A stretch of 64,000 bases of DNA. It comes from Terriglobales bacterium. GTDB lineage: Bacteria > Acidobacteriota > Terriglobia > Terriglobales > Acidobacteriaceae. The notes under the pieces are model-generated. The model saw nothing but the letters and a program-made list of their open reading frames with translations, was not told where the DNA came from and did no database searches. The stretch lies in NCBI GenBank assembly GCA_035262225.1, contig DATFTE010000140.1:155-64154 (forward strand), given 5' to 3'. Made by a program: the position numbers and the translations under genes. Positions within the stretch are counted from its first letter, which is position 1. Every line of letters starts with the position of its first letter. This document shows positions 1 through 64,000 of this stretch, in pieces.

Positions 1-318
1 AATCTGCTGAAACGTCAGATTGCCCTTCCAGACCTTCTCTTGGTCATTCCATATCCCGTCGTAGCTAAAGTTGAGCTTGTTCACTGCAAAGTGCAAATGT
101 GTCCCGTCGGACGTGATTTGATCGAGAACAGTTTCGTTGCCGCTGGGGTTGATAAGCTTTCCGCTAAAGCCGGGGCCGATCCTTTCGAAGTAGATGCGGA
201 CCTTGAAACCTCCGTTCATCTGGCCGATCCAATCGCCCGCAAGATCTTGGGCAAGGGCCAACGATGTGATCCCATATGCCGACAACAAGATGAAAAAGAC
301 GATTTTTCGCACAAACAC
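1..318 (-). CDS. secreted protein, N-terminal 106 aa (gene continues beyond left edge of window)
   Basis: The reverse complement of 1-318 is an open frame. It is missing from the ORF track because the window truncates it: VFVRKIVFFILLSAYGITSLALAQDLAGDWIGQMNGGFKVRIYFERIGPGFSGKLINPSG... GTG start at 318, preceded by an in-frame TGA. Signal peptide ends LALA-QD. Family cannot be assigned from this fragment. Confidence 0.6.
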   Translation of the reverse strand, partial: MFVRKIVFFILLSAYGITSLALAQDLAGDWIGQMNGGFKVRIYFERIGPGFSGKLINPSGNETVLDQITSDGTHLHFAVNKLNFSYDGIWNDQEKVWKGNLTFQQI

Positions 319-348
319 TCTTTCTTTTCAGTTGTGGACACGAATATC

Positions 349-546
349 TCAAATCGCAACTTGGTTCAACATAGTACTGAAAAGTGGCGGCTCCGTTCTC
401 GAACAGTTCCTTTGCCAGCGGTAGAGCACGGTCGGGCGCAGGCCCAGCTCTTCACACAACTCCGAGACTGGCATTTTGTCCAAAAGATGCCGCCTCAGGA
501 TGGCTACCTTTTCTTCTGGGGTGAAATGCTTCCGTTCCTTCCTCAT
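349..546 (-). pseudogene. IS3-family transposase OrfA (HTH) fragment
   Basis: MRKERKHFTPEEKVAILRRHLLDKMPVSELCEELGLRPTVLYRWQ matches the N-terminal helix-turn-helix of IS3/IS911-type OrfA. Similarity stops after WQR and the ORF ends 20 codons later. There is no OrfB or integrase part. Confidence 0.7.
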
Positions 547-598
547 ATGTTCCCTCCGCTATCTTAACGGACGAACGCTGTTCTCCATTTCCAACTGA

Positions 599-690
599 GG
601 CAAGACAAGCAAGGCCGGCTACAAGATCTTTGAGCGTTACCAGCGATGCGGACTGGAAGGATTAAGTGACCGAGTTCGCCGGCCTTTTGC
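599..690 (+). pseudogene. IS481-like transposase N-terminal HTH fragment
   Basis: Translation GKTSKAGYKIFERYQRCGLEGLSDRVRRP resembles the conserved TGYKIF.RY...GLEGL.DRSRRP start of IS481-type transposases. It has no start codon, no DDE domain, and a stop at 737-739. Confidence 0.5.
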
Positions 691-807
691 TAATTGCCGT
701 TGTCAGCGGGTCAGTTTCCGGTTCTCAGCGCATCCCTAGGTCATTAAACGCGGAGCAAAATTTGAGGTCGACGTCTGCGTGTTTCTCAGGCTGGAAGTAG
801 GTAGGAA

Positions 808-1548
808 CTATTCGGTCGTTTCTACGCTTTGCGGAGCCACGGGTTTGCGACGACGCCAAGCGTTAAGGCAGCACGATCCCAAACTGAGTACGCCCAACGA
901 CGGCTGGCTTGAATTGAGCTCAGTTTCGTTCGCCGAACTCGCGTCAGTCACGCCAGATCCGGTATCACCAGCCAAGATGGTTTTGTTCGGCTGTGTCTCG
1001 TATGCGAAACCCGTAAGCTGAAGGGTGAGATGACTGGTAAAATCCCCGCGTGTCGCGATTCGCGCCCATCCGTAGTGAAGCTGTCCATTGATTTTGAATC
1101 GCAGGCCTAGGAACTTATTCTGGAGCCGAAAAGGAGTTCCGCTCGGAATGAACACATCCTGGTACCGAAACGGCTGCACAACACCTGTACCAATAGGATA
1201 ATTTCGCGGTAGGCGGTAGGCCCAGTGACTACTCTTGGCGCTTACGATCACGCCAGCCGCAGAACTGCCACCTTTGACGGTGATTACTCTGACGGTAGAG
1301 CTTGTACCAAACGAGTAGTTGTGCAGTTTGAAATCAGGACTACCGTCATGGTTCAGGTCAATATTGAGAAATCCGTGCGTAAACGTCGTTTGCGTCTTGG
1401 TGAATACAATCGATGCGCTGGCAGGTGTTGTCAACACTACGGCTCCCGCTGTCGCGACGGCATAGGCCAGAAGCCGATTTTCGACAGCTTTGGATAGCAC
1501 TTCAGAAATCCGCATTCCGTGCCGTGGAGATCTGATTTTGGAAGCCAT
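808..1548 (-). CDS. secreted protein with PEP-CTERM-like C-terminal sorting signal
   Basis: ORF 808..1614. Start moved to ATG 1548, which has an AAGGTGG Shine-Dalgarno upstream. Signal-like LLAYAVATAGAVVLTTPASA. Beta-rich body with GQLHYGWARI. C-terminus SQPSLGVLSLGSCCLNAWRRRK has a degenerate PEP, a hydrophobic stretch and an Arg cluster, followed by 12 extra residues. Confidence 0.6.
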   Translation of the reverse strand: MASKIRSPRHGMRISEVLSKAVENRLLAYAVATAGAVVLTTPASASIVFTKTQTTFTHGFLNIDLNHDGSPDFKLHNYSFGTSSTVRVITVKGGSSAAGVIVSAKSSHWAYRLPRNYPIGTGVVQPFRYQDVFIPSGTPFRLQNKFLGLRFKINGQLHYGWARIATRGDFTSHLTLQLTGFAYETQPNKTILAGDTGSGVTDASSANETELNSSQPSLGVLSLGSCCLNAWRRRKPVAPQSVETTE

Positions 1549-2377
1549 AGCCACCACCTTCATATCGTGTTGTTGCAGCTCGAAACCGGCGAAAATGCTA
1601 GGGCCACAACGCACGCTCTGTCAATAGAGATGAAAGTTATTCCCGCTACGAAAACAGAGACGCTGAGCATTCGCGGCTGACTTTCAATGCTCGCAGTGAC
1701 GGCCGCCCGCCCGTTTGTCTCAATGACCGAATCCTATGGTCAATTGGTGAAATCGAGACTTGACGTCAATTGACTCTCCAAAAAAAGCGTAGTAGCACGT
1801 TCAAACATTTCTGATTCAAGAACGTCCAACCTGACATGATGCGCTACATCCACAGCCACAAATGGATCACAGTATTTTCCATATTGGGAGGATTGCGCGC
1901 TCTTAGTTGGCTCCGGCCGTCAACCGCTCAGATTCGCGGCGTTCTCGCTGCCCAAGTTGACATACCACGCGGACGATATGAAATCCTCGGTAGGGGATTG
2001 CCTAGCCCCTGGCGGTCCAAATGCCCGTTGCCTCCGCGAGCAATACAGGGTCGAAGTTCGTCCAGTTGCAGGCTGCATTGTGTCGGAAGCCCTCTCTCCT
2101 ATGTCGACGCTTATGATTCAGCAGTTGAGGAGGCCGCACGCGCAAGTTCAGGCATGACATATCTCAGGAGGGTTCCGACAAAGCAACAGCACAATGGAAG
2201 GACAAAAGAGCGGCCGACGGGATTTTGCTTTACAACTCAGCGTGATCGTAGTAATCAGCCGCGAGAGAGAGTCATATGACCACGCGATTGAGTGCTGCCG
2301 AAGACGAAAGCGGCACCGAAGGGGTGAAGTTCACAGCCTGTCAGAATTCAGGTCACAGGACACGCCTGCCCAGAGGG

Positions 2378-3604
2378 ATGTTTTTCGTTCGACGAATCCG
2401 GTGCTGGAGACTTTTCCTGGTCATGCTGGTCGCGTCGACCGTATCTCGCGGTCAATCACCAGTCACTGCGAAAGTCTCGATTGCAGCGGGCAGTAAAACC
2501 TCGACTACGCTACCCTTCGAATTGATCGACAACCGCGTGTTTGTAGAAGTTCACCTCAATGGACGAGGTCCGTTCCACTTCATCCTGGATACTGGCGCAA
2601 ATGGGTTTTCGCTTACCGACACGACCGTCCAGAAGCTCGGTCTGAAGATGGAGGATGCGGGCGTTGCGTCCGGCGTTGGAGAAAAGACGGTTCACGTGAG
2701 CAAGGCTCACCTCAGGGAAGCTCAGCTCGGAAACTTGCAGTTCCGTGACCTCGAAACTGAAGTGCTTCCAGGAGGCGACGCAGTTAACGTGTTCGGTACG
2801 AAACCTGTTGACGGCGTGGTGGGGCTGGAGGTGTTCCAGCGCGTCGTTGTCAAACATGACTACGTCCGGAGAGTCTTGACCTTCAGTCTGCCTGACAAGT
2901 TCGACTATCGAGGGGCGGGAGTGATCGTGCCTTTTGAACGTCCGCGCCAGATCCCGGTCATCGACGCCGAACTAGACGGAGTTCGAGGCAAATTCGGCGT
3001 CGACACCGGCGCGCGCTCTTCTTTGTTGCTTTACACCCCGTTCGTCGATGAGAACCGGCTCAGGGAAAAATATGGCGCCCGTCTCGAAGGTGTCACGGGC
3101 TGGGGAATCGGGGGACCGGTTCGCTCTCTTCTTGCTCGAGCGGCCGAACTTAAGATCGGCAATGTAGTTGTGCGTGATCTTGTGGTTCGCTTGTCAACTC
3201 AGAAGCACGGTCTGACTACCTCATCCGCCATGGCAGGCTTGATCGGGCCCGACGTACTTTCTCAGTTCGACGTCACCTTCGACTATTCGCGAAGCCGAAT
3301 CATCTTTGAGAAAAACTCGCGGTACGGCCGTCGCGATAGTTACGACCGCGCTGGCTTGTGGATGGGGCAGAGGGGCGAGCACTTTTTTGCTGTAGACGTC
3401 ATCGCTGGCGGTCCGGCCGCAGATGCGGGTGTCCGACAAGACGATATAATCTTAGCAATTGACGGCATTGACACTGCTAAATTGATTCTGCCTGACGTGA
3501 GAGAAAAGATTCGTCGGGAACCCGTCGGCCAGAAGATAACCCTCCTGCTTGATTCAGCGGGCAAGCGTCACAGTGTCGTTTTCAAACTACGAGACCTCGT
3601 CTGA
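2378..3604 (+). CDS. retropepsin-like aspartyl protease (two DTG lobes) with C-terminal PDZ domain
   Basis: ORF 2276..3604. Likely start is ATG 2378 (AGAGGG RBS), giving signal peptide MFFVRRIRCWRLFLVMLVASTVS. Two catalytic motifs, FILDTGA and FGVDTGA. PDZ signature GGPAADAGVRQDDIILAIDG. Confidence 0.8.
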   Translation: MFFVRRIRCWRLFLVMLVASTVSRGQSPVTAKVSIAAGSKTSTTLPFELIDNRVFVEVHLNGRGPFHFILDTGANGFSLTDTTVQKLGLKMEDAGVASGVGEKTVHVSKAHLREAQLGNLQFRDLETEVLPGGDAVNVFGTKPVDGVVGLEVFQRVVVKHDYVRRVLTFSLPDKFDYRGAGVIVPFERPRQIPVIDAELDGVRGKFGVDTGARSSLLLYTPFVDENRLREKYGARLEGVTGWGIGGPVRSLLARAAELKIGNVVVRDLVVRLSTQKHGLTTSSAMAGLIGPDVLSQFDVTFDYSRSRIIFEKNSRYGRRDSYDRAGLWMGQRGEHFFAVDVIAGGPAADAGVRQDDIILAIDGIDTAKLILPDVREKIRREPVGQKITLLLDSAGKRHSVVFKLRDLV

Positions 3605-3671
3605 ATCAAACTGTCGAAATCAGGCACTTACGCTCGGAACCATTTTGGTTATGAGTGAAATAAGGATTTTT

Positions 3672-4212
3672 GTGCGCGGGATAAACCGGCATGAACGTAG
3701 AGGATGAAAGAGCCTCACAAGTAAGGAGTAGCAATCGACTTGGCCTCGAGTCTTGCGCTGCTACCGTGAGGGGAAGCAGCGATAGCGCTAGCTCCTGTCC
3801 GGTCCGGCGGAGTCGAAGACCCCAGGCACGCCTAGAAACTTCATGCACGAGAACCGGGAACCTCGGAACCTGCAGCCCACCAGACAGCGGGTCGGCGGGT
3901 GAAGGCTTAGGCCACACGGCCCGCGTGCACGTCTGCGAGGAGTCACACTGCGGCATAGCACCGATGAATCATTCGAACAAAGACGGAGCATCGTCGGCGG
4001 AGTGAGCAAGGAAGGCTGCGGCTCAAGGAGAACACTCCTCCCCTTCGACACGTACCCGACACCGAGCGGGACTACGGGTGTCCCACAAGCGGGCGAGTGT
4101 GCGAACAAGCGAAACGGGTGGCCGCCAATCTGCGAGAAGAACCGGATGCGGTAAGGAGCGCTCGTCCGGGTACGTGCTGGGGGCACCAGGCAACTGGTGT
4201 CCCTACCGCGAT
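3672..4212 (+). ncRNA. candidate structured RNA, group II intron-like (ORF-less, possibly degenerate)
   Basis: ORF-free GC-rich spacer. GUGCG at 3672-3676 follows a T5 run. A domain-V-sized hairpin lies at 4139-4173: 2-nt bulge on the 3' strand, 14-nt distal stem-loop. A GCAA-capped hairpin lies at 4179-4204, and GAU at 4210-4212. The catalytic triad reads AAC, not AGC, and there is no RT ORF. The class is unproven. Confidence 0.3.
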
Positions 4213-4325
4213 CGCCAACAACCAGCGACAACCAATTAACCTTCAGGTACGATTGCAGTCCATTGCTGACCCTAGGCGCTCAACGTTCGCCGTGGCTCGA
4301 TCTAGTGGACGGAGCGCTCTTTACT

Positions 4326-5408
4326 ATGGTCTTGGCACATTCAGCGCGCTCTCCCTGGTGGTCCTGGACCTGGCCTGCATTGGGGCTACTCATTCTTTTG
4401 GTGCATCTCGTGTACAGGCCCAGCAGTGTGCTCACTGGGGCGGAAGCTTTTGCATTGATCGCGACCGTTTTTGCCGGCGTGTATCATGCCGAGGTCGTCG
4501 CCCTTCGTGTCGGTGAGCCCTTCGGCACCCTGGTGCTGGCTGTCGCGGTAACAACTATTGAAGTGGCCCTCATCGTCTCCGTGATGATTACAGGGGGAAC
4601 AGAAACAGCCGGCCTGGCACGAGACACCCTTTTTTCCGCTGTCATGATTGTCTGCAACGGCATTATCGGCACCTGCCTTCTGGTTGGTGGCCTGCGTCAT
4701 CACGAGCAGGGCTTTCAATTGCGCGGTGCAAATGCAGCTCTTTCAGTTCTAATCGCGCTAACGACGCTGACTTTCATTCTTCCCAATGTCACTACCGGAG
4801 AGGCGACCTTCAGTCCCTCTCTACTCACCTTTGAGGCCATCGTCTCCTTGATCCTTTACGGTTCATACGTGTTTGTGCAGACAATCCGCCACCGCGACTA
4901 TTTTCTTCCCGTGGCTGTGGATGGCGAACAAGCGCATGTGCCTCCGCCACCGAACAAAGTTGCGCTGGCCAGCACGGGATTGCTGCTCGGATCATTAGTC
5001 GTAGTCGTGGCGTTGGCAAAGGTGCTCACCCCCGCCGTCGAGCACGGGATTGAAGCGATAGGTGCGCCTAAAAGCGTCGTTGGAATCATCATCGCCGGAT
5101 TGGTCCTTCTTCCCGAAGGCCTAGCCTCCTATCGCGCGGCAACTGCGAATCGTCTGCAAACCAGCGTAAACCTGGCCCTCGGGTCAGCCTTGGCAAGCAT
5201 TGGACTGACCATTCCGGCTGTCGCCGTCATTTCGCTTCTTCTCAGCAAACCACTCACACTCGGCCTCGACCCCAAGGAAGAAGTCCTCCTTGTCCTGACC
5301 CTTGTTGTTAGTATCCTCACCCTTGGAACAGGTCGCACGACTGTGTTGCAAGGGATGGTCCACATCATCATTTTCGCGGTGTTCCTTTTTCTTGCTGTAG
5401 TGCCGTAG
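4326..5408 (+). CDS. Ca2+/H+ antiporter, CaCA family (ChaA-like)
   Basis: ORF 4197..5408, start taken at ATG 4326. Polytopic membrane protein with the two CaCA alpha-repeat regions GEPFGTLVLAVAVTTIEVALIVSV and GLVLLPEGLASYRAA. Confidence 0.8.
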   Translation: MVLAHSARSPWWSWTWPALGLLILLVHLVYRPSSVLTGAEAFALIATVFAGVYHAEVVALRVGEPFGTLVLAVAVTTIEVALIVSVMITGGTETAGLARDTLFSAVMIVCNGIIGTCLLVGGLRHHEQGFQLRGANAALSVLIALTTLTFILPNVTTGEATFSPSLLTFEAIVSLILYGSYVFVQTIRHRDYFLPVAVDGEQAHVPPPPNKVALASTGLLLGSLVVVVALAKVLTPAVEHGIEAIGAPKSVVGIIIAGLVLLPEGLASYRAATANRLQTSVNLALGSALASIGLTIPAVAVISLLLSKPLTLGLDPKEEVLLVLTLVVSILTLGTGRTTVLQGMVHIIIFAVFLFLAVVP

Positions 5409-5657
5409 CTTCTACGTTTCCCTTGAAGCCGCGCCTCAGCTGGCGATAAGAGGCGTTTTGGACGCTTTTGTCTCCAAAATGGATTCCATGATTAATTTGC
5501 CCTGGGGATCCATTACTCCAGCCGAGATTTTTGCTTTGTGAACGTCGAGCCATACTTTTCGCTGCTCATCGAGGGTGCTCCCTTCGCAGGTGCATGCGCA
5601 TCATGACAACCTAGTTTTAAAAGGGGCGCCCTCTTAACAATGCGATTATAGGGTGTT

Positions 5658-8159
5658 TTATTGTGTCACTCCGGTGCCGGTGAGACTGATCTTCTGGAAC
5701 TTCCCGGCGGCATCGTCGCGCACCACCAGACTTCCGTTGCGTACCCCGCTTGTCGTAGGCGTGAAAGTCACCCTAAAAATGCAGAACGCACCCTCCGCCA
5801 AGGTCTGTGGCGGAATGGGACAACTGTTAATCTCAGCATAATCCCCGGTCACACTCACAGACGATATGGCCGTCGGTGCGCTGCCAGGATTGCTGAACCG
5901 GACGGTCATGGGGTTGCTGGTGGTCCCAATCTTTTGTTGTCCGAAATTGAGCCGGGACGGCGAAATGGCGACGTTTGGAACATTGGGATACACCGACACG
6001 GTGCTGTCGGCAAAATTGGCCACCGCCATTCCGACCGCGCCCACTCCGTTGAAGTCTGCTAAGGCAATCCCCACCGCATTCGTTCCGACCTGATATTCAA
6101 CATGCGCTTGCAGAGTTCCGTCGCCGTTTCCGCGTAACACCGATACCTGGCTGGCGAAGGTGCTGGCTGACAGCAGATCGGCTTTGCCATCACCGTTCAG
6201 GTCTGCGATGGCAACAAAATCAGGAGAATTCGATGTGGCGTAATCAACGTGCTTCTGGAAGGAGCCGTCTCCGTTGCCAATCAGCACAGAGACGTTATCA
6301 TTGTTGAAATTGGCGGTCGCCATGTCGAGCTTGCCATCACCGTTGAAGTCGCCGGCGGCGACCGAGAGTGGCTCCAACCCCGAAGCGAAATCAGTATGTG
6401 TGCCGAATGTGCCATCGCCGTTTCCCAACAGCACGGATATAGAGTTCCCGGCGGCGTTGGCGGTGATTAAATCCTGGTTACCGTCTCCATTTACATCTTG
6501 CGCAATGACTGCCGCCGGAGAGCTGCCCGTGGTGAAGTTCATTTTCGTCTGAAATGTTCCATCGCCATTACCGAGCAAGACCGATACGGTGGAAGGTCCA
6601 GCCGCCACAGCGAGATCGATCTTGCCGTCATGATTGAAGTCGCCGGTCGTCACATAAATTGGGCTTGTCGCCGTGGAAAAATCCATCTTCGCCTGAAAGG
6701 TGCCGTCACCCTTACCCAGCAGAACCGACACGTTATTGCCGCTGATGTTGGCAACTGCCAGGTCCATCTTTCCATCGCCGTTGAAATCCGCCGCAGCAAC
6801 CGACTCCGGCGCGCTTCCTGTTGCGAAATCCATGTGGTTCGTGAAAGTCCCGTTATCATTGTTTAACAGTACTGACACGGTATTAACTGCGCTGTTGGCC
6901 GTGGCCAGATCCGGCTTGCCGTCACCGTTGAAGTCCGCAGCGGCCACTGAAAACGGATTGGTTCCCACCGCGAAGTCCGAGCGCGGGCTGAAGGTGCCGT
7001 TTCCGTTTCCGAGCAAGATGGTTACCGTGTTCGCCCCAGGGTCGGCAACTGCGAGGTCCAGCTTGCTGTCACCGTCGAAGTCACCGACGGTAACGAAATA
7101 CGTGGAAGTACCGGTTCCATACTCAACGTGCGTCTGGAATGTCCCATCCCCGTTGCCCAGCAGAATTGAGACGGAATTGTCATTTGTGCCGTTATTTGCG
7201 GCCACGATGTCAAGTTTCTTGTCTTTATTGAAATCAGCTACCGCAACCGAGCTGGGTGCCCCTAATACGGCAAAATCCTGATGTGCCTGGAACGTGCCGT
7301 CGCCCTTGCCCAACAGAACCGAGACGAAATTGGATCCTCCATCAGCCACCACCAGGTCTGGCTTACGATCACCGTTTACATCGGCAATGACCAGGGCTTT
7401 TGGACCGCTTGCCGTCGCGTAATTCACCGCGGGCTGAAAGCTGCCGTCTCCATTGCCCAGCAGAACCGACGCGTCATTGCCGACGCTGAGGGGGAAAAAA
7501 TTGACGGTGACCACATCCGGCTTGCCGTCGCCGTTGAGATCGTCCACGGCCACGGCGAGGGGGCTGATATCAGTCGGGTATTGAACTTGGCTATTCAGAG
7601 TGCCATTGCCATTCCCCAGCAGGACCGATATCGAACCGGAACTGCATATATTCGAGCCGCAGGTTTCATTGGAAACGACGACGTCAGGCTTCCCATCGTC
7701 GTTCAGATCGGCAATAGCAACACCGATTGGTTCCGGCCCGGTTGCGTAGTCGACGTGCGTCTGAAATGTGCCGTCACCGTTGCCGAGCAGGACCGACACT
7801 GTATTGTCAGTTTGATTAGTGACCACAATGTCCAAGTGGCCGTCTTGGTTGAGATCACCGAGCGCAACTCCTACAGGCGCTGTTCCGGTGGCGAAGGTCT
7901 TCTGGGTGGCAAAGGTTCGATTCGATTTTGCCAACAGAATGGAAACGGTGTTGTCAAGTCCATTGGCAATTACCAAGTCTGGCAGACCATCGCCGTTCAC
8001 GTCGCCTTGGGCCACCGCCACGGGCTCCGAACCAGTCTTGAAATCAGCCCGGTTAAACAGATATGTCTGGGCTGAGGAAATCGAGACCAGAAGCATTAGA
8101 CAGACGAGCAAGTAAATCATCGATACGAGGCGCCAATTTGGAACCTGATGGGTGGGCAT
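5658..8159 (-). CDS. FG-GAP/VCBS repeat protein (13 repeats) with C-terminal choice-of-anchor-D-like Ig domain
   Basis: ORF 5658..8555. Start placed at ATG 8159 (MPTHQVPNWRLVSMIYLLVCLMLLVSISSAQ signal peptide). Thirteen roughly 60-aa units of the form DxNxDGxxDLxxxN...VSVLLGNGDGTFQ. C-terminus NFGQQKIGTTSNPMTVRFSNPGSAP...SLTGTG. Confidence 0.85.
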   Translation of the reverse strand: MPTHQVPNWRLVSMIYLLVCLMLLVSISSAQTYLFNRADFKTGSEPVAVAQGDVNGDGLPDLVIANGLDNTVSILLAKSNRTFATQKTFATGTAPVGVALGDLNQDGHLDIVVTNQTDNTVSVLLGNGDGTFQTHVDYATGPEPIGVAIADLNDDGKPDVVVSNETCGSNICSSGSISVLLGNGNGTLNSQVQYPTDISPLAVAVDDLNGDGKPDVVTVNFFPLSVGNDASVLLGNGDGSFQPAVNYATASGPKALVIADVNGDRKPDLVVADGGSNFVSVLLGKGDGTFQAHQDFAVLGAPSSVAVADFNKDKKLDIVAANNGTNDNSVSILLGNGDGTFQTHVEYGTGTSTYFVTVGDFDGDSKLDLAVADPGANTVTILLGNGNGTFSPRSDFAVGTNPFSVAAADFNGDGKPDLATANSAVNTVSVLLNNDNGTFTNHMDFATGSAPESVAAADFNGDGKMDLAVANISGNNVSVLLGKGDGTFQAKMDFSTATSPIYVTTGDFNHDGKIDLAVAAGPSTVSVLLGNGDGTFQTKMNFTTGSSPAAVIAQDVNGDGNQDLITANAAGNSISVLLGNGDGTFGTHTDFASGLEPLSVAAGDFNGDGKLDMATANFNNDNVSVLIGNGDGSFQKHVDYATSNSPDFVAIADLNGDGKADLLSASTFASQVSVLRGNGDGTLQAHVEYQVGTNAVGIALADFNGVGAVGMAVANFADSTVSVYPNVPNVAISPSRLNFGQQKIGTTSNPMTVRFSNPGSAPTAISSVSVTGDYAEINSCPIPPQTLAEGAFCIFRVTFTPTTSGVRNGSLVVRDDAAGKFQKISLTGTGVTQ

Positions 8160-8392
8160 GGGAATCGAAAATCTCCTTGCAGATAATCTGAGCTCTAGGG
8201 CCGCGATTGTATCGAAACGGCCGGACGAACGCGAGATGCGCAAATCTTTGCGTACAGCTCTTGCGGGTGTTTCAGTAAGTGGATCCCTCGCAGCACGAGC
8301 GGAGCGGAAGCTTCGACCAATGTCGCGATCGCACGCGCACCCACTGATTACGGTCCCGCAGGAGGCTTCGTAGGTCTCGTTGTCCACTCGAC

Positions 8393-8725
8393 GGGCATCC
8401 AGATCTTCAAAAAGCGATCCTCCACCAACAGCTTTAACAGCAACCCTGCATCCCGCCGATCGTGCTTCTTTTTTCGCGTTTCCCGGGCTCGGTTCTTGGC
8501 CGGATGTCCTACCCGATACTCGATGCCCAACTCTTCCAGCAATTCCAGGAACCACTGCATCGCTCCTATGCCTTCGCGGCCCACCACCACTCGACCCTCC
8601 AGGGCTCCGTAAAACTCGCGTACTACATTCCCTTCGTGGGCCAGTGTCTTGACCCGCCGCTTTCGCTGTCGCAGCATCGCTATGGTTTGTTGTCTTGGGT
8701 GCAGATCGCAGCTACAATCTTCACC
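8393..8725 (-). pseudogene. IS110-family transposase N-terminal (DEDD) fragment
   Basis: Within ORF 8348..9046: CDLHPRQQTIAML...VVVGREGIGAMQWFLELLEELGIEYRVGHPAKNRARETRKKKHDRRDAGLLLKLLVEDRFLKIWMP aligns with the IS110 N-terminal domain. It has no start codon and no C-terminal transposase domain. Confidence 0.7.
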
Positions 8726-8872
8726 TCGGCCTCCTTCGTCCCGAGCCTTTTGGTTGGATACCGCAGAGTCTACTCGGGTCCTTTCGGAGGCCGACGTCGT
8801 TATGACATCAGTCATTCGGACTCGAAGGCTGCGCCCCTGTGCTAGCCTTCCGCATTGCAACGGAGGGCCTAA

Positions 8873-9298
8873 ATGCCAGAGAACAAGACCAAGGCGACGA
8901 ATGTCAGCGTCAGTGCGTACATCGAGGGGCTGACCGATGCGACGCGACGCTCTGAGGCGAGAGAATTGATTGAAGTTATGCAACGAGCTTCCGGCGAAAA
9001 GCCGAAACTCTGGGGACCATCCATTGTTGGCTTCGGCAGCTATCACTACAAGTATGATAGTGGCCGTGAAGGCGACATGCCGCTTATCAGCTTTTCACCG
9101 CGCAAGGCCGCGATGGTTCTGTACAGCATGCTGGCTCACGCCGAGGCCAAGGCTGTCTTGGCCAAACTCGGGAAACACACCACAGGCAAGGGCTGCCTCT
9201 ACATCAAAAAGCTTGCGGATGTAGATAAGACAGTCCTTGAGACACTCATCAAGAATGCGGTTACCCACCACCGCGATCGCACCAACGTGGCTTCTTAA
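8873..9298 (+). CDS. DUF1801 (YdhG-like) domain protein
   Basis: 141 aa. VSAYIEGL...RELIEVMQRASGEKPKLWGPSIVGFGSYHYKYDSGREGDMPLISFSPRKAAMVLY is typical of the DUF1801 family. Confidence 0.7.
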   Translation: MPENKTKATNVSVSAYIEGLTDATRRSEARELIEVMQRASGEKPKLWGPSIVGFGSYHYKYDSGREGDMPLISFSPRKAAMVLYSMLAHAEAKAVLAKLGKHTTGKGCLYIKKLADVDKTVLETLIKNAVTHHRDRTNVAS

Positions 9299-9741
9299 CG
9301 GGGCGCGCAGCCATTGATTAGCGAAACGGCGAGATTACGCCAATTACGAAGCTAAACTCTTTTGATTTTGCCCGTGCCAGCGCGAGATGAAGCGTCGCGC
9401 TCGCGAATGCGAGAGGATTAGCTAGCGTTTGAAGGAAATGAGATTCCCCATCCCTTGTTGGCGAGAGTCGCATTCCATAAGCACCAACCTCCACAAAGAA
9501 AGCGGCATCTTAAGCCTTCTCGAGATGATCGGCGGCGCTAATCCCACGCCGGCCGGCGCACGTCTGGGTGTTTTGCCAGTCACGAGGCAACTCTGGCGTG
9601 CCAGCATCGAGCCCTCATCCGGCCTTCGGCATTGAGGGGCGGATTCGATTTGGGGGAATTGAGACGGGCTTCGGCCTCCCCCAGATTGGGCCTTGCGGCC
9701 TCTCGTCACCTGGCGCCGAGGCAGAGCCAACCGGAGGGCCA

Positions 9742-9921
9742 ATGTCAGTCAAGCGAACTCAACTCGGGTTGTGGATTCCTCTGGTGTGTCTTATCGCAGG
9801 ATGTTCCTCGCGGCAGGAGGTTCCTTTCGGGGAGGTTCGCCCTGTGAAAACGATAGTAGTAGCTAGGGCCGATAAACCTCTCGTTCACGGGGCGAGGGTA
9901 TCCCATAGCGTTAAAGTATAG
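9742..9921 (+). pseudogene. remnant of efflux RND periplasmic adaptor (lipoprotein signal plus first strand only)
   Basis: MSVKRTQLGLWIPLVCLIAGCSSRQEVPFGEVRPVKTIVVA is a lipobox followed by the canonical start of HlyD/MFP adaptors. The frame stops after 59 aa, and no RND pump follows. Confidence 0.4.
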
Positions 9922-10015
9922 TTGACGAAATCTGGCGCCACTCATTGATAGGTGTTTAGCGCACCTGCCGGGCCTTAATCTCGGGCCGATCCACGCCGCC
10001 GCGGACTCCAGAACG

Positions 10016-11239
10016 CTAACTTTCCCGACCAGCGACAGCGCCTTCTGTCTGATCTTGGAGTGCTTTCCCACAACAGGGCCCGGGCGGAATCGGCGCGCCG
10101 TGGGGACAGGTCCTTGGGTGACCAAGAAAAGTGCAGATCTTGTCCGTGGCTTCGGGCGACAGGATGTGCTCGAACTTGCAGGCCTGCTGTTCGATTTCCG
10201 ACTCGCTGTCGAGCGCCAGGCTGTCAGTGAACAGCCGCTCGGCCAGTCGATGGCGGCGGATGATATCGGCCGCGCGCTGCCGCCCTCGGGCGGTCAATTC
10301 CACTATCATGCTGCCGTCGCCCACTGACACCCCCGCGGGTTTCAGAGCGTCATGGCAAGGGTTTACGAACGGCTTGTGTTGGTGCGCTTCGGGAGGATGC
10401 GGGATGGTGGCTACCAGCCCCATCTCGGTCATCTTCTCCACCGCGATGCTCACCGGCAGCGCGCCGTGCACTTCCATCAGACTGATCTCTGCAGGCTGAG
10501 CGTGTTCTTCGAGAACCCAGAGTTCTTCGAGGACCTCGTCAAACTGCTCCTCGTCAGCCATGGAGAAAACTTCCTGCGCCGCGATCTTGCCGTGATGCAA
10601 CTCGAGCCGGCGGTCGGCCAGGCGCGCCACGACGGGATCATGCGTCACCATGACAATGGTGCGTCCCTGGCGATGCAGTTCGCGCAGCAGGCGCAACACG
10701 ATTTCTTCATTCTGCGCATCCAGGTTTCCGGTGGGTTCGTCGGCCAGCACGATCTTCGGATCGTTGATCAAGGCGCGCGCGATCGAGACGCGCTGCTGCT
10801 CGCCGCCGGACAGCTGGGACGGCAGGTGGTGAGCGCGTTCTTTGAGTCCAACCCCGTCGAGCGCGGCCAGGGCTTCCTGCTCATCGGTCATGCTGTGAAA
10901 GTACTGCGCCAGCATGACGTTTTCAAGCGCCGTAAGGAAGGGAATGAGGTGGAACTGCTGAAACACGAAGCCGATTTTTTCCGCGCGCACGCGGTTCAAA
11001 TCCGATGCCGAGAGGCTGGCGACGTTCTGATTGTCCAGCCAGATTTCGCCGGAAGTTGGACGATCCAGGCACCCGATCAGGTTGACCAGCGTCGACTTAC
11101 CCGAGCCCGAGGGGCCCATGACGGCGACCCACTCGCCGGGATCGACCGTGAGAGTGAGATTGTCGAGGGCGCGGATGACGCCACCATTCTGCTCGGCCTG
11201 CGCGGGATAAAGTCGGCTGACAGCCTTGAGTTTGATCAT
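10016..11239 (-). CDS. ABC transporter ATP-binding protein (MacB/LolD type) fused to a DtxR/IdeR-like metal-sensor module
   Basis: The N-terminal part (about aa 1-225) carries [24 protein letters not shown] and VTHD. The C-terminal part (aa 231-385) carries [36 protein letters not shown] and [15 protein letters not shown]. The frame is continuous. Confidence 0.85.
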
Positions 11240-11261
11240 CGCGTTCCCCGGAACTGGAACC

Positions 11262-12419
11262 TCACTCTCCCCTCAAGATCATAGCTGGTTCAACCCGCCG
11301 CAGCAGGGAAATCGGCAGGACCGCCGCCATCAGCGCCACCAGCATGCTGCCCGCCAGGATCGCCGGGAGAATGCTGAATCGCGGCACCACCGGAGCATGA
11401 AAGTTGACGCGCCCGATCCAGACGGCGACTCCCACACCAATCGCGAACCCCGGGAGCGCGCCGACCACGCCCATCGCAGCCGCTTCGGCGGCAAAGAATG
11501 CGTTGATCAGCCATTCCGAGGCACCCAGTGCCTTCATGATGGCAAAATCGCGGCGGCGGTCAAACACCCAGCCGATCAGCGTGGAAAGCACGCACAACGC
11601 CGCCGTCAGGATGATCAGCACCGCGGCCGCCAGCAGCGTGGCCCGCGTCTTTCCCAGTACCCGGGCTTCGCCTTCCATAATTTGCCGCACCGGCCGGACT
11701 TCGGTCGTGGGCAGAACTGCCGATAACTGCTTCATCGTGTCCGCCACCTCATCGGCCGACCCTGTCGCTGCGATCTCGATGGTTGAGGGTTCGACTCCGG
11801 TCCAATTCTCAAAATCACTCAACGAGAGATAGATGCGGCTGTCTTCATTGGCGCCGGTGCGCAGCGTCCCCGCGGGCTTGAGAGGAATCGAGCGCCCCTG
11901 GAAGCTGAGTTCGAACGGCGCCCCTTGTGGACTGACGACGGTGGCAGCCCGCACTCCCAGCAGCGCATCCTGCGCCGCTCTCGGCCAGTTGCTCACCGAC
12001 CACCAGTTGTCGAGTTTCCTGGCCTGCTCGAAGTCCGTTCCCGCGACGACCACCGACTGGCCGTCGGTGGTACGCGCGACCACATAGGCGAAAGGAACGG
12101 CCAGGCCGCGTCCGGCAAGCGTCGCCTGCACGGTGGAGAGGGCGTTCGCCGGCAGCGATTGACCATCTCTTGCCACCACCACAACGTTGGCGCCGTAGTT
12201 GCGAAATTCCTTCCGCAGCTTGGCCTGCACGTCCGCGTAAAGATTCAGCATTGCGGTGGCCACCGCAGCCGCTACCACCATGGCCACGAGCGCCGACGCC
12301 GCACGCCCCCGGCGCAGCAGGGCTGCCCGCACAAGCATGCGTACGAACATGGAAGTGTGCGGCGCATCCCCGCGGCGCCCAGCCACTGCCTGCGCCAGTT
12401 GGGAAGGATGGAAACTCAT
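11262..12419 (-). CDS. ABC transporter permease, FtsX/MacB-like
   Basis: TM1, then a large periplasmic domain, then three C-terminal TMs with MKALGASEWLINAFFAAEAAAMGVVGALPG. The ATGA overlap with the upstream permease stop (12416-12419) suggests translational coupling. Confidence 0.85.
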   Translation of the reverse strand: MSFHPSQLAQAVAGRRGDAPHTSMFVRMLVRAALLRRGRAASALVAMVVAAAVATAMLNLYADVQAKLRKEFRNYGANVVVVARDGQSLPANALSTVQATLAGRGLAVPFAYVVARTTDGQSVVVAGTDFEQARKLDNWWSVSNWPRAAQDALLGVRAATVVSPQGAPFELSFQGRSIPLKPAGTLRTGANEDSRIYLSLSDFENWTGVEPSTIEIAATGSADEVADTMKQLSAVLPTTEVRPVRQIMEGEARVLGKTRATLLAAAVLIILTAALCVLSTLIGWVFDRRRDFAIMKALGASEWLINAFFAAEAAAMGVVGALPGFAIGVGVAVWIGRVNFHAPVVPRFSILPAILAGSMLVALMAAVLPISLLRRVEPAMILRGE

Positions 12420-13669
12420 GCCTCCCCCTTCAGCGCGTAGACGGGATCGAATTTCACGGCGCGGCGAATTGCGGCTGCGCTGCCGGCAAAGGTGACGACC
12501 ACCGCGATCGCGAGAATGATCGGGAACAGCACCGGATCGATGGTGATCTGCGAATTGAAGATCGAGCGCCCGATCAGGCGGGCCAGAAACGCTCCCCCCA
12601 GAAAACCGACCAGCCCTCCCATCAGTGCCAGCAACACCGCCTCAGCGAAAAACAGCGCGGCAATCGAAGCGCTGCCGGCGCCCAGCGCCTTCATCAGTCC
12701 GACTTCCGCGCGCCGCTCGAAAATCGCAGTCGCCATAGCCGCCGACACCGCCAGGGCTGACGCCAGCAATGCCGCCAGCGTAACCAGAAGCATCAGGCCC
12801 TTGATCCGCGCGAGCACCGTGCCCTCGTTCTGCGCCACCTGTCGGATCTGCTCGGCATGGGAGTGGGGAATCGCCTCCTGCAACTGGTAGGCGATCGACT
12901 GCACATAAGGAGAGCAATACCAGCGGTCGAACATCTCCGGATTCATGCTCGCCGGATCGCGCCGCGCCAGGGCATCTTCCGGCTTGGTTAGGGCGCTCAC
13001 ATACACCCTGCGCACTGCGCCCGGCCTGCCCAGGATCTGCTGTGCCAGCGAAATCGGCGCAACCACTTCATCGTCTTCCGTGCCGCCGGCCGAGAGGATT
13101 CCTGTGACCAGGTAGTCGTTGCCGGAAATGCTGATCCGGTCTCCCGTCCTCTTGCCCAGCCTCGCCGCCAGCCGTTCCCCCACCAGAACATCCTGGGAAG
13201 TGTCATCCGGCCATGAGCCTTCGACCTTCCACCAGGGATGGGTTATGCGTACACCGGTAGTGAAATCTTCGGTGCCGAAACGGAGCCGCCTGGAAAAATA
13301 CGTTCCCAGCAGCGTGACCTCGGAGGAATCGAGATCCACATTTACCGGCAGCATGGGAGAAAAGCCCACGATGTTGTGCCGCCAGAAGGTGCCATGAATC
13401 TTCGGCAGATCGGCTTCGTTCAGGTAGGCGCCGTCGCTTGGCGGCTTGAGATCGACACCCCCAATCTCGAGGTCGAGTGTATCTTCCTGCGGAGTCACCA
13501 CCAGGTTCGCGCCGTAGCTACGCAGCTCGCGGCTGATCTTGTCGCCGATGTCGGTGGCCACCGCGATCATGGCTGTGGCCACGCCGACCCCTAGAGTGAT
13601 AGCGATCCCGGCCAGCAGCTTGCGCCGCTTCTGCCGCCGAAAGGATTCGTAAACCAGGCGAACGAACAT
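12416..13669 (-). CDS. ABC transporter permease, FtsX/MacB-like
   Basis: Same architecture as the downstream permease. FtsX motif region MKALGAGSASIAALFFAEAVLLALMGGLVG. Confidence 0.85.
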   Translation of the reverse strand: MFVRLVYESFRRQKRRKLLAGIAITLGVGVATAMIAVATDIGDKISRELRSYGANLVVTPQEDTLDLEIGGVDLKPPSDGAYLNEADLPKIHGTFWRHNIVGFSPMLPVNVDLDSSEVTLLGTYFSRRLRFGTEDFTTGVRITHPWWKVEGSWPDDTSQDVLVGERLAARLGKRTGDRISISGNDYLVTGILSAGGTEDDEVVAPISLAQQILGRPGAVRRVYVSALTKPEDALARRDPASMNPEMFDRWYCSPYVQSIAYQLQEAIPHSHAEQIRQVAQNEGTVLARIKGLMLLVTLAALLASALAVSAAMATAIFERRAEVGLMKALGAGSASIAALFFAEAVLLALMGGLVGFLGGAFLARLIGRSIFNSQITIDPVLFPIILAIAVVVTFAGSAAAIRRAVKFDPVYALKGEA

Positions 13670-13672
13670 GGC

Positions 13673-14920
13673 CTATGGTTGGAAGAGGCGAGCGCGCGCC
13701 GCCAAGTCCGCCTCCTTGATGATCACTGAATCCGAAGTCACCTCTGCAGCCAGGGGAATCGGATTGCAGCCCCCCGCCATGCCCACCGACTGCGGATTGA
13801 TCGGGGCCGCGCAGTTCTTGCACACCACCCCCTCCGGTCCCTTGTAGAAGCCCACCGCACCACAGATTTCGCAGGCGTCAAATACCGTGGCCAGCTTGCC
13901 GTCTGGTTTGCGGTACAGCCAGAAGCGCACCTCGGTACCGTTTTCGTTGGCGGCAAAGCGGTGCAGGTTGCCGTCAGAAACCTGGCCAAGGGGAAGGCTG
14001 ACCTGCCCGTTGACAAAGCTCACTTCGGTGGCGGGAGACAGCGCACTCACGCTCTTGGTGTAGATGAACTCGGCGGTCACCAGAACGATGAACAGGAACG
14101 AACTGGCGTAGAGGGAAGCCATCCACAACCGCTCGCGGCGCGCGCTCCACTGCGCCTTGCGGCGCTCCGCCGGAGAATCCGATGCCGGCACCGGTTCGCG
14201 CCGCTTAACCTCGAACAGCACCATCAGCGCCGCCAGCGCCAGGATGGTCACGAAGAAGAACATGTCGTTGCGCACAATCGGACCGATGATCGCCATCTCG
14301 CGCTTGGAGGAGGGAAGCACGCCGTTTTCAGAGAGCTCATGCAGTCCGGAGATGATCAGCTGCGCGGCGACAAAGAACAGGATCACTGTAGTGACGCGGA
14401 AGAATTTCTGCAGGTTGATGCGGACGCTGCCTTTGACGAACATCACGCCAAACAGAATCGCGACCACCACACCGAGGAGCGTTCCCATGAAACTCAACAG
14501 CTCGCTCGAGTTCAGCGAAACCGCCCCCAGGATCAGCACGGTCTCCACGCCCTCGCGCAACACCATCAGAAAAACGAAGAGGAACAACCCGAACCAGGCG
14601 TCCTCGCCCGCCAGCAACCCCACTTTCCCCTCAATCTGTCCTTTCAGTTTGCGGCCCGTTTTCATCATGAAAATGATCATGGTGACGACGAAGAAGGCCG
14701 CAGCCAACATCACCCAACCTTCGAAAATATCCTGGTTCCACTTGGTGCGAGAGAGCAGGACCGCGATCCCGATGCTGCCGACGAACGCCGAACCCAGGGC
14801 CGCGTAGACCGACTTTCTCAGGTCCGGGCGATTGATCTTGGCCAGATAGGCGAGGGTAATGCCCACGATCAGGGCGGCTTCGACCCCCTCGCGGAGGGTG
14901 ATGATGAAAGCCTGCAACAT
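13673..14920 (-). CDS. FTR1/EfeU-type iron permease fused to a DUF2318 Cys-rich domain
   Basis: Two REXXE motifs (REGVEAALIV, REGVETVLIL) sit in a polytopic N-terminal half. The C-terminal half has one TM plus DACEICGAVGFYKGPEGVVCKNCAAPINPQSVGMAGGCNPIPL. Confidence 0.85.
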   Translation of the reverse strand: MLQAFIITLREGVEAALIVGITLAYLAKINRPDLRKSVYAALGSAFVGSIGIAVLLSRTKWNQDIFEGWVMLAAAFFVVTMIIFMMKTGRKLKGQIEGKVGLLAGEDAWFGLFLFVFLMVLREGVETVLILGAVSLNSSELLSFMGTLLGVVVAILFGVMFVKGSVRINLQKFFRVTTVILFFVAAQLIISGLHELSENGVLPSSKREMAIIGPIVRNDMFFFVTILALAALMVLFEVKRREPVPASDSPAERRKAQWSARRERLWMASLYASSFLFIVLVTAEFIYTKSVSALSPATEVSFVNGQVSLPLGQVSDGNLHRFAANENGTEVRFWLYRKPDGKLATVFDACEICGAVGFYKGPEGVVCKNCAAPINPQSVGMAGGCNPIPLAAEVTSDSVIIKEADLAARARLFQP

Positions 14921-14944
14921 GCTAGAAATAAGCCTCGATAATTT

Positions 14945-14959
14945 TGAAAATGAATTTCA
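14945..14959 (-). promoter_or_regulatory. Fur-box-like 7-1-7 palindrome upstream of the iron uptake operon
   Basis: TGAAAAT-G-AATTTCA matches the 7-1-7 Fur consensus TGATAAT-N-ATTATCA at 11 of 14 positions. It lies 25 bp upstream of the FTR1 start, between a TTGAAA -35-like hexamer (14961-14966, minus strand) and an AT-rich -10 region. Confidence 0.45.
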
Positions 14960-15077
14960 CTTTCAACTATACAAGAATAGTCTGCAGCGGCGGCGAGCGT
15001 CAACGCGTCGAGTCACAGGTGGACGTGATTTGCATCACATGGGGATGTGGCAGGGTTGAACGGCATCGTCTGCTCCC

Positions 15078-15764
15078 TCAAAGTTGACGCAGAAACCGCT
15101 GCGCTTCCTCCAGCTGGGGGAATTGCTTTTCTTCGGCCTGGAACTCGGCCGAATGCACGCAGCGCCGGCTGCCCCGCAGCTTCACCGGATACTTTAGGTG
15201 CAGCATCTCGTGATAGACGATGTACTCGACCGCATATCGAGGAACGCAAGCATGGTCAAACACCCGGCTCACCACGATGGCATTGTGCGCGGGATCGTAA
15301 TGTCCCAGGCTGTTGCGGGCGTGGTCGCGGCTCCAGGTCATCTGCGGACGGGCCAGCAGGCCGTGAAAGAAGCGCAGGTTCAGATCGTCGAAAATCCGCT
15401 CGAGGTCGTAGACGTGCCCGCGGGCGGTATCGATCTGCTTGCGGCCGCGCATCTGGCGCACCAGGTGGGCCTTGGCCACGATGTCGTGGCTGGAGACGTA
15501 GCGCCGGTAGCGCGTGGAATGGCCGCGGTCAATCGATTTGCGGTACATCTTGGCCAGCAGGATGTGCGCGATGGCCCGCAGCACCGCCTCCGGCGCTCCT
15601 TCAAGTAGGTCCGAAAGCCGTACCAGCAACTTGCCCTCGCGCAGGCGAATAGTGTTATTGATGTTGGCGAAGGCGAAGAATTCCACCCTCAGTTCGGGCA
15701 GCGGCGCGCGGGGGCGCAACTCGCGGTAGGTTTCCTGGAAGACTTGGAGAAGCCGGGCGCTCAC
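15078..15764 (-). CDS. DUF45/YgjP-like (SprT-like) zinc metallopeptidase
   Basis: 228 aa. HExxH motif in YIVYHEMLHLKYP, followed by HSAEF, as in YgjP/DUF45 proteins. Confidence 0.6.
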   Translation of the reverse strand: MSARLLQVFQETYRELRPRAPLPELRVEFFAFANINNTIRLREGKLLVRLSDLLEGAPEAVLRAIAHILLAKMYRKSIDRGHSTRYRRYVSSHDIVAKAHLVRQMRGRKQIDTARGHVYDLERIFDDLNLRFFHGLLARPQMTWSRDHARNSLGHYDPAHNAIVVSRVFDHACVPRYAVEYIVYHEMLHLKYPVKLRGSRRCVHSAEFQAEEKQFPQLEEAQRFLRQL

Positions 15765-15805
15765 CTTAGGGTTAGCTTAGCACGAGGGCTCAACGGCAAA
15801 AGCGG

Positions 15806-16333
15806 TCATTGTTTGGCCGGCTTCTTGTGTTTGGCGGCTTCTTCCTGTTCCTCGAGTAACTGGCGGTGGTCCTGCGCGCTGCTATCGAGGGTATCGATCG
15901 TGTTGGCCAGCAGCAAGTCGTAGTCTTTAGCTTCCTCGGGAGTGGCGGAAGCCGATTCCTTCAGCGCGCGAAGCTTGGCCTGAAATTCAGTATCCGCCTC
16001 CAGGATGTTTTTCAGCGGCTTGCGCAGATCCGCCTTGCGATCCACGAAGGTGTCGATATTGTCATTCAGTTCGTCGTAGACGTCGAGAAAATCCTCCAGG
16101 CGGTCGTGGGTCTGCTGACCGCGGTCGGGTCCCTTGGCCTCGGCCCGCGCCTTGTCGAGTGCTTCCAGGCGGGCGCGCGCAAAGGTGACGTATAACTTCA
16201 GGCGAATTTCCGAATCCTGCGCTGCATCGCGCAGTTGATCGATCTCCATCGGGCTCAGCGGATCGTGGCGCCGTTGCGCCTGCGCCGCCGGCAACAATCC
16301 CAGCACAAGCACGCTGACCCACGCCCTCCTCAT
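15806..16333 (-). CDS. secreted alpha-helical protein, unknown function
   Basis: Signal peptide MRRAWVSVLVLGLLPAAQAQ. Charged helical body. ATGA overlap with the upstream gene (16330-16333). Confidence 0.6.
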   Translation of the reverse strand: MRRAWVSVLVLGLLPAAQAQRRHDPLSPMEIDQLRDAAQDSEIRLKLYVTFARARLEALDKARAEAKGPDRGQQTHDRLEDFLDVYDELNDNIDTFVDRKADLRKPLKNILEADTEFQAKLRALKESASATPEEAKDYDLLLANTIDTLDSSAQDHRQLLEEQEEAAKHKKPAKQ

Positions 16334-16773
16334 TTCACCCCCTTGCCAAACATGCGATCCAGCAGGTTGGTGCGCATGGCTTCCAGCCGTTCGATGGCGG
16401 CCTGAACCGGCGCCTGGTCTTCGAAGGCCAGGCTGCGTTTGATGTCGCGCAGTTTCTCCGCCATCTTCCGGACCGCGATTTCGGTGTTCTTGAGCTTCTT
16501 TCCGGTTTGCGAGGCAGCATCGGTCGCCTTCTGCGAATAGTTCACCACATCGGTGACCGCTGACCGGGCCTCGTCGACCTTGCCGTCGGTGTAAAGCTGA
16601 TCGGCGTTGTGCAGTTCGCGTTCGGCAATTTCCGTATACAACTGCGGCCGCTCCTCGGGGCGCGCCGATTCGGCGTGGGCAATCAGTTGCGGCAGCGATT
16701 CGTCTTTCGCAGCTGTTGCCGGCAGCAACGCCATAGTCATGACGAGGCTAGCGGTAATGGCCTTAAGTCGCAT
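16330..16773 (-). CDS. secreted alpha-helical protein, unknown function
   Basis: Signal peptide MRLKAITASLVMTMALLPATAA. Helical, charged. Lies 6 bp downstream of the TPR gene. Confidence 0.6.
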   Translation of the reverse strand: MRLKAITASLVMTMALLPATAAKDESLPQLIAHAESARPEERPQLYTEIAERELHNADQLYTDGKVDEARSAVTDVVNYSQKATDAASQTGKKLKNTEIAVRKMAEKLRDIKRSLAFEDQAPVQAAIERLEAMRTNLLDRMFGKGVK

Positions 16774-16779
16774 GACGAT

Positions 16780-18096
16780 TCATTTCTTCTGGGGCTCGAT
16801 GGCAATCAGACGATGACGCGCCTGCCATTCCTGATCGGGAAACTGCCCGTTCGCCACCTCCAGAAAGCGATGATAATTCTCCGACGCCTTCCGGTAGTCG
16901 CGTAAATGATCATATGCAGTGGCGCGCAAGAAATAGGCAACTGGCATTTCTGGCAGGTATTTCGCGCGCGTGTCGAGCGCCTGAATGGCGAGCGCGTAGT
17001 CCTTGTTCTGGTCGGCGGCTATCGCCAGCTGCCCCCAGGCTGACCCCAGATCGGGCTTCAGATGCAGGGCGATCGAGAATTCCTGCTGTGCTTGGGGAAA
17101 TTTCTTCTCCTTCAGGTATGCGTTGCCCAGCCCCTGATGCAACTCCGCATTTCCGGGATCGGCCTCGACGAGCGCCCGGTATTGCGCTTCCGCGAGATCA
17201 AACTTGCCCGCTCCTGCATAAAGGTCCGCCAGGTCGCGCTGCGCCGTCTTTTCACCGGGAGCGAGCTTCAACGCGGTTTCGAGCTCTGAGGCGGCGTCAT
17301 CGTTTTTTCCGGCTGCCGCCAGCATCCGTCCCAGTTGCAGGTGCGCGCCCGCATCGTCGGGTCGCAATGCCACCAGCTTTCTGAGCACCTCTTCCGCATC
17401 CGAGAAACGCTGCGCCCGCATGTCGATGTTCGCCAGCCCGGTAAGGGCATCAGTGGAGTTCGCATCCACCGCCAGCGCTTGCTGGTATTCCTCCTTCGCG
17501 TCGGCAAACCGATTCTGTTTTTCGAGCAACGCGCCGGCCGCGAGATGAGGCTCGGGATTCTTCGGTTCGAGCGCCGCGGCTTCCCGGTAGGCCTGAATAG
17601 CCTCTTCGGGCCTGGAAGGCGCCAGCACGTGAGCCAGCGACAGCCAGGCCCGCGCCTGTCCCTCTTCGACGTGGGCGGTGGGTTTGAGTTGGGTGGCGGC
17701 GCGAAGAAATTGCTCGGCCTGGGGCTGCCCACTCTTCGCCAGCATCAACCCCAGGTTCAGATTGGACTCGAAGCCCTGGGGATTGGCCGCTACCGCCTTG
17801 CGATAGGCGGCGATCGAATCGTCGGCCCGGCCCAGACTGTTGTAGACGAAACCCAGGTCGAACCACGCCGTGTAGTTGTTGGGATCGCGCTCCACTACTC
17901 TTTTCAACAGCGGTTCGGCCGCGGAATAGTCTTTCTTCTCGATCGCCGACTCGGCTTCGCTAAATTCCGGCGGCTGAGAGGCGTCTTCGACCGCAACTTT
18001 GTGATGGCGCACGGTCTGCCCGGAATTCTGCCCGTGAAGCACGCTCGGACCCAGCCCGAGAAGCAGAATCCCGATCAGCTGTTTAGGTGCGACCAT
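16780..18096 (-). CDS. secreted tetratricopeptide (TPR) repeat protein
   Basis: Signal peptide [22 protein letters not shown], then about 9 TPR units (AWFDLGFVYNSLGR, ...). The start overlaps the uvrA stop by 14 nt. Confidence 0.8.
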   Translation of the reverse strand: MVAPKQLIGILLLGLGPSVLHGQNSGQTVRHHKVAVEDASQPPEFSEAESAIEKKDYSAAEPLLKRVVERDPNNYTAWFDLGFVYNSLGRADDSIAAYRKAVAANPQGFESNLNLGLMLAKSGQPQAEQFLRAATQLKPTAHVEEGQARAWLSLAHVLAPSRPEEAIQAYREAAALEPKNPEPHLAAGALLEKQNRFADAKEEYQQALAVDANSTDALTGLANIDMRAQRFSDAEEVLRKLVALRPDDAGAHLQLGRMLAAAGKNDDAASELETALKLAPGEKTAQRDLADLYAGAGKFDLAEAQYRALVEADPGNAELHQGLGNAYLKEKKFPQAQQEFSIALHLKPDLGSAWGQLAIAADQNKDYALAIQALDTRAKYLPEMPVAYFLRATAYDHLRDYRKASENYHRFLEVANGQFPDQEWQARHRLIAIEPQKK

Positions 18097-21001
18097 GGTT
18101 GCGCGACGTCCCGTTTCCGTTCAGCATACGCGCCAGAAATTTCCCCGTGTACGAATTGGGCAGCTTGGCAATGGTCTCCGGTGGACCGGTTCCAATGACG
18201 TATCCGCCCTTCTCCCCGCCTTCGGGGCCGAGGTCAATCACCCAGTCCGCGGTCTTGATCACTTCCAGATTGTGCTCAATCACCAGGATCGAACCTCCGG
18301 CATCAATCAGACGCCGGAAGGCGGAGAGCAGCTTGCTGACATCATCAAAGTGCAGGCCGGTGGTCGGCTCGTCGAAAATATAAAGGGTGCGAATGCGCCG
18401 GCGCGCTCCCTCCTGCGAGCCCGAAGGCCGCCCTATATCCTTCGATGCCGGCTGCAGGTGCGCCGCCAGCTTCATGCGTTGCGCCTCTCCCCCGGAAAGC
18501 GTTGTAGCCGATTGCCCGAGACGCAAGTAGCCCAGCCCCACTTCCTCGAGCACGCGCAGCTTATCCACCACTTTGGGAACGCCGGAGAAGAAGTGCAGCG
18601 CTTCCTTTACGGTCAGGTTCAGCACCTCATGAATGTTCTTCCCGTGAAAACGCACCTCGAGCACCTGCGGCTTGTACCGCGTTCCTTTGCACTCCTCGCA
18701 GACGAGCTCCACATCGGCCAGGAACTGCATCTCCACGGTCACCGTACCGTCGCCCTGGCAGGTTTCGCAGCGGCCGCCCGGAATGTTGAATGAAAAGTGC
18801 CCAGAGCCGAAACCGCGCTTCTGCGCGTCGGGAAGGGAAGCAAACAGATCCCGGATTCCGTCGAATGCCTTGATGTAGGTGACGGGATTTGACCGCGGAG
18901 TGCGCCCGATCGGCGACTGGTCCACAAGCACCACGTCATCCACGTATTCCGTCCCTTCGACCCGGTCCCAGGTCACAGCCGCCGGAGTCCCGCCGCTCGC
19001 CTGGCGCTTGGCCGCGCTCACCGCCTGATAAATCACATCGTGCATCAACGACGATTTCCCCGAACCCGAAACCCCCGTGATCGCCACGATCATGCCGAGG
19101 GGAATCGTCAAATCCACATTCTTCAGGTTGTGGGCGCGAGCGCCAAAAATCCGGATTTGTTGGCTGCCTGGTTTCCGCCGCGACGCAGGCAGCTGGATGC
19201 GCAGCTCTTGCGATAGGTACCGCCCGGTAAGCGAAACGGGATTCTGCTTGATCCCCTCGTAAGTACCGATCGCAATCACTCGCCCGCCGTTTTCTCCCGC
19301 GCCCGGCCCCAAGTCGAGAATGCTATCGGAGGCCCGCATGACGTCCGGATCGTGCTCCACGACCAGAATCGTGTTTCCCAGGTCACGAAGATCGTGAAGA
19401 ATTTTGATCAGGCGATGGGTGTCGCGGCTGTGCAGGCCGATCGACGGTTCATCCAGCACATACAGGGTCCCCACCAGCCGCGACCCCAGCGAGGTCGCCA
19501 GCTGAATCCGCTGCGCCTCGCCTCCCGACAGGGTGGATGACAGGCGGTCGAGCGTCAGGTACTCCAGCCCGACTTCATTGAGAAACCGCAGCCGTTCCCG
19601 GATTTCGACCAGCAGCTTCTCGGCGATTGCGGCCTGTTGCTCGGTCAGTTTGAGTGCATCGACAAAGCGCGCCGCCTCCTCCACCGTCATGCTCGAGACC
19701 TGGCAAATGTTCTTGCCGTCGATCTTGACCTCGAGCGCCTCCGGACGCAGGCGCGCGCCTCCGCAGGTTGAACACACCGAATACCCGCGATAGCGGCTGA
19801 GGAACACGCGCACGTGCAACTTGTACTTCTTGCGCTCCAGGTGGTTGAAGAATCCGCGCACGCCGCCGAACCGGCCGTCGCCCTCGATCACTACCCGCCG
19901 CTGTTCGGGTTCGAGTTCCGCCCAGGGAACGTCCAACGGGAGGTCGGCCTGGCGCGCAAATCGCTTCAACTCGGTAAACAGCGGACGATATTTCGGCTTG
20001 GTCCAGGGCTCGATAGCCCCCTCATTCAGGGTCTTCGACTTGTCGGGGATCACCAGGTCAAGATCGAAATCGATGGTGTTGCCGAATCCCTGGCAACGCG
20101 GACAAGCGCCATAAGGATTGTTGAAGGAGAACAAATGCGGCTCGGGCTCCTGGTAGCGCAAGTCGCACTTCTTGCACTCGAAGCGCTGCGAGAAGCGCCG
20201 CCGCTCCGGCGGCGTCTGGTCGCGGGGGACGGTCTCAAAAATCACTTCGCCGGCCTCGCGATACCCGATCTCGACCGCGTCCACAATGCGCGACCGCGCG
20301 TCGGCCGCAACTGCCAGGCGATCCACCAGCACGAACACCGGTTGCGCGAAGTTCACATCGAGCAACGATTCCGGCGTCGAAAATTCGAAGATCTGTCCGT
20401 TCTGATAGAGCCGGTTGAATCCCCGGGTGCGCAGGTCGAGCAGGCGAGCCTTGAGCACGTCATCGCTGCCAGGGGAGACGCTGTTTTTTCTGCCTTTCTT
20501 CTTCCTGTCGACGGATGATACAGCCGCGGCTTCGAGTGGAAACAACACGTTCAGCCGCGTACCAACGCCCAGCACCAGGACCCGCTCGGCGACTTCATCT
20601 ACCGTGTCTTTCCTGACTTCGTTCCCGCACCGCAGGCAGTAGGTACGGCCCACGCGGGCGAAGAGCAAACGCAGATAGTCGTAAATCTCGGTCGCGGTTG
20701 CCACCGTGGAGCGCGGGTTGCGCGTCGTATTTTTCTGCCGGATCGCCACCGCCGGAGCGATCCCGTCAATCACGTCGGCGTCGGGTTTCTCGATCCGCTC
20801 CAGAAACTGGCGTGCGTAAGCCGACAGCGACTCGACATACCGCCGCTGCCCTTCCGCGTAGACGGTGTCGAAGGCAAGAGATGACTTGCCCGATCCGGAA
20901 ACCCCCGTAACGACGGTCAGTGAGTTGTGCGGGATTTCAAAATCAATGTTCTTGAGGTTATGGACCCGCGCCCCGCGAACAACAATGGTTTCCGTGGACA
21001 T
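18083..21001 (-). CDS. uvrA: excinuclease ABC subunit A
   Basis: 972 aa. Two ABC modules ([10 protein letters not shown] twice, LSGGEAQR twice) and UvrA zinc modules (CKKCDLRY...CPRCQG; CSTCGG; CETCQGDG...CEECKG). Confidence 0.97.
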
Positions 21002-21105
21002 CAGTAGTAGGGACCGCTGCCGCCGCCCCAGGGCCGCACAGAAGCGTCCGGAAGCGACTCAGAATCCTTCTATTATAAGGCAACGGAGATTGGACGGGGA
21101 TAGTG

Positions 21106-21336
21106 TCAGGACTCTTCTTCATCCCGCCGTTTGCCGTAGCGGAACGCCAATCCTACCCCGATGATCATGAATCCGGCGGGCGGAGCCAGCAAGATCAGCA
21201 CCCCCCGGCTGATCGCCATTTGACCTTCCCTGGTGCTGCCGGCGGCATTGCTATAGCACATCGCGCACCCCTGAGCGAGAGCCGGCGCGGCCCATAGCAC
21301 CACCAACAAACCCAGTATGGCTAGCCGTAACTTCAT
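21106..21336 (-). CDS. small membrane-anchored CxxC protein, unknown function
   Basis: Start ATG 21336 overlaps the stop of the subunit IV gene (ATGA). [34 protein letters not shown]..., then one TM ([20 protein letters not shown]) and a charged tail. Confidence 0.55.
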
Positions 21337-21668
21337 CGCACTCCGTACTTGATGATGCGGAAGGCATCGGGGAAGAACACGCACATCATCGCCAGGCAGA
21401 ATACCAGCGACGCCATGGTCAGCCAGCGCATGCGACTGACTTCAAACTTCATGTGCATGAAGTAAGCAATAATCAGGGCCGCCTTGATGATCGACAATGC
21501 CATCAGGATGCTCAGCATGCGCACCGGTTCCATGTTCTGGTAGCCGAGAAAGACTTCGATCCCGGTGATCACCAGCAGCACGCCCCAGACGTAGAAAAAT
21601 GGGGCCTTTGAATGATGGCGATGCTGTTCCGCAACTCGCTCGACGATTTCTTCCTGCACAGCGTCCAT
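21333..21668 (-). CDS. cytochrome c oxidase subunit IV family protein
   Basis: Start ATG 21668 with an AGGAG RBS. Three TMs. [21 protein letters not shown] and [15 protein letters not shown] are typical of bacterial subunit IV (CoxD/CtaF-like). Confidence 0.75.
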
Positions 21669-21682
21669 AACCGTTCCGGCTC

Positions 21683-22483
21683 CTAAAGAATCCTGGTGGA
21701 CATCAGATACACCAGTGGGAAAATGAACATCCACACCAAGTCAACAAAGTGCCAGTAGAGCCCGGCCACTTCCACGTCGCCGGAGTCGTACACCTTCGGC
21801 TTCAACCACAGAACCACGCTGCAAACGACAGCAGCGATGAGGAGAATATGCGCTCCATAATGAAACGGGCTATAGGCCGGAGTCCCCAGCCATGCCAGCA
21901 GCCACAAACCCAGAAGAATGGGGATAAACCTCTTGCGTAGCGCAATCACGCCCAGATAAACGACCCCCAACGTGACGTGCAGCATGTGCATACCGGTCAG
22001 ACCAAAGAACGTCGCCGGAAACTGGGGAACGTTCCTGGTCACATCCAGGAACTCTTTGCTCGGCTCGGCGCTGGGCACCGCCGGGAACAGCGGGAGCGTA
22101 AGGCCCTCGGAGATGAGGTGGCTCCACTCGCGCCCGTGGAGAATGACGAACCCCGTACCGCACGCCATGGTCGCCAGCAGGTACCAGAGCTGCTCCTTGG
22201 CTTTGCCGTCCACCGCCGCCCGCACTGCCAACACCATGGTCAAAGAGCTGGTCAGCAGGAAGGCCGTCATCAACGTAGCATTCAGGATGCTCGAGGAGTG
22301 GAACGGGGTGGGCCAGCCGGGGTTCGAAATCCGGCCGTAGCTGTAGGCATAGAGCAGCGCTCCGAAGGTCAGCGAGTCGGAGAGCAAAAACAACCACATC
22401 CCGATCTTCTTCGAATAGGTGCCAAACAACGATGGCTCGTATACGCCCTCGGCCACCCCGTGTTGCACCGCGACATCAGACAT
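21683..22483 (-). CDS. cytochrome c oxidase subunit III family protein (second copy, CoxP-like)
   Basis: 266 aa, polytopic. Ends with GLYWHFVDLVWMFIFPLVYL, the hallmark of subunit III. Confidence 0.85.
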   Translation of the reverse strand: MSDVAVQHGVAEGVYEPSLFGTYSKKIGMWLFLLSDSLTFGALLYAYSYGRISNPGWPTPFHSSSILNATLMTAFLLTSSLTMVLAVRAAVDGKAKEQLWYLLATMACGTGFVILHGREWSHLISEGLTLPLFPAVPSAEPSKEFLDVTRNVPQFPATFFGLTGMHMLHVTLGVVYLGVIALRKRFIPILLGLWLLAWLGTPAYSPFHYGAHILLIAAVVCSVVLWLKPKVYDSGDVEVAGLYWHFVDLVWMFIFPLVYLMSTRIL

Positions 22484-22504
22484 GGTTTCGGTCTCCTGAT
22501 TGGG

Positions 22505-23257
22505 TTAGCGTGCGATCTCCAGCAGGACAAAGATGTAAATCCACAAGAACGCCATGAAGTGCCAATACCAGGCGGTGGCGTCAACCGCTATGCGCCGCAC
22601 TTCGATCGGCTTGTGAAACACGGCACCCGCAAAGGCGGCATAGAGCAACGCGATAATCCCGCCGGCCAGGTGAACCGCGTGCACTCCGGTCAGCAGATAT
22701 ACGAACGAACTGCTGGCACTGGTCGGCAGATCGAAGCCGCGATTATGCAGCTCCCGCCAGGCCAGCCACTGGCCCAGCAGAAATCCCAGCCCCAGGACCA
22801 CGGTGATCCCCAGCCAGGGAACGCGCCCCTCCTCGCCGACAGAAACCCCTGGGATGGAGCGCACCGGCGCCAGCGCAGCCGCGCGCGCAATCTGCCGCCG
22901 CGCCATCTCCATGGTCACGCTGCTCACGAGCAGTATCAGGGTGTTGACCAGCAGGAGCTGGGTGGGAAGGTTCACCTGCAGCCAGTCGCGCACGTAAGTG
23001 TTGGTCTGATCGTCGAAGGTGGGCAAGCCGCGCCGCACCACCAGCGCGCTGGTCAGCGAGACGAACACCATGGTGATCGACGCCAGCGCGATGATCAGTC
23101 CCAGTCGCACCCGGCGCAGCCGGGCTCCGTAGTTGGGAGACCCGTTCCCGCCCCGGCTGTCGTCGCCTCCGCCGCCGGGCGCGGGTGGTCCCGCACCCCG
23201 GCCGCCTCGGCCGGTCTCGAAATTCTTGAGCGTGACTGTCGGAGACAAGGTCGCCAT
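22505..23257 (-). CDS. cytochrome c oxidase subunit III family protein (first copy, CoxO-like)
   Basis: 250 aa. Gly/Arg-rich N-terminus, then TMs. HAVHLAGGII and WYWHFMAFLWIYIFVLL. Confidence 0.85.
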   Translation of the reverse strand: MATLSPTVTLKNFETGRGGRGAGPPAPGGGGDDSRGGNGSPNYGARLRRVRLGLIIALASITMVFVSLTSALVVRRGLPTFDDQTNTYVRDWLQVNLPTQLLLVNTLILLVSSVTMEMARRQIARAAALAPVRSIPGVSVGEEGRVPWLGITVVLGLGFLLGQWLAWRELHNRGFDLPTSASSSFVYLLTGVHAVHLAGGIIALLYAAFAGAVFHKPIEVRRIAVDATAWYWHFMAFLWIYIFVLLEIAR

Positions 23258-23265
23258 ACCCGTTT

Positions 23266-24999
23266 CTAGTGCGACGGAACAGGTGTCGGATCGGTCTGCA
23301 TGATGTAATCACGCGGCGCGCCCGGCACGCTGTACTCGTACGGACCGTGATAAACCACCGGGGTGTGGCCACCAAAATTGTCGTGCGGCGGCGGTGTCGC
23401 TGTTGTCCACTCCAGCGTGGTTGCTTCCCAGGGATTATCGCTCGCCTTCGGTCCCTTGAACATGCTCCAGAACAGGTTGAACACGAAGATGAACTGGGCC
23501 GCGATGGTGATGAACGCCGCATAGGTGATGAAGGTGTTGAGGGGGATGAGGTGGTGAAGATACCCAACCTCGGTGAACTGCGAGTAGCGCCGCGGTTGAC
23601 CGGCAAGGCCCAGGTAGTGCATGGGCATAAAGATGGCGTACGTTCCGACCAGAGTCAGCCAGAAATGGATTTGGCCCAGGCGTTCACTCATCATGCGGCC
23701 GAACATTTTGGGGAACCAGTAATACGTTGCGGCGAAGATCCCGAAGATCGCGGCCACTCCCATGATCAGGTGGAAATGCGCCGGAACGAACGCGGTATCG
23801 TGCAGCGGAATATCGAGCACCGGCTGGGCAAGGAACGGTCCGCTGAGGCCGCCCGAAACAAACAGGGAAACGAAGCCGATGGCGTACAGCATGGGCGTGT
23901 GAAACCGGATGCGCGCCTTATACAGCGTCCCCAGCCAGTTGAACGTCTTGATGGCGGAGGGCACGCCGATGCACATGGTCATGAGGGAGAAAGCAAAGGC
24001 CGAATACGGGCTCATGCCGCTCATGAACATATGATGGCCCCAGACCATGAATCCCAGGAAGCCAATCGCCATGATGGCGTACACCATCGCCTTGTATCCG
24101 AAGATGGGTTTGCGCGCGAAGGTCGAAAGCACTTGCGAGGCCACACCCATGCCAGGCAGGATCGCGATGTAAACCTCGGGATGCCCGAAGAACCAGAACA
24201 GGTGCTGCCACAGCAGCGGAGAGCCGCCCTTGTGTCCCATGACCTGCCCGTTTACGACGACAAGGGGGACATAGAAGCTGGTGCCGAGATTGCGGTCGAG
24301 CAACAACAGGATTCCGGCCGAGAGCAGCACGCCGAACGCCAGCAACCCCAGAATCGCGGTGATGAACCATGCCCAGACCGTCAGCGGCATGCGCATCAGG
24401 GTCATGCCCTTGGCCCGCAGATCGAGCGTGGTGGTGATGAAGTTGAGCGCACCCATCAACGACGCAACGCAGAAGATGGCAATGCTGGTGATCCACAAGT
24501 CCGCACCCAGTTGCTGCCCTGGACCAGAGGTGGTGAGTGCGCTGAGTGGCGCGTAGCCCGTCCAGCCGTGCAGTGGCGCGCCGCCGGTCACGAAAAATGC
24601 GGCGACGAGCACCACGAATCCCACGAAAGTTGTCCAGAACGAAAGCATGTTCAGGACAGGGAAAGCCATGTCAGGTGCGCCGATCTGGATGGGCAGAATG
24701 TAATTTCCGAAACCGCCTTGTGGCGCCGTCGTCAGCACGAAGAACACCATGAGGGTGCCGTGCATGGTAACCAGGCTGAGGTAGGTTTCCGGTTTGATGT
24801 CGCCAATGAGCGGCAGCACAGCCGTCGGCCAGATCATGTGAATGCGCATCAGCAGGGAAAGGAACATCCCTACAAACACCGATGTCAGCGCCAAAAAGTA
24901 GTACTGGAGCCCGATGACCTTGTGATCAAGACTGAAAATGTATTTCCGGATGAAGCCCTGAGGAGCCGCATGCGCATGAACCGGTACCGTGGTTGCCAT
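23266..24999 (-). CDS. ctaD: cytochrome c oxidase subunit I
   Basis: 577 aa. Heme-copper oxidase signatures LFWFFGHPEVYIAILPGMG and WGHHMFMSG. 12 TMs. Confidence 0.97.
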   Translation of the reverse strand: MATTVPVHAHAAPQGFIRKYIFSLDHKVIGLQYYFLALTSVFVGMFLSLLMRIHMIWPTAVLPLIGDIKPETYLSLVTMHGTLMVFFVLTTAPQGGFGNYILPIQIGAPDMAFPVLNMLSFWTTFVGFVVLVAAFFVTGGAPLHGWTGYAPLSALTTSGPGQQLGADLWITSIAIFCVASLMGALNFITTTLDLRAKGMTLMRMPLTVWAWFITAILGLLAFGVLLSAGILLLLDRNLGTSFYVPLVVVNGQVMGHKGGSPLLWQHLFWFFGHPEVYIAILPGMGVASQVLSTFARKPIFGYKAMVYAIMAIGFLGFMVWGHHMFMSGMSPYSAFAFSLMTMCIGVPSAIKTFNWLGTLYKARIRFHTPMLYAIGFVSLFVSGGLSGPFLAQPVLDIPLHDTAFVPAHFHLIMGVAAIFGIFAATYYWFPKMFGRMMSERLGQIHFWLTLVGTYAIFMPMHYLGLAGQPRRYSQFTEVGYLHHLIPLNTFITYAAFITIAAQFIFVFNLFWSMFKGPKASDNPWEATTLEWTTATPPPHDNFGGHTPVVYHGPYEYSVPGAPRDYIMQTDPTPVPSH

Positions 25000-25809
25000 T
25001 TACTGTTTCTCCGCCTCCCGCGTCGCGATCCATTTATCGAAGTCTTCCTGGCTGACGACCCTGACCACACCGTGCATCTTGTAGTGGCCGAGACCGCACA
25101 GCTCGGCGCAGGCAATTTCGTAGTCGCCGACTTGCGTGGGCGTGAAGTGCATGTGAATCGCAAGACCGGGGACCGCGTCCTGCTTGAAACGGAAGTTGGG
25201 CACAAAGAAGCTGTGAATCACATCCACCGCGCGCAGCGTGAGATCGACTTGCCGGTTGACCGGAAGAAACATGGTACCGGTCACCACATCATCCTTCGCC
25301 GCCGGATCGCTCGTATCCAGTCCGATGGCGGCTTCGTTGCCCGAGGATGGGTCCATCAGCTTGGGACTGGTGGCGCCGAACTTGCCGTCAGGGCCGGGAT
25401 AGCGGAAGTACCACGCAAACTGCATACCGGTGACTTCCACCGGAACCGCGCCGGCGCCGGCCGGTTCGAAGCGCTCCGCCGCCCAGATGTTGCTGCCCAT
25501 CAGGTTTAACCCGATGAACAGGACGGCGGTCAAAGCTGTCCACATCACTTCCAGCTTGATGTTGCCGTGGGAATATTCCACCTTTTCCGATGCCGGACCG
25601 CGATCGCGGTAGCGCCACGCCAGGTAGCCCAGCGCACACTGGGCAAGCACGAAGACCACCCCCATGGCGATGAAGGTGACGGTGAACTGGCGGTCAATGG
25701 CGGGCGCGGCCGCCGCCACTCCCACCGGCAACCACCAGGTTTTTGCGATGAAAAAGTAGGTGCTGACGAAGGTGATCAGCCAGATAACCGCGAGAAGAGC
25801 AAGGCCCAT
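25000..25809 (-). CDS. ctaC: cytochrome c oxidase subunit II (no fused cytochrome c domain)
   Basis: ORF 25000..25845. ATG 25809 is preferred because of its GGGAGGG RBS. Two TMs. CuA site HSFFVPNFRFKQD...CAELCGLGHYKMHG. Confidence 0.9.
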   Translation of the reverse strand: MGLALLAVIWLITFVSTYFFIAKTWWLPVGVAAAAPAIDRQFTVTFIAMGVVFVLAQCALGYLAWRYRDRGPASEKVEYSHGNIKLEVMWTALTAVLFIGLNLMGSNIWAAERFEPAGAGAVPVEVTGMQFAWYFRYPGPDGKFGATSPKLMDPSSGNEAAIGLDTSDPAAKDDVVTGTMFLPVNRQVDLTLRAVDVIHSFFVPNFRFKQDAVPGLAIHMHFTPTQVGDYEIACAELCGLGHYKMHGVVRVVSQEDFDKWIATREAEKQ

Positions 25810-26067
25810 GTACGAACCCTCCCAGGTTCGTTGGTCTTTCCTCACAATTCCGCAGCTTCACGCAGCACGAGGCGGAGAAACTGTGGATGGCCCCGAAGTC
25901 TATCACAGTGGAGTGTGATCGGTGCAAGCGGTTGTTGTGATTTCGAATGCGCAAAGAAAGGCAACACAACGAAGAGCCGCGCAGCTCTCGCGCATCACTG
26001 GGATTAGCGTTCACGCCGGCAAGGTGGGACCGCGGCCCCTCATCCAACCTGGCTTCTGCCTTTCCGC

Positions 26068-26107
26068 AAAGGACACAAAGGGTTACCCAAAATCCTTTGT
26101 GTCCTTT
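26068..26107 (-). terminator. perfect 14-bp stem hairpin downstream of the BNR/sortilin gene
   Basis: AAAGGACACAAAGG (26068-26081) and CCTTTGTGTCCTTT (26094-26107) with a 12-nt loop. On the minus strand the stem ends in UUU. It sits between the 3' end of gene 26129..29575 and the oxidase operon promoter region. Confidence 0.55.
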
Positions 26108-26128
26108 ATGGTTCAAGCCTTTCCGGTC

Positions 26129-29100
26129 CTATTTCTCCTGCCACTCCGGAAGCCGCCCCGGAGTCCAGGGTGCGCCCGCCGACTCCATCGCCTTTTCCAG
26201 ATTGGCGACGTCCACTTGCATCAGCGTGCGGAGTTTCGAGAGTTGCTGGGAGAACTCCTCGGAGGCGATGTTGTAGCCGTCCACGTGCGTCTGCGTGGGC
26301 CTGGCAATCGAGAAGCGCTCACCTTCCATGATGCCCTGCAGGCGATCGTTGATCGAAGGCGGCACATTCTCGCTGCGCGCTGCAATCGCGACGTCGCCGC
26401 GAAGCGCCCGCAGAATCCCGTTGTTCTGCTTCTCGATGGAGTCGGCTTGCGCCGCCAGCGCATCGGAATTCGGCGTGTCCTGGATCGCCTTGCGCATGAC
26501 CTTCAGGTGTTCCTCAAGTTCATTCGCCGAACTGATCGCGCCTGAAACCGCGCGATAGAGGCTCGATACCTTGTGGTTGAACGCCTCCTGCGCCGTCCGG
26601 TCGACCGGACTCACCGCCGATGCGCCATCGGCCACCACGGTGAACGATTGCGCCGTGCCGACCTGCGTGACCGTTCCCTCGACGTTCCTGAACATCTTCA
26701 CCGAGTACTTGCCCGGCAGCACCAGCGGCCCCATGGCACCGGCGCTCGGAAAGTCTTCCTCTTCGCCTCCGCCTTCCCGCTCCGGCAACGACGGTGCAAA
26801 ATACCGCAGATCCCAATTGGTGCGATGGAAGCCCTCGCTGGTGGAGCCCTCGACCCTTCGGATGGGCGCTCCGGAATCGTCATACACTACGAAATACACT
26901 TGCGGCGCGGGCGCCTCGGCCTCCGCCCGCAGCTGGTCGTGCGTGGGGTAGGGAAGCGTCTCATTCTTCTTCGCCGCCTCCTTCTCCGCCTCCTGCCGCT
27001 GCTCCTTGCGGGTCTTCAACTTTTCCTTCAAGTAATAGGTGAAGATCGCGCCAAATGGTGGATTGTCGGCCGCGTAGAACGCATCGCCTTCGAATCCATG
27101 CCTGGGAATGCCCAGCGGCAGCCGTTCGATGTACAGCAGCGGATCCTTCACGGGGAACAGCGCGGCCTCCTGCAGCAAGGTCTCCGGCTTCACCTGGCGC
27201 AGCGGCGCGATGTTATCGAACACGTAAAAGCCACGCCCAAAAGTGGCGATCACCAGGTCGTTCTCCCGCGCCTGGATCACCATGTCGCGCACCGCAGTCG
27301 TGGGCAGCCCGCCTTTCAGCTGAATCCACTTCTGCCCGCGATCGAGACTGAAAAACGCGCCGAACTCGGTGCCCACGAACAGCAAATCAGGATTCACCGT
27401 GTCTTCGGCAATCGCCAGCACCGGGCCGTTCTCCGGCAGATTGGAGGCGATCGAAGTCCAGGTCTTGCCCTTGTCGGTCGACTTCAGCAAGTAGGGCTTG
27501 AAGTCGGAGTTCTTATGGTTCTCAAACGATGCGTACACGGTGTTGGCGTCGAAGTGCGAGGCTGCCAGCCGGCTGACGTAAGTCTTCTCCGGCACACCGG
27601 GAAATTTGTCGTACCTGGTCCAGGAAGCGCCGCCGTCCGTCGTTACCTGGATCAGGCCATCATCAGTTCCCACGTAGATCAGGTTCTCCTGCCGGGGCGA
27701 CTCCGTCAGGGCCACGATGTTTCCGTAGAACGAGGTCGAGGTGTTCTTGGCCACCGCATCCGGGCCCCACACTTTCCCCATCACCGGGAGCTGGTTGCGG
27801 TCAATCTGCCGCGTCAGGTCGGAGCTGATCGCCTTCCAGGTATCGCCGCGATTATCGCTGCGGAACAACCGGTTGGCCGCAAAGTAAATCCGGGTGTGCG
27901 AATGCGGGCTGACCAAGATCGGTGAATCCCAGTTCCAGCGCATCGGCGGTTCGCCCTTGCCTTCCTGCGGCTGAATCAGGATCTGCTCGCCCGTCCGCCT
28001 GTCGAAACGCACCAGCACGCCGTACTGCGATTCCCCGTAAACGGTGTTCGGGTCCTCGGGATCCACCGCCGCATGGAACCCGTCTCCGCCGGTGATGACG
28101 AACCAGTCGGAGTTCATGATCCCGTTGATGTTTTTCGTGCGCGAAGGCCCGCACCACGAGAAGTTGTCCTGCGTGCCTCCGCAGACGTTGTAGAAGGGGA
28201 CCGCGTTGTCCACCGCCACATCGTAGAACTGCACCGTCGGCAGGTTGGCCTTGAACTGCCAGCTGGCAAACTCGTCGAAGCTCTCATACACGCCGCCGTC
28301 ACTGCCCAGCAACAGGTGCTTCGTGTTCTCGGGATCCACCCAGATGGCGTGATTGTCGCCGTGATGATTCACCTCGTTGATCTTGTGCAGCGTCTTGCCG
28401 CCGTCGTCGGAGACGCGAAGCGAAACGTTCATCAGGTAAATGCGGTCCACGTTCTTGGGATCGGCGATGACCTGCCCGTAATACATGGCGCCGGCATCGA
28501 AGTCGTTGCGCTTTTCCCAGGTTGCGCCCCTGTCGGTCGAGCGGAAGACGCCGCCTTTCTTGTTGGCCGCCTCGGCCGTGGCATACACCACGTTGGGATC
28601 AACCGGCGAAACCGCCAGCCCAATGCGTCCCAGATCTTCCGACGGCAACCCGGACTTCAGTTTGTTCCAGGTCGCTCCCGCGTCGGTTGACTTATAGAGG
28701 GCGCTCTCCGGGCCGCCGTCAATCAGGGTAAACACGTGTCGCTGCCGCTGGTAGGCCGCCGCGTAAACGATATCCGGATTCGAAGGATCAATCGCCACAT
28801 CCGCAACGCCGGTGTTTTCACTGATGGTCAGCACCGTTTTCCACGTCTTGCCGCCATCGGTCGTCTTGTAGAGTCCGCGGTCCCCGCCCGGCCCCCACAG
28901 TGGCCCCTCGGCAGCCACGTAGACCACCTTGCTGTCGCGCGGATCCACCACGATCCGCCCGATATGCTCCGACTTCTTCAGCCCCATGTTCTTCCAGCTC
29001 TTGCCGCCGTCGTCGGAGCGATACACGCCGTCGCCGTAGCCCACGCTACGCTGGCTGTTGCTCTCGCCGGTCCCCACCCAGACGACGGACGGATCGTTGG

Positions 29101-29575
29101 GATCGAGCGTGACCGAGCCGATTGAATACGATCCCTCACCGTCGAACATCGGACTCCAGGTCGTGCCGTCGTTCGTAGTCTTCCACACCCCGCTCGACGC
29201 CGTGCCCACGTAGTACTCCGACTTGTTCTTCGGATTTACCGCAAAAGCAATCACACGCCCTGACGCCACCGAAGGGCCGATCAGGCGGAATTGCAGCCCG
29301 CTGAAGGTGTCAGCAGTCATGCCGCCTTTTTTCTCTTCTTCGCCGGGCTTGGCCGCCTCTTGCGCCGGTTTTTCCTTCTTCTTGTTGCCCTTGGCGACGG
29401 GAGGTTCCTGCTTCTTGCTCTCCGGCGGAACCGAAGGAGTGGTTTGCGACAGCAGAGAAACGCTACAAAGGAGCGCGAAAACGAGAGACAGGCGGCGAAA
29501 TGAGCGCAAGGTGGAACTCCTTGTCCAGAAAAATGTCCGAGAAACCTGGTGACGCACGAGGTTCGACGAAAACAA
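26129..29575 (-). CDS. sortilin/VPS10-type BNR (Asp-box) repeat protein, secreted
   Basis: 1148 aa. Signal-like LSLVFALLCSVSLLSQ. Many Asp-box motifs: TNDGTTW, SDDGGKSW, TTDGGKTW, STDAGATW, STDRGATW, SDNRGDTW, TTDGGASW, STDKGKTW. Confidence 0.85.
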   Translation of the reverse strand: MFSSNLVRHQVSRTFFWTRSSTLRSFRRLSLVFALLCSVSLLSQTTPSVPPESKKQEPPVAKGNKKKEKPAQEAAKPGEEEKKGGMTADTFSGLQFRLIGPSVASGRVIAFAVNPKNKSEYYVGTASSGVWKTTNDGTTWSPMFDGEGSYSIGSVTLDPNDPSVVWVGTGESNSQRSVGYGDGVYRSDDGGKSWKNMGLKKSEHIGRIVVDPRDSKVVYVAAEGPLWGPGGDRGLYKTTDGGKTWKTVLTISENTGVADVAIDPSNPDIVYAAAYQRQRHVFTLIDGGPESALYKSTDAGATWNKLKSGLPSEDLGRIGLAVSPVDPNVVYATAEAANKKGGVFRSTDRGATWEKRNDFDAGAMYYGQVIADPKNVDRIYLMNVSLRVSDDGGKTLHKINEVNHHGDNHAIWVDPENTKHLLLGSDGGVYESFDEFASWQFKANLPTVQFYDVAVDNAVPFYNVCGGTQDNFSWCGPSRTKNINGIMNSDWFVITGGDGFHAAVDPEDPNTVYGESQYGVLVRFDRRTGEQILIQPQEGKGEPPMRWNWDSPILVSPHSHTRIYFAANRLFRSDNRGDTWKAISSDLTRQIDRNQLPVMGKVWGPDAVAKNTSTSFYGNIVALTESPRQENLIYVGTDDGLIQVTTDGGASWTRYDKFPGVPEKTYVSRLAASHFDANTVYASFENHKNSDFKPYLLKSTDKGKTWTSIASNLPENGPVLAIAEDTVNPDLLFVGTEFGAFFSLDRGQKWIQLKGGLPTTAVRDMVIQARENDLVIATFGRGFYVFDNIAPLRQVKPETLLQEAALFPVKDPLLYIERLPLGIPRHGFEGDAFYAADNPPFGAIFTYYLKEKLKTRKEQRQEAEKEAAKKNETLPYPTHDQLRAEAEAPAPQVYFVVYDDSGAPIRRVEGSTSEGFHRTNWDLRYFAPSLPEREGGGEEEDFPSAGAMGPLVLPGKYSVKMFRNVEGTVTQVGTAQSFTVVADGASAVSPVDRTAQEAFNHKVSSLYRAVSGAISSANELEEHLKVMRKAIQDTPNSDALAAQADSIEKQNNGILRALRGDVAIAARSENVPPSINDRLQGIMEGERFSIARPTQTHVDGYNIASEEFSQQLSKLRTLMQVDVANLEKAMESAGAPWTPGRLPEWQEK

Positions 29576-29823
29576 TCGTCGCGGGTAAGCAATTCCGTGC
29601 GGGGACCTTTTTTTATACAGGATTCCGTCGCAATAGAGAAGAACGACGCCCGCGTAAGGCGAGCGCCCTCGTCCAACCGGCCCGGAAACGGGCTAATTCC
29701 GCCAATGGAGGATGGGGGGCCGCCTCCGTCCCGCACCGGATGGGCGATCCAATCCAGCGCGACTCGAAACGCCGGGTTCAGCGACGACAGCTATCCCCCC
29801 AGCACGATAAAATCTCCCCCGAC

Positions 29824-30291
29824 ATGCCTGCCAGGAAGGCCTCCGGCCACGAGACCCGCTACGTCCGCCTGCAGAAAAACTTCTGCTTTGCCTGCGGCCC
29901 ACACAACCCCGAGGGCATGCGGCTGAAATTCACCCACGACGAGGAACGCCACTGCTTCGTCTGCCGCTTCCGCCTGGGCAAGCGCTACACCGGCCCTCCC
30001 GGACACTGCCACGGCGGCATCATCGCCACCATCCTCGACGAGGCCATGGGCAAGGTGAACAAACTCCGTCACGTCGTTGCCCTCACCTCGCAGATCACGG
30101 TGGATTACCTGAAACCGGTTCCGCTCAATAAGCCTCTGCGCGTGGAATCGCGCGAAGTCGAAGTCACCGGACGCCGCCACATCAACATGGCCGAAATCCT
30201 CAACCAGAAAAACGAGGTTCTGGCCCGCAGCCAAGGCCTGTTCATCGCCATCGACCCCAAGAAGATGTTCGCCAGCTTTGTGGAGAAGTAG
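29824..30291 (+). CDS. PaaI-family hotdog-fold thioesterase
   Basis: ORF 29500..30291. Start taken at ATG 29824. CFACGPHNPEGMRLKF and GHCHGGIIATILDEAMG. Confidence 0.75.
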   Translation: MPARKASGHETRYVRLQKNFCFACGPHNPEGMRLKFTHDEERHCFVCRFRLGKRYTGPPGHCHGGIIATILDEAMGKVNKLRHVVALTSQITVDYLKPVPLNKPLRVESREVEVTGRRHINMAEILNQKNEVLARSQGLFIAIDPKKMFASFVEK

Positions 30292-30293
30292 TC

Positions 30294-32735
30294 CTAACGC
30301 TTGCTGATCGAAGTCTTGTCCGACAGGACCCACAGGTCCGGGTCCAACTCTACTTTCTGGGGCGCCTGCGGCAATCGGATGCTGACCGGCGTACGCGGAC
30401 CGAGGACGGCAACACTGCCCCGCGCCATCCCTCCTCCAGCTGTGTGCACCACCAGGGGCAGCACACTGAACCAGGTTTCTCCGTCCGGAAGCCCAGTTTG
30501 TGACAACTCCCCCTTCAATAAGACTCCGCCGCCCGCATCCGGCTCCAGGTGATAAGAAAGTTCATAGGACGGCAGATACGCCTGAGTCACCCACTGTCGG
30601 TAGAACCAGTTCAGGTCTTTGTACCCGTACTTCTTCGCCAGCGGGGTGTTCTGCACGTGTTCGCTCGCGACCGCGAAGAACTGTTCGGTGCTGGCTGATT
30701 TGCCTTTGTACCGCTCCACGAAGTCATGCATCATGTCGAAGAACGGGGTCCCATCCCCGGTCTGCGTGTCTGTAAACAGAAAGTGCAGCATCCGCAGCAC
30801 CAGCGCTCCCTTGTCGTAAACCAGAGCCTGATACGCTCCCCGCGTCTCTCGCCCTTCCACGCGATACCCCATCACCAGCGGGCCCACATCCGCTAGCCTG
30901 CCATGGCCGACACCGGTCAATGTGCCGGGAGGCGTCTTCAGTTCTTGCCGCGCCGTCTCGATCAACTGCCTTTCCGATGACGTCTTATCGCGCAACTGCG
31001 CGTAGAGCATCCCCGAGTACTGGGCGAATCCTTCGCTCAGCCACTGGTCCCGGTACGAGCGCCACTCGATCATATCCCCCCACCACTGGTGGGAAGTCTC
31101 GTGCGCAATAAAGGAATACGTGGAGTAGTTGGCGAGATCGGCGTTGGGAATCATGATGGTGGTGGGAAATCCCTGCCCGAAATCAAAGGGGCGATACACG
31201 CCCCGGAATATGGAATAGGGATAATTGCCGAACATCTGGCTGAAGAAGCGGACGCTGTTGTTCATCTCCGCCAGAATGAAATCCTCCTTGATGGCGGCGC
31301 GGTTCCCCGGCATCGAGTAGAATTCGATGGGCAATCGCTGATTGTTCACCATTGCCGCGTCGCGGTGAATCTCATACGGCCCGACGGCAAAGGAAGTAAA
31401 GCCGATGGGCTGCTCCATGCGAAATTCGGTGGCGATAGCGTCTTTCCCAGCCTCCGCCGGACCCTCGTGGACCAACTCGCCGATACTGACGACGCGATCG
31501 CCCTTGCGATGAATCATCGATACGTCAAACTGGGCGCGGCCCAGATAGCCGTGACGCGGGTACCAGGTTTCCGCGCTTCGCGGGAAGTAGGTGCCCGCCA
31601 CCGCCTCCGACTCCATCATGAAGTCGCCCTTCAGATCGAGGTTAAGCGCCAGATGCTCGCCCGCGGAGGCCGCCTGAGGCAGGACGATGCTGAACCCGCC
31701 CTCCCACGGCTCCTGGAAGAAAGGCAACTCCGTCCCGTCCGCCAGATGAGCACCCAGGACGTGAAGCTGCTTCTTGCGGCGCTCGGCGTAGTCCCGGCTC
31801 AGACCCTCGCCCACGGCAAACGGGATCACTCGGACTCCGTTCTTCCGGCAAACGACATCTATCTTGGCATTCAGGCCCAGCACTTTCTTTGGTTCCATGA
31901 GGTCCAAAGTCAGCCCGTATCGCTTCGTATCCACCAAGTTGTACGTGTCGGAATATGCGGCAATTCCGGCTGCGTATTCCTGTTCGGAATTAAAAGCCAT
32001 CCACACGTCATTCCCATAAAGGGTTTCGTCGTAGGCAAAGATGAGTCCCACCTCTCCTGCATCGATACCGAAGGCGTCGGCGGGAATACGTGCCTGCGGA
32101 TCAAACAGGTAAGTGAAGCGTCCCAGTTTGCCTCCGTTCACCTGGGCCAGGAAGAATCCCGCCGTCTCTCCGTTCAAAATGGACTGCAGCTGTCGTGCCG
32201 AGACATTCATCCCGGCCTCTTTCAGAAGGCGCGGCTCCAGTTCCACCCCCAGGCGGCTGGCCTGCTCCGAGCCGCATTGCGCCTGGCGAAAGCCGGCCTT
32301 GATCAGCTCGCCGGCGGTATCGTCGGTGAAGCGCAGCACGGCAGTCTTGAAGTCGGATGACACTTCGTCGGCTTTCAGCATGCGGCGAACGTGATCGCGT
32401 TCGAAATCGACTGCCGGGGGTGCGGCTTGCAGACGCCCCTCGCCCACAAAAACCGCGGCCCGAACATTGCCCGCGACCGCCGGTGAGAAATACACCATGC
32501 CGCGGAAAAAGGTGAGAGTTACTCGATCCCGCTTGAGAACCGCATTCTCCGCCTGGACGCACTTATCGATCGCGGCGACATTTTGTAATTGTTGATAAAC
32601 CGCGGCCGGAGACTCCGGCGTCGCCTGGGCCAGCAGGCTTTGGAGGGATGCAACCAGGCAGAAAACAAGCAGGGTACCGCGAACGACCGACGAATGTGGG
32701 CGCAAGTGAAGGTCCTTGGGGCCTAAGTTCGCCAT
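30294..32735 (-). CDS. M1-family zinc metallopeptidase (aminopeptidase N-like), secreted
   Basis: 813 aa. Signal peptide. HETSHQWWG followed 18 residues later by WLSEGFAQY (HExxH-x18-E). Confidence 0.85.
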   Translation of the reverse strand: MANLGPKDLHLRPHSSVVRGTLLVFCLVASLQSLLAQATPESPAAVYQQLQNVAAIDKCVQAENAVLKRDRVTLTFFRGMVYFSPAVAGNVRAAVFVGEGRLQAAPPAVDFERDHVRRMLKADEVSSDFKTAVLRFTDDTAGELIKAGFRQAQCGSEQASRLGVELEPRLLKEAGMNVSARQLQSILNGETAGFFLAQVNGGKLGRFTYLFDPQARIPADAFGIDAGEVGLIFAYDETLYGNDVWMAFNSEQEYAAGIAAYSDTYNLVDTKRYGLTLDLMEPKKVLGLNAKIDVVCRKNGVRVIPFAVGEGLSRDYAERRKKQLHVLGAHLADGTELPFFQEPWEGGFSIVLPQAASAGEHLALNLDLKGDFMMESEAVAGTYFPRSAETWYPRHGYLGRAQFDVSMIHRKGDRVVSIGELVHEGPAEAGKDAIATEFRMEQPIGFTSFAVGPYEIHRDAAMVNNQRLPIEFYSMPGNRAAIKEDFILAEMNNSVRFFSQMFGNYPYSIFRGVYRPFDFGQGFPTTIMIPNADLANYSTYSFIAHETSHQWWGDMIEWRSYRDQWLSEGFAQYSGMLYAQLRDKTSSERQLIETARQELKTPPGTLTGVGHGRLADVGPLVMGYRVEGRETRGAYQALVYDKGALVLRMLHFLFTDTQTGDGTPFFDMMHDFVERYKGKSASTEQFFAVASEHVQNTPLAKKYGYKDLNWFYRQWVTQAYLPSYELSYHLEPDAGGGVLLKGELSQTGLPDGETWFSVLPLVVHTAGGGMARGSVAVLGPRTPVSIRLPQAPQKVELDPDLWVLSDKTSISKR

Positions 32736-32827
32736 CTCCGAGAGATGGCGTAAATTAGCCTTACAAGCGGTGCCTCTAATTCCCCGCGTAAAGCCACTAA
32801 CAGCATAGACGACCCGTCAAGATGCAC

Positions 32828-34300
32828 CTACACGGTTCCGAGAGCCCTGGCCAGCTCAGCTGCTCCCCGCCGAATTTCCCGCTCATCCACCGCCGCAAAG
32901 CCCAGCACCAGGCCGTTGACCGGCGAGCGCCCGTAGGCGTACCGGCTCAGCGGAAGCACATCGACGTCGTGCCTGGCTGCCGCGCGCGCCGCGCCCTCCG
33001 CGCGTATGCCTCGCCTCAGCCACGCCACCGTACGCAGCCCAGCTTCCACGGGAGGAATGGTCACGAGCCCGTCCAGTTCCGCATGCGCGCACTCCAGCAA
33101 CACCCCGAGCCTCTCGGCATAGAGCTCCCGCATGCGGCGCACGTGGCGCGCAAAGTGTCCTTCGCTGATGAAGTCGCACAGAATCGCCTGCTCAATCAGC
33201 GGCGGATGATGCGTACTCACTGACTCGGCAGCGGCAAATTTATCCACCATCGCCTCCGGCACCACCACATACCCCAACCGCAGCCCGGGAAACAGCGCGT
33301 CGCTGAAGCTGCCCGCGAAAATCACCAGCCCCGCCGGATCGAGGCCCTGCAGCGCGGGAATCGGACGCCCCGCGTAACGATACTCCGAATCGTAGTCGTC
33401 CTCGAAGATCACCGCGCCGGCGCGCCTTGCCCACGCCAGCAGCGCCAACCGCCGCGCCAGGCTCATGGTGACTCCGAGAGGGAACTGGTGCGCGGGCGTC
33501 ACATAGACCAGCCGCGGCCGATCCCAGCGGCGCCGCCCTTCTTCCAGATTCACCCCATCGATATCGACCGGCACCCGGCAGATCCTCGCCCCCATCGCCT
33601 CGAACACATGGCCCGCCCCGGGATAACCGGGATCCTCCATCCATACCGCATCGCCCGGATTGAGCAGCAGGTGGGCGGCCCGGTCGAGTGCCTGCTGCAC
33701 GCCGGAAATAATCAGCACCTGCTCGGCCGTGCACTTTACCCCGCGCGAAGTGTTCAGATACTCCGCCACAGCCTCGCGCAAAGGACGATACCCCAGCGCT
33801 TCGCCCCCGCCCAGCAACTGCACCGAGGTCCGCCGCAAACGCCGCGCCGCCACCTGCGCCCACAAACTGACGGGAAAGGCGTCGAGTGCCGGATAGCTGG
33901 CGCGAAACGCGCGCACCGGACGAAACGGGTTGCGCGCAAACCCCGGCAGGCGCCGCGCATATTCGGAAAAGCGAATCTTGCGCGTCTTTCCCTTCACCGC
34001 CGATTTCGCGCTCGGCACCTGCAGCAGCGCATCGGGCAGCGTCTCGCTCACGTAAGTCCCTGAGCCCACCCTGCCTTCCACGTATCCCTCCGACCGCAAT
34101 TGCTCAAACGCGGTCACGATCGTGGGACGCGACAGCCCGTACTGCGCCGCCAGGTCGCGCGTGGCCGGCAGGCGAGCCCCCGAAGGCAGGCGTCCGGCGA
34201 GAATCGCACGCCGCAGCTCCTCGTAGAACCAGCGGTAAAGCGGCACGGCCGGCGGCGGTTCCGGCAAATTCAGGGGCAGCGTGCTCGACTGCTTCGCCAT
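32828..34300 (-). CDS. pdxR: MocR-type GntR-family regulator with aminotransferase-like domain
   Basis: N-terminal wHTH (LPATRDLAAQYGLSRPTIVTAFEQLRSEGYV) plus a fold-type-I aminotransferase-like domain. Divergently adjacent to pdxS. Confidence 0.8.
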   Translation of the reverse strand: MAKQSSTLPLNLPEPPPAVPLYRWFYEELRRAILAGRLPSGARLPATRDLAAQYGLSRPTIVTAFEQLRSEGYVEGRVGSGTYVSETLPDALLQVPSAKSAVKGKTRKIRFSEYARRLPGFARNPFRPVRAFRASYPALDAFPVSLWAQVAARRLRRTSVQLLGGGEALGYRPLREAVAEYLNTSRGVKCTAEQVLIISGVQQALDRAAHLLLNPGDAVWMEDPGYPGAGHVFEAMGARICRVPVDIDGVNLEEGRRRWDRPRLVYVTPAHQFPLGVTMSLARRLALLAWARRAGAVIFEDDYDSEYRYAGRPIPALQGLDPAGLVIFAGSFSDALFPGLRLGYVVVPEAMVDKFAAAESVSTHHPPLIEQAILCDFISEGHFARHVRRMRELYAERLGVLLECAHAELDGLVTIPPVEAGLRTVAWLRRGIRAEGAARAAARHDVDVLPLSRYAYGRSPVNGLVLGFAAVDEREIRRGAAELARALGTV

Positions 34301-34348
34301 AAATGGTATGGTAAGAATAGACTAAATGGACATTTCGAGCTAGCCATT
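34301..34348. promoter_or_regulatory. candidate PdxR operator (two direct AAATGG repeats and one inverted AATGG)
   Basis: AAATGG at 34301-34306 and 34324-34329, 23 bp apart. CCATT at 34344-34348. All lie in the 92-bp pdxR/pdxS divergent region. The direct-plus-inverted arrangement resembles other MocR operators. Confidence 0.4.
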
Positions 34349-34392
34349 AGAACAGGCATACTAAAACCAGTTGTTCCCGGAAAAGAGGACTT

Positions 34393-35379
34393 ATGTCGAA
34401 GAGTAACGGAAAGCGTGCGCTGGCTAAGCAGCCGAAAAACGGAGTGCGCCGGGAATCCGCCCGGCAACGCCCCGCAGATACTACCAGCCTGCGCCTGAAA
34501 ACCGGCCTCGCAGAGATGCTCAAAGGCGGAGTCATCATGGATGTCACCGACGCCCGCCAGGCGGAAATTGCCGAAAGAGCCGGCGCGGTGGCCGTCATGG
34601 CGCTCGAACGGGTGCCCGCGCAGATCCGCGCCGAGGGCGGCGTCGCCCGCATGGCTTCTCCGAAGAAGATTCGCGAGATCATGGCCGCCGTCTCCATCCC
34701 GGTAATGGCCAAGTGCCGCATCGGTCACTTCGCCGAGGCCCAGATTCTCCAGGAACTCGGCGTCGACTACATCGATGAGTCCGAAGTCCTCACCCCTGCC
34801 GACGAGGCCCACCACGTGGACAAACACGCTTTCACGGTACCGTTTGTCTGCGGCGCGCGTAACCTGGGCGAAGCCCTGCGCCGCATCGCGGAAGGCGCAG
34901 CCATGATCCGCACCAAGGGAGAAGCCGGCACTGGCGACGTCGTCCACGCCGTCAAGCACATCCGGCAGATCGTGCAGGAGATGAAGATCCTGACCGTGCT
35001 TAGCGAAGAAGAGCTCTATGCGAGGGCGAAAGAACACGGCGCGCCTTATGAACTGATCCGCATTGTCGCCGAGGCAGGGAAGCTGCCGGTGCCAAACTTT
35101 TCCGCCGGAGGCATCGCCACTCCCGCCGACGCTTCGCTGGTCATGCAACTCGGAGCCGAGGCTGTCTTTGTGGGCTCGGGCATCTTCATGAAGAACTCGA
35201 CCGAATTCGCCGATCCCCGGGAAGCCGAGAAGCGCGCCCGCGCCATAGTAAAGGCTGCGACCCACTTCAACGATCCTAAAGTGTTGCTTGAAGTCAGCGA
35301 AGACCTGACTGGCGCCATGAAAGGCCTCGCCGTTTCGGGGCTCGACCAAGCCCACATGCTGCAGACGAGGGGATGGTAG
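34393..35379 (+). CDS. pdxS: pyridoxal 5'-phosphate synthase lyase subunit
   Basis: [42 protein letters not shown]. The roughly 35-aa basic N-terminal extension may be an upstream mis-start. Confidence 0.95.
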
Positions 35380-35398
35380 AAAGCCACGGAGCGGCCCT

Positions 35399-35965
35399 AT
35401 GACCATCGGTGTCCTGGCCCTGCAGGGCGATTTCGACGCGCACCGCCGCCGCCTGGAAGCTCTTGGCGCTACCGTTGTGCTGGTCAAAAAGCCCGAACAG
35501 TTGGACCAGATTGACGGGCTGGTTATCCCCGGCGGCGAGTCAAGCACGTTTCTCAAGCTGCTTGGTACAGAGGGATTCGAGAAGCTCAAGCAGTTCGTGC
35601 GCCTGAAGCCCACCTTCGGCACCTGCGCCGGAGCCATCCTGCTGGCCCGCGAAGTGGAAAACCCGAAGCAGGCGGGACTCGGCGCGCTCGACATCTCGAT
35701 CCGCCGCAACGCCTATGGACGCCAGCTTGACAGCTCCATCCGCGAAGGCCGGTTGGGCAACTCGCCGATCGAGATGGTCTTCATCCGCGCCCCGAAAATT
35801 GAGCACGTCGGCCCGGCCGTCGAAGTCATTGCCACCGAGGGCCGCGATCCCGTCGCGGTCCGCCAGGGAAAGACTATGGCCGCCACGTTCCACCCCGAGT
35901 TATCGGAGGATACTCGCATTCATCAAGCGTTCCTCGAACTGGTAACTGGCAGCAACGGCCACTAA
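35399..35965 (+). CDS. pdxT: pyridoxal 5'-phosphate synthase glutaminase subunit
   Basis: 188 aa. GVLALQGDF, IPGGESS, FGTCAGAILLA, TFHPE. Confidence 0.93.
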   Translation: MTIGVLALQGDFDAHRRRLEALGATVVLVKKPEQLDQIDGLVIPGGESSTFLKLLGTEGFEKLKQFVRLKPTFGTCAGAILLAREVENPKQAGLGALDISIRRNAYGRQLDSSIREGRLGNSPIEMVFIRAPKIEHVGPAVEVIATEGRDPVAVRQGKTMAATFHPELSEDTRIHQAFLELVTGSNGH

Positions 35966-36252
35966 GTCGGAATCTTCGATGCTGAGCCAGCAACGTGCCC
36001 ATCCGGCCTGCACCGTATTTTCGGCAGGTTTAACAGCAGCTCACTGCATCAAGAGGGTTCGGCTGGCGTGATGCGTTACGGGGACCCAAACGCTCGTCTG
36101 CTGGATCCTATCGAGAAGTGGATCAAAGGGAATGTCATGAAGGGGAAATTCGTCCCGCTGCCCGAAGGAAAGGCGACGGGGTGCGCATCCTCCCACTCAT
36201 AGTGATGTCGCAACCTCAAGAATTCGCTCCCTTGCGCCTCTGAAAATTTCTC

Positions 36253-36315
36253 TTGACAATGCTCATTCCGTAACCATACAGTTACATATTATGCGGAACC
36301 GTTCGGTTACATATT
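36253..36315 (+). promoter_or_regulatory. candidate promoter/operator of the ArsR-SRPBCC operon
   Basis: TTGACA at 36253-36258. Inverted repeat GTAAC-N6-GTTAC at 36270-36285 overlaps the -10 region. The 10-mer GTTACATATT occurs twice (36281-36290 and 36306-36315), flanking the ATG at 36291. Confidence 0.45.
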
Positions 36316-36668
36316 CGGCCGAGGCCACCTTTCACGCCCTCTCCGATCCCACTCGCCGTGCCGTGCTCGACCTGTTGCGCACAGGCAGCCAGCCGGCAGG
36401 ACACATCGCCCAGTCGTTCCCCGTATCACGACCGGCCATCTCCAAGCACCTCCGCTTGCTGCGCCGTGCGCACTTGGTCGAGGAGCGCCGCGAAGGAAGG
36501 CACCGCTTGTACAGTCTGAATCCGGAACCGTTGAAGGCTGTCGATTCCTGGCTGGACCAATACCGCGTGTTCTGGCAGCGCAACCTGGCCAACCTGAAGG
36601 CGTTTGTCGAATCGGAATACGCCAAGGAGATCGCGGAAGGTAGACGATCCCGCAAGGACGAGTCATAG
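36291..36668 (+). CDS. ArsR/SmtB-family transcriptional regulator
   Basis: ALSDPTRRAVLDLL...HIAQSFPVSRPAISKHLRLLRRAHLVEERREGRHRLYSL. Confidence 0.9.
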   Translation: MRNRSVTYSAEATFHALSDPTRRAVLDLLRTGSQPAGHIAQSFPVSRPAISKHLRLLRRAHLVEERREGRHRLYSLNPEPLKAVDSWLDQYRVFWQRNLANLKAFVESEYAKEIAEGRRSRKDES

Positions 36669-36700
36669 AAGCAGTGGCAGTCAAATTTGAGGAGACGAAA

Positions 36701-37183
36701 ATGAAAACTCTTCGCAACGTCTTTTGCTTGGTGTTGATGCTCACCGCCGCGGCCGCCTTCGCGCAGTCCGACGGGCAGAGAGCCTTCGACAAGTTGAAGT
36801 CCATGGCCGGAACCTGGGAAGGGAAGATGGGAGACGAACCGGTCACCGTCAACTACCGGGTCGTCTCGCAGGGCACCGCCGTCATGGCCGATGCCACCCA
36901 CGCGTCCATGGTCACGATGTACACGGTGGACGGCAGCCGCCTGCTGATGACCCACTTCTGTGCCTCCGGCAACCAGCCTCGCATGGCCGCCAGCCTCTCG
37001 CCCGACGGGAAGACCATGGAATTTAACTTCGTCGATGCCACCAACCTGGCCAGCCCGCAGGCCGGGCACATCCACCATGCCGTCTTCACCTTCGCCGACG
37101 CCAACCACTACAGCGAGGAGTGGACATGGATGGAGGGTGGACAGAGCAAGGTCGCGCACTTCGATCTGCATCGCAAGAACTGA
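36701..37183 (+). CDS. secreted protein of unknown function (paralog of 51053..51568)
   Basis: ATG 36701 with a GGAGA RBS. Signal peptide MKTLRNVFCLVLMLTAAAAFAQ. Shares GTWEGK, MYTVDG and HFCASGNQPRMAA with the 51053..51568 product. Confidence 0.7.
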   Translation: MKTLRNVFCLVLMLTAAAAFAQSDGQRAFDKLKSMAGTWEGKMGDEPVTVNYRVVSQGTAVMADATHASMVTMYTVDGSRLLMTHFCASGNQPRMAASLSPDGKTMEFNFVDATNLASPQAGHIHHAVFTFADANHYSEEWTWMEGGQSKVAHFDLHRKN

Positions 37184-37219
37184 AGCCGTCCGCACGCCCG
37201 GGGTGGAGGGAGATGATCC

Positions 37220-37705
37220 ATGACAGAATCGGCAAGCATGCAAGTGACGACCGACGAAATTCTCGCCGAAATTCACATTGCCGCCGCTCCCGAGCGCGTG
37301 TTTCAGGCGCTGGTGGATCCGGCGCAGGTCGTCAATTGGTGGGGACAAGGGAATCTTTACCGCTGCACCGAGTTCACCTGCGATCTTCGCCCCAGCGGAA
37401 GCTGGCACTGTGTGGGCCTGCGCCCGGACGGAAGTATCTTCGAGGTAAAGGGCCAGTACCTGGAATTCGACCCGCCGCGCCTTCTGGTGCACACCTGGAT
37501 CGCGAGCTGGACCAAGGCGGCGAAGACCACCGTGCGCTGGGAATTGGAACCGACCCAGGGTGGAACGCTGCTTCGCCTTCGCCACGTCGGATTGTCGGCC
37601 TATCCGGAACTGGCGGAAAGCTATCAGGGTTGGCCGCGGATGCTGGGGTGGATCCAGGCCCTGCTGGAACGCGGCGAAACCGTCGCAACCCGCAAGGCCT
37701 CCTAA
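37220..37705 (+). CDS. SRPBCC-superfamily protein (AHSA1/START-like)
   Basis: ILAEIHIAAAPERVFQALVDP...W....F and PPRLLVHTW...TTVRWELEP. This is the usual partner of ArsR regulators. Confidence 0.8.
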   Translation: MTESASMQVTTDEILAEIHIAAAPERVFQALVDPAQVVNWWGQGNLYRCTEFTCDLRPSGSWHCVGLRPDGSIFEVKGQYLEFDPPRLLVHTWIASWTKAAKTTVRWELEPTQGGTLLRLRHVGLSAYPELAESYQGWPRMLGWIQALLERGETVATRKAS

Positions 37706-37758
37706 GTTCTCGGACCGGGCTCTGACGGAAACAATCTCGTTTGACAGGAGACCTGAAT

Positions 37759-38274
37759 ATGGCCACTGCCGCAATCACACCGGATCAGGACACAGTCGTC
37801 GCGGAAATCTTCATCGCGGCGCCGCCGGAGCGCGTTTTTCAGGCGATCACCGATCCCAAGCAGATGCCTCTCTGGTGGGGACAGAAGGATATGTACCGCA
37901 TCACCGAATGGTCGGCCGACCTGCGCGTAGGCGGCAGATGGTCGAGCCACGGCGTCGGCAAGGACGGCACGCCCTTCCGCGTGGAAGGCGAATACGTGGA
38001 AATCGATCCGCCGCGCCTGCTGGTGCACACTTGGCTGCCCGACTGGCATCATCCGCTGCATACCCTGGTGCGCTGGGAACTGGAGCCGCGAGACGTGCAC
38101 GGCTTGCAGCCTAGCGGGCCGCGACGGGCAGGAACCGGGACCGTCGTGAAGGTCCGGCAATCGGGCTTTGCAGGTGCGCCGCAGGCTGCCGAAGGCCATC
38201 GCCAGGGCTGGGTGCGGGTTCTCGAATGGGCGCAGGCCTACCTGGAAGAAGGGAAGACAGTGGACTCGCGCTGA
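37759..38274 (+). CDS. SRPBCC-superfamily protein (AHSA1/START-like), second copy
   Basis: ATG 37759 with an AGGAGA RBS. VVAEIFIAAPPERVFQAITDP and PPRLLVHTW...LVRWELEP. Confidence 0.8.
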   Translation: MATAAITPDQDTVVAEIFIAAPPERVFQAITDPKQMPLWWGQKDMYRITEWSADLRVGGRWSSHGVGKDGTPFRVEGEYVEIDPPRLLVHTWLPDWHHPLHTLVRWELEPRDVHGLQPSGPRRAGTGTVVKVRQSGFAGAPQAAEGHRQGWVRVLEWAQAYLEEGKTVDSR

Positions 38275-38540
38275 CGGGAGAGCGGAAAGGCCCGAATGCG
38301 CTTGGGGAACCGTTCTTCGGAAGCGGCGCGTGCCATTCCTGGCACTTCTGGACTGACTGGACGACGGATAAACCCTCAGCCGGATCGCACGAGAAGCATT
38401 GTTGAGGCGCGCGCCTGCCAGTCAGTGTGCAAGCGTTTTGCAGTCAATGATTCCCGGAAAGATGGCGGGAAATCTTCTTGGTCGCGAAGCCCACGCTGCC
38501 GAGACACCTGGTACGCTGCCTTGCCAGGTGCCGCTGCTCG

Positions 38541-39092
38541 CTACTTCACGCCCTTGTCCGGATCCCACGATCCCTGCAGCTTGCGGATGTAGACGATCTG
38601 TCCGATATGATAGGCGTTGTGGGTTCCAACATGGGCGATGAGTGAGTACCACTTCTCGAGTCTCTTGTCGTCGGCGGACTCTACGGCCTTCTCCCAATCG
38701 GTCATGACCTGGTCGAACTGCTGCACGGTGGCGGTCCACTTCTTGCTGTCGAAGTTGTTAAACGTTTCGTCGTTGTTGCCGCTGAAGTCGCCCTGGGCCT
38801 CTCCCTTGAACTTGGCCAGGCTGCGCTGGTTCCAGAACACCAAGTGATAGGTCAGTTGGCCGATGGAGTGATTGCCCTTGCCGTCGGTCCAATTGGCTTG
38901 ATCGGGTGTCAATCCCGCGATGGCGGTATTGCCGTCGACAAACCAGTCTTTGGTGCTGTGCGTGGTGCGCAACTGTTCGAGCAGCACGCTTTTGAGGGTG
39001 GGCCGAGCTTGGGGCGTCTGGTTCTCGGTCTGCGCCAGGGCGCAGAGAGAAAGCGAGAGCGAGATCAGCAGAACCGAGGCGGTGAGTCTCAT
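38541..39092 (-). CDS. DinB-family protein, secreted
   Basis: Start ATG 39092 (MRLTASVLLISLSLSLCALAQ). DinB-type His motifs: HSIGQLTYHLVFW and HNAYHIGQIVYIR. Confidence 0.75.
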   Translation of the reverse strand: MRLTASVLLISLSLSLCALAQTENQTPQARPTLKSVLLEQLRTTHSTKDWFVDGNTAIAGLTPDQANWTDGKGNHSIGQLTYHLVFWNQRSLAKFKGEAQGDFSGNNDETFNNFDSKKWTATVQQFDQVMTDWEKAVESADDKRLEKWYSLIAHVGTHNAYHIGQIVYIRKLQGSWDPDKGVK

Positions 39093-39390
39093 GGGTATGG
39101 GTCTCCTCGGTGAAATTAGACGCAAGCGCGGTTGTCCGGCTAGCACGAGAAAGAAATTCTGGGGGGTCGGAGTTTGCACTTTACCAGCCTGACCACGTTT
39201 CGCCGACTGTCTACTGCGTGCTCTATCGCGTGCGGAAAAGGCGGAAGCAGGTAGAGGTCGTTCATATCCGGCATGGGGCGCGATGAGAGCCTAGGTCACG
39301 CGAGCTGAGCGGAGGAACATCAGAATAGCCCGCCCAGAGCGGCCCGTCGGCCGGGAGCTAGCATAAGTGCTGCGCTATACTTGAAGCCGG

Positions 39391-40719
39391 ATGGCTGCAG
39401 ATTCGCCAAAGACGTTTTACCTGGAGACATTTGGCTGTCAGATGAATGTCCATGACTCAGAAAAGGTCATTGGCACATTGATTTCCGAAGGATACCGGCA
39501 GGTCCAGACAGTCGAAGAAGCCGGCCTGGTGCTTTACAATACCTGCTCGATCCGCGACAAGGCCGAGCAGAAGGTCTTCCACCGACTGGCCGACTACAAG
39601 AAATTTCTCAAGGAAGGCAAGCGCTTCGGGGTGCTGGGCTGCGTGGCGCAGCAGGAAGGCGAAAGGATCTTCGAGCGTGCGCCCCATGTCTCGTTGGTAT
39701 GTGGATCCGCGTCCTACCGCAACTTGCCGGAAATGCTGGTGCAGATTGAGGCCGGGAACCGGCACGTGACGGGGCTCGACGACCGCCAGACCGACGAGTG
39801 CTTCGAGACCGAGTTCACCTCGCGCAGTAACCCGCATCGCGGCTACATCACCATCATCGAAGGTTGCGACAAGTTCTGCGCCTACTGCGTCGTACCGTTC
39901 ACGCGCGGCAAAGAGCGCAGCCGAACATCGGATTCGGTGCTCGGGGAAGCGCGCCGTATGGCCGAGCTCGGTTATACGGAGATCCAGTTACTGGGCCAGA
40001 ACGTGAATTCCTACAAAGACCCGGCAGGGAAGAGCTCGTTCGCCGAACTGCTGGCTGCAGTTGGCCAGGTGCCTGGCATCCGGAGAGTGCGCTTTACCAC
40101 ATCGCATCCGCGGGATTTCGGGCGGGACATCGTCGAAGCCATTGATTCGGTGGAGACGCTTTGCGACCACGTCCACTTGCCGGTGCAGAGCGGTTCCACC
40201 CGCGTGCTTGACGCCATGCAGCGCCTTTACACCCGCGACCAGTACCTGGAGCGCATCTCGTGGATGAAGGCTGCGCGGCGAGAGATCAGCCTGACCACCG
40301 ACATCATCGTGGGCTTCCCGGGGGAGACGGAATCGGATTTCGAGCAAACCCTATCGCTGCTCGATAGCGTCGAATACGACGGCGTGTTTGGCTTCAAGTA
40401 TTCGCCTCGGCCCAACACTCCCGCGTTGAGCCTCGAAGACGCGATTCCCGAGGAAGAAAAGGCCCGCCGGCTCAATGTTTTGCTGGAAAGGCAGCGCGTC
40501 ATTCAGAAGCGGCGCAACCGGCGGCATCTTGGGCAGCGGGTTGAAGTAATGGTTGAAGGCCGGAACGAGCCGCGCAAACAGTGGAGCGGGCGCACCTCGC
40601 AGAACAAAGTGTTGAATTTTACCGCACCCGACGGAGTGGCCCTGGCTGCAGGTAGCTACGTTCCGGTGATTACGACAGAGTGTTTTCCTAACAGCCTTTT
40701 AGGCGAATTGGTGATATAA
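39391..40719 (+). CDS. miaB: tRNA (i6A37) methylthiotransferase
   Basis: FGCQMN N-terminal cluster region, radical-SAM CDKFCAYCVVP, C-terminal TRAM domain. Confidence 0.93.
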   Translation: MAADSPKTFYLETFGCQMNVHDSEKVIGTLISEGYRQVQTVEEAGLVLYNTCSIRDKAEQKVFHRLADYKKFLKEGKRFGVLGCVAQQEGERIFERAPHVSLVCGSASYRNLPEMLVQIEAGNRHVTGLDDRQTDECFETEFTSRSNPHRGYITIIEGCDKFCAYCVVPFTRGKERSRTSDSVLGEARRMAELGYTEIQLLGQNVNSYKDPAGKSSFAELLAAVGQVPGIRRVRFTTSHPRDFGRDIVEAIDSVETLCDHVHLPVQSGSTRVLDAMQRLYTRDQYLERISWMKAARREISLTTDIIVGFPGETESDFEQTLSLLDSVEYDGVFGFKYSPRPNTPALSLEDAIPEEEKARRLNVLLERQRVIQKRRNRRHLGQRVEVMVEGRNEPRKQWSGRTSQNKVLNFTAPDGVALAAGSYVPVITTECFPNSLLGELVI

Positions 40720-40814
40720 GCGAGTTGTCCGGCTGCCAACGTGGAAGGCAGCGGACGGGGAAATGCGAGCTACCGGGGCGCGCGCGTTACTCGCAAGTTC
40801 CCAGGGGGTCGGGG

Positions 40815-41300
40815 ATGGAAGTCGAGATGAAAATTCGCGGGCTGATGATGGATCCGGTCACGAACATGCCCATCGTGATCCTGAAAGACGTGGGGACCGA
40901 CACGGTGCTGCCGATTTGGGTGGGAATCTACGAGGCCAACGCGATTGCGCTGGAGATCGAAAAGGTGGCCACGCCGCGTCCCATGACCCATGACCTGATC
41001 AAGAATGTACTGGTCGGCCTGGATGCCAATGTGCACAAAGTGGTGGTGACCGAACTGCGCGAGGACACTTTCTTTGCCGTGATCTGGCTGGAGAGGGAAG
41101 GCCGGGTCATCAGCGTCGATTCCCGTCCCTCGGACGCGCTGGCGCTGGCCTTGCGCGTGGACTGCCCGATTTACGTGGAAGACGAGGTTCTGAAGAACTC
41201 CAAGCAGGCCGCCGCCGGAGCCGACCGGGTGACAAGCGAAGAGCTGCGCAAGTGGCTCGAAGGACTGAGCGACGAGGACACCGGCCGGTACAAGATGTAG
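40815..41300 (+). CDS. bifunctional nuclease family protein (DUF151)
   Basis: ATG 40815. PIVILKD...VLPIWVGIYEANAIALEIE...RPMTHDL and SRPSDALALALRVDCPIYV. Confidence 0.8.
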   Translation: MEVEMKIRGLMMDPVTNMPIVILKDVGTDTVLPIWVGIYEANAIALEIEKVATPRPMTHDLIKNVLVGLDANVHKVVVTELREDTFFAVIWLEREGRVISVDSRPSDALALALRVDCPIYVEDEVLKNSKQAAAGADRVTSEELRKWLEGLSDEDTGRYKM

Positions 41301-41597
41301 TGACTTGAGACACTGAGACAGCCACTAGGCAGCCTACTTCTCTGCCTGCATCGCTCTTCGTTTTGCCACGTCTTGCTTTCTTCATTTTGCCCAGCGGATG
41401 CACTATGACTGGATGGGCATCCGAATCCCTATTTTGTTCCCGCACCACCGGTTGCGGCACAGGAGAGTGTTTCTCTTCCCAGAGAGTGGCGTCCACGAGG
41501 TCACAAGTGGGTTTCTTTCCGGTGTGCGATGTGATCTTACTAATGGCACATGCAGCGTGAACATCAGCCTAGGTATGTTGATGCGCTGCGCGGATTA

Positions 41598-41628
41598 TTG
41601 ACATCATCTCTGCAAGATGACATCATAT
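41598..41628 (+). promoter_or_regulatory. candidate vapBC promoter/operator
   Basis: TTGACA at 41598-41603. Direct repeat TGACATCAT at 41599-41607 and 41618-41626. The ATG of vapB is at 41633, so the leader is very short. Confidence 0.4.
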
Positions 41629-41632
41629 CTGC

Positions 41633-41860
41633 ATGCGGACGACTCTGAACCTTGATGAAGACGTTCTGGATCTGGTGAAGCAGTATTCCGAGGCGCGATC
41701 GCTGTCGATGGGGAAAGCGGTTTCCGAGCTGGTGAAGCGGGCGCTGACCACGCCCTTGCCGACCCGGGAGGTCAACGGTCTGCATGTGTTCGTGTTGCCA
41801 GCGGACGCTCCGCCCGTGGATACGGAGCTGATTGAGCGGCTCGCCGACGAAATCGATTGA
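41633..41860 (+). CDS. vapB: type II antitoxin, VapB family
   Basis: MRTTLNLDEDVLDLVKQYSEARSLSMGKAVSELVKRAL. ATGA overlap with the PIN toxin gene. Confidence 0.8.
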   Translation: MRTTLNLDEDVLDLVKQYSEARSLSMGKAVSELVKRALTTPLPTREVNGLHVFVLPADAPPVDTELIERLADEID

Positions 41861-42294
41861 TGATTGCCCTCCTGGACGTCAATGTTCTGATCGCCTTGGT
41901 TTGGCCGACCCACCCCAGTCACACCACTGCCGAGCGGTGGTTCGGCCGCCACGCCGACGACGGATGGGCCACGTGCCCTTTCACACAGGCAGGGTTTGTG
42001 CGCGTCCTCTCCGGCACGGCGTTTGCGCCGTATGCCCCAAGCGTGGCCGATGCGCGGGAGGCATTGAGGAAGAATCTTCGGCATCCTTCCCATCATTTCT
42101 GGCCGGACGTTTTACCGCTGCCGGAGGCACTTGGCTTGCTGGGTACCACGATCGTGGGGCATCAACAAATCACCGATGCATATCTCTTGGCGCTTGCCAT
42201 CCACCATAAGGGGAAGGTTGTGACGCTCGACCGATCGATGCAAGCTTTGGTGCAGGACGCCAACCTGGCGAAGATACTGGAGATTCTGCGCTAG
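41857..42294 (+). CDS. vapC: type II toxin, PIN-domain ribonuclease VapC family
   Basis: LLDVNVLIAL at the N-terminus, QITDAYLLALA, VVTLD. 145 aa. Confidence 0.85.
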   Translation: MMIALLDVNVLIALVWPTHPSHTTAERWFGRHADDGWATCPFTQAGFVRVLSGTAFAPYAPSVADAREALRKNLRHPSHHFWPDVLPLPEALGLLGTTIVGHQQITDAYLLALAIHHKGKVVTLDRSMQALVQDANLAKILEILR

Positions 42295-42300
42295 CTCTCA

Positions 42301-42350
42301 GGCGCACGGGCTGGGTGAGCCCCTAAAGTTGCACCGTGCCGCCTGTTTTA
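42301..42350 (+). terminator. candidate intrinsic terminator after vapC
   Basis: GGCGCACGG (42301-42309) pairs with CCGTGCCGCC (42334-42343) with one bulge. An inner hairpin GGGCT/AGCCC is present. TGTTTTA follows. Confidence 0.4.
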
Positions 42351-42501
42351 CATAATACCTCTTATCGGACATTGATAATCCGGCTGATCTGCCAGCGGCG
42401 CACCCGCGTCTCCCAACGCCCGGTGCTCGAGGCGGAAATTTCACGATAGCAGTCCATCCCCTACCGTGCCCTTCCACGCTCGCGGCGCCGCCGCCGGCAG
42501 T

Positions 42502-42753
42502 TTATTCCCGCTGCTGTAGGTTGGCGCCAAGCTGAAACGGTGCCCAGGCGGCATGGTTCCCCCGCGTTCCGTCGCCCGATTGTTTGCAGAGGTAAATCCG
42601 GATTCTGGCCGAGCCATCCTCAAGCTTGCCGGTAACCACGGTATGCAAATCTCCCTTTTGCGCTTTTCTCGGTAGAGCCTTGAGAATCCTCCCCCTCTTG
42701 GCGGTGGTCACGAAACCCTCCCATAGCTCGCCGATGAATACAGTGGTTGCCAT
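42502..42753 (-). CDS. hypothetical small protein
   Basis: ORF 42502..42792, ATG at 42753: MATTVFIGELWEGFVTTAKRGRILKALPRK... No recognisable family and no clear RBS. Kept only because no better explanation exists for this 700-bp gap. Confidence 0.25.
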   Translation of the reverse strand: MATTVFIGELWEGFVTTAKRGRILKALPRKAQKGDLHTVVTGKLEDGSARIRIYLCKQSGDGTRGNHAAWAPFQLGANLQQRE

Positions 42754-43004
42754 AGAGAGGGTGAGAGCAACCCGGCTGCCGTTTGTGTCCACAGCCGCGG
42801 AGGGCGCAATCGTGCGTAAAGTCGCGGCGATCGGCGGCGTCTGTGAATTCCTAACAGCCCCAGACAGGAGTGATAGTTGACCACGGTTGGTTAGCGGAGT
42901 ATCCGTTTGGATAGGGCGGAGCTTCGCGTCCGACCGTCAGACCCCAGCCGGCGGTACGCTGATGCGCGGTGATCGGGAACGGACAGCGACGCCGGTCCTC
43001 CAGT

Positions 43005-43535
43005 TCACAGGCGGTATTTCTCTTTGAGGACGCGGCGGTGGTGCAGTTCGTGCCCGGCCATGATGAAGGCGACGGCGCGTACGGAAACGGCCGCCTTATT
43101 GGCGATGCCGCGGCGCGACCAAGCCTCTTCGTCGAGCGCGCGCAACAGGCAGAGGCTCGATTCACGGACGGCGCCATATTCCTCGACCAATCCGGCGAGC
43201 CAGCGGCGGGCGAAGGGTCCGAAACGCACGTAGTCATCCTGCTCGAAACCTTCGATGGGCGTCTGGTCGTTGCGGGCGATGCGCAGGGCGCGGTAGGCGA
43301 AGACGCGTTCGGTATCGCTGAGATGGCCGACGACTTCCTTGATAGTCCACTTGCCCGGGGCGTAACGAAAGTTGCCTTGGTCTTCGCTGAGCCCGCCGAG
43401 GAGCGCCCGGGTATCGGCCATCTGGGCCCGCAGGGTGTCCAGGACGTCGCCCTCAGGAACCAGCGAGATGTAGCGCGAGTAGTAGGGATCGTGTTCGTCC
43501 GGTAGGGGGCGTTGCGCGGTGATTGCTGAGGCCAT
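43005..43535 (-). CDS. DinB-family protein
   Basis: YAPGKWTIKEVVGHLSDTERVFAYR and AFIMAGHELHHRRVL, the DinB_2-type His triad. Confidence 0.8.
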   Translation of the reverse strand: MASAITAQRPLPDEHDPYYSRYISLVPEGDVLDTLRAQMADTRALLGGLSEDQGNFRYAPGKWTIKEVVGHLSDTERVFAYRALRIARNDQTPIEGFEQDDYVRFGPFARRWLAGLVEEYGAVRESSLCLLRALDEEAWSRRGIANKAAVSVRAVAFIMAGHELHHRRVLKEKYRL

Positions 43536-43559
43536 GTGGTTGATGATATCGCGAGTTCT

Positions 43560-44480
43560 CTATTCCCTGCCGCTGTAGGCTCCGGCAGGTTGGGGGCTAT
43601 GCTCGGCGGCAAAGACGATTTTGGGATGGAACAGGGTGCCCGCGACGCGCACAGCGATGGCGATCAGCTCCGCCTGGCCGTAAAACACCTTGACGAAGCG
43701 GCTGCGGGAGAGCTCCGGAAGGTTGACGGTGCGGCCGGTGCGAATTCTGGCGGTGGCCTCGTCGGTCGCCGTCACGGATGGAAACTGGGGCAGCAGCTTG
43801 CGTGGATGGAGGAACAGTTCCTCGGCGGTCCTGTTCGCCGCCGCGTCTTCGACTTCTTCGAGTGTGCGGGCGCCGGCCAGGTCGAATTCGGCCACGCTGG
43901 TGCGGCGCAGCGATTCGAGGTGGGCTCCGCAACCCAGCTCCTGGCCCAGGTCGTGCGCCACCGAGCGCACATAAGTGCCGGACGCTACGCGCGCGCGAAA
44001 CGCAGCCCGGTCGCCTTCGAGGCTGAGGATCTCGAACTCCTTGACTTCTACCCGCACGGGTTCGAGCGGGACGTCCCGGTGCTTGCGGGCCAGCTTGTAG
44101 GCCGGGACTCCGTGAATCTTCTTGGCGCAAAAGGGCGGCGGCATCTGTTCGATCACACCCTGAAAGCGGGCGGCGTGCTCCCTCAACTCTTCAAGTGATA
44201 CTTGAACGTTGGCGGCAGGACTGCTGGGGCTGCCTTCGGCATCATAGGTGTCGGTGGAGAAGCCGAGGCGGATGATGCCTTCGTAAGTCTTTTGCGAGGC
44301 AGTGTAGAACTGCGCCAGACGGGTCAGGTTGCCTGTCACCAGCGGCAAGACCCCGGTCGCCAGCGGGTCCAGCGTGCCCAGATGGCCGACGGCGCGCTGC
44401 TGCAGGCTGCGGCGCACGCGGTTGACCACGTCGTGCGAGGTGAGGCTGGCCGGTTTGTCGATAATCACAACGCCATTCAT
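43560..44480 (-). CDS. truB: tRNA pseudouridine(55) synthase
   Basis: Start moved to ATG 44480 (MNGVVIIDKPASLTSHDVV). Catalytic GHLGTLDPLATG. Confidence 0.93.
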   Translation of the reverse strand: MNGVVIIDKPASLTSHDVVNRVRRSLQQRAVGHLGTLDPLATGVLPLVTGNLTRLAQFYTASQKTYEGIIRLGFSTDTYDAEGSPSSPAANVQVSLEELREHAARFQGVIEQMPPPFCAKKIHGVPAYKLARKHRDVPLEPVRVEVKEFEILSLEGDRAAFRARVASGTYVRSVAHDLGQELGCGAHLESLRRTSVAEFDLAGARTLEEVEDAAANRTAEELFLHPRKLLPQFPSVTATDEATARIRTGRTVNLPELSRSRFVKVFYGQAELIAIAVRVAGTLFHPKIVFAAEHSPQPAGAYSGRE

Positions 44481-44579
44481 GAAGATTTGATAAGTTAACA
44501 GTTGGGGAATCTGGGGAACGCGGCCGCGCGCCATCTTAAGTTACCAAATTTCCCGAATGCCCACGCCTGAAATTCTTGC

Positions 44580-45296
44580 ATGATCCCCATCCGCGATGAC
44601 ACGCCCCGCTTTAGCACGCCCTACGTGACGTACTTTCTGATTGCGCTGAACACGGTGATTTTCCTGTGGGAGTGGTTGGTGGGGCTCGAGAGCCAGCGGG
44701 AGCTCAACGCGCTGATCTTTCAGTTTGGCGTGGTGCCTCGCCATGTGACGGCGGTGCTCGAGACAACGGCGAACGTCAGCCTGGCCGACGCCTTCCTTCC
44801 TATCCTGACGTCGATGTTCCTGCACGGATCGTGGCTGCACATCATCGGGAACATGTGGGTGCTCTGGATTTTTGGTGACAACATCGAAGATTATCTCGGC
44901 CACTTCCCTTACCTGATTTTCTACCTGGTGTGCGGGATCGCCGCCTCCGTGGCGCACATTCTGCTGAATCTGTATTCGGGGGTGCCGAGCGTGGGCGCGA
45001 GCGGCGCCATAGCCGGGGTGATGGGCGCGTACTTCGTGCTCTATCCGCGGGCACGGGTGCTGACTATTGTGCCGCTGATCATCATCTTCACCTTCTGGTG
45101 GCTACCGGCGTGGATCGTGCTCGGCTACTGGTTCCTGCTGCAACTGCTGAGCGGAGCAGCCACATCGATCGCGGTGACCGGACAAGGCGGGCCGGGGATC
45201 GCATTCTGGGCGCACGTGGGAGGGTTTGTGGCCGGGATTCTGCTGATCAAGCTTATGCCGCAACGGCCGCACCGCACACGCTACGGGGCTTATTGA
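44580..45296 (+). CDS. rhomboid-family intramembrane serine protease
   Basis: FLHGSWLHIIGNMWVLWIFG and catalytic GASGAIAGVMGAY. 6-7 TMs. Confidence 0.9.
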   Translation: MIPIRDDTPRFSTPYVTYFLIALNTVIFLWEWLVGLESQRELNALIFQFGVVPRHVTAVLETTANVSLADAFLPILTSMFLHGSWLHIIGNMWVLWIFGDNIEDYLGHFPYLIFYLVCGIAASVAHILLNLYSGVPSVGASGAIAGVMGAYFVLYPRARVLTIVPLIIIFTFWWLPAWIVLGYWFLLQLLSGAATSIAVTGQGGPGIAFWAHVGGFVAGILLIKLMPQRPHRTRYGAY

Positions 45297-45412
45297 CGGG
45301 GCGAACCTGTGACCCAAGCCCCAAGCGCGTTTGGCAGCCAGCTGTATGTGTAAAACGCCTTGCCCAAAGAAAAGAACGCCGCCTCTACGACGGGATACGG
45401 AAGAGGGGCACA

Positions 45413-46144
45413 TTAGAGGGTTCCGGCGGCAGGCAGGAGCAGCAGTTCCTCAGCCACGCTTTCGGGCGGGAGCTTAAGCGCGTTCACAACTGCCATCGCC
45501 ACCGTTTCCGCTGACATCATTTTGCGCCGCGGAGCTTCGGGCCAAAGGGTCTTCCAGATGGCGGTATCGGTGGCGCCTGGCATGAGAGCGATAACACGAA
45601 TGCCGCGCGGCCGGAGTTCTTCGCGGAGCGTGTTGGTGAGTCCGAGGGCGCCGTGTTTGGAGGCGTTGTAGGCGGAGGAACCGGGGAAGACCCGCTTAGC
45701 GGCTATGGAAAGATTGTTGACGATGGTTCCGCCACGCTTCATCAGCGGCAGAACCGCGTGTGTGACCAGAAACAGGCCGTCCAGGTTGGTGGCCATCACT
45801 TCACGCCAGATTCTGTAGTTGAGCTGGTCGACGTTCTGGTGGGGTTGGCCGACGCCGGCGTTGTTGATAAGGATGTCGAGTTGGCGGAAGCATCCCCTGA
45901 TCTGCTGCTGAAGGGAGTCGACGGCGGCGGGATCGCGGATGTCACAGGCCACGATGAGGACGGTCACGCGGTGTTTCTCCAGTTCCCTGCCGGCACGGAT
46001 CAGTGCCGAGCGGTTGCGGCCGGTGACGACCAGGCTGCAGCCTTCGGCGGCGAGCGCATGGGCAAGCGCGAGTCCGATGCCGCGGGAGGCGCCGGTGATG
46101 AGAGCGGCTTTGCCGCGCAGGCGCGATGGGGTGAAGGTGGCCAC
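45413..46144 (-). CDS. short-chain dehydrogenase/reductase (candidate sepiapterin-reductase-type step)
   Basis: TGASRGIG, NNAG, YNASK. Lies 124 bp downstream of folE on the same strand. Confidence 0.85.
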   Translation of the reverse strand: MATFTPSRLRGKAALITGASRGIGLALAHALAAEGCSLVVTGRNRSALIRAGRELEKHRVTVLIVACDIRDPAAVDSLQQQIRGCFRQLDILINNAGVGQPHQNVDQLNYRIWREVMATNLDGLFLVTHAVLPLMKRGGTIVNNLSIAAKRVFPGSSAYNASKHGALGLTNTLREELRPRGIRVIALMPGATDTAIWKTLWPEAPRRKMMSAETVAMAVVNALKLPPESVAEELLLLPAAGTL

Positions 46145-46268
46145 AATTGTCGCGAAAGAAGGTAGCAGGACTGCGGGCGGTTAGGAAGAAGCTTTTCGCC
46201 CTTGCCTCCCGCCGGGCCCCGGAAAACCCCTCAACCAGACGCGGAGATGCGGTTCCTCCATGCGCGCC

Positions 46269-46874
46269 CTACATGCCGTTGGGACGGGCGCGAATCAGCG
46301 AGAGGAATTCGGAACGGGTCTCCTCCTCGTTGCGGAAGCAGCCGAGCATGGAAGAGGTCACGGCGGCGGAGTGTTGTTTTTCGACGCCGCGCATCATCAT
46401 GCACAGGTGGCGCGCCTCGATCACCACACCCACCCCCTGCGGTTCGATGGCTTTTTGGATGATTTCCGCGATCTGCGTGGTCAGGCGCTCCTGGATCTGC
46501 AGGCGGCGGGAGAAAATCTCGATGAGGCGCGGGATCTTGCTCAGGCCGATCACCTTGCCGTTGGGGATGTAGGCCACGTGTACTTTGCCGAAGAACGGCA
46601 GCAGGTGGTGCTCGCACAGGCTGAACATCTCCACGTCTTTGACGATGACCATCTCATCGTAGCTGACGGTGAACAGCGCACCCTTGAGCAGCGCTTCGGG
46701 GTCTTCCTTGTATCCGCGGGTAAGGAATTCGTAAGCGCGGCGGACGCGTTCCGGCGTGCGTACCAGCCCTTCGCGCGTGGGATCTTCGCCGATGCGCACA
46801 ATCACTTCGCGCACTAATTCTTCGAAGCTGGCGCTGGTCAGCGTGGCGGACTCAACCGACGGTTTCGTAGGCAT
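46269..46874 (-). CDS. folE: GTP cyclohydrolase I
   Basis: [45 protein letters not shown]. Confidence 0.95.
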
Positions 46875-46882
46875 ACCTGGCC

Positions 46883-47305
46883 TTACCTGAGAGCTTCTTC
46901 TCCTCCGGCGTATGCGAAGGAGTTCAACATGGTCTCTTCGATCCTTACCATTTCCAGATGAGCATGATGGAAAGTGCGCTGCAAAATATCGTAAATCAAC
47001 CGGCAGAGGTTTTCCGTAGTGGGGACCTGGGCGGCGAATTCCGCGGCCTTGTTCAGATTCTGCAGGTCAAAGCGGTCGAGGATCTGGCGGTGCACGGCGT
47101 CGTCGAGGTCGACCAGGTTGCAGGCCATGCCGGTTTTTTCATCCACCGAGCCGCTGACGGTGATTTCGACGGTGTAGTTATGTCCGTGGCCATGCGGGTT
47201 ATTGCACTTGCCGTAGGTGGCCGCGTTCTCGGTGTCGGACATGGCATCGCTATGCAGGCGGTGCGAGGCCGAGAAGCGATAGCGGCGCGTCAGATAGACC
47301 TTCAT
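46883..47305 (-). CDS. 6-pyruvoyl-tetrahydropterin synthase family protein, divergent copy (Asp-Leu in place of Asp-His)
   Basis: FSASHRL and [16 protein letters not shown] are conserved, but the catalytic DH position reads [12 protein letters not shown] overlap with the upstream paralog. Confidence 0.85.
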
Positions 47306-47712
47306 GCTTCTCCATAGAAATCGACGAACAGGTCTGGCGTTTCATAGACCCGCACGCGATGCAGTTGCGCGGCCTTCAATTTGGGTGCCAGGCGCTGCCA
47401 GATGGCGATGGCGAGATTCTCCGTGGTCGGAATGCGGCTGAAGAACTCGGGCACTTCCTTGTTGAGGAAGCGGTGGTCCATGGCGTCGAGGACTTCGCGG
47501 GTGAGGATCTCTTTCAGCTGTTTCAGGTCGACGACGAAGCCCGAGCGCGGGTCCACGTTGCCCTTTACCGTGACCTCGAGCGTGTAGTTATGCCCGTGTC
47601 CGTGGGGGTTGTTGCATTTGCCGAAGATGCGCCGGTTTTCTTCCGGCGTGAATTCCGGATTGTTGTAATAGTGCGAGGCCGAAAATTCCGCTTTGCGGGT
47701 TAAGTAGACCAT
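47302..47712 (-). CDS. 6-pyruvoyl-tetrahydropterin synthase / 6-carboxytetrahydropterin synthase (canonical copy)
   Basis: [41 protein letters not shown]. Colinear with animal-type PTPS. Confidence 0.88.
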   Translation of the reverse strand: MVYLTRKAEFSASHYYNNPEFTPEENRRIFGKCNNPHGHGHNYTLEVTVKGNVDPRSGFVVDLKQLKEILTREVLDAMDHRFLNKEVPEFFSRIPTTENLAIAIWQRLAPKLKAAQLHRVRVYETPDLFVDFYGEA

Positions 47713-48803
47713 GATGAACCTGGCGCAGCGCCGGCCTCAGGCCGGCTGATGTCTCTGGCCGGCTCTGGGCCGGTAGGAGCAGGCGATCCGTATTGCCTTC
47801 CCTTCCAGCCCACCTTTCCGCGCTTGTAGAAGATCACCGAGCGTAGCAACAGGTATGCGAACAGGGGCAGGCCGAGAAGGGCGAGAATATTGGCGAACCG
47901 GGAAAAATGGGCTCTCCGGATGCGGTGGAAAAAGAATCCGTAAACAACAATGGCCACCGCGCCGGCAACCAGCACAACCGCAGTGCGTCCTCCGCTCAGG
48001 GCCTTCAGGGCGAATGCGGCACTGGCCACAATCAGGACGAACTCCAGCAGGCGCAGCATGGCGAGGCGCAGCGGAGAGGCGAAAAGCAGGACGAGATTCT
48101 TGGTCCAGCCTTCGCGAAGCTGGGCGAAGCTGCGGTACATGCGGGTGCGAACGGCGTCGGCGCCGTAGCGGAAGAAGATCTTGCGCCCGGACTGCTTAAC
48201 GTTGCGCGCCAAAGCGACGTCCTCGAGCAAGCTGACGGCGATGGCAGCGTGTCCACCAACAGCCTCGTAAGCTTCGCGCGAGACGAGCAGGTACTGCCCG
48301 TTGGCGGCGGCCGCGGAAGACCTGGGGTTGCTCACTCGCGACGGGCGATAGGTGGCGGCGAGTTCGGCGAAGATGACCGGCATGACAGCCTGTTCGAGGA
48401 TGCCGTGGACTTCCTGCTGGGGTGAATAGGAGAGCAGAGCCGCCTGGTTCTGTTGCGCCTCGGTCAGGCTGCGTGACAGCGATCCGGGAAGGTGCACGGT
48501 GTCGGCATCGGTGAACAGCAGCCACTGGCCGCGCGCCTTCACGGCTCCGGCAGCGACAGCGTTGTTTTTGCCGCTCCATCCCGCGGGCAACGGGGGCGCG
48601 TCGATCACCCGCACCGAAGGGAATGATTCGGCGATACGCCGCGTACCGTCGGTTGAGCCATCATCCACCACGATGATCTCGAAACACACACCAGTCTGAG
48701 TGACGAGCGACTCGAGACAGGCGCCGAGGGAGACCTCCTCATTGCGCGCGGGCACGATCACCGATACCAACGTCCTCGCCCGAACTGGATCTGGCGCCGT
48801 CAT
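47700..48803 (-). CDS. family 2 glycosyltransferase with C-terminal membrane domain (CrtQ/HpnI-like)
   Basis: VSVIVPARNEE, VVDDGSTDGT, FTDADT, PAGWSGKNNA, then 3-4 TMs. Its 3' end overlaps the PTPS gene start by 13 nt. Confidence 0.8.
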   Translation of the reverse strand: MTAPDPVRARTLVSVIVPARNEEVSLGACLESLVTQTGVCFEIIVVDDGSTDGTRRIAESFPSVRVIDAPPLPAGWSGKNNAVAAGAVKARGQWLLFTDADTVHLPGSLSRSLTEAQQNQAALLSYSPQQEVHGILEQAVMPVIFAELAATYRPSRVSNPRSSAAAANGQYLLVSREAYEAVGGHAAIAVSLLEDVALARNVKQSGRKIFFRYGADAVRTRMYRSFAQLREGWTKNLVLLFASPLRLAMLRLLEFVLIVASAAFALKALSGGRTAVVLVAGAVAIVVYGFFFHRIRRAHFSRFANILALLGLPLFAYLLLRSVIFYKRGKVGWKGRQYGSPAPTGPEPARDISRPEAGAAPGSSWST

Positions 48804-48828
48804 AGGCTGAATCAGCTATTATAGCCGT

Positions 48829-49317
48829 GTGCGACGCCGCTCTCTTCTGACTGCTCTCGTAACCCTCACGCTCGCTGGATGTTACAGCGGCACCCGGCCT
48901 GCGCGGATCGGGACAGAAGCTCCCAATTTCACGGTGCAGGATTCTGACCGCAAACTGACGCTGGCCGACCATCGCGGCAAGGTGGTGGTGCTGAATTTCT
49001 GGGCGACCTGGTGCCCCCCGTGTGTGGAAGAGATGCCCTCGCTGGTCGAACTCCAACAGCGCCTGAAAGACAAGGGTGTGATTGTGCTGGCCGTGAGCCT
49101 CGATGCGGATGAGGCCGCCTACCATAAGTTCCTGAAAGACCACGGCGTGAATCTGCTCACGGTGCGCGATCCGGATTTGAAGAGCAGCAATCTGTATGGG
49201 ACGTTCAAATATCCGGAGACCTACATCATTGACCGGAACGGGATTCTGCGGCGGAAGTTCATTGGTGCGGTGAATTGGAATGATCCCGAGGTAGTGAGTT
49301 TTCTCGAGAAGTTGTAG
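48829..49317 (+). CDS. TlpA-family thiol:disulfide oxidoreductase lipoprotein
   Basis: GTG start. Lipobox LTLAGC. FWATWCPPCVEEMP. Confidence 0.85.
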   Translation: MRRRSLLTALVTLTLAGCYSGTRPARIGTEAPNFTVQDSDRKLTLADHRGKVVVLNFWATWCPPCVEEMPSLVELQQRLKDKGVIVLAVSLDADEAAYHKFLKDHGVNLLTVRDPDLKSSNLYGTFKYPETYIIDRNGILRRKFIGAVNWNDPEVVSFLEKL

Positions 49318-49670
49318 GCTGGGTCGCGGTTCTGGCTCCGGACGGGCAAGGACGCGGGTCGCTGCATTCCCCAGCGCGGTTCCCGCCGGCGCCATTCCTT
49401 CTTCCTGATTTGAAAGAGATTACAAGAAGGCCCTTCCTGATGTACCCGCCGTGCGCCTCTGGTTGCGGTTCTCCCGGGGCCAGCGTTTGTTTCGCGCATC
49501 ACTGCCGCGGGGAGTCGAATGGTACCTGACGAAGGGAATCACACATGAAAACGACCCGAATCCTGAGGGTGACAGTGCTGACCGTCGCGAGCGCCGGGGC
49601 GCTGCACTTACTGTGGGCGGAGCAGGCGGGGAACAGGTTGGCCAATGACAATCGAGAGGAGCAGCCCAAA

Positions 49671-49976
49671 ATGACGAGCGAAAAGGTGATCATGCTGATC
49701 GAAGCAAGAATTCAGCCGCAGCGCCGTGCGGATCTTATCGAGGCTGTGCGCCAATACCTGCCGTTGGTCCGGGAGGAGTCGGGCGTGGAAGCGTTTTACG
49801 TCACGGCGCGGAAAGACGATCCCAATACATTCGTTTTCTACGAGATTTACAAGTCTCAAGCGGCACAGGATTTCCATCTGCAGCAGGACTTCACCAAGAA
49901 ATTCCTGGCAACGCTAAAGAGCGCGCAAGCCGGAGACAGAGTGCGGACAAATCTCGTCGAGCTGGCCCCGGAATGA
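49671..49976 (+). CDS. antibiotic-biosynthesis-monooxygenase (ABM) domain protein
   Basis: ORF 49545..49976. ATG 49671 has a strong GAGAGGAG RBS and gives a 101-aa ABM-sized product (VIMLIEARIQP...FVFYEIYKSQAAQDFH). The longer form would add a signal-like N-terminus. Confidence 0.7.
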   Translation: MTSEKVIMLIEARIQPQRRADLIEAVRQYLPLVREESGVEAFYVTARKDDPNTFVFYEIYKSQAAQDFHLQQDFTKKFLATLKSAQAGDRVRTNLVELAPE

Positions 49977-50024
49977 CAGGCGCACCTCCAACAACTACGG
50001 AGATTTTCATCGGCTAGAGGATTT

Positions 50025-50177
50025 GAGTGTAATTACCTTTGTGGGTGTTGAAAAAGGAACCAACGTAGTAATTTCCGCGAAATTCTGCGTGCTCGTCGAA
50101 CGATAAATCAACGACTTACAGAGGCATTTTCTGACGTAATTACACTCGAAAAGAGTTTTTCAACAGCCACACCTTTG
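50025..50177. repeat. composite inverted-repeat element in a convergent intergenic region
   Basis: GAGTGTAATTAC (50025-50036) pairs with GTAATTACACTC (50136-50147), a perfect 12-bp inverted repeat around the 8-bp palindrome GTAATTAC. GTGGGTGTTGAAAAAGG (50041-50057) pairs with TTTTTCAACAGCCACAC (50156-50172), matching 14 of 15. The region is locally AT-rich. Confidence 0.6.
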
Positions 50178-50284
50178 ATCACAACAGTTCGGGCGGACAG
50201 ATAAAAACTCGGATTGAATTGGGGGGGAATTGGTCAGGGCCTGCCCGTGTTGTAGAAGCTCGGTGGGGCAGGCCCAAAAACGTT

Positions 50285-50791
50285 TCACATCAACTGCTCG
50301 ACCACGATGAAGACGTCGTAGGTCCCTGTGGCACCGGCGTGCGCGCCTACATCGTAACTGATCGGCATGCCTGCTTTGCCGTCGATGACAAAGACGGATG
50401 ATCCGCAGGCAGTGCCGCCCGCTGCGTTGCAGGAAGCGCTCGGACTCTTGGTATGGGCGTTTATTTTATAAATCACGTTCTGCTGCGCGCCCGCATCATC
50501 GTCCCAGTAGGCCGTCAGCCACCAGGACCCGGTGCTGCCGGGGACGACCATCGTCATATATGCGGAAATACGGAACACGCCGTCAGCAGTCGGGGTATAG
50601 AGACCGGTTGTCGATATGTTTGCGGTCTGGCTGGTTAAAGCCACCGTTGCCACGATTGTGGGGCCAGCGGTAGTGCTGCGCCCGGCGTTCTGAGCGAAGC
50701 TCGGGAGAGCCATCAACACGAGTGTGAGCAGGAAGGCCTTACACAAGAATCCTCGCACAAATCCTCCTACGGACGTTCGCGTCCGAGGCAT
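50285..50791 (-). CDS. small secreted beta-rich protein, unknown function
   Basis: Signal peptide ...FLLTLVLMALPSFAQ. No recognisable family. Flanked by the 16-bp inverted repeat at 50046-50061 and 50929-50944. Confidence 0.65.
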   Translation of the reverse strand: MPRTRTSVGGFVRGFLCKAFLLTLVLMALPSFAQNAGRSTTAGPTIVATVALTSQTANISTTGLYTPTADGVFRISAYMTMVVPGSTGSWWLTAYWDDDAGAQQNVIYKINAHTKSPSASCNAAGGTACGSSVFVIDGKAGMPISYDVGAHAGATGTYDVFIVVEQLM

Positions 50792-50928
50792 GATCCTATG
50801 CAGGAAGGGAGCGAGGTCAAGAGGGCGGAAAGTCTCTAGACACGAACTGATGATGGATGAGCTGCTTGTGAGTGTGAACGCCTGTGGGTGCTCGACGAAT
50901 TGTGAAAACCCGCCGGAACTAGTGCTCT

Positions 50929-50950
50929 GGTTCCTTTTTCAACAGCACAC
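50929..50950. repeat. third copy of the TTTTTCAACA-type repeat
   Basis: GGTTCCTTTTTCAACAGCACAC. The first 16 nt are the exact reverse complement of 50046-50061. Confidence 0.6.
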
Positions 50951-51052
50951 CCTGGTTTCAACAATTAATGCGTCGGGCCGACTCGACCTCCCGCTGCGTT
51001 GATCAACTCGCATGTTCAGTACCCAACTGCTCCTTCACGCACCTCGGCTGAT

Positions 51053-51568
51053 TTACCGCTTTTCGGTCTGACGCGTGAAGTTGTAGATCATTTCGGTATC
51101 CTTGCCATTCTTCCGCCAGGTCCAATGCTCGACGATTTGATCCGCACCCGTAAACTGCAGGACCAGCTTCTGTTCGTGGCCAATCAAGGGATCGGGAAGG
51201 TTGGTAGCGCCCTGGAACAGGAAGACCAGTTCCTTGACCGCTGCCGAAGATGGCACTGCCCGCATGCGAGGCTGATTATTCGTCGGACAGTAATGAACCA
51301 GCGCGATTCCATCGCGGTCGATCGTATACAGGGTCAACATTTGTTCCATCCCGGACATTGTCAGCGTCTCCATGACGGCGGTATTGCCCGCGACGAGATC
51401 GAACTTGGTTTTAACCTTATTGCCGGCGTCGTCCTTTCCTTCCCAGTTTCCTGCGAGAGCTTGAAGTTTGTGAAAGGTGCTGGTCGTATCGTTCTGCATC
51501 TGAGCCGTGGAGAGCGGAACAAGAATGGCAACGAACGCTAGCACTGCCGAGGCCACACTTCGGGTCAT
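51053..51568 (-). CDS. secreted protein of unknown function (paralog of 36701..37183)
   Basis: Signal peptide MTRSVASAVLAFVAILVPLSTAQ. GNWEGK, LYTIDRDG, HYCPTNNQPRMRA, EHWTW. Confidence 0.7.
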   Translation of the reverse strand: MTRSVASAVLAFVAILVPLSTAQMQNDTTSTFHKLQALAGNWEGKDDAGNKVKTKFDLVAGNTAVMETLTMSGMEQMLTLYTIDRDGIALVHYCPTNNQPRMRAVPSSAAVKELVFLFQGATNLPDPLIGHEQKLVLQFTGADQIVEHWTWRKNGKDTEMIYNFTRQTEKR

Positions 51569-51922
51569 AGAGCCCCCATTCCTTACGAGAGAAGGTCACC
51601 AGTCGCCTGGATGGCCGAGACGCCGAATATCCCCTATTGCCTTGCTTAAAGCCAGACCAGTTACTGCACGGCAGCGACGTTTCGCTGCATTGGGCTACCG
51701 ACCGCGGCTAGTCGGCCTTCGCGCTGCGGGCTTCCTTCGAGCACCGGCTGCGGATCACGGCGAATCCCGGCAGCTTTCCCGGTGCCGGGAATTCCGGTGA
51801 TTCCGCCATGGTCAAAAATGTTGGGGAGAGCGCCTGGGCGGATCAAAAGTGGGCAAACCGGCGCGGCTGAATGCCCAGAATGGTGGTGCGAAAGTAACCT
51901 CGGCTTCCGGCTGTCTTCTACA

Positions 51923-53002
51923 ATGGCGACTGTGAAGACCTGGGACGTGATCATCATCGGCGGCGGCATTATCGGGTTGTCGCTGGCGATCGCGCTGCGC
52001 AAGCGCGGGGCGCAAGTACTGTTGATCGAGCGAGGAGAACCCGGGCGCGAAGCGTCGCATGCGGCTGCCGGAATGCTCGCCGATTGCATACTGGAGACAC
52101 CGGCAGCGCTGCAGCCGCTGGCGACAGCCAGCGCGCGTATGTATCCCGAGTTTGCCCACGAGTTGCAGGACGAGTCGGGGATGAACGTAGACCTGCGCGA
52201 CCAGGGGGCGCTGGTTTTTCCTCCACCCGAGCATGTTCATGAGCGTCCGGGTTTTACAACCAGCAGCCTGCTACCGGCGCCGCTCCAGGAAATGGAACCG
52301 GGGTTGCGGGATCCCGGGCGCGCCGCCATCTATTTGCAGGAGCGCAGCGTGGATCCACGGGCGTTGTCGGCCGCGGCTCTAAAGGCGGCCAGGCACCGCG
52401 AAGTGGATATTTCCTCGGGAACCACGGTCAGAGGGATCATGGTGGACGGCGGCCGTGTAGCTGGGGTCCACACTGACAAGACTACCTACCACTCGCCCGT
52501 AGTAGTGAATTGCGCCGGCGCCTGGGCTGGGCAGGTTGCACCACATCAGTTCCCTACCCGCCCGGTCAAAGGACAGATGCTCGCGGTGGCGGGCGCTCCC
52601 ATCAAGTTGCGGCACGTGATCCGTGCGCCCGAGGTGTACCTGGTTCCGCGCAGCGACGGGCGCATCCTGATTGGCGCGACGATGGAAGAAAAGGGATTCG
52701 ACAAGCGCACCGTGCCCGAGGTGATTCGGCGCCTGCACAGCGCGGCGGTCGCGATGTTTCCCGCACTGCGCGAAGGGCGTGTGCTCGAGGCGTGGGCGGG
52801 ATTGCGCCCGGGCACCCCGGACGCCATGCCCATCCTCGGGCCTGTGGAACCCCCGGGGTATTTTGTGGCTACCGGACATTTCCGCGACGGGATTCTTCTG
52901 GCGCCGATCACTGCGCAGGTCATGGCTCAAGTGGCCATCGGGGTCAGGCCTGATCATGACCTGGCGCCCTTCTCCTGGGCACGCTTCTCGCCGGCCGCAT
53001 AG
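51923..53002 (+). CDS. thiO: glycine oxidase (FAD-dependent), thiazole biosynthesis
   Basis: Start ATG 51923. DVIIIGGGIIGLS, ASHAAAGMLA, GHFRDGILLAP. Confidence 0.75.
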   Translation: MATVKTWDVIIIGGGIIGLSLAIALRKRGAQVLLIERGEPGREASHAAAGMLADCILETPAALQPLATASARMYPEFAHELQDESGMNVDLRDQGALVFPPPEHVHERPGFTTSSLLPAPLQEMEPGLRDPGRAAIYLQERSVDPRALSAAALKAARHREVDISSGTTVRGIMVDGGRVAGVHTDKTTYHSPVVVNCAGAWAGQVAPHQFPTRPVKGQMLAVAGAPIKLRHVIRAPEVYLVPRSDGRILIGATMEEKGFDKRTVPEVIRRLHSAAVAMFPALREGRVLEAWAGLRPGTPDAMPILGPVEPPGYFVATGHFRDGILLAPITAQVMAQVAIGVRPDHDLAPFSWARFSPAA

Positions 53003-53115
53003 GACGTCACCGACTGGCGTAGGCATGATTCCGGCCCCGCAGTATACTGAAGCGTTTCGGTGGTCATTCGCCAGCGCTTCGGCTCCGCGTCACACGCGAG
53101 AAAGGGACACATTTT

Positions 53116-54489
53116 ATGGCTTCCCCTGCTGTCAGTTATGCCCGCGACAACCAGCAACGTTTCCTGAGTGAACTGAAGGACCTGCTTCGCATTCCTAGCA
53201 TCAGCACTCTTGCAGAACATAAGTCCGACGTCCACAAGGCGGCCGAGTTCGTGGCCAGTGAACTAAGCCGGATCGGCATGGAGAATGTCGAACTGGTGCC
53301 GACCAAAGGCCATCCCCTGCTCTATGCCGACTGGCTGCATGCTCCCGGCAAGCCGACCGTCCTGATGTATGCGCACTTCGACGTGCAGCCTCCCGATCCG
53401 CTTGACGAGTGGCAAACTCCGCCCTTTGAGCCCACCGAGCGCAACCGCAACATTTATGCCCGCGGCGCCGTGGACGACAAGGGCCAGTTGTGGATGGAGG
53501 TGAAAGCGCTCGAGTCCTTGATGAAAGCACACGATGGCAAGCTACCGCTCAACGTGAAGATCATCTTCGAAGGCGAAGAGGAAGTGGGCGGAGAATCGAT
53601 CGCCGAGTACGTGCGCAAGCAGAAGCAAAAACTGAAAGCCGACTTCGCCCTGGTCTGCGACACGGAACTCTTTGCACCCGATCTGCCGACGCTGTGCGTG
53701 GGTCTGCGCGGCCTGGTCTATACCGAGATCGAAGCCTTTGGTGCCAAGACCGATCTCCATTCCGGCATGTACGGCGGCGCCGCCCCCAACCCGTTCTTCG
53801 CCCTGATCGAGATCATCAGCAAGCTGAAGGATTCAAAAGGCAAGGTGCTGATCCCGGGCTTCTATTCGAAGGTGAAAGCCCCCACCAAAGACGAACTCAA
53901 GGCGTGGAAGAAGCTTCCCTTCAACGAGGAGCACTATCGCAAGACCGAGGTCGGTTCGAAGGTGCTAACCGGAGAGCCCGGGTACTCCGTGCTTTATCGC
54001 ACCTGGGCACGCCCGACGCTCGAAGTTCACGGCATGCCGGGAGGTTTTACCGCCCCCGGAGCGAAGACCGTAATTCCCGCCAAGGCGGCTGCGAAAGTCT
54101 CTATGCGGCTGGTGCCGAACCAGGATCCCGACGATATCCTCAAGCGCTATACGGCATTCGTGAAGAAGCTGACGCCCAAAGGGATTGAAACCAAGATCAA
54201 GGTGTGGAGCAAGGGACCGGCTTGCGTGGTGGGAACCGACAATCGCTATGTGAAAGCCGCTACCGAAGCGATGCATGACATCTTCAGGAAAGACACCGTT
54301 TTCATTCGTTCGGGCGGTTCGATTCCTATTGTGACCGATTTTCAGGATGTCCTGAAAATTCCCAGTGTGATGATGGGTTTCGGCCTACCCGACGACAATC
54401 TGCACGCACCCAACGAGAAGTTTCACATTCCGAACTTCTACCGCGGGATTGAGTCGATCTGCCTTTTCTTTGAGAAGCTGGGCAAATAG
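53116..54489 (+). CDS. M20-family dipeptidase
   Basis: YAHFDVQP, RGAVDDKGQ, FEGEEEVGG, NEKFHI. Confidence 0.85.
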   Translation: MASPAVSYARDNQQRFLSELKDLLRIPSISTLAEHKSDVHKAAEFVASELSRIGMENVELVPTKGHPLLYADWLHAPGKPTVLMYAHFDVQPPDPLDEWQTPPFEPTERNRNIYARGAVDDKGQLWMEVKALESLMKAHDGKLPLNVKIIFEGEEEVGGESIAEYVRKQKQKLKADFALVCDTELFAPDLPTLCVGLRGLVYTEIEAFGAKTDLHSGMYGGAAPNPFFALIEIISKLKDSKGKVLIPGFYSKVKAPTKDELKAWKKLPFNEEHYRKTEVGSKVLTGEPGYSVLYRTWARPTLEVHGMPGGFTAPGAKTVIPAKAAAKVSMRLVPNQDPDDILKRYTAFVKKLTPKGIETKIKVWSKGPACVVGTDNRYVKAATEAMHDIFRKDTVFIRSGGSIPIVTDFQDVLKIPSVMMGFGLPDDNLHAPNEKFHIPNFYRGIESICLFFEKLGK

Positions 54490-54698
54490 GACCATGCAGG
54501 GATGGCCGCATCGGCTGTCCCTGCCGGGGCTGTGTCGTTTCTTCACTCGTGCCCATGGCATTTGCTGTGGGCTCCGTTTTTGCGCCCCTCCGCCGCCGCA
54601 AGAGGACGGCTGTCCGTGCATGAGAGGGGAGGGGATGCGCAGTTCTCACACACACGCCAGAGCTCCTCCGCTTTACCAGTGGCCGCTACGATGGCAGC

Positions 54699-54914
54699 AT
54701 GAGCCGCTCCCGGAAGTTCACGGTTCTCATCGAGCGCGACGAAGACGGCTACTACGTGGCTACTGTCCCGGCACTGCGCGGATGCCATACTCAAGCCAAG
54801 ACCTTGGATACTCTTATGAAGCGGGTCCGCGAAGTGATTTCCCTCTGCCTTGAGAGCGAGGGTGGCAAGACCGTATCGCTTGAGTTGGTGGGCATACAGC
54901 AAGTCACCGTATGA
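54699..54914 (+). CDS. hicB: type II antitoxin, HicB family
   Basis: FTVLIERDEDGYYVATVPALRGCHTQAKTLDTLMKRVREVI (UPF0150/HicB fold). ATGA overlap with hicA. Confidence 0.8.
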   Translation: MSRSRKFTVLIERDEDGYYVATVPALRGCHTQAKTLDTLMKRVREVISLCLESEGGKTVSLELVGIQQVTV

Positions 54915-55134
54915 CCCGCCTCCCACGACTAAGAGGCAAAGATCTCATACGCGCATTACAAACGTTTGGCTTTGCGGTAGTTAGAACGCGCGGGAGCCAC
55001 GTGTTTCTGCGCCACGAAGACAGCAGGGTTACAACGGTGCCCGTGCAGCGGGGGAAACCATTGCACCGGGTCTGCTGCGATCAATCCTACGCGACGTGGA
55101 ATTGTCAGTAGCCGAACTTGTGGAGCGTTTGTAA
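54911..55134 (+). pseudogene. hicA: HicA mRNA-interferase toxin, frameshifted in a G5 run
   Basis: Frame 0 gives MTRLPRLRGKDLIRALQTFGFAVVRTRGSHVFLRHEDSRVTTVPVQRG, then nonsense up to 55111. After the G run at 55050-55054 another frame reads ETIAPGLLRSILRDVELSVAELVERL with a stop at 55132-55134, which is the conserved HicA C-terminus. Confidence 0.75.
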
Positions 55135-55175
55135 CAGAAAGGCAGTCTGGAGGACAAATGGACGTCCTCGCCGAC

Positions 55176-55703
55176 TCATGCCGCCGGTGCTCCTAACTTT
55201 CGCCGCAAGATCGCTGCGGAGATCAGGGTAATTACCAGTCCCACCGGAAATGGCTCGATGAACGTCACCGCGGCGTTCATCAGCGGGTTGTCGTACATCT
55301 CCTTGTACTTTTTCATTTGCTCGACTTTCGCCTCGATCACGGCTCCGCTCGCGCCGGAAGCCTGAAGCTGTTGCACAGTGTGGGCCGTCCATTTCTCCAT
55401 GAAGCCGGGCAAGAAGTGGAAATAGAGGATTTCCCAGGTCACCACATAGAACACGCTGGAAATCAGGGTAATCAAGATGCCCACGGCAAACGCCTTGGCA
55501 AAGGTGATCTGCCCCTGGCCGAGGTTGTCGCGATAGGAACGGATTCCGAAGTACACCAGCAGGAAGGACAACACGAGGATCGTGTAGCCCAGGAACTCGC
55601 TGTGGTCAAAGCCTATGCGGTCAGCGAACCGCATCGAGGCGATCATCATCACCGACGAGATCGCGCCGGAGATCAACCCGAAGATCAGTACGGTCTTTCT
55701 CAT
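55176..55703 (-). CDS. DUF4199-like membrane protein
   Basis: Start ATG 55703 (MRKTVLIFGLISGAISSVMMI). 4 TMs with a helical insert. Confidence 0.6.
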   Translation of the reverse strand: MRKTVLIFGLISGAISSVMMIASMRFADRIGFDHSEFLGYTILVLSFLLVYFGIRSYRDNLGQGQITFAKAFAVGILITLISSVFYVVTWEILYFHFLPGFMEKWTAHTVQQLQASGASGAVIEAKVEQMKKYKEMYDNPLMNAAVTFIEPFPVGLVITLISAAILRRKLGAPAA

Positions 55704-55762
55704 GTTGCCTCCGCGAGGTTTCAGAGATGGGTAATGCTTCGGCCGGCGCGGGCGGTCACCCG

Positions 55763-56143
55763 CTAACCTGGGGGCGTCTGCTCCCTGGGTTCCCACAGCT
55801 CAATGGGATTCCCCTCGGGGTCGTGGAGGCGGGCAAAACGGCCATAGGGATAGACCTGCGAGTCTATTTCGACAGGAATTCCCCCAGCCCTCAGCTGCGA
55901 CGCCATGGCCTCGAGATTGCTGACACGGAAGTTCAACATCCACATCTTGCCGGGATCCCCAAAGTAGGTTGTGTCCTGGGGAAAGGGAGCGAAAGCCGTC
56001 GGCCCGGCTTGCGTCAGCCAGGGCCGCTCGCCATTGCTGGTGGGAATCAGGGGAATGCCGACGTGGTCGCGGTACCAGCGAGCCAGCGCCTCGGGATCGC
56101 GGGCGCGGAAGAACACGCCTCCAATGCCAGTCACTTTCTCCAT
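55763..56143 (-). CDS. VOC/glyoxalase-family protein
   Basis: 126 aa. GIGGVFFRARDPEALARWY and RFARLHDPEGNPIELW. Confidence 0.8.
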   Translation of the reverse strand: MEKVTGIGGVFFRARDPEALARWYRDHVGIPLIPTSNGERPWLTQAGPTAFAPFPQDTTYFGDPGKMWMLNFRVSNLEAMASQLRAGGIPVEIDSQVYPYGRFARLHDPEGNPIELWEPREQTPPG

Positions 56144-56264
56144 GTCTCACATCTCCCCAAACCTGAATTAAGAACGCAGATTACCGCTCGCACTGAATTT
56201 CTGTCGTCATTCTTTCGGGTGATTTTAGCCTCAGAGGAGAAAAATCAATCTTTTGGTTGAGCGT

Positions 56265-56711
56265 TCACGGGAGCAGGCCGAATTCTTTCCCCAGTTGCAC
56301 CGCCTGCGTCCGCCGCCTGGCCCCGAGCTTGTCGAAAACCCGGCTGGAGTGCGTCTTGACCGTGTTCTCGCTCACGAAGAGCTTTTCGGCAATCTCGCGG
56401 TTGCTGAGGCCTTGCGCGATCAGCTCCAAAATGTCGAGCTCGCGGCGCGTGATGCCCAGGTCCTCCCGTTTCTTCTCGTCCCGGACAAAGGGCTGGGCAA
56501 ACGGGACTGGGACCTCCTGGAGCACGATTTTCTCTTTCGGCCGTGTCAGCTTGAGGCCAAGCCAGATGCCGAGAATGGCAAAGGTCGCAGCAATCAACCC
56601 GCCATAGACTTCAACCGAGTGTTCAACGACCAGAAAGCGGTACTGGGTCCACTGCAGCAAGGTGATGAGGATGCCACCGATGACACCGTAGATGAGGACG
56701 TGGCGCTTCAT
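56265..56711 (-). CDS. membrane-anchored LuxR-family transcriptional regulator
   Basis: Two N-terminal TMs, then LTRRELDILELIAQGLSNREIAEKLFVSENTVKTHSSRVFDKLG. Confidence 0.85.
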   Translation of the reverse strand: MKRHVLIYGVIGGILITLLQWTQYRFLVVEHSVEVYGGLIAATFAILGIWLGLKLTRPKEKIVLQEVPVPFAQPFVRDEKKREDLGITRRELDILELIAQGLSNREIAEKLFVSENTVKTHSSRVFDKLGARRRTQAVQLGKEFGLLP

Positions 56712-56723
56712 GGCCGGCAGGAA

Positions 56724-56972
56724 TTATCTCACTGTCCCGACAGCCCAGGGGCATACGCGAGGCGCTAACTCACCGGAGGACTTTGGCAGAGCGTACGACC
56801 GAAACCGGCAGAAGCGCAATGCGATCGGCTCCACGACAATATCCAAGACGTTCGCCCCGTTGGCCCCAGAAGGTGCATCCTCCGCCTCGAGGTAAGCAAT
56901 CGACACATCAGATTCGATGAGAACAGACACGGGTCCGGAGCCCCGGGGTTCCAGCACGACGGGGTCTTTCAC
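56724..56972 (-). CDS. hypothetical protein (possibly another decayed gene)
   Basis: GTG-initiated 82-aa ORF. Weak resemblance to DUF2283 (DVSIAYLE...VLDIVVEPIAL). No RBS seen. Confidence 0.2.
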   Translation of the reverse strand: MKDPVVLEPRGSGPVSVLIESDVSIAYLEAEDAPSGANGANVLDIVVEPIALRFCRFRSYALPKSSGELAPRVCPWAVGTVR

Positions 56973-56986
56973 GAGTTATAAAGGAA

Positions 56987-57240
56987 CTAGCGGATCCGGT
57001 CCTCCGCCTCGGGCTCAACATTGGGTGCATTGCGAACGAACTTCATCAGCTCGGCGCCGCTCGCCTTTCCCCTCCGCTTGGTAAAGAATTCAGCCGCAGT
57101 CTCAACTACCCCGATCTTTTCCGCAACTGCGGTTGCGATCCATTGGTTGGTTTAGGGACACACCGTCCTCCCTGGCCAAGCGTTGTGCGGCCTTCTTGAT
57201 CGAGAGGGGAAGTTTCAAGGGAATAGGTTGCCTTGCTCAT
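56987..57240 (-). pseudogene. ribbon-helix-helix (HicB/Arc-like) antitoxin gene with frameshifts
   Basis: Three frames together read MSKATYSL / KLPLSIKKAAQRLAREDGVSLNQ / WIATAVAEKIGVVETAAEFFTKRRGKASGAELMKFVRNAPNVEPEAEDRIR. One shift is near 57216 and one is at a CCAACCAA duplication (plus strand TTGGTTGG, 57143-57150). Confidence 0.6.
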
Positions 57241-57440
57241 CGTTTCACCTTCCTCAAGAGTTCATGGGGGCGCAGCACGGCAATTCCAAATCTTTCTCCC
57301 GCTGCGGCAAAATCACCCAAATTATAAGTAACCAGGGCATCGGCCTGACCGTTGATCGCCGTTTCTAAAACAATCTCGTCGTTTGGGTCTCGGGATTGCG
57401 GGCGCCATTGAAAATGCAAGTCAACCGGCGCAGATATCAC
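57237..57440 (-). pseudogene. PIN-domain toxin, C-terminal fragment only
   Basis: RDPNDEIVLETAINGQADALVTYNLGDF matches the C-terminal acidic motif region of PIN toxins. The N-terminal half, with the first catalytic Asp, is missing, and an in-frame stop lies just upstream. Confidence 0.55.
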
Positions 57441-57543
57441 AAGAGGCCAAGACCCTTGTTTCTACTACTTTATCCCCCTTTCACCCATCAGGCGGGCGCT
57501 TGCCGTGACGACAGTCCTCTCCTACTCGCCAGCGATTGCATCC

Positions 57544-57816
57544 TTAATCGCACGAATAGCCCTGAGAGAGGGTGTGGCAAATTACTTCTGGAAAGGAGAG
57601 CTTTTCCTGCTGAGCGCAGGCCTTCCGGTTCTGTTTCTGATGGTTCGCCGTCCCCCCGGATCGTGCGACTGGCCCGAGACCCTGGCGCGATCTCTTGAGG
57701 CTTCCTGCGGCGCCTTCCGTTCCCTGATCCGGCGAGACGATCTTTTCCACGAGACGATCTTTTCCGTTGTATTCCCCCTTTCCCAGCGCTACCCTGTTTT
57801 CGCTCTCGCGATTCAT
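57544..57816 (-). CDS. hypothetical hydrophilic 90-aa protein
   Basis: ATG 57816, preceded at about 7 nt by a strong GGAGGTGG RBS. The product is polar and probably disordered. It contains a 17-bp-period tandem DNA repeat. No family recognised. Confidence 0.3.
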   Translation of the reverse strand: MNRESENRVALGKGEYNGKDRLVEKIVSPDQGTEGAAGSLKRSRQGLGPVARSGGTANHQKQNRKACAQQEKLSFPEVICHTLSQGYSCD

Positions 57817-58074
57817 CCCCGCCACCTCCTTCCTCTTCCTTTTTGTGCGCATTTGCTGCATCGTGTGTGCAACATAACGTGCTTGTGCAAAAGGGGACCC
57901 AACATATGGTGTTTTCATACTTGACCCCGGCCGGATTTCGTCGGTACAGTAGCTTCCATCTGTGCCCGCCCTTACCCAGCCAGGGACGGAATCGTGAGCA
58001 TTAGGCAGCGTTTTCGTCGGAGAAGGAATCCGTCTGGTAAACACCGTGGTCTCCGGTTCTCGAAGGAGTAGAAG

Positions 58075-61000
58075 TTGCTCAAACTGAAAAAGCTGCAGAT
58101 TCTCGGGTTCAAGTCCTTCTGCGACCGCACCGAGCTCAAGTTTCACGGAGACGGTGTCGCGGCCATCGTTGGCCCCAACGGTTGCGGCAAGTCGAATATT
58201 GCCGATGCCATCTCCTGGGTGCTGGGCGAGCAGTCGGCCAAGACGCTGCGCGGCTCGCGCATGGAAGACGTCATCTTCGCCGGCACGCGCGACCGCAAGC
58301 CCACGGGCATGGCGGAAGTGTCACTGACCCTGATTGATCCCGAGCAGTACGACGGCAGCGACGCCGGCCTGCCGACCGAGATCGAAGTGCAGGACGAAAT
58401 GCCTGCGGACGATTGGGACGAGGCGGCGATCCGCGCACAGGCCGCTGAGGAAGCGGAGCGGCTTACCGAGGAAGCCCAGCCGGGCAAGACGGAAGAAGTC
58501 GAAGGCGAACCTGCGCCTGAGGGGGCGCCGATGGAGGCGGGCGGGCCTCAGGTGGTCCTTAAGATTCGGCGGCGCAAGTTCAACCAGCAGCAATTTCCGA
58601 AGGGCGAGATTCACGTGACGCGCCGGCTGTTCCGCTCCGGAGACAGCGAATATCTGCTCAACAGCAAGCTGTGCCGCCTCCGCGATATTCAGGAACTGTT
58701 CATGGGGACGGGTCTTGGCCCGGAGTCTTACGCCCTCATCGAGCAGGGCCGGATTGGGCAGATTCTGAGCAGTCGGCCAACCGACCGGCGCAACATCATC
58801 GAGGAAGCGGCGGGCATCACCAAGTTCAAGACCAAGAAGCGCCTGGCGGAGGCACGCCTCGAAGACGCCAAGCAGAACCTGAATCGGGTGAACGACATCT
58901 TCGAGGAAGTCACGCGGCAGATGAATTCGCTCAAGCGCCAGGCCTCAAAGGCCGAGCGCTATGCGAGGCTGCGGGATGAAATGCGCGCCAAGCTGCGCAT
59001 CGTGCTGGCGAGCAAGTTCGCGCAACTCGATCAGGAAAACGCGCAGCTCGAGCGAAGCATCGCTTCCCTGTCGGAGGAAATGCGCCGGCAGGCCGAAGCC
59101 GTGCAGCAACTCGAGACGGAGAGCACCGATCGCACGCAGCGCGGCTACGCGATTGAAAGCGAATTGCGAGAGAACCGCGAGCGGTTGAACCAGATCAAGC
59201 TCGAGACCGACCGCGCCGTCGCCCGGCGCCGTCACAACGAAGAGCGCTGCGAAGAGCTGATCGTTCGCGCGGCTGCTTCGGAAGCCGAGTTGGCTCAGGC
59301 GCAGGGCAGGCTGTCCCAGCTAGAGGCCGAGCGCGCTTTACACCGGCAGATTCTCCAGTCAGCGGCAGCCGACGTCGCCCACGCCCAGCAGGAACTGGCT
59401 CACTGCCAGCAGGAAGCCTCGGCTGCGGCGAACGCGCTCGCCGAACTCGAACGGCAACAGGAAGAATCGCGGGCGGCCATCATCGAAAACGTGGCCACCG
59501 CCGCGAACTTGCGCAACCAGCTTACCCAGGCGGAAGAGCGTCTGGCGGCCGTGGATCGCGAAGGCCGTCGCCTGCAGTCGGAACTGATGGCCGGCACCTC
59601 CCAGGTGGAGGCCTTCGGCGGACAACGCGGCCAGCTGGCGATTGAGTTTGAGACTGTGTCGCAGCGCGTAGCGGCGCTGACCGAGGAAATATTGCAGACG
59701 CGCCACGGGCTCGACAGCAAGCGCCGCGAAGAATCCGAGGTCAAGCATCGCCTCGACGGGCTGCGCGCTGAATACGCCACCGCACTCGGCAAGAAGGGTT
59801 CGCTCGAAGCGGTAATCGCCGAACACGGATACTCCACGGAGTCGGTAAGGCGACTGTTCCAGTCCGGAGTGATGAGCGGCGGACTGGCTCCGGTTGGCGT
59901 CTTGGCCGATTTCCTTGAGGTGGAAGGCCGCTACGAAGGGGTGGTGGAAGACTTCCTGCGCGATGAACTGAACTACGTGGTGGTCAAGTCCTGGGATGCC
60001 GCCGACGAAGGGCTTCGCCTGTTGCGTAGCGACGTGGACGGCCGCGCGACGTTTCTGGTGCATCCCGAAGACGCGCAAGCCAAATTCTCTTTCACGGTCG
60101 ACGAGAGCGCACAAGCGGCCCCGCCCGGCCATTCGATTGTGCCGCTCAAGAGCACCATTCATGTGCTCGATGGTTTTGGCAAGTCATTGGAAGTGATCCT
60201 GCCGAAATTGCGCGACGGCTACATTGTTCCCGATCCGGGGTTCGCCCGGGAGCTGGCATTGTCGAACCCTGACGCCTTCTTCCTCTCCCAGTCGGGCGAG
60301 TGCTTCCACAACGTGACGGTCACCGGAGGCAAGCAGCGCGCCGAAGGGCCGCTTTCGATGAAGCGCGAGTTGCGCGAAGTGCTGAGACTCCTGGCGGACC
60401 TCGAATCGACGTTGCGGAGTGAAGAGATGCGCGTCCTGACCCTGGGTCGCGAGATCAAGGAACTCACTTCACGGCTGGAACGGCTTGAAGACGAAAAGCG
60501 GGAGTCGGAAAAGCAGGCGATGACGTCCGGCCACTTGCTGCAGCAACTGGATTCTGAAATGTCGCGGGCCAGCGAGCGGCTCGGAAGCTGCCGTCATGAG
60601 CTGTTCCGGCTCGCGGTGGAGCGTTCGGAGCAGGAGCATCTGATCAGCGCGCGTCAGGCGGAGATCTCCGCTCTGGAGGCGCAGCGCGAGGAGCTGGAGC
60701 GGGCCGACGCCAGCGCGCACGAGCAGCTGGCCGCCCTGCGCCAGGCCCGCGATGTGGCGGCGCAGAACGCGTCGGAACGGCGGGCAGAGGTTGCGACGCT
60801 CGAAGAACGGCATCGCGCCGCCGCTGGCGTCCTCGAGCGCCTCGAGGCCCTGGTCGCCGAGATGGCGGAGCGCGTCCGTACCCTTAGCGCGCACATTGAC
60901 ACCTCGGGCGTGGAGAGGCTGCAACGCGAACAGGAGAACGAAAAGCTCGCTCAGCGCCTGGTGGACCTCGAAAGCGAACGGGCCGTGGGCGAGACGCGGG

Positions 61001-61896
61001 ACGGGGAGCTGCAATCAGAGACGGAACAGGTTCGAGCCCGGCTGGCTGAGATCGAGGAGGCCCTGCGCAGTGCGCGCCAACTCCTGGACCAGGCGCGCGA
61101 CCGTCGTGGCGAATTGTCGGCCGCAATCGCCAAGCTCCACTCGGATGTGCAGCACATGTCGGAAACCTGCCTGAACGAACTGGGCGTGCCACGTCAGGAA
61201 TTGATCGCCGACGCCACCATACCGGTCGCCGCTGGAGAGGAACTCCTCGCCCAGGACAATGCCTACCGGGAGATGCGCAACCGCCTTGAGGGGATGGGTC
61301 CGGTGAACATGATGGCGCTGGAGGAATACAAGGAAACCGCCGAACGCCACGCTTTCCTCGATACCCAGCGCAAGGACCTGTTGGAGTCGATCGAAAATAC
61401 CCAGGCGACTATCCGGGAGATCGACACTTTCTCGCGCCAGAAGTTCGAAGAGGCGTTCCAGAAAATCAACGAGAACTTCACCGCTACCTTCAAGAAGCTC
61501 TTCGCCGGCGGCCACGCATTCATGCGCCTGACCGACGAAGAAAACAGTGCGGAAAGCGGCATTGATGTGGTTGCGTCTCCTCCAGGAAAGAAGCTGCAGA
61601 ATGTGCTGCTGCTTTCGGGCGGCGAGAAAGCTCTTACAGCGCTCTCCTTGCTGGTGGGGATCTTCCAATACCAGCCGAGCCCGTTCTGTATTCTCGACGA
61701 AGTCGACGCGCCGCTCGATGAGGCGAACATCGGCCGCTTCACCGAACTGGTGCGCGAAATGAGTATGCAGACCCAGTTCGTGCTCATCACCCACAGCAAG
61801 AGAACCATGAGCATCGCTCCCGTGCTGTATGGGGTCACCATGCAGGAGCCCGGGGTCTCGAAGCTGGTGTCGGTACGCCTCGGCGCAAGCGCGTAA
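58075..61896 (+). CDS. smc: chromosome segregation protein SMC
   Basis: TTG start with a GAAGGAG RBS. GPNGCGKSN Walker A, long coiled coils, hinge, LSGGEKALTALSL, ILDEVDAPLD. Confidence 0.96.
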   Translation: MLKLKKLQILGFKSFCDRTELKFHGDGVAAIVGPNGCGKSNIADAISWVLGEQSAKTLRGSRMEDVIFAGTRDRKPTGMAEVSLTLIDPEQYDGSDAGLPTEIEVQDEMPADDWDEAAIRAQAAEEAERLTEEAQPGKTEEVEGEPAPEGAPMEAGGPQVVLKIRRRKFNQQQFPKGEIHVTRRLFRSGDSEYLLNSKLCRLRDIQELFMGTGLGPESYALIEQGRIGQILSSRPTDRRNIIEEAAGITKFKTKKRLAEARLEDAKQNLNRVNDIFEEVTRQMNSLKRQASKAERYARLRDEMRAKLRIVLASKFAQLDQENAQLERSIASLSEEMRRQAEAVQQLETESTDRTQRGYAIESELRENRERLNQIKLETDRAVARRRHNEERCEELIVRAAASEAELAQAQGRLSQLEAERALHRQILQSAAADVAHAQQELAHCQQEASAAANALAELERQQEESRAAIIENVATAANLRNQLTQAEERLAAVDREGRRLQSELMAGTSQVEAFGGQRGQLAIEFETVSQRVAALTEEILQTRHGLDSKRREESEVKHRLDGLRAEYATALGKKGSLEAVIAEHGYSTESVRRLFQSGVMSGGLAPVGVLADFLEVEGRYEGVVEDFLRDELNYVVVKSWDAADEGLRLLRSDVDGRATFLVHPEDAQAKFSFTVDESAQAAPPGHSIVPLKSTIHVLDGFGKSLEVILPKLRDGYIVPDPGFARELALSNPDAFFLSQSGECFHNVTVTGGKQRAEGPLSMKRELREVLRLLADLESTLRSEEMRVLTLGREIKELTSRLERLEDEKRESEKQAMTSGHLLQQLDSEMSRASERLGSCRHELFRLAVERSEQEHLISARQAEISALEAQREELERADASAHEQLAALRQARDVAAQNASERRAEVATLEERHRAAAGVLERLEALVAEMAERVRTLSAHIDTSGVERLQREQENEKLAQRLVDLESERAVGETRDGELQSETEQVRARLAEIEEALRSARQLLDQARDRRGELSAAIAKLHSDVQHMSETCLNELGVPRQELIADATIPVAAGEELLAQDNAYREMRNRLEGMGPVNMMALEEYKETAERHAFLDTQRKDLLESIENTQATIREIDTFSRQKFEEAFQKINENFTATFKKLFAGGHAFMRLTDEENSAESGIDVVASPPGKKLQNVLLLSGGEKALTALSLLVGIFQYQPSPFCILDEVDAPLDEANIGRFTELVREMSMQTQFVLITHSKRTMSIAPVLYGVTMQEPGVSKLVSVRLGASA

Positions 61897-62397
61897 ACGG
61901 CTGCCGCGGAACCACAGATTTGCCGGGACGATTTCGTCTAGCCCAAGGAGTGCAGAACGTACTCGCGAGAGGCGGTCGCGGCGCACTCTTCCCGACGCGC
62001 GGTACACATTAGGTGGCGGCAAGGAGCACACGGTAAGAGAGATTTTCATCGCGGTCGAACGCCTCGACCTGTATCCCGCCATGGGCTGGGAGGAGAGTTG
62101 ACAGGAACACGGGAGTTGGTGGTTCCGCAACGCCGTACCTGGACCCTTATGGCGCCCTGCTGGGGAGCGGCGAGATACTGCGGGGTTTCAGGCTGTGCGC
62201 GAGGCGCCCCTGGTTTGTGATCCCGTTCTTCACGGTGCTTGATCGAGGTCCGCATTATCCTCTGCCGTCCTCAGCATTTCCACAAAGACATCCCTTCGAA
62301 CTCCTTGTCAGATAAGCGAATCCACCGACACAGGAAACTGTCAACCTTTTTCGTTGTTTCCGTTCGATGCGGGCAGCGTGGGCAGTGATCGAAATCG

Positions 62398-62425
62398 TTG
62401 ACAAAAATTTATGGCACGCTAGAAT
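62398..62425 (+). promoter_or_regulatory. candidate sigma-70 promoter of purC
   Basis: TTGACA (62398-62403), a 16-nt spacer, then TAGAAT (62420-62425), 31 nt upstream of the purC ATG. Confidence 0.55.
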
Positions 62426-62456
62426 ACGCGACGTTTTCTGCCTGTAGAATTTCCTT

Positions 62457-63368
62457 ATGACCTCCCAACTTCTCGATGCCGTCCTATTACATACTGACTT
62501 CAAAGATCTGAACCTTTACGCGAGCGGCAAGGTTCGGGACGTCTACCGGCTCGGCAACGACCGCTTGCTCTTCGTCGCCACCGATCGCATCTCCGCCTTT
62601 GACTACGTTTTGGCGACAGGTATTCCGCACAAGGGACGGGTGCTGACGCAAATCTCGCTGTTCTGGTTTGATTTTCTCAAGCCTATTGTTCCCAACCACT
62701 ACATCACGTCGGACGTACGCCAGTACCCGGCAGCGCTCGAGAAATATGCCGACCAGCTGTCCGGCCGCTCGATGGTGGTCATGCGCGGTGAGATGTTTCC
62801 CGTCGAGTGCGTGGTACGCGGATACCTCTCCGGCTCAGGCTGGAAGGAATATCAGGCAAGCGGGAAAGTGTGCGGCATACAGCTTCCTAAAGGATTGAAG
62901 GAGTCCGATCAGCTTCCCGAGCCCATCTTCACGCCCGCCACCAAGGCGACCACGGGTCACGATATCAATATCTCCTTCGAGGAGATGTGCAAGCTGGTCG
63001 ATCCGGAAGATAGCCGGCAACTGCGTGAGATCAGTCTACAGCTATACAAGACGGCAGCGGATTACGCGCGGGAAAAGGGCATTATCATCGCCGATACCAA
63101 ATTCGAGTTCGGACGCACTGCCGCCGGAATTACGCTGGCAGATGAAGTATTAACCCCCGACTCCTCGCGCTTCTGGCCGGCCAAGACGTATCAACCGGGC
63201 AAAGCGCAGGATTCGTTCGACAAGCAATATGTTCGTGATTACCTCGAAGAAATTCGTTGGAACAAACAACCCCCAGCGCCCGCGCTTCCCCCAGATGTGG
63301 CGCGCCGCACCAGCGAAAAGTACATCGAGGCGTACCACCTGCTCACCGGGCGTGAGCTGGATGTCTAG
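62457..63368 (+). CDS. purC: phosphoribosylaminoimidazole-succinocarboxamide synthase
   Basis: YASGKVRDVY, VATDRISAFD, ADTKFEFG, LTPDSSRFW. Confidence 0.95.
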   Translation: MTSQLLDAVLLHTDFKDLNLYASGKVRDVYRLGNDRLLFVATDRISAFDYVLATGIPHKGRVLTQISLFWFDFLKPIVPNHYITSDVRQYPAALEKYADQLSGRSMVVMRGEMFPVECVVRGYLSGSGWKEYQASGKVCGIQLPKGLKESDQLPEPIFTPATKATTGHDINISFEEMCKLVDPEDSRQLREISLQLYKTAADYAREKGIIIADTKFEFGRTAAGITLADEVLTPDSSRFWPAKTYQPGKAQDSFDKQYVRDYLEEIRWNKQPPAPALPPDVARRTSEKYIEAYHLLTGRELDV

Positions 63369-63395
63369 GCTCCAAACCGCGCGTGGGAGATTCTC

Positions 63396-63944
63396 ATGAG
63401 CGGCGTAGATTGGATCATTCTGGCGGTGATCCTGATCTCGGTGATCCAGGCCACTGCCGAGGGTTTTTTCCATGCTGCTTTCAGTATGGCCGGGTTGGTG
63501 CTGGCATATCTGCTGGCGGCGTGGCAGTACCACCGTTTGGCGGCCTGGTTTGCCCCCAATCTCAAATCACCCTGGTTGGGAGAGATTGCTGGATTCCTGA
63601 TCATTTTTTTGTCGGTGTTGGTGCTGGCGGGAATTGCGGGCCGGATCGCCCGCTGGGCGGTCAAAGAAGCCGGGCTCAGCTTGATTGATCGTCTTTTTGG
63701 CGGCGTATTGGGTCTGCTGCGAGGTGGCTTGCTGGTGTGTGTAGTGCTGATGGGCATGGCTGCCTTCACGCCCACCTCGAAGTGGCTGGAGAGTTCGGAA
63801 CTTGCTCCTTATTTCCTGGTGGTGGGCAGGGCCGCGATTTGGGTAGCCCCCGCCGAATTGCGTGGCCGTTTCTACCAGGGACTGGATTTGTTGCATCACC
63901 AACGGCAATCTCCGACTCCCGCGCCCGGTGCACCCGCCCATTAG
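63396..63944 (+). CDS. cvpA: CvpA-family membrane protein
   Basis: MSGVDWIILAVILISVIQATAEGF... 4 TMs. IDRLFGGVLGLLRG motif. The usual position next to purine genes. Confidence 0.85.
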   Translation: MSGVDWIILAVILISVIQATAEGFFHAAFSMAGLVLAYLLAAWQYHRLAAWFAPNLKSPWLGEIAGFLIIFLSVLVLAGIAGRIARWAVKEAGLSLIDRLFGGVLGLLRGGLLVCVVLMGMAAFTPTSKWLESSELAPYFLVVGRAAIWVAPAELRGRFYQGLDLLHHQRQSPTPAPGAPAH

Positions 63945-64000
63945 GCGAAAGCTTTATAACGGCAGGCGATTTATACCGCGGCCTGTAAGAGCCGTGCTGC

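Follow-up and report, generated by a model that had tools for sequence, protein, structure and literature searches.

An ABC ATPase fused to a DtxR/IdeR-like sensor module in an FTR1-type iron operon of Terriglobales: a possible metal feedback on a type VII motor

Results

The operon

The window analysed here, a stretch of 64,000 nucleotides from a Terriglobales bacterium (contig DATFTE010000140.1, positions 155 to 64,154), carries a four-gene iron operon on its minus strand. The genes are, in order of transcription:

13673..14920 (-): gene 1, iron permease of the FTR1/EfeU family with an FtrD-like (DUF2318), Cys-rich domain fused to it, 415 aa (Pfam)
12416..13669 (-): gene 2, permease of the FtsX type containing a MacB periplasmic core domain, 417 aa (Pfam FtsX 1.4e-16, MacB_PCD 6.5e-15)
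11262..12419 (-): gene 3, second FtsX-type permease, 385 aa (Pfam FtsX 1.5e-15, weak MacB_PCD)
10016..11239 (-): gene 4, fusion of an ABC ATPase with a DtxR-like sensor, 407 aa, ATG start, HKD02640.1

The assignment of gene 1 is based on the Pfam models FTR1 (5.1e-38) and FtrD-like (1.9e-29) and on the NCBIfam model EfeU (6e-46), the last of these scoring under its cut-off. The start of gene 3 and the end of gene 2 overlap by 4 nt. An earlier inspection of the letters alone, in the following called the sequence-only reading, had described a four-gene iron operon of the fetMP type. The four genes are indeed there; their type is better given as P19/FTR1-DUF2318-FtsX-ABC lacking the P19 gene, as neither the ORF list nor Pfam shows a P19/FetP iron-binding protein gene between or beside the four genes. 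The ORFs flanking the operon are SprT-like, DUF1801, or without a Pfam match. No other iron genes were found in the 64-kb window, and the FG-GAP protein at 5658-8555, considered as a conserved neighbour, had no tblastn match in 80 Terriglobia loci.

The fusion protein

The open reading frame of gene 4 (10016..11239, minus strand), read end to end, has no internal stop. Its product comprises a MacB/LolD-type ABC ATPase (aa 1-224), followed in frame by a two-domain DtxR/IdeR-like module (aa 226-392). The in-frame fusion without a stop, as claimed by the sequence-only reading, is thus upheld, with a 407-aa ORF and the motifs in their expected places. A profile-HMM check proposed in the same reading returned ABC_tran (aa 25-170, 8e-37) and Fe_dep_repr_C (aa 316-385, 2.8e-26) from Pfam, and left the iron-dependent repressor N-domain (PF01325) unmatched. 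Many public annotations mask the fusion, in that only the last 85-132 residues are called, as a 'repressor domain protein'. A search of the literature on DtxR-ABC fusions, DUF2318/FTR1 and FeoA/DtxR found no paper on this fusion, which is not proof of absence.

A survey of homologous loci, likewise called for by the sequence-only reading, placed the junction within one ORF in all 80 GTDB species-representative loci read, with the fusion at full length in 73 of them. Both halves are strongly conserved across related genomes, and so are the junction residues. The identical 407-aa sequence has the accession HKD02640.1, and five more members of 407 aa belong to the 90% cluster of this entry. Divergent fusions, in which the linker between the ATPase and sensor halves differs in length, occupy the same four-gene operon in the loci L081, L088 (Ca. 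Acidiferrales), L089 and L090, and again in cluster members labelled Verrucomicrobiae and Bryobacteraceae. A P19 gene is likewise not listed in L081 and L088-L090.

Since 80 out of 80 genomes at species level have the junction in frame, with both halves conserved, the fusion is real and under selection. That two genes were joined by an assembly or frameshift error has a negligible probability: the sole hint in this direction is that in some MAGs the NCBI annotation lists only the last 85-132 aa as a protein of their own, against which stand the continuous frame in 80 independent genomes, the six 407-aa cluster members and the conserved junction. An assembly error, which the sequence-only reading had named as one finding that would speak against the fusion, is ruled out because other lineages hold the same fusion in the same operon. 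We conclude that the fusion is genuine.

The ATPase half

10568..11239 (-): nucleotide-binding domain, aa 1-224, type VII (MacB/LolD/FtsE-like), all catalytic motifs intact

Walker A, Q-loop, LSGGQ signature, Walker B with the catalytic Glu, and H-loop are all present (GPSGSGKST 42-50, FQQFHL 93-98, LSGGEQQR 143-150, VLADEPT 164-170, VTHD 198-201). The best NCBIfam similarities are to MacB (5e-66), LolD (3e-63) and FtsE (4e-60), all under the equivalog cut-offs. Foldseek retrieves MJ0796, MacB, LolD, YbbA, FtsE and HrtA with TM-scores of 0.85-0.91, normalised by target length; MJ0796, MacB, LolD and FtsE lie at 0.88-0.91. The partner permeases are of the FtsX type with MacB periplasmic core domain (Pfam on 12416-13669 and 11262-12419). 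By motif and similarity, the gene 4 ATPase belongs to the type VII (MacB-like) motors, here within a P19/FTR1-DUF2318-type system, and is not a classical importer ATPase. The sequence-only reading had placed a MacB/LolD-type ATPase at the N-terminus, which NCBIfam, Foldseek and the catalytic motifs confirm; its wording of an 'ABC-importer ATPase' is imprecise with respect to 'importer', as NCBIfam and Foldseek point to type VII.

Fold and ligands of the sensor module

10295..10564 (-): winged-helix-like domain of the sensor, aa 226-315 (AlphaFold2 model, profile alignment to IdeR residues 8-135)
10316..10408 (-): 31-aa His/Cys-rich wing insertion, aa 278-308, specific to the Terriglobia clade
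10064..10294 (-): metal-binding and dimerisation domain, aa 316-392 (Pfam PF02742, PDB sequence matches to DtxR/IdeR)

The C-terminal domain of the module matches PF02742 over aa 316-385 with a score of 91.7 bits, the cut-off being 27. For aa 221-407, AlphaFold2 gives a model with a pLDDT of 88.6 and a pTM of 0.84; the PDB entries most similar to this model are IdeR/DtxR chains of two domains, at TM-scores of 0.77-0.78 (target length) over 157-166 columns. As modelled, the sensor module is folded like two-domain IdeR/DtxR. Helix H1 (aa 226-245) bears E235 and E238, the recognition-helix equivalent is formed by aa 263-272, and the sensor motifs lie at aa 233-245, aa 328-337, ACKFEH 353-358 and CPHGAPIP 378-385. 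Placing the recognition helix on the 31-aa insertion, as phmmer and pairwise single-sequence registers would have it, was rejected; the insertion-free relatives, the profile alignment and AlphaFold2 all lead to aa 263-272.

Alignments to DtxR and IdeR uphold the ligand equivalences of the sequence-only reading, namely H330/E334 for H79/E83 and C354/E357/H358 for C102/E105/H106. All five residues are invariant in the 74 sequences on which our residue-invariance counts for the fusion protein are based. E235 takes the place of M10 of DtxR and E350 that of H98; both replacements are capable of serving as ligands, and the equivalent of M10 is His in the other clade. The predicted primary site thus comprises E235, C354, E357 and H358 (DtxR M10, C102, E105, H106), and the predicted ancillary site H330, E334 and E350 (DtxR H79, E83, H98). 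The ligand set is a hybrid that points to no particular metal, with the MntR-like Glu at the M10 position and the DtxR-like Cys at the C102 position. Six subfamily-specific residues, C369, H374, C378, H380, C389 and C390, are invariant as well, with CPHG found here where DtxR has SPFG, and this conservation suggests a second site. Within the wing insertion H286, C295 and H296 are invariant, and H288 is kept in 73 of the 74 sequences. The insertion is absent from the divergent fusions and from stand-alone relatives, and the confidence of the model is lower in this part (pLDDT about 60-83).

The sensor was called 'complete' in the sequence-only reading. This holds for the two-domain fold and the five ligands; the fusion protein has no SH3/FeoA domain, the module gives no PF01325 match, and M10 and H98 are replaced. 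The extra domain (aa 226-392) sits straight after the nucleotide-binding domain, as in the trans-inhibited ABC ATPases, and in the full-length AlphaFold2 model H1 begins one residue past the last strand of the nucleotide-binding domain. This model, with a pTM of only 0.60, predicts no defined interface between ATPase and sensor.

Loss of DNA-binding features

The N-terminal helix-turn-helix model PF01325 has no match on the module at E <= 0.01 (Pfam), and the NCBIfam DtxR model aligns with its positions 60-140 only, scoring 69.7 bits against a cut-off of 290. The basic positions by which DtxR contacts DNA we take to be R27, R29, Q43, R47, R50 and R60 in helices 2 and 3 and the wing. According to the profile alignment, one out of these six is kept, with K269 as the equivalent of R47; Q43 is replaced by Ile265, R50 by Glu272, and R60 is not retained. 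The His/Cys insertion takes the place of the DtxR wing. The winged-helix part has a net charge of -14 with 3 K/R in 90 aa, and the charge ranges from -16 to -11 across the family. In the Terriglobia clade, the DNA-binding surface of the module therefore seems to be lost.

The net charge was dropped as a general argument against DNA binding: for comparison, DtxR has a net charge of about -3, and the winged helices of the divergent fusion clade, which keep several Arg, range from -1 to -5. The charge argument is valid only for the Terriglobia clade of this locus and jointly with the loss of contact residues. Given the near-neutral divergent clade, the module may ancestrally have bound DNA.

Promoter and operator

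Upstream of gene 1, a consensus scan and the search for palindromes yield the following elements:

14998..15003 (-): -35 hexamer TTGACG of the operon promoter (consensus scan)
14974..14979 (-): -10 hexamer TATTCT of the operon promoter (consensus scan)
14945..14965 (-): Fur-type operator, 21-bp palindrome TGAAAGTGAAATTCATTTTCA, directly downstream of the -10

The succession of TTGACG and TATCCT/TATTCT upstream of the FTR1 gene is conserved in the majority of 68 related loci that were read. The palindrome, for which the sequence-only reading had given the extent 14945-14959, actually spans 21 bp from 14945 to 14965. It is single in the 64-kb window at a chance expectation of 0; no further copies of the Fur-type box were found there. 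Related loci, 43 in number, share its conserved consensus TGAAATTGAAATTCATTTTCA. The box is a global element: on other metagenome contigs its exact core lies upstream of two Fur-family genes and of TonB-dependent receptor, PepSY_TM and OprB porin genes. In 37 of the 80 metagenome loci read the core occurs without an FTR1 gene, part of these being contigs cut before the gene. From the company it keeps, the box at 14945-14965 is of the Fur type and a putative Fur operator. In 23-25 sister genomes an unrelated operator, TTGCAACnnnGTTGCAA, stands at the same position. The two operator groups do not differ in the putative recognition helix, and L243V is the only discriminating column in the module. 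Judged by these comparisons, the operator is probably read by a protein other than the fusion.

Discussion

Possible roles of the module

The sequence-only reading had considered a transporter-repressor in one polypeptide, acting on the palindrome upstream of its own operon. Such a protein would be tethered to the membrane and bind the palindrome through its metal-loaded module. It would fit with the complete two-domain DtxR fold and its winged-helix-like part, with the location of the palindrome just downstream of the -10, and with the several Arg and near-neutral charge in the winged helix of the divergent clade. We reject this reading, which we regard as very improbable, because the Fur-type box is shared with genes elsewhere, the operator changes while the helix stays constant, and the DNA contacts are lost. 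In particular, the box core precedes Fur-regulon-like genes (Fur-family, TonB-dependent receptor, PepSY_TM, OprB), the sister genomes with TTGCAACnnnGTTGCAA share the helix and differ in the module by L243V only, and the strongly acidic module combines the missing PF01325 match with the exchanges of Q43 for Ile and R50 for Glu and with a replaced wing.

Two further readings leave DNA aside and also dispense with regulation. The module could be a cytoplasmic metal acceptor, similar to a chaperone, which takes over iron from FTR1, or binds an Fe-S cluster or Zn via its extra Cys and His residues. This is in agreement with the six invariant Cys/His positions including CPHG in place of the SPFG of DtxR, with H286, H288, C295 and H296 in a clade-specific loop, and with a protein anchored at the membrane next to an iron permease. 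Simple hand-off, however, needs no such set as the classical DtxR regulatory ligands, all of which are kept and invariant; the Cys motif is also found in Feo-linked relatives without the insertion, and we know of no chaperone role for a DtxR-type fold. We therefore consider hand-off unlikely. Alternatively, the module might be a constitutive dimerisation or scaffold domain that joins the ATPase subunits, with metal, if any, being structural and nothing being sensed. Domain 2 of DtxR is its dimerisation domain (Pfam PF02742), C-terminal domains keep the dimer together in some ABC ATPases such as MalK, and the full-length model with its pTM of 0.60 gives no sign of an allosteric interface. Against a mere scaffold, every ligand including that of H1 is invariant in 74 sequences, and distant clades substitute only ligand-capable residues. 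Moreover, homologous ABC modules work without such a domain, as does the plain ABC ATP-binding protein of C. jejuni (PMC6083913). To us a scaffold appears quite unlikely.

The reading that we favour, and consider slightly more likely than not, is a post-translational metal feedback on the ATPase by a former repressor's sensor domain, with box-based control of transcription as a separate layer. The DtxR/IdeR-fold sensor appears to derive from a DNA-binding repressor and to have become a domain for allosteric regulation, and the transporter probably senses the iron of the cell directly. Two copies of the ATPase would lie beneath the FtsX permease heterodimer, and their C-terminal modules would pair via the DtxR dimerisation domain. 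Cytoplasmic Fe(II), possibly Mn(II), would be bound at E235 of H1 together with C354/E357/H358, and at the H330/E334/E350 site. Because H1 follows so closely on the last strand of the ATPase domain, metal binding would lock the two ATPase domains in a fixed geometry, most likely holding the ATPases inactive. The sign of this regulation is a physiological guess, since the role of the FtsX/ABC module and its substrate are not known (PMC6083913). When iron is sufficient, uptake would then stop within seconds, a trans-inhibition as in MetNI and ModBC, while transcription of the operon would be controlled separately through the Fur-type box at 14945-14965.

If this is true, the fusion would provide the first example in which a classical metalloregulator domain acts on a transporter and not on DNA. 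Trans-inhibition would reach iron, beyond the importers of methionine, molybdate and maltose, and FTR1-type uptake would gain a post-translational feedback on the scale of seconds besides the transcriptional control by Fur. Together with its Feo-linked relatives, it would also define a class of transporter-attached DtxR-like sensors marked by the motifs ExLExLW and CPHG...CC, the cysteine motif possibly forming a second site for Fe-S or Zn. A built-in sensor predicts that the ATPase of the FtsX/ABC module is tuned to cytoplasmic metal, and thus offers a handle on the role of this module in the widespread P19/FTR1-type systems. As the fusion occurs in hundreds of species of Acidobacteriota, which are dominant in acidic soils, it bears on the iron economy of soils.

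Comparison with known systems

The module shares with DtxR, IdeR and MntR (PDB 1bi0, 2isy, 7b1v, 1on1) a colinear two-domain fold with PF02742, the equivalents of H79, E83, C102, E105 and H106, and the motifs RRHRLAERL and CxxEH. It differs in being the C-terminus of an ABC ATPase and not a free cytoplasmic protein, in carrying the extra CPHG...CC cysteine motif and a 31-aa wing insertion while lacking SH3, and in its strongly acidic character, with no PF01325 match, lost DNA contacts, and Glu in place of both M10 and H98.

In trans-inhibition, the cytoplasmic level of a nutrient feeds back on the motor, as is known for methionine, molybdate and maltose importers. Regulatory C-domains of this kind are the C2/NIL domain of MetN, the TOBE domains of ModC and MalK, and the CBS domains of OpuAA. 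The fusion would have in common with these ATPases the succession of a nucleotide-binding domain and a dimerising, ligand-binding C-domain, and by analogy the proposed feedback would follow the same logic. Among the full-length Foldseek alignments, the longest are indeed with MetN chains, yet at an rmsd of about 11 A. Pfam finds no NIL, TOBE or CBS domain in the fusion, its regulatory domain is unrelated in fold and origin, and its transporter is a predicted type VII MacB-like mechanotransducer and not a type I importer.

With regard to the operon, the closest described counterpart is the P19/FTR1 system of C. jejuni (cj1658-cj1665, CJJ81176_1649-1656), whose ABC genes are required for iron acquisition and whose operon lies behind a Fur box (PMC6083913). 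In both systems FTR1, a DUF2318/FtrD-like domain, a pair of FtsX permeases and an ABC ATPase follow one another in this sequence (PMC6083913), and both stand behind a Fur box, a putative one in our case. In contrast to C. jejuni, the operon described here has no P19, thioredoxin or FMN-binding gene, DUF2318 is fused to FTR1, and there is a DtxR-like sensor on the ATPase, a feature not described in C. jejuni (PMC6083913).

The nearest stand-alone relatives of the sensor are proteins with Fe_dep_repr_C and FeoA domains, e.g., P0154 and P0220, which are encoded just after feoB, itself the gene of an iron transporter. They share with the fusion module the (D/E)ExLExLW helix 1, RRHRLAERL, ACxFEH and CPHGxxIPxGxCC, as well as acidic N-domains without a PF01325 match, and they differ from it by FeoA/SH3 instead of the ABC ATPase fusion and by the lack of the wing insertion. 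We tentatively propose, as an idea that we would not yet call probable, that a DtxR-type fold acts as a non-DNA-binding, allosteric iron gate on a type VII motor, providing feedback within seconds on top of Fur, and that it forms, together with its Feo-linked relatives, a widespread and so far unrecognised class of sensors.

Fusion gene and operon

The gene under study is the last of four minus-strand genes, the first of which encodes an FTR1-type iron permease, and it closes a four-gene operon as the sequence-only reading had proposed:

13673-14920, minus strand, FTR1/EfeU-type iron permease fused to an FtrD-like (DUF2318) cysteine-rich domain
12416-13669, minus strand, FtsX permease with MacB periplasmic core domain
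11262-12419, minus strand, second FtsX permease
10016-11239, minus strand, fusion gene (407 aa), a single uninterrupted ORF

Every motif quoted for the product was found in its place. The profile-HMM check of the 407-aa product (Pfam) matched ABC_tran (aa 25-170, 8e-37) and Fe_dep_repr_C, the DtxR-family metal-binding/dimerisation domain (aa 316-385, 2.8e-26), but left the DtxR N-terminal HTH, PF01325, unmatched. The identical protein is deposited under HKD02640.1 ('ATP-binding cassette domain-containing protein', Terriglobales MAG), whose 90% cluster holds five more members of 407 aa each. By sequence (NCBIfam) the ATPase half is MacB/LolD/FtsE-like, and its predicted structure resembles MJ0796, MacB and LolD (TM-score 0.88-0.91, target-length normalised). 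We therefore assign it to a type VII mechanotransducing ABC module rather than to a classical binding-protein-dependent importer, as its earlier naming as an importer ATPase implied.

The sequence behind the fusion gene offers no convincing intrinsic terminator; the one candidate, at 9923-9940, is weak. A 965-aa FG-GAP-repeat protein is encoded about 1.5 kb past the operon on its downstream side (window 5658-8555) and has no homologue nearby in the 80 related Terriglobia loci. A 232-aa ORF without Pfam match (8348-9046, minus strand) is located in between and overlaps a DUF1801 gene of the opposite strand (8873-9298, plus strand).

Occurrence of the fusion

One genome per GTDB species was surveyed, and at least 441 stretches encode a relative. 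The best 80 of these all belong to Terriglobia/Acidobacteriaceae. In 80 out of 80 loci the two halves are joined within one reading frame, with conserved junction residues; 73 carry the full-length fusion, and the remaining ones are cut by a contig end or differ near the N-terminus only. This continuity excludes a missed stop or frameshift, and we regard the chance of an assembly artefact behind the fusion as negligible.

P0143 (401 aa, sensor approximately 55% identical), a more divergent fusion from a soil contig, is encoded in the same four-gene operon. Others, of 358-408 aa, come from contigs labelled Ca. Acidiferrales, Verrucomicrobiae and Bryobacteraceae and from two further MAG lineages. 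The linker between the halves is variable in the divergent clade. For several divergent fusions public annotation covers the last 85-132 residues only, as 'iron dependent repressor, metal binding and dimerization domain protein' or 'metal-dependent transcriptional regulator' in three such loci (L088-L090), where the DNA holds a single ATPase-sensor ORF (382-408 aa):

L088, 6251-7399
L089, 6095-7321
L090, 6128-7276

The fusion is thus under-reported in databases. These three loci also carry, upstream of the operon and divergent from it (1-2450), a gene whose product of roughly 1000 aa has FG-GAP and Secretin domains, and a GBBH-like_N (DUF971) gene after the fusion gene (7280-7800).

The closest stand-alone relatives, which have both (D/E)ExLExLW in helix 1 and CPHG..CC, combine Fe_dep_repr_C with a FeoA domain, show no detectable HTH (PF01325) and are encoded directly after feoB (among them P0154 in L082 and P0220 in L084). 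Taken together with the fusion in the FTR1 operon, this indicates a sensor subfamily that has repeatedly been attached to iron transporters. One stand-alone relative (P0238) has an additional FMN_bind domain; another relative (P0191) begins with a transketolase-like N-terminus, possibly through a gene-calling artefact.

Fold and ligands of the sensor

Modelled by AlphaFold2 with 28 aligned relatives as input, aa 221-407 (pLDDT 88.6, pTM 0.84) find their best PDB matches in two-domain IdeR and DtxR (TM-score 0.77-0.78, target-length normalised, 157-166 columns), and a profile of sensor relatives aligns IdeR residues 8-135. The module is therefore colinear with the winged-helix and dimerisation domains. 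What had been called a complete DtxR/IdeR-type sensor does have these two domains but lacks the third (SH3/FeoA) domain. The five ligands reported as retained were recovered by profile alignment within a set of seven:

Ligand equivalences (DtxR sequence checked against 1bi0)
DtxR M10: E235
DtxR H79: H330
DtxR E83: E334
DtxR H98: E350
DtxR C102: C354
DtxR E105: E357
DtxR H106: H358

None of the seven residues varies among 74 family members; in the divergent clade, His takes the M10 position. With Fe-type (Cys) and Mn-type (Glu, helix 1) features side by side in the set, sequence does not identify the metal, and iron is suggested by the operon context. Another six residues, C369, H374, C378, H380, C389 and C390 (window 10070-10135, aa 369-390; C-x8-CPHG-x8-CC), are invariant and common to the nearest relatives, including Feo-linked ones, but absent from DtxR and IdeR, which have SPFG in place of CPHG. 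They may form an additional Zn or Fe-S site.

DNA binding and operators

The NCBIfam DtxR model covers the dimerisation half of the sensor only, scoring 69.7 bits where the cut-off is 290. Among the basic DNA-contact positions of DtxR one is kept (K269 for R47), while Q43 is replaced by Ile and R50 by Glu. Residues 226-315 have a net charge of -14 (3 K/R, 17 D/E; family range -16 to -11). A His/Cys-rich wing insertion of 31 aa (aa 278-308, window 10316-10408), modelled with low confidence, hardly varies within Terriglobia and is missing from other fusion clades; besides a PHPP motif and H281 it contains H286, C295 and H296 (invariant) and H288 (73 out of 74). For the Terriglobia clade, four lines of evidence say no to a repressor. 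The winged-helix part of the divergent clade is not unusually acidic, and an ancestral DNA-binding role is therefore possible.

The promoter upstream of the FTR1 gene consists of TTGACG, a spacer of 17-18 nt and TATCCT/TATTCT, followed by the operator. In closely related Terriglobia operons (L001-L080) two unrelated palindromes, one or the other per genome, occupy the same promoter position, some 25-90 nt before the FTR1 gene begins: TGAAATTGAAATTCATTTTCA in 43 related loci (window copy at 14945-14965) and TTGCAACnnnGTTGCAA in 23-25. This looks like an operator swap between two regulators. The putative recognition helix is identical in both groups, and L243V is the sole module column telling them apart. 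In the divergent fusion operons the boxes are GTTGCAAATCATTTGCAAC-like.

The hexamer layout of the first operator, GAAATT GAAATT C ATTTTC, is that of the Fur box, GATAAT GATAAT C ATTATC; with one extra base added on either side of the classical consensus, 16 of 21 positions match in our own comparison. Its exact 19-nt core, GAAATTGAAATTCATTTTC, occurs in at least 120 metagenome stretches. Among 80 of these, 43 are FTR1 promoters and 37 are without an FTR1 gene, part of the latter being the same promoter on a contig cut before the gene. Elsewhere (examples in metagenome contigs L095, L106, L170, L148, L093, L101 and L112) the core precedes other genes: two of the Fur family (PF01475, 5.7e-30 and 1e-26), one of the PepSY_TM family, genes for a TonB-dependent receptor and OprB-type porins, an ABC ATPase gene, and two families of secreted proteins of approximately 300 aa without Pfam match. 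It is thus the box of a global Fur-type regulon rather than one reserved for the fusion protein, and the genes behind it outline a draft Fur-type regulon of Acidobacteriota. A second, ATGCAACnnnGTTGCAT-like box accompanies the core within one intergenic region in L112, L114 and L117.

Proposed regulation

That the protein is a tethered repressor of the palindrome upstream of its own operon was the other suggestion of the sequence-only reading. It is not supported, given the missing PF01325 match, the lost contact residues, the charge of -14, the wing insertion, an operator type that varies with an unchanged helix, and the Fur-type box; we consider it most improbable. Somewhat favoured, by analogy, is metal-dependent inhibition of the ATPase by paired sensors. 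Two ATPase-sensor chains would serve the FtsX heterodimer, with their C-terminal modules paired in the manner of DtxR. Sensor helix H1, which carries the ligand E235, starts one residue past the last strand of the nucleotide-binding domain in the full-length model, so that metal tying H1 to the dimerisation domain would act directly on both ATPase domains. The physiology of an uptake system and the precedents MetNI, ModBC and MalK suggest inhibition at high cytoplasmic Fe(II), which would add a fast layer beneath Fur control. The full-length model has a pTM of 0.60 and no confident interface. A role of the extra Cys/His residues in metal hand-off or as an Fe-S site is unlikely, and a purely structural dimerisation domain, in a module with seven invariant ligand positions, is slightly more doubtful still.

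Comparison with known systems

The gene order is that of C. jejuni cj1658-1665, where deletion of the six genes downstream of p19, ABC genes included, impairs iron acquisition (PMC6083913, which assigns no substrate to the ABC module). Unlike that system, the window operon is without a P19 gene and without a thioredoxin or FMN-binding gene. A structure search found no PDB entry joining the two halves, no NCBIfam model covers the fusion, and literature searches found no publication on it. We place it with two known kinds, the ABC ATPases with a regulatory C-domain and the DtxR-fold sensors.
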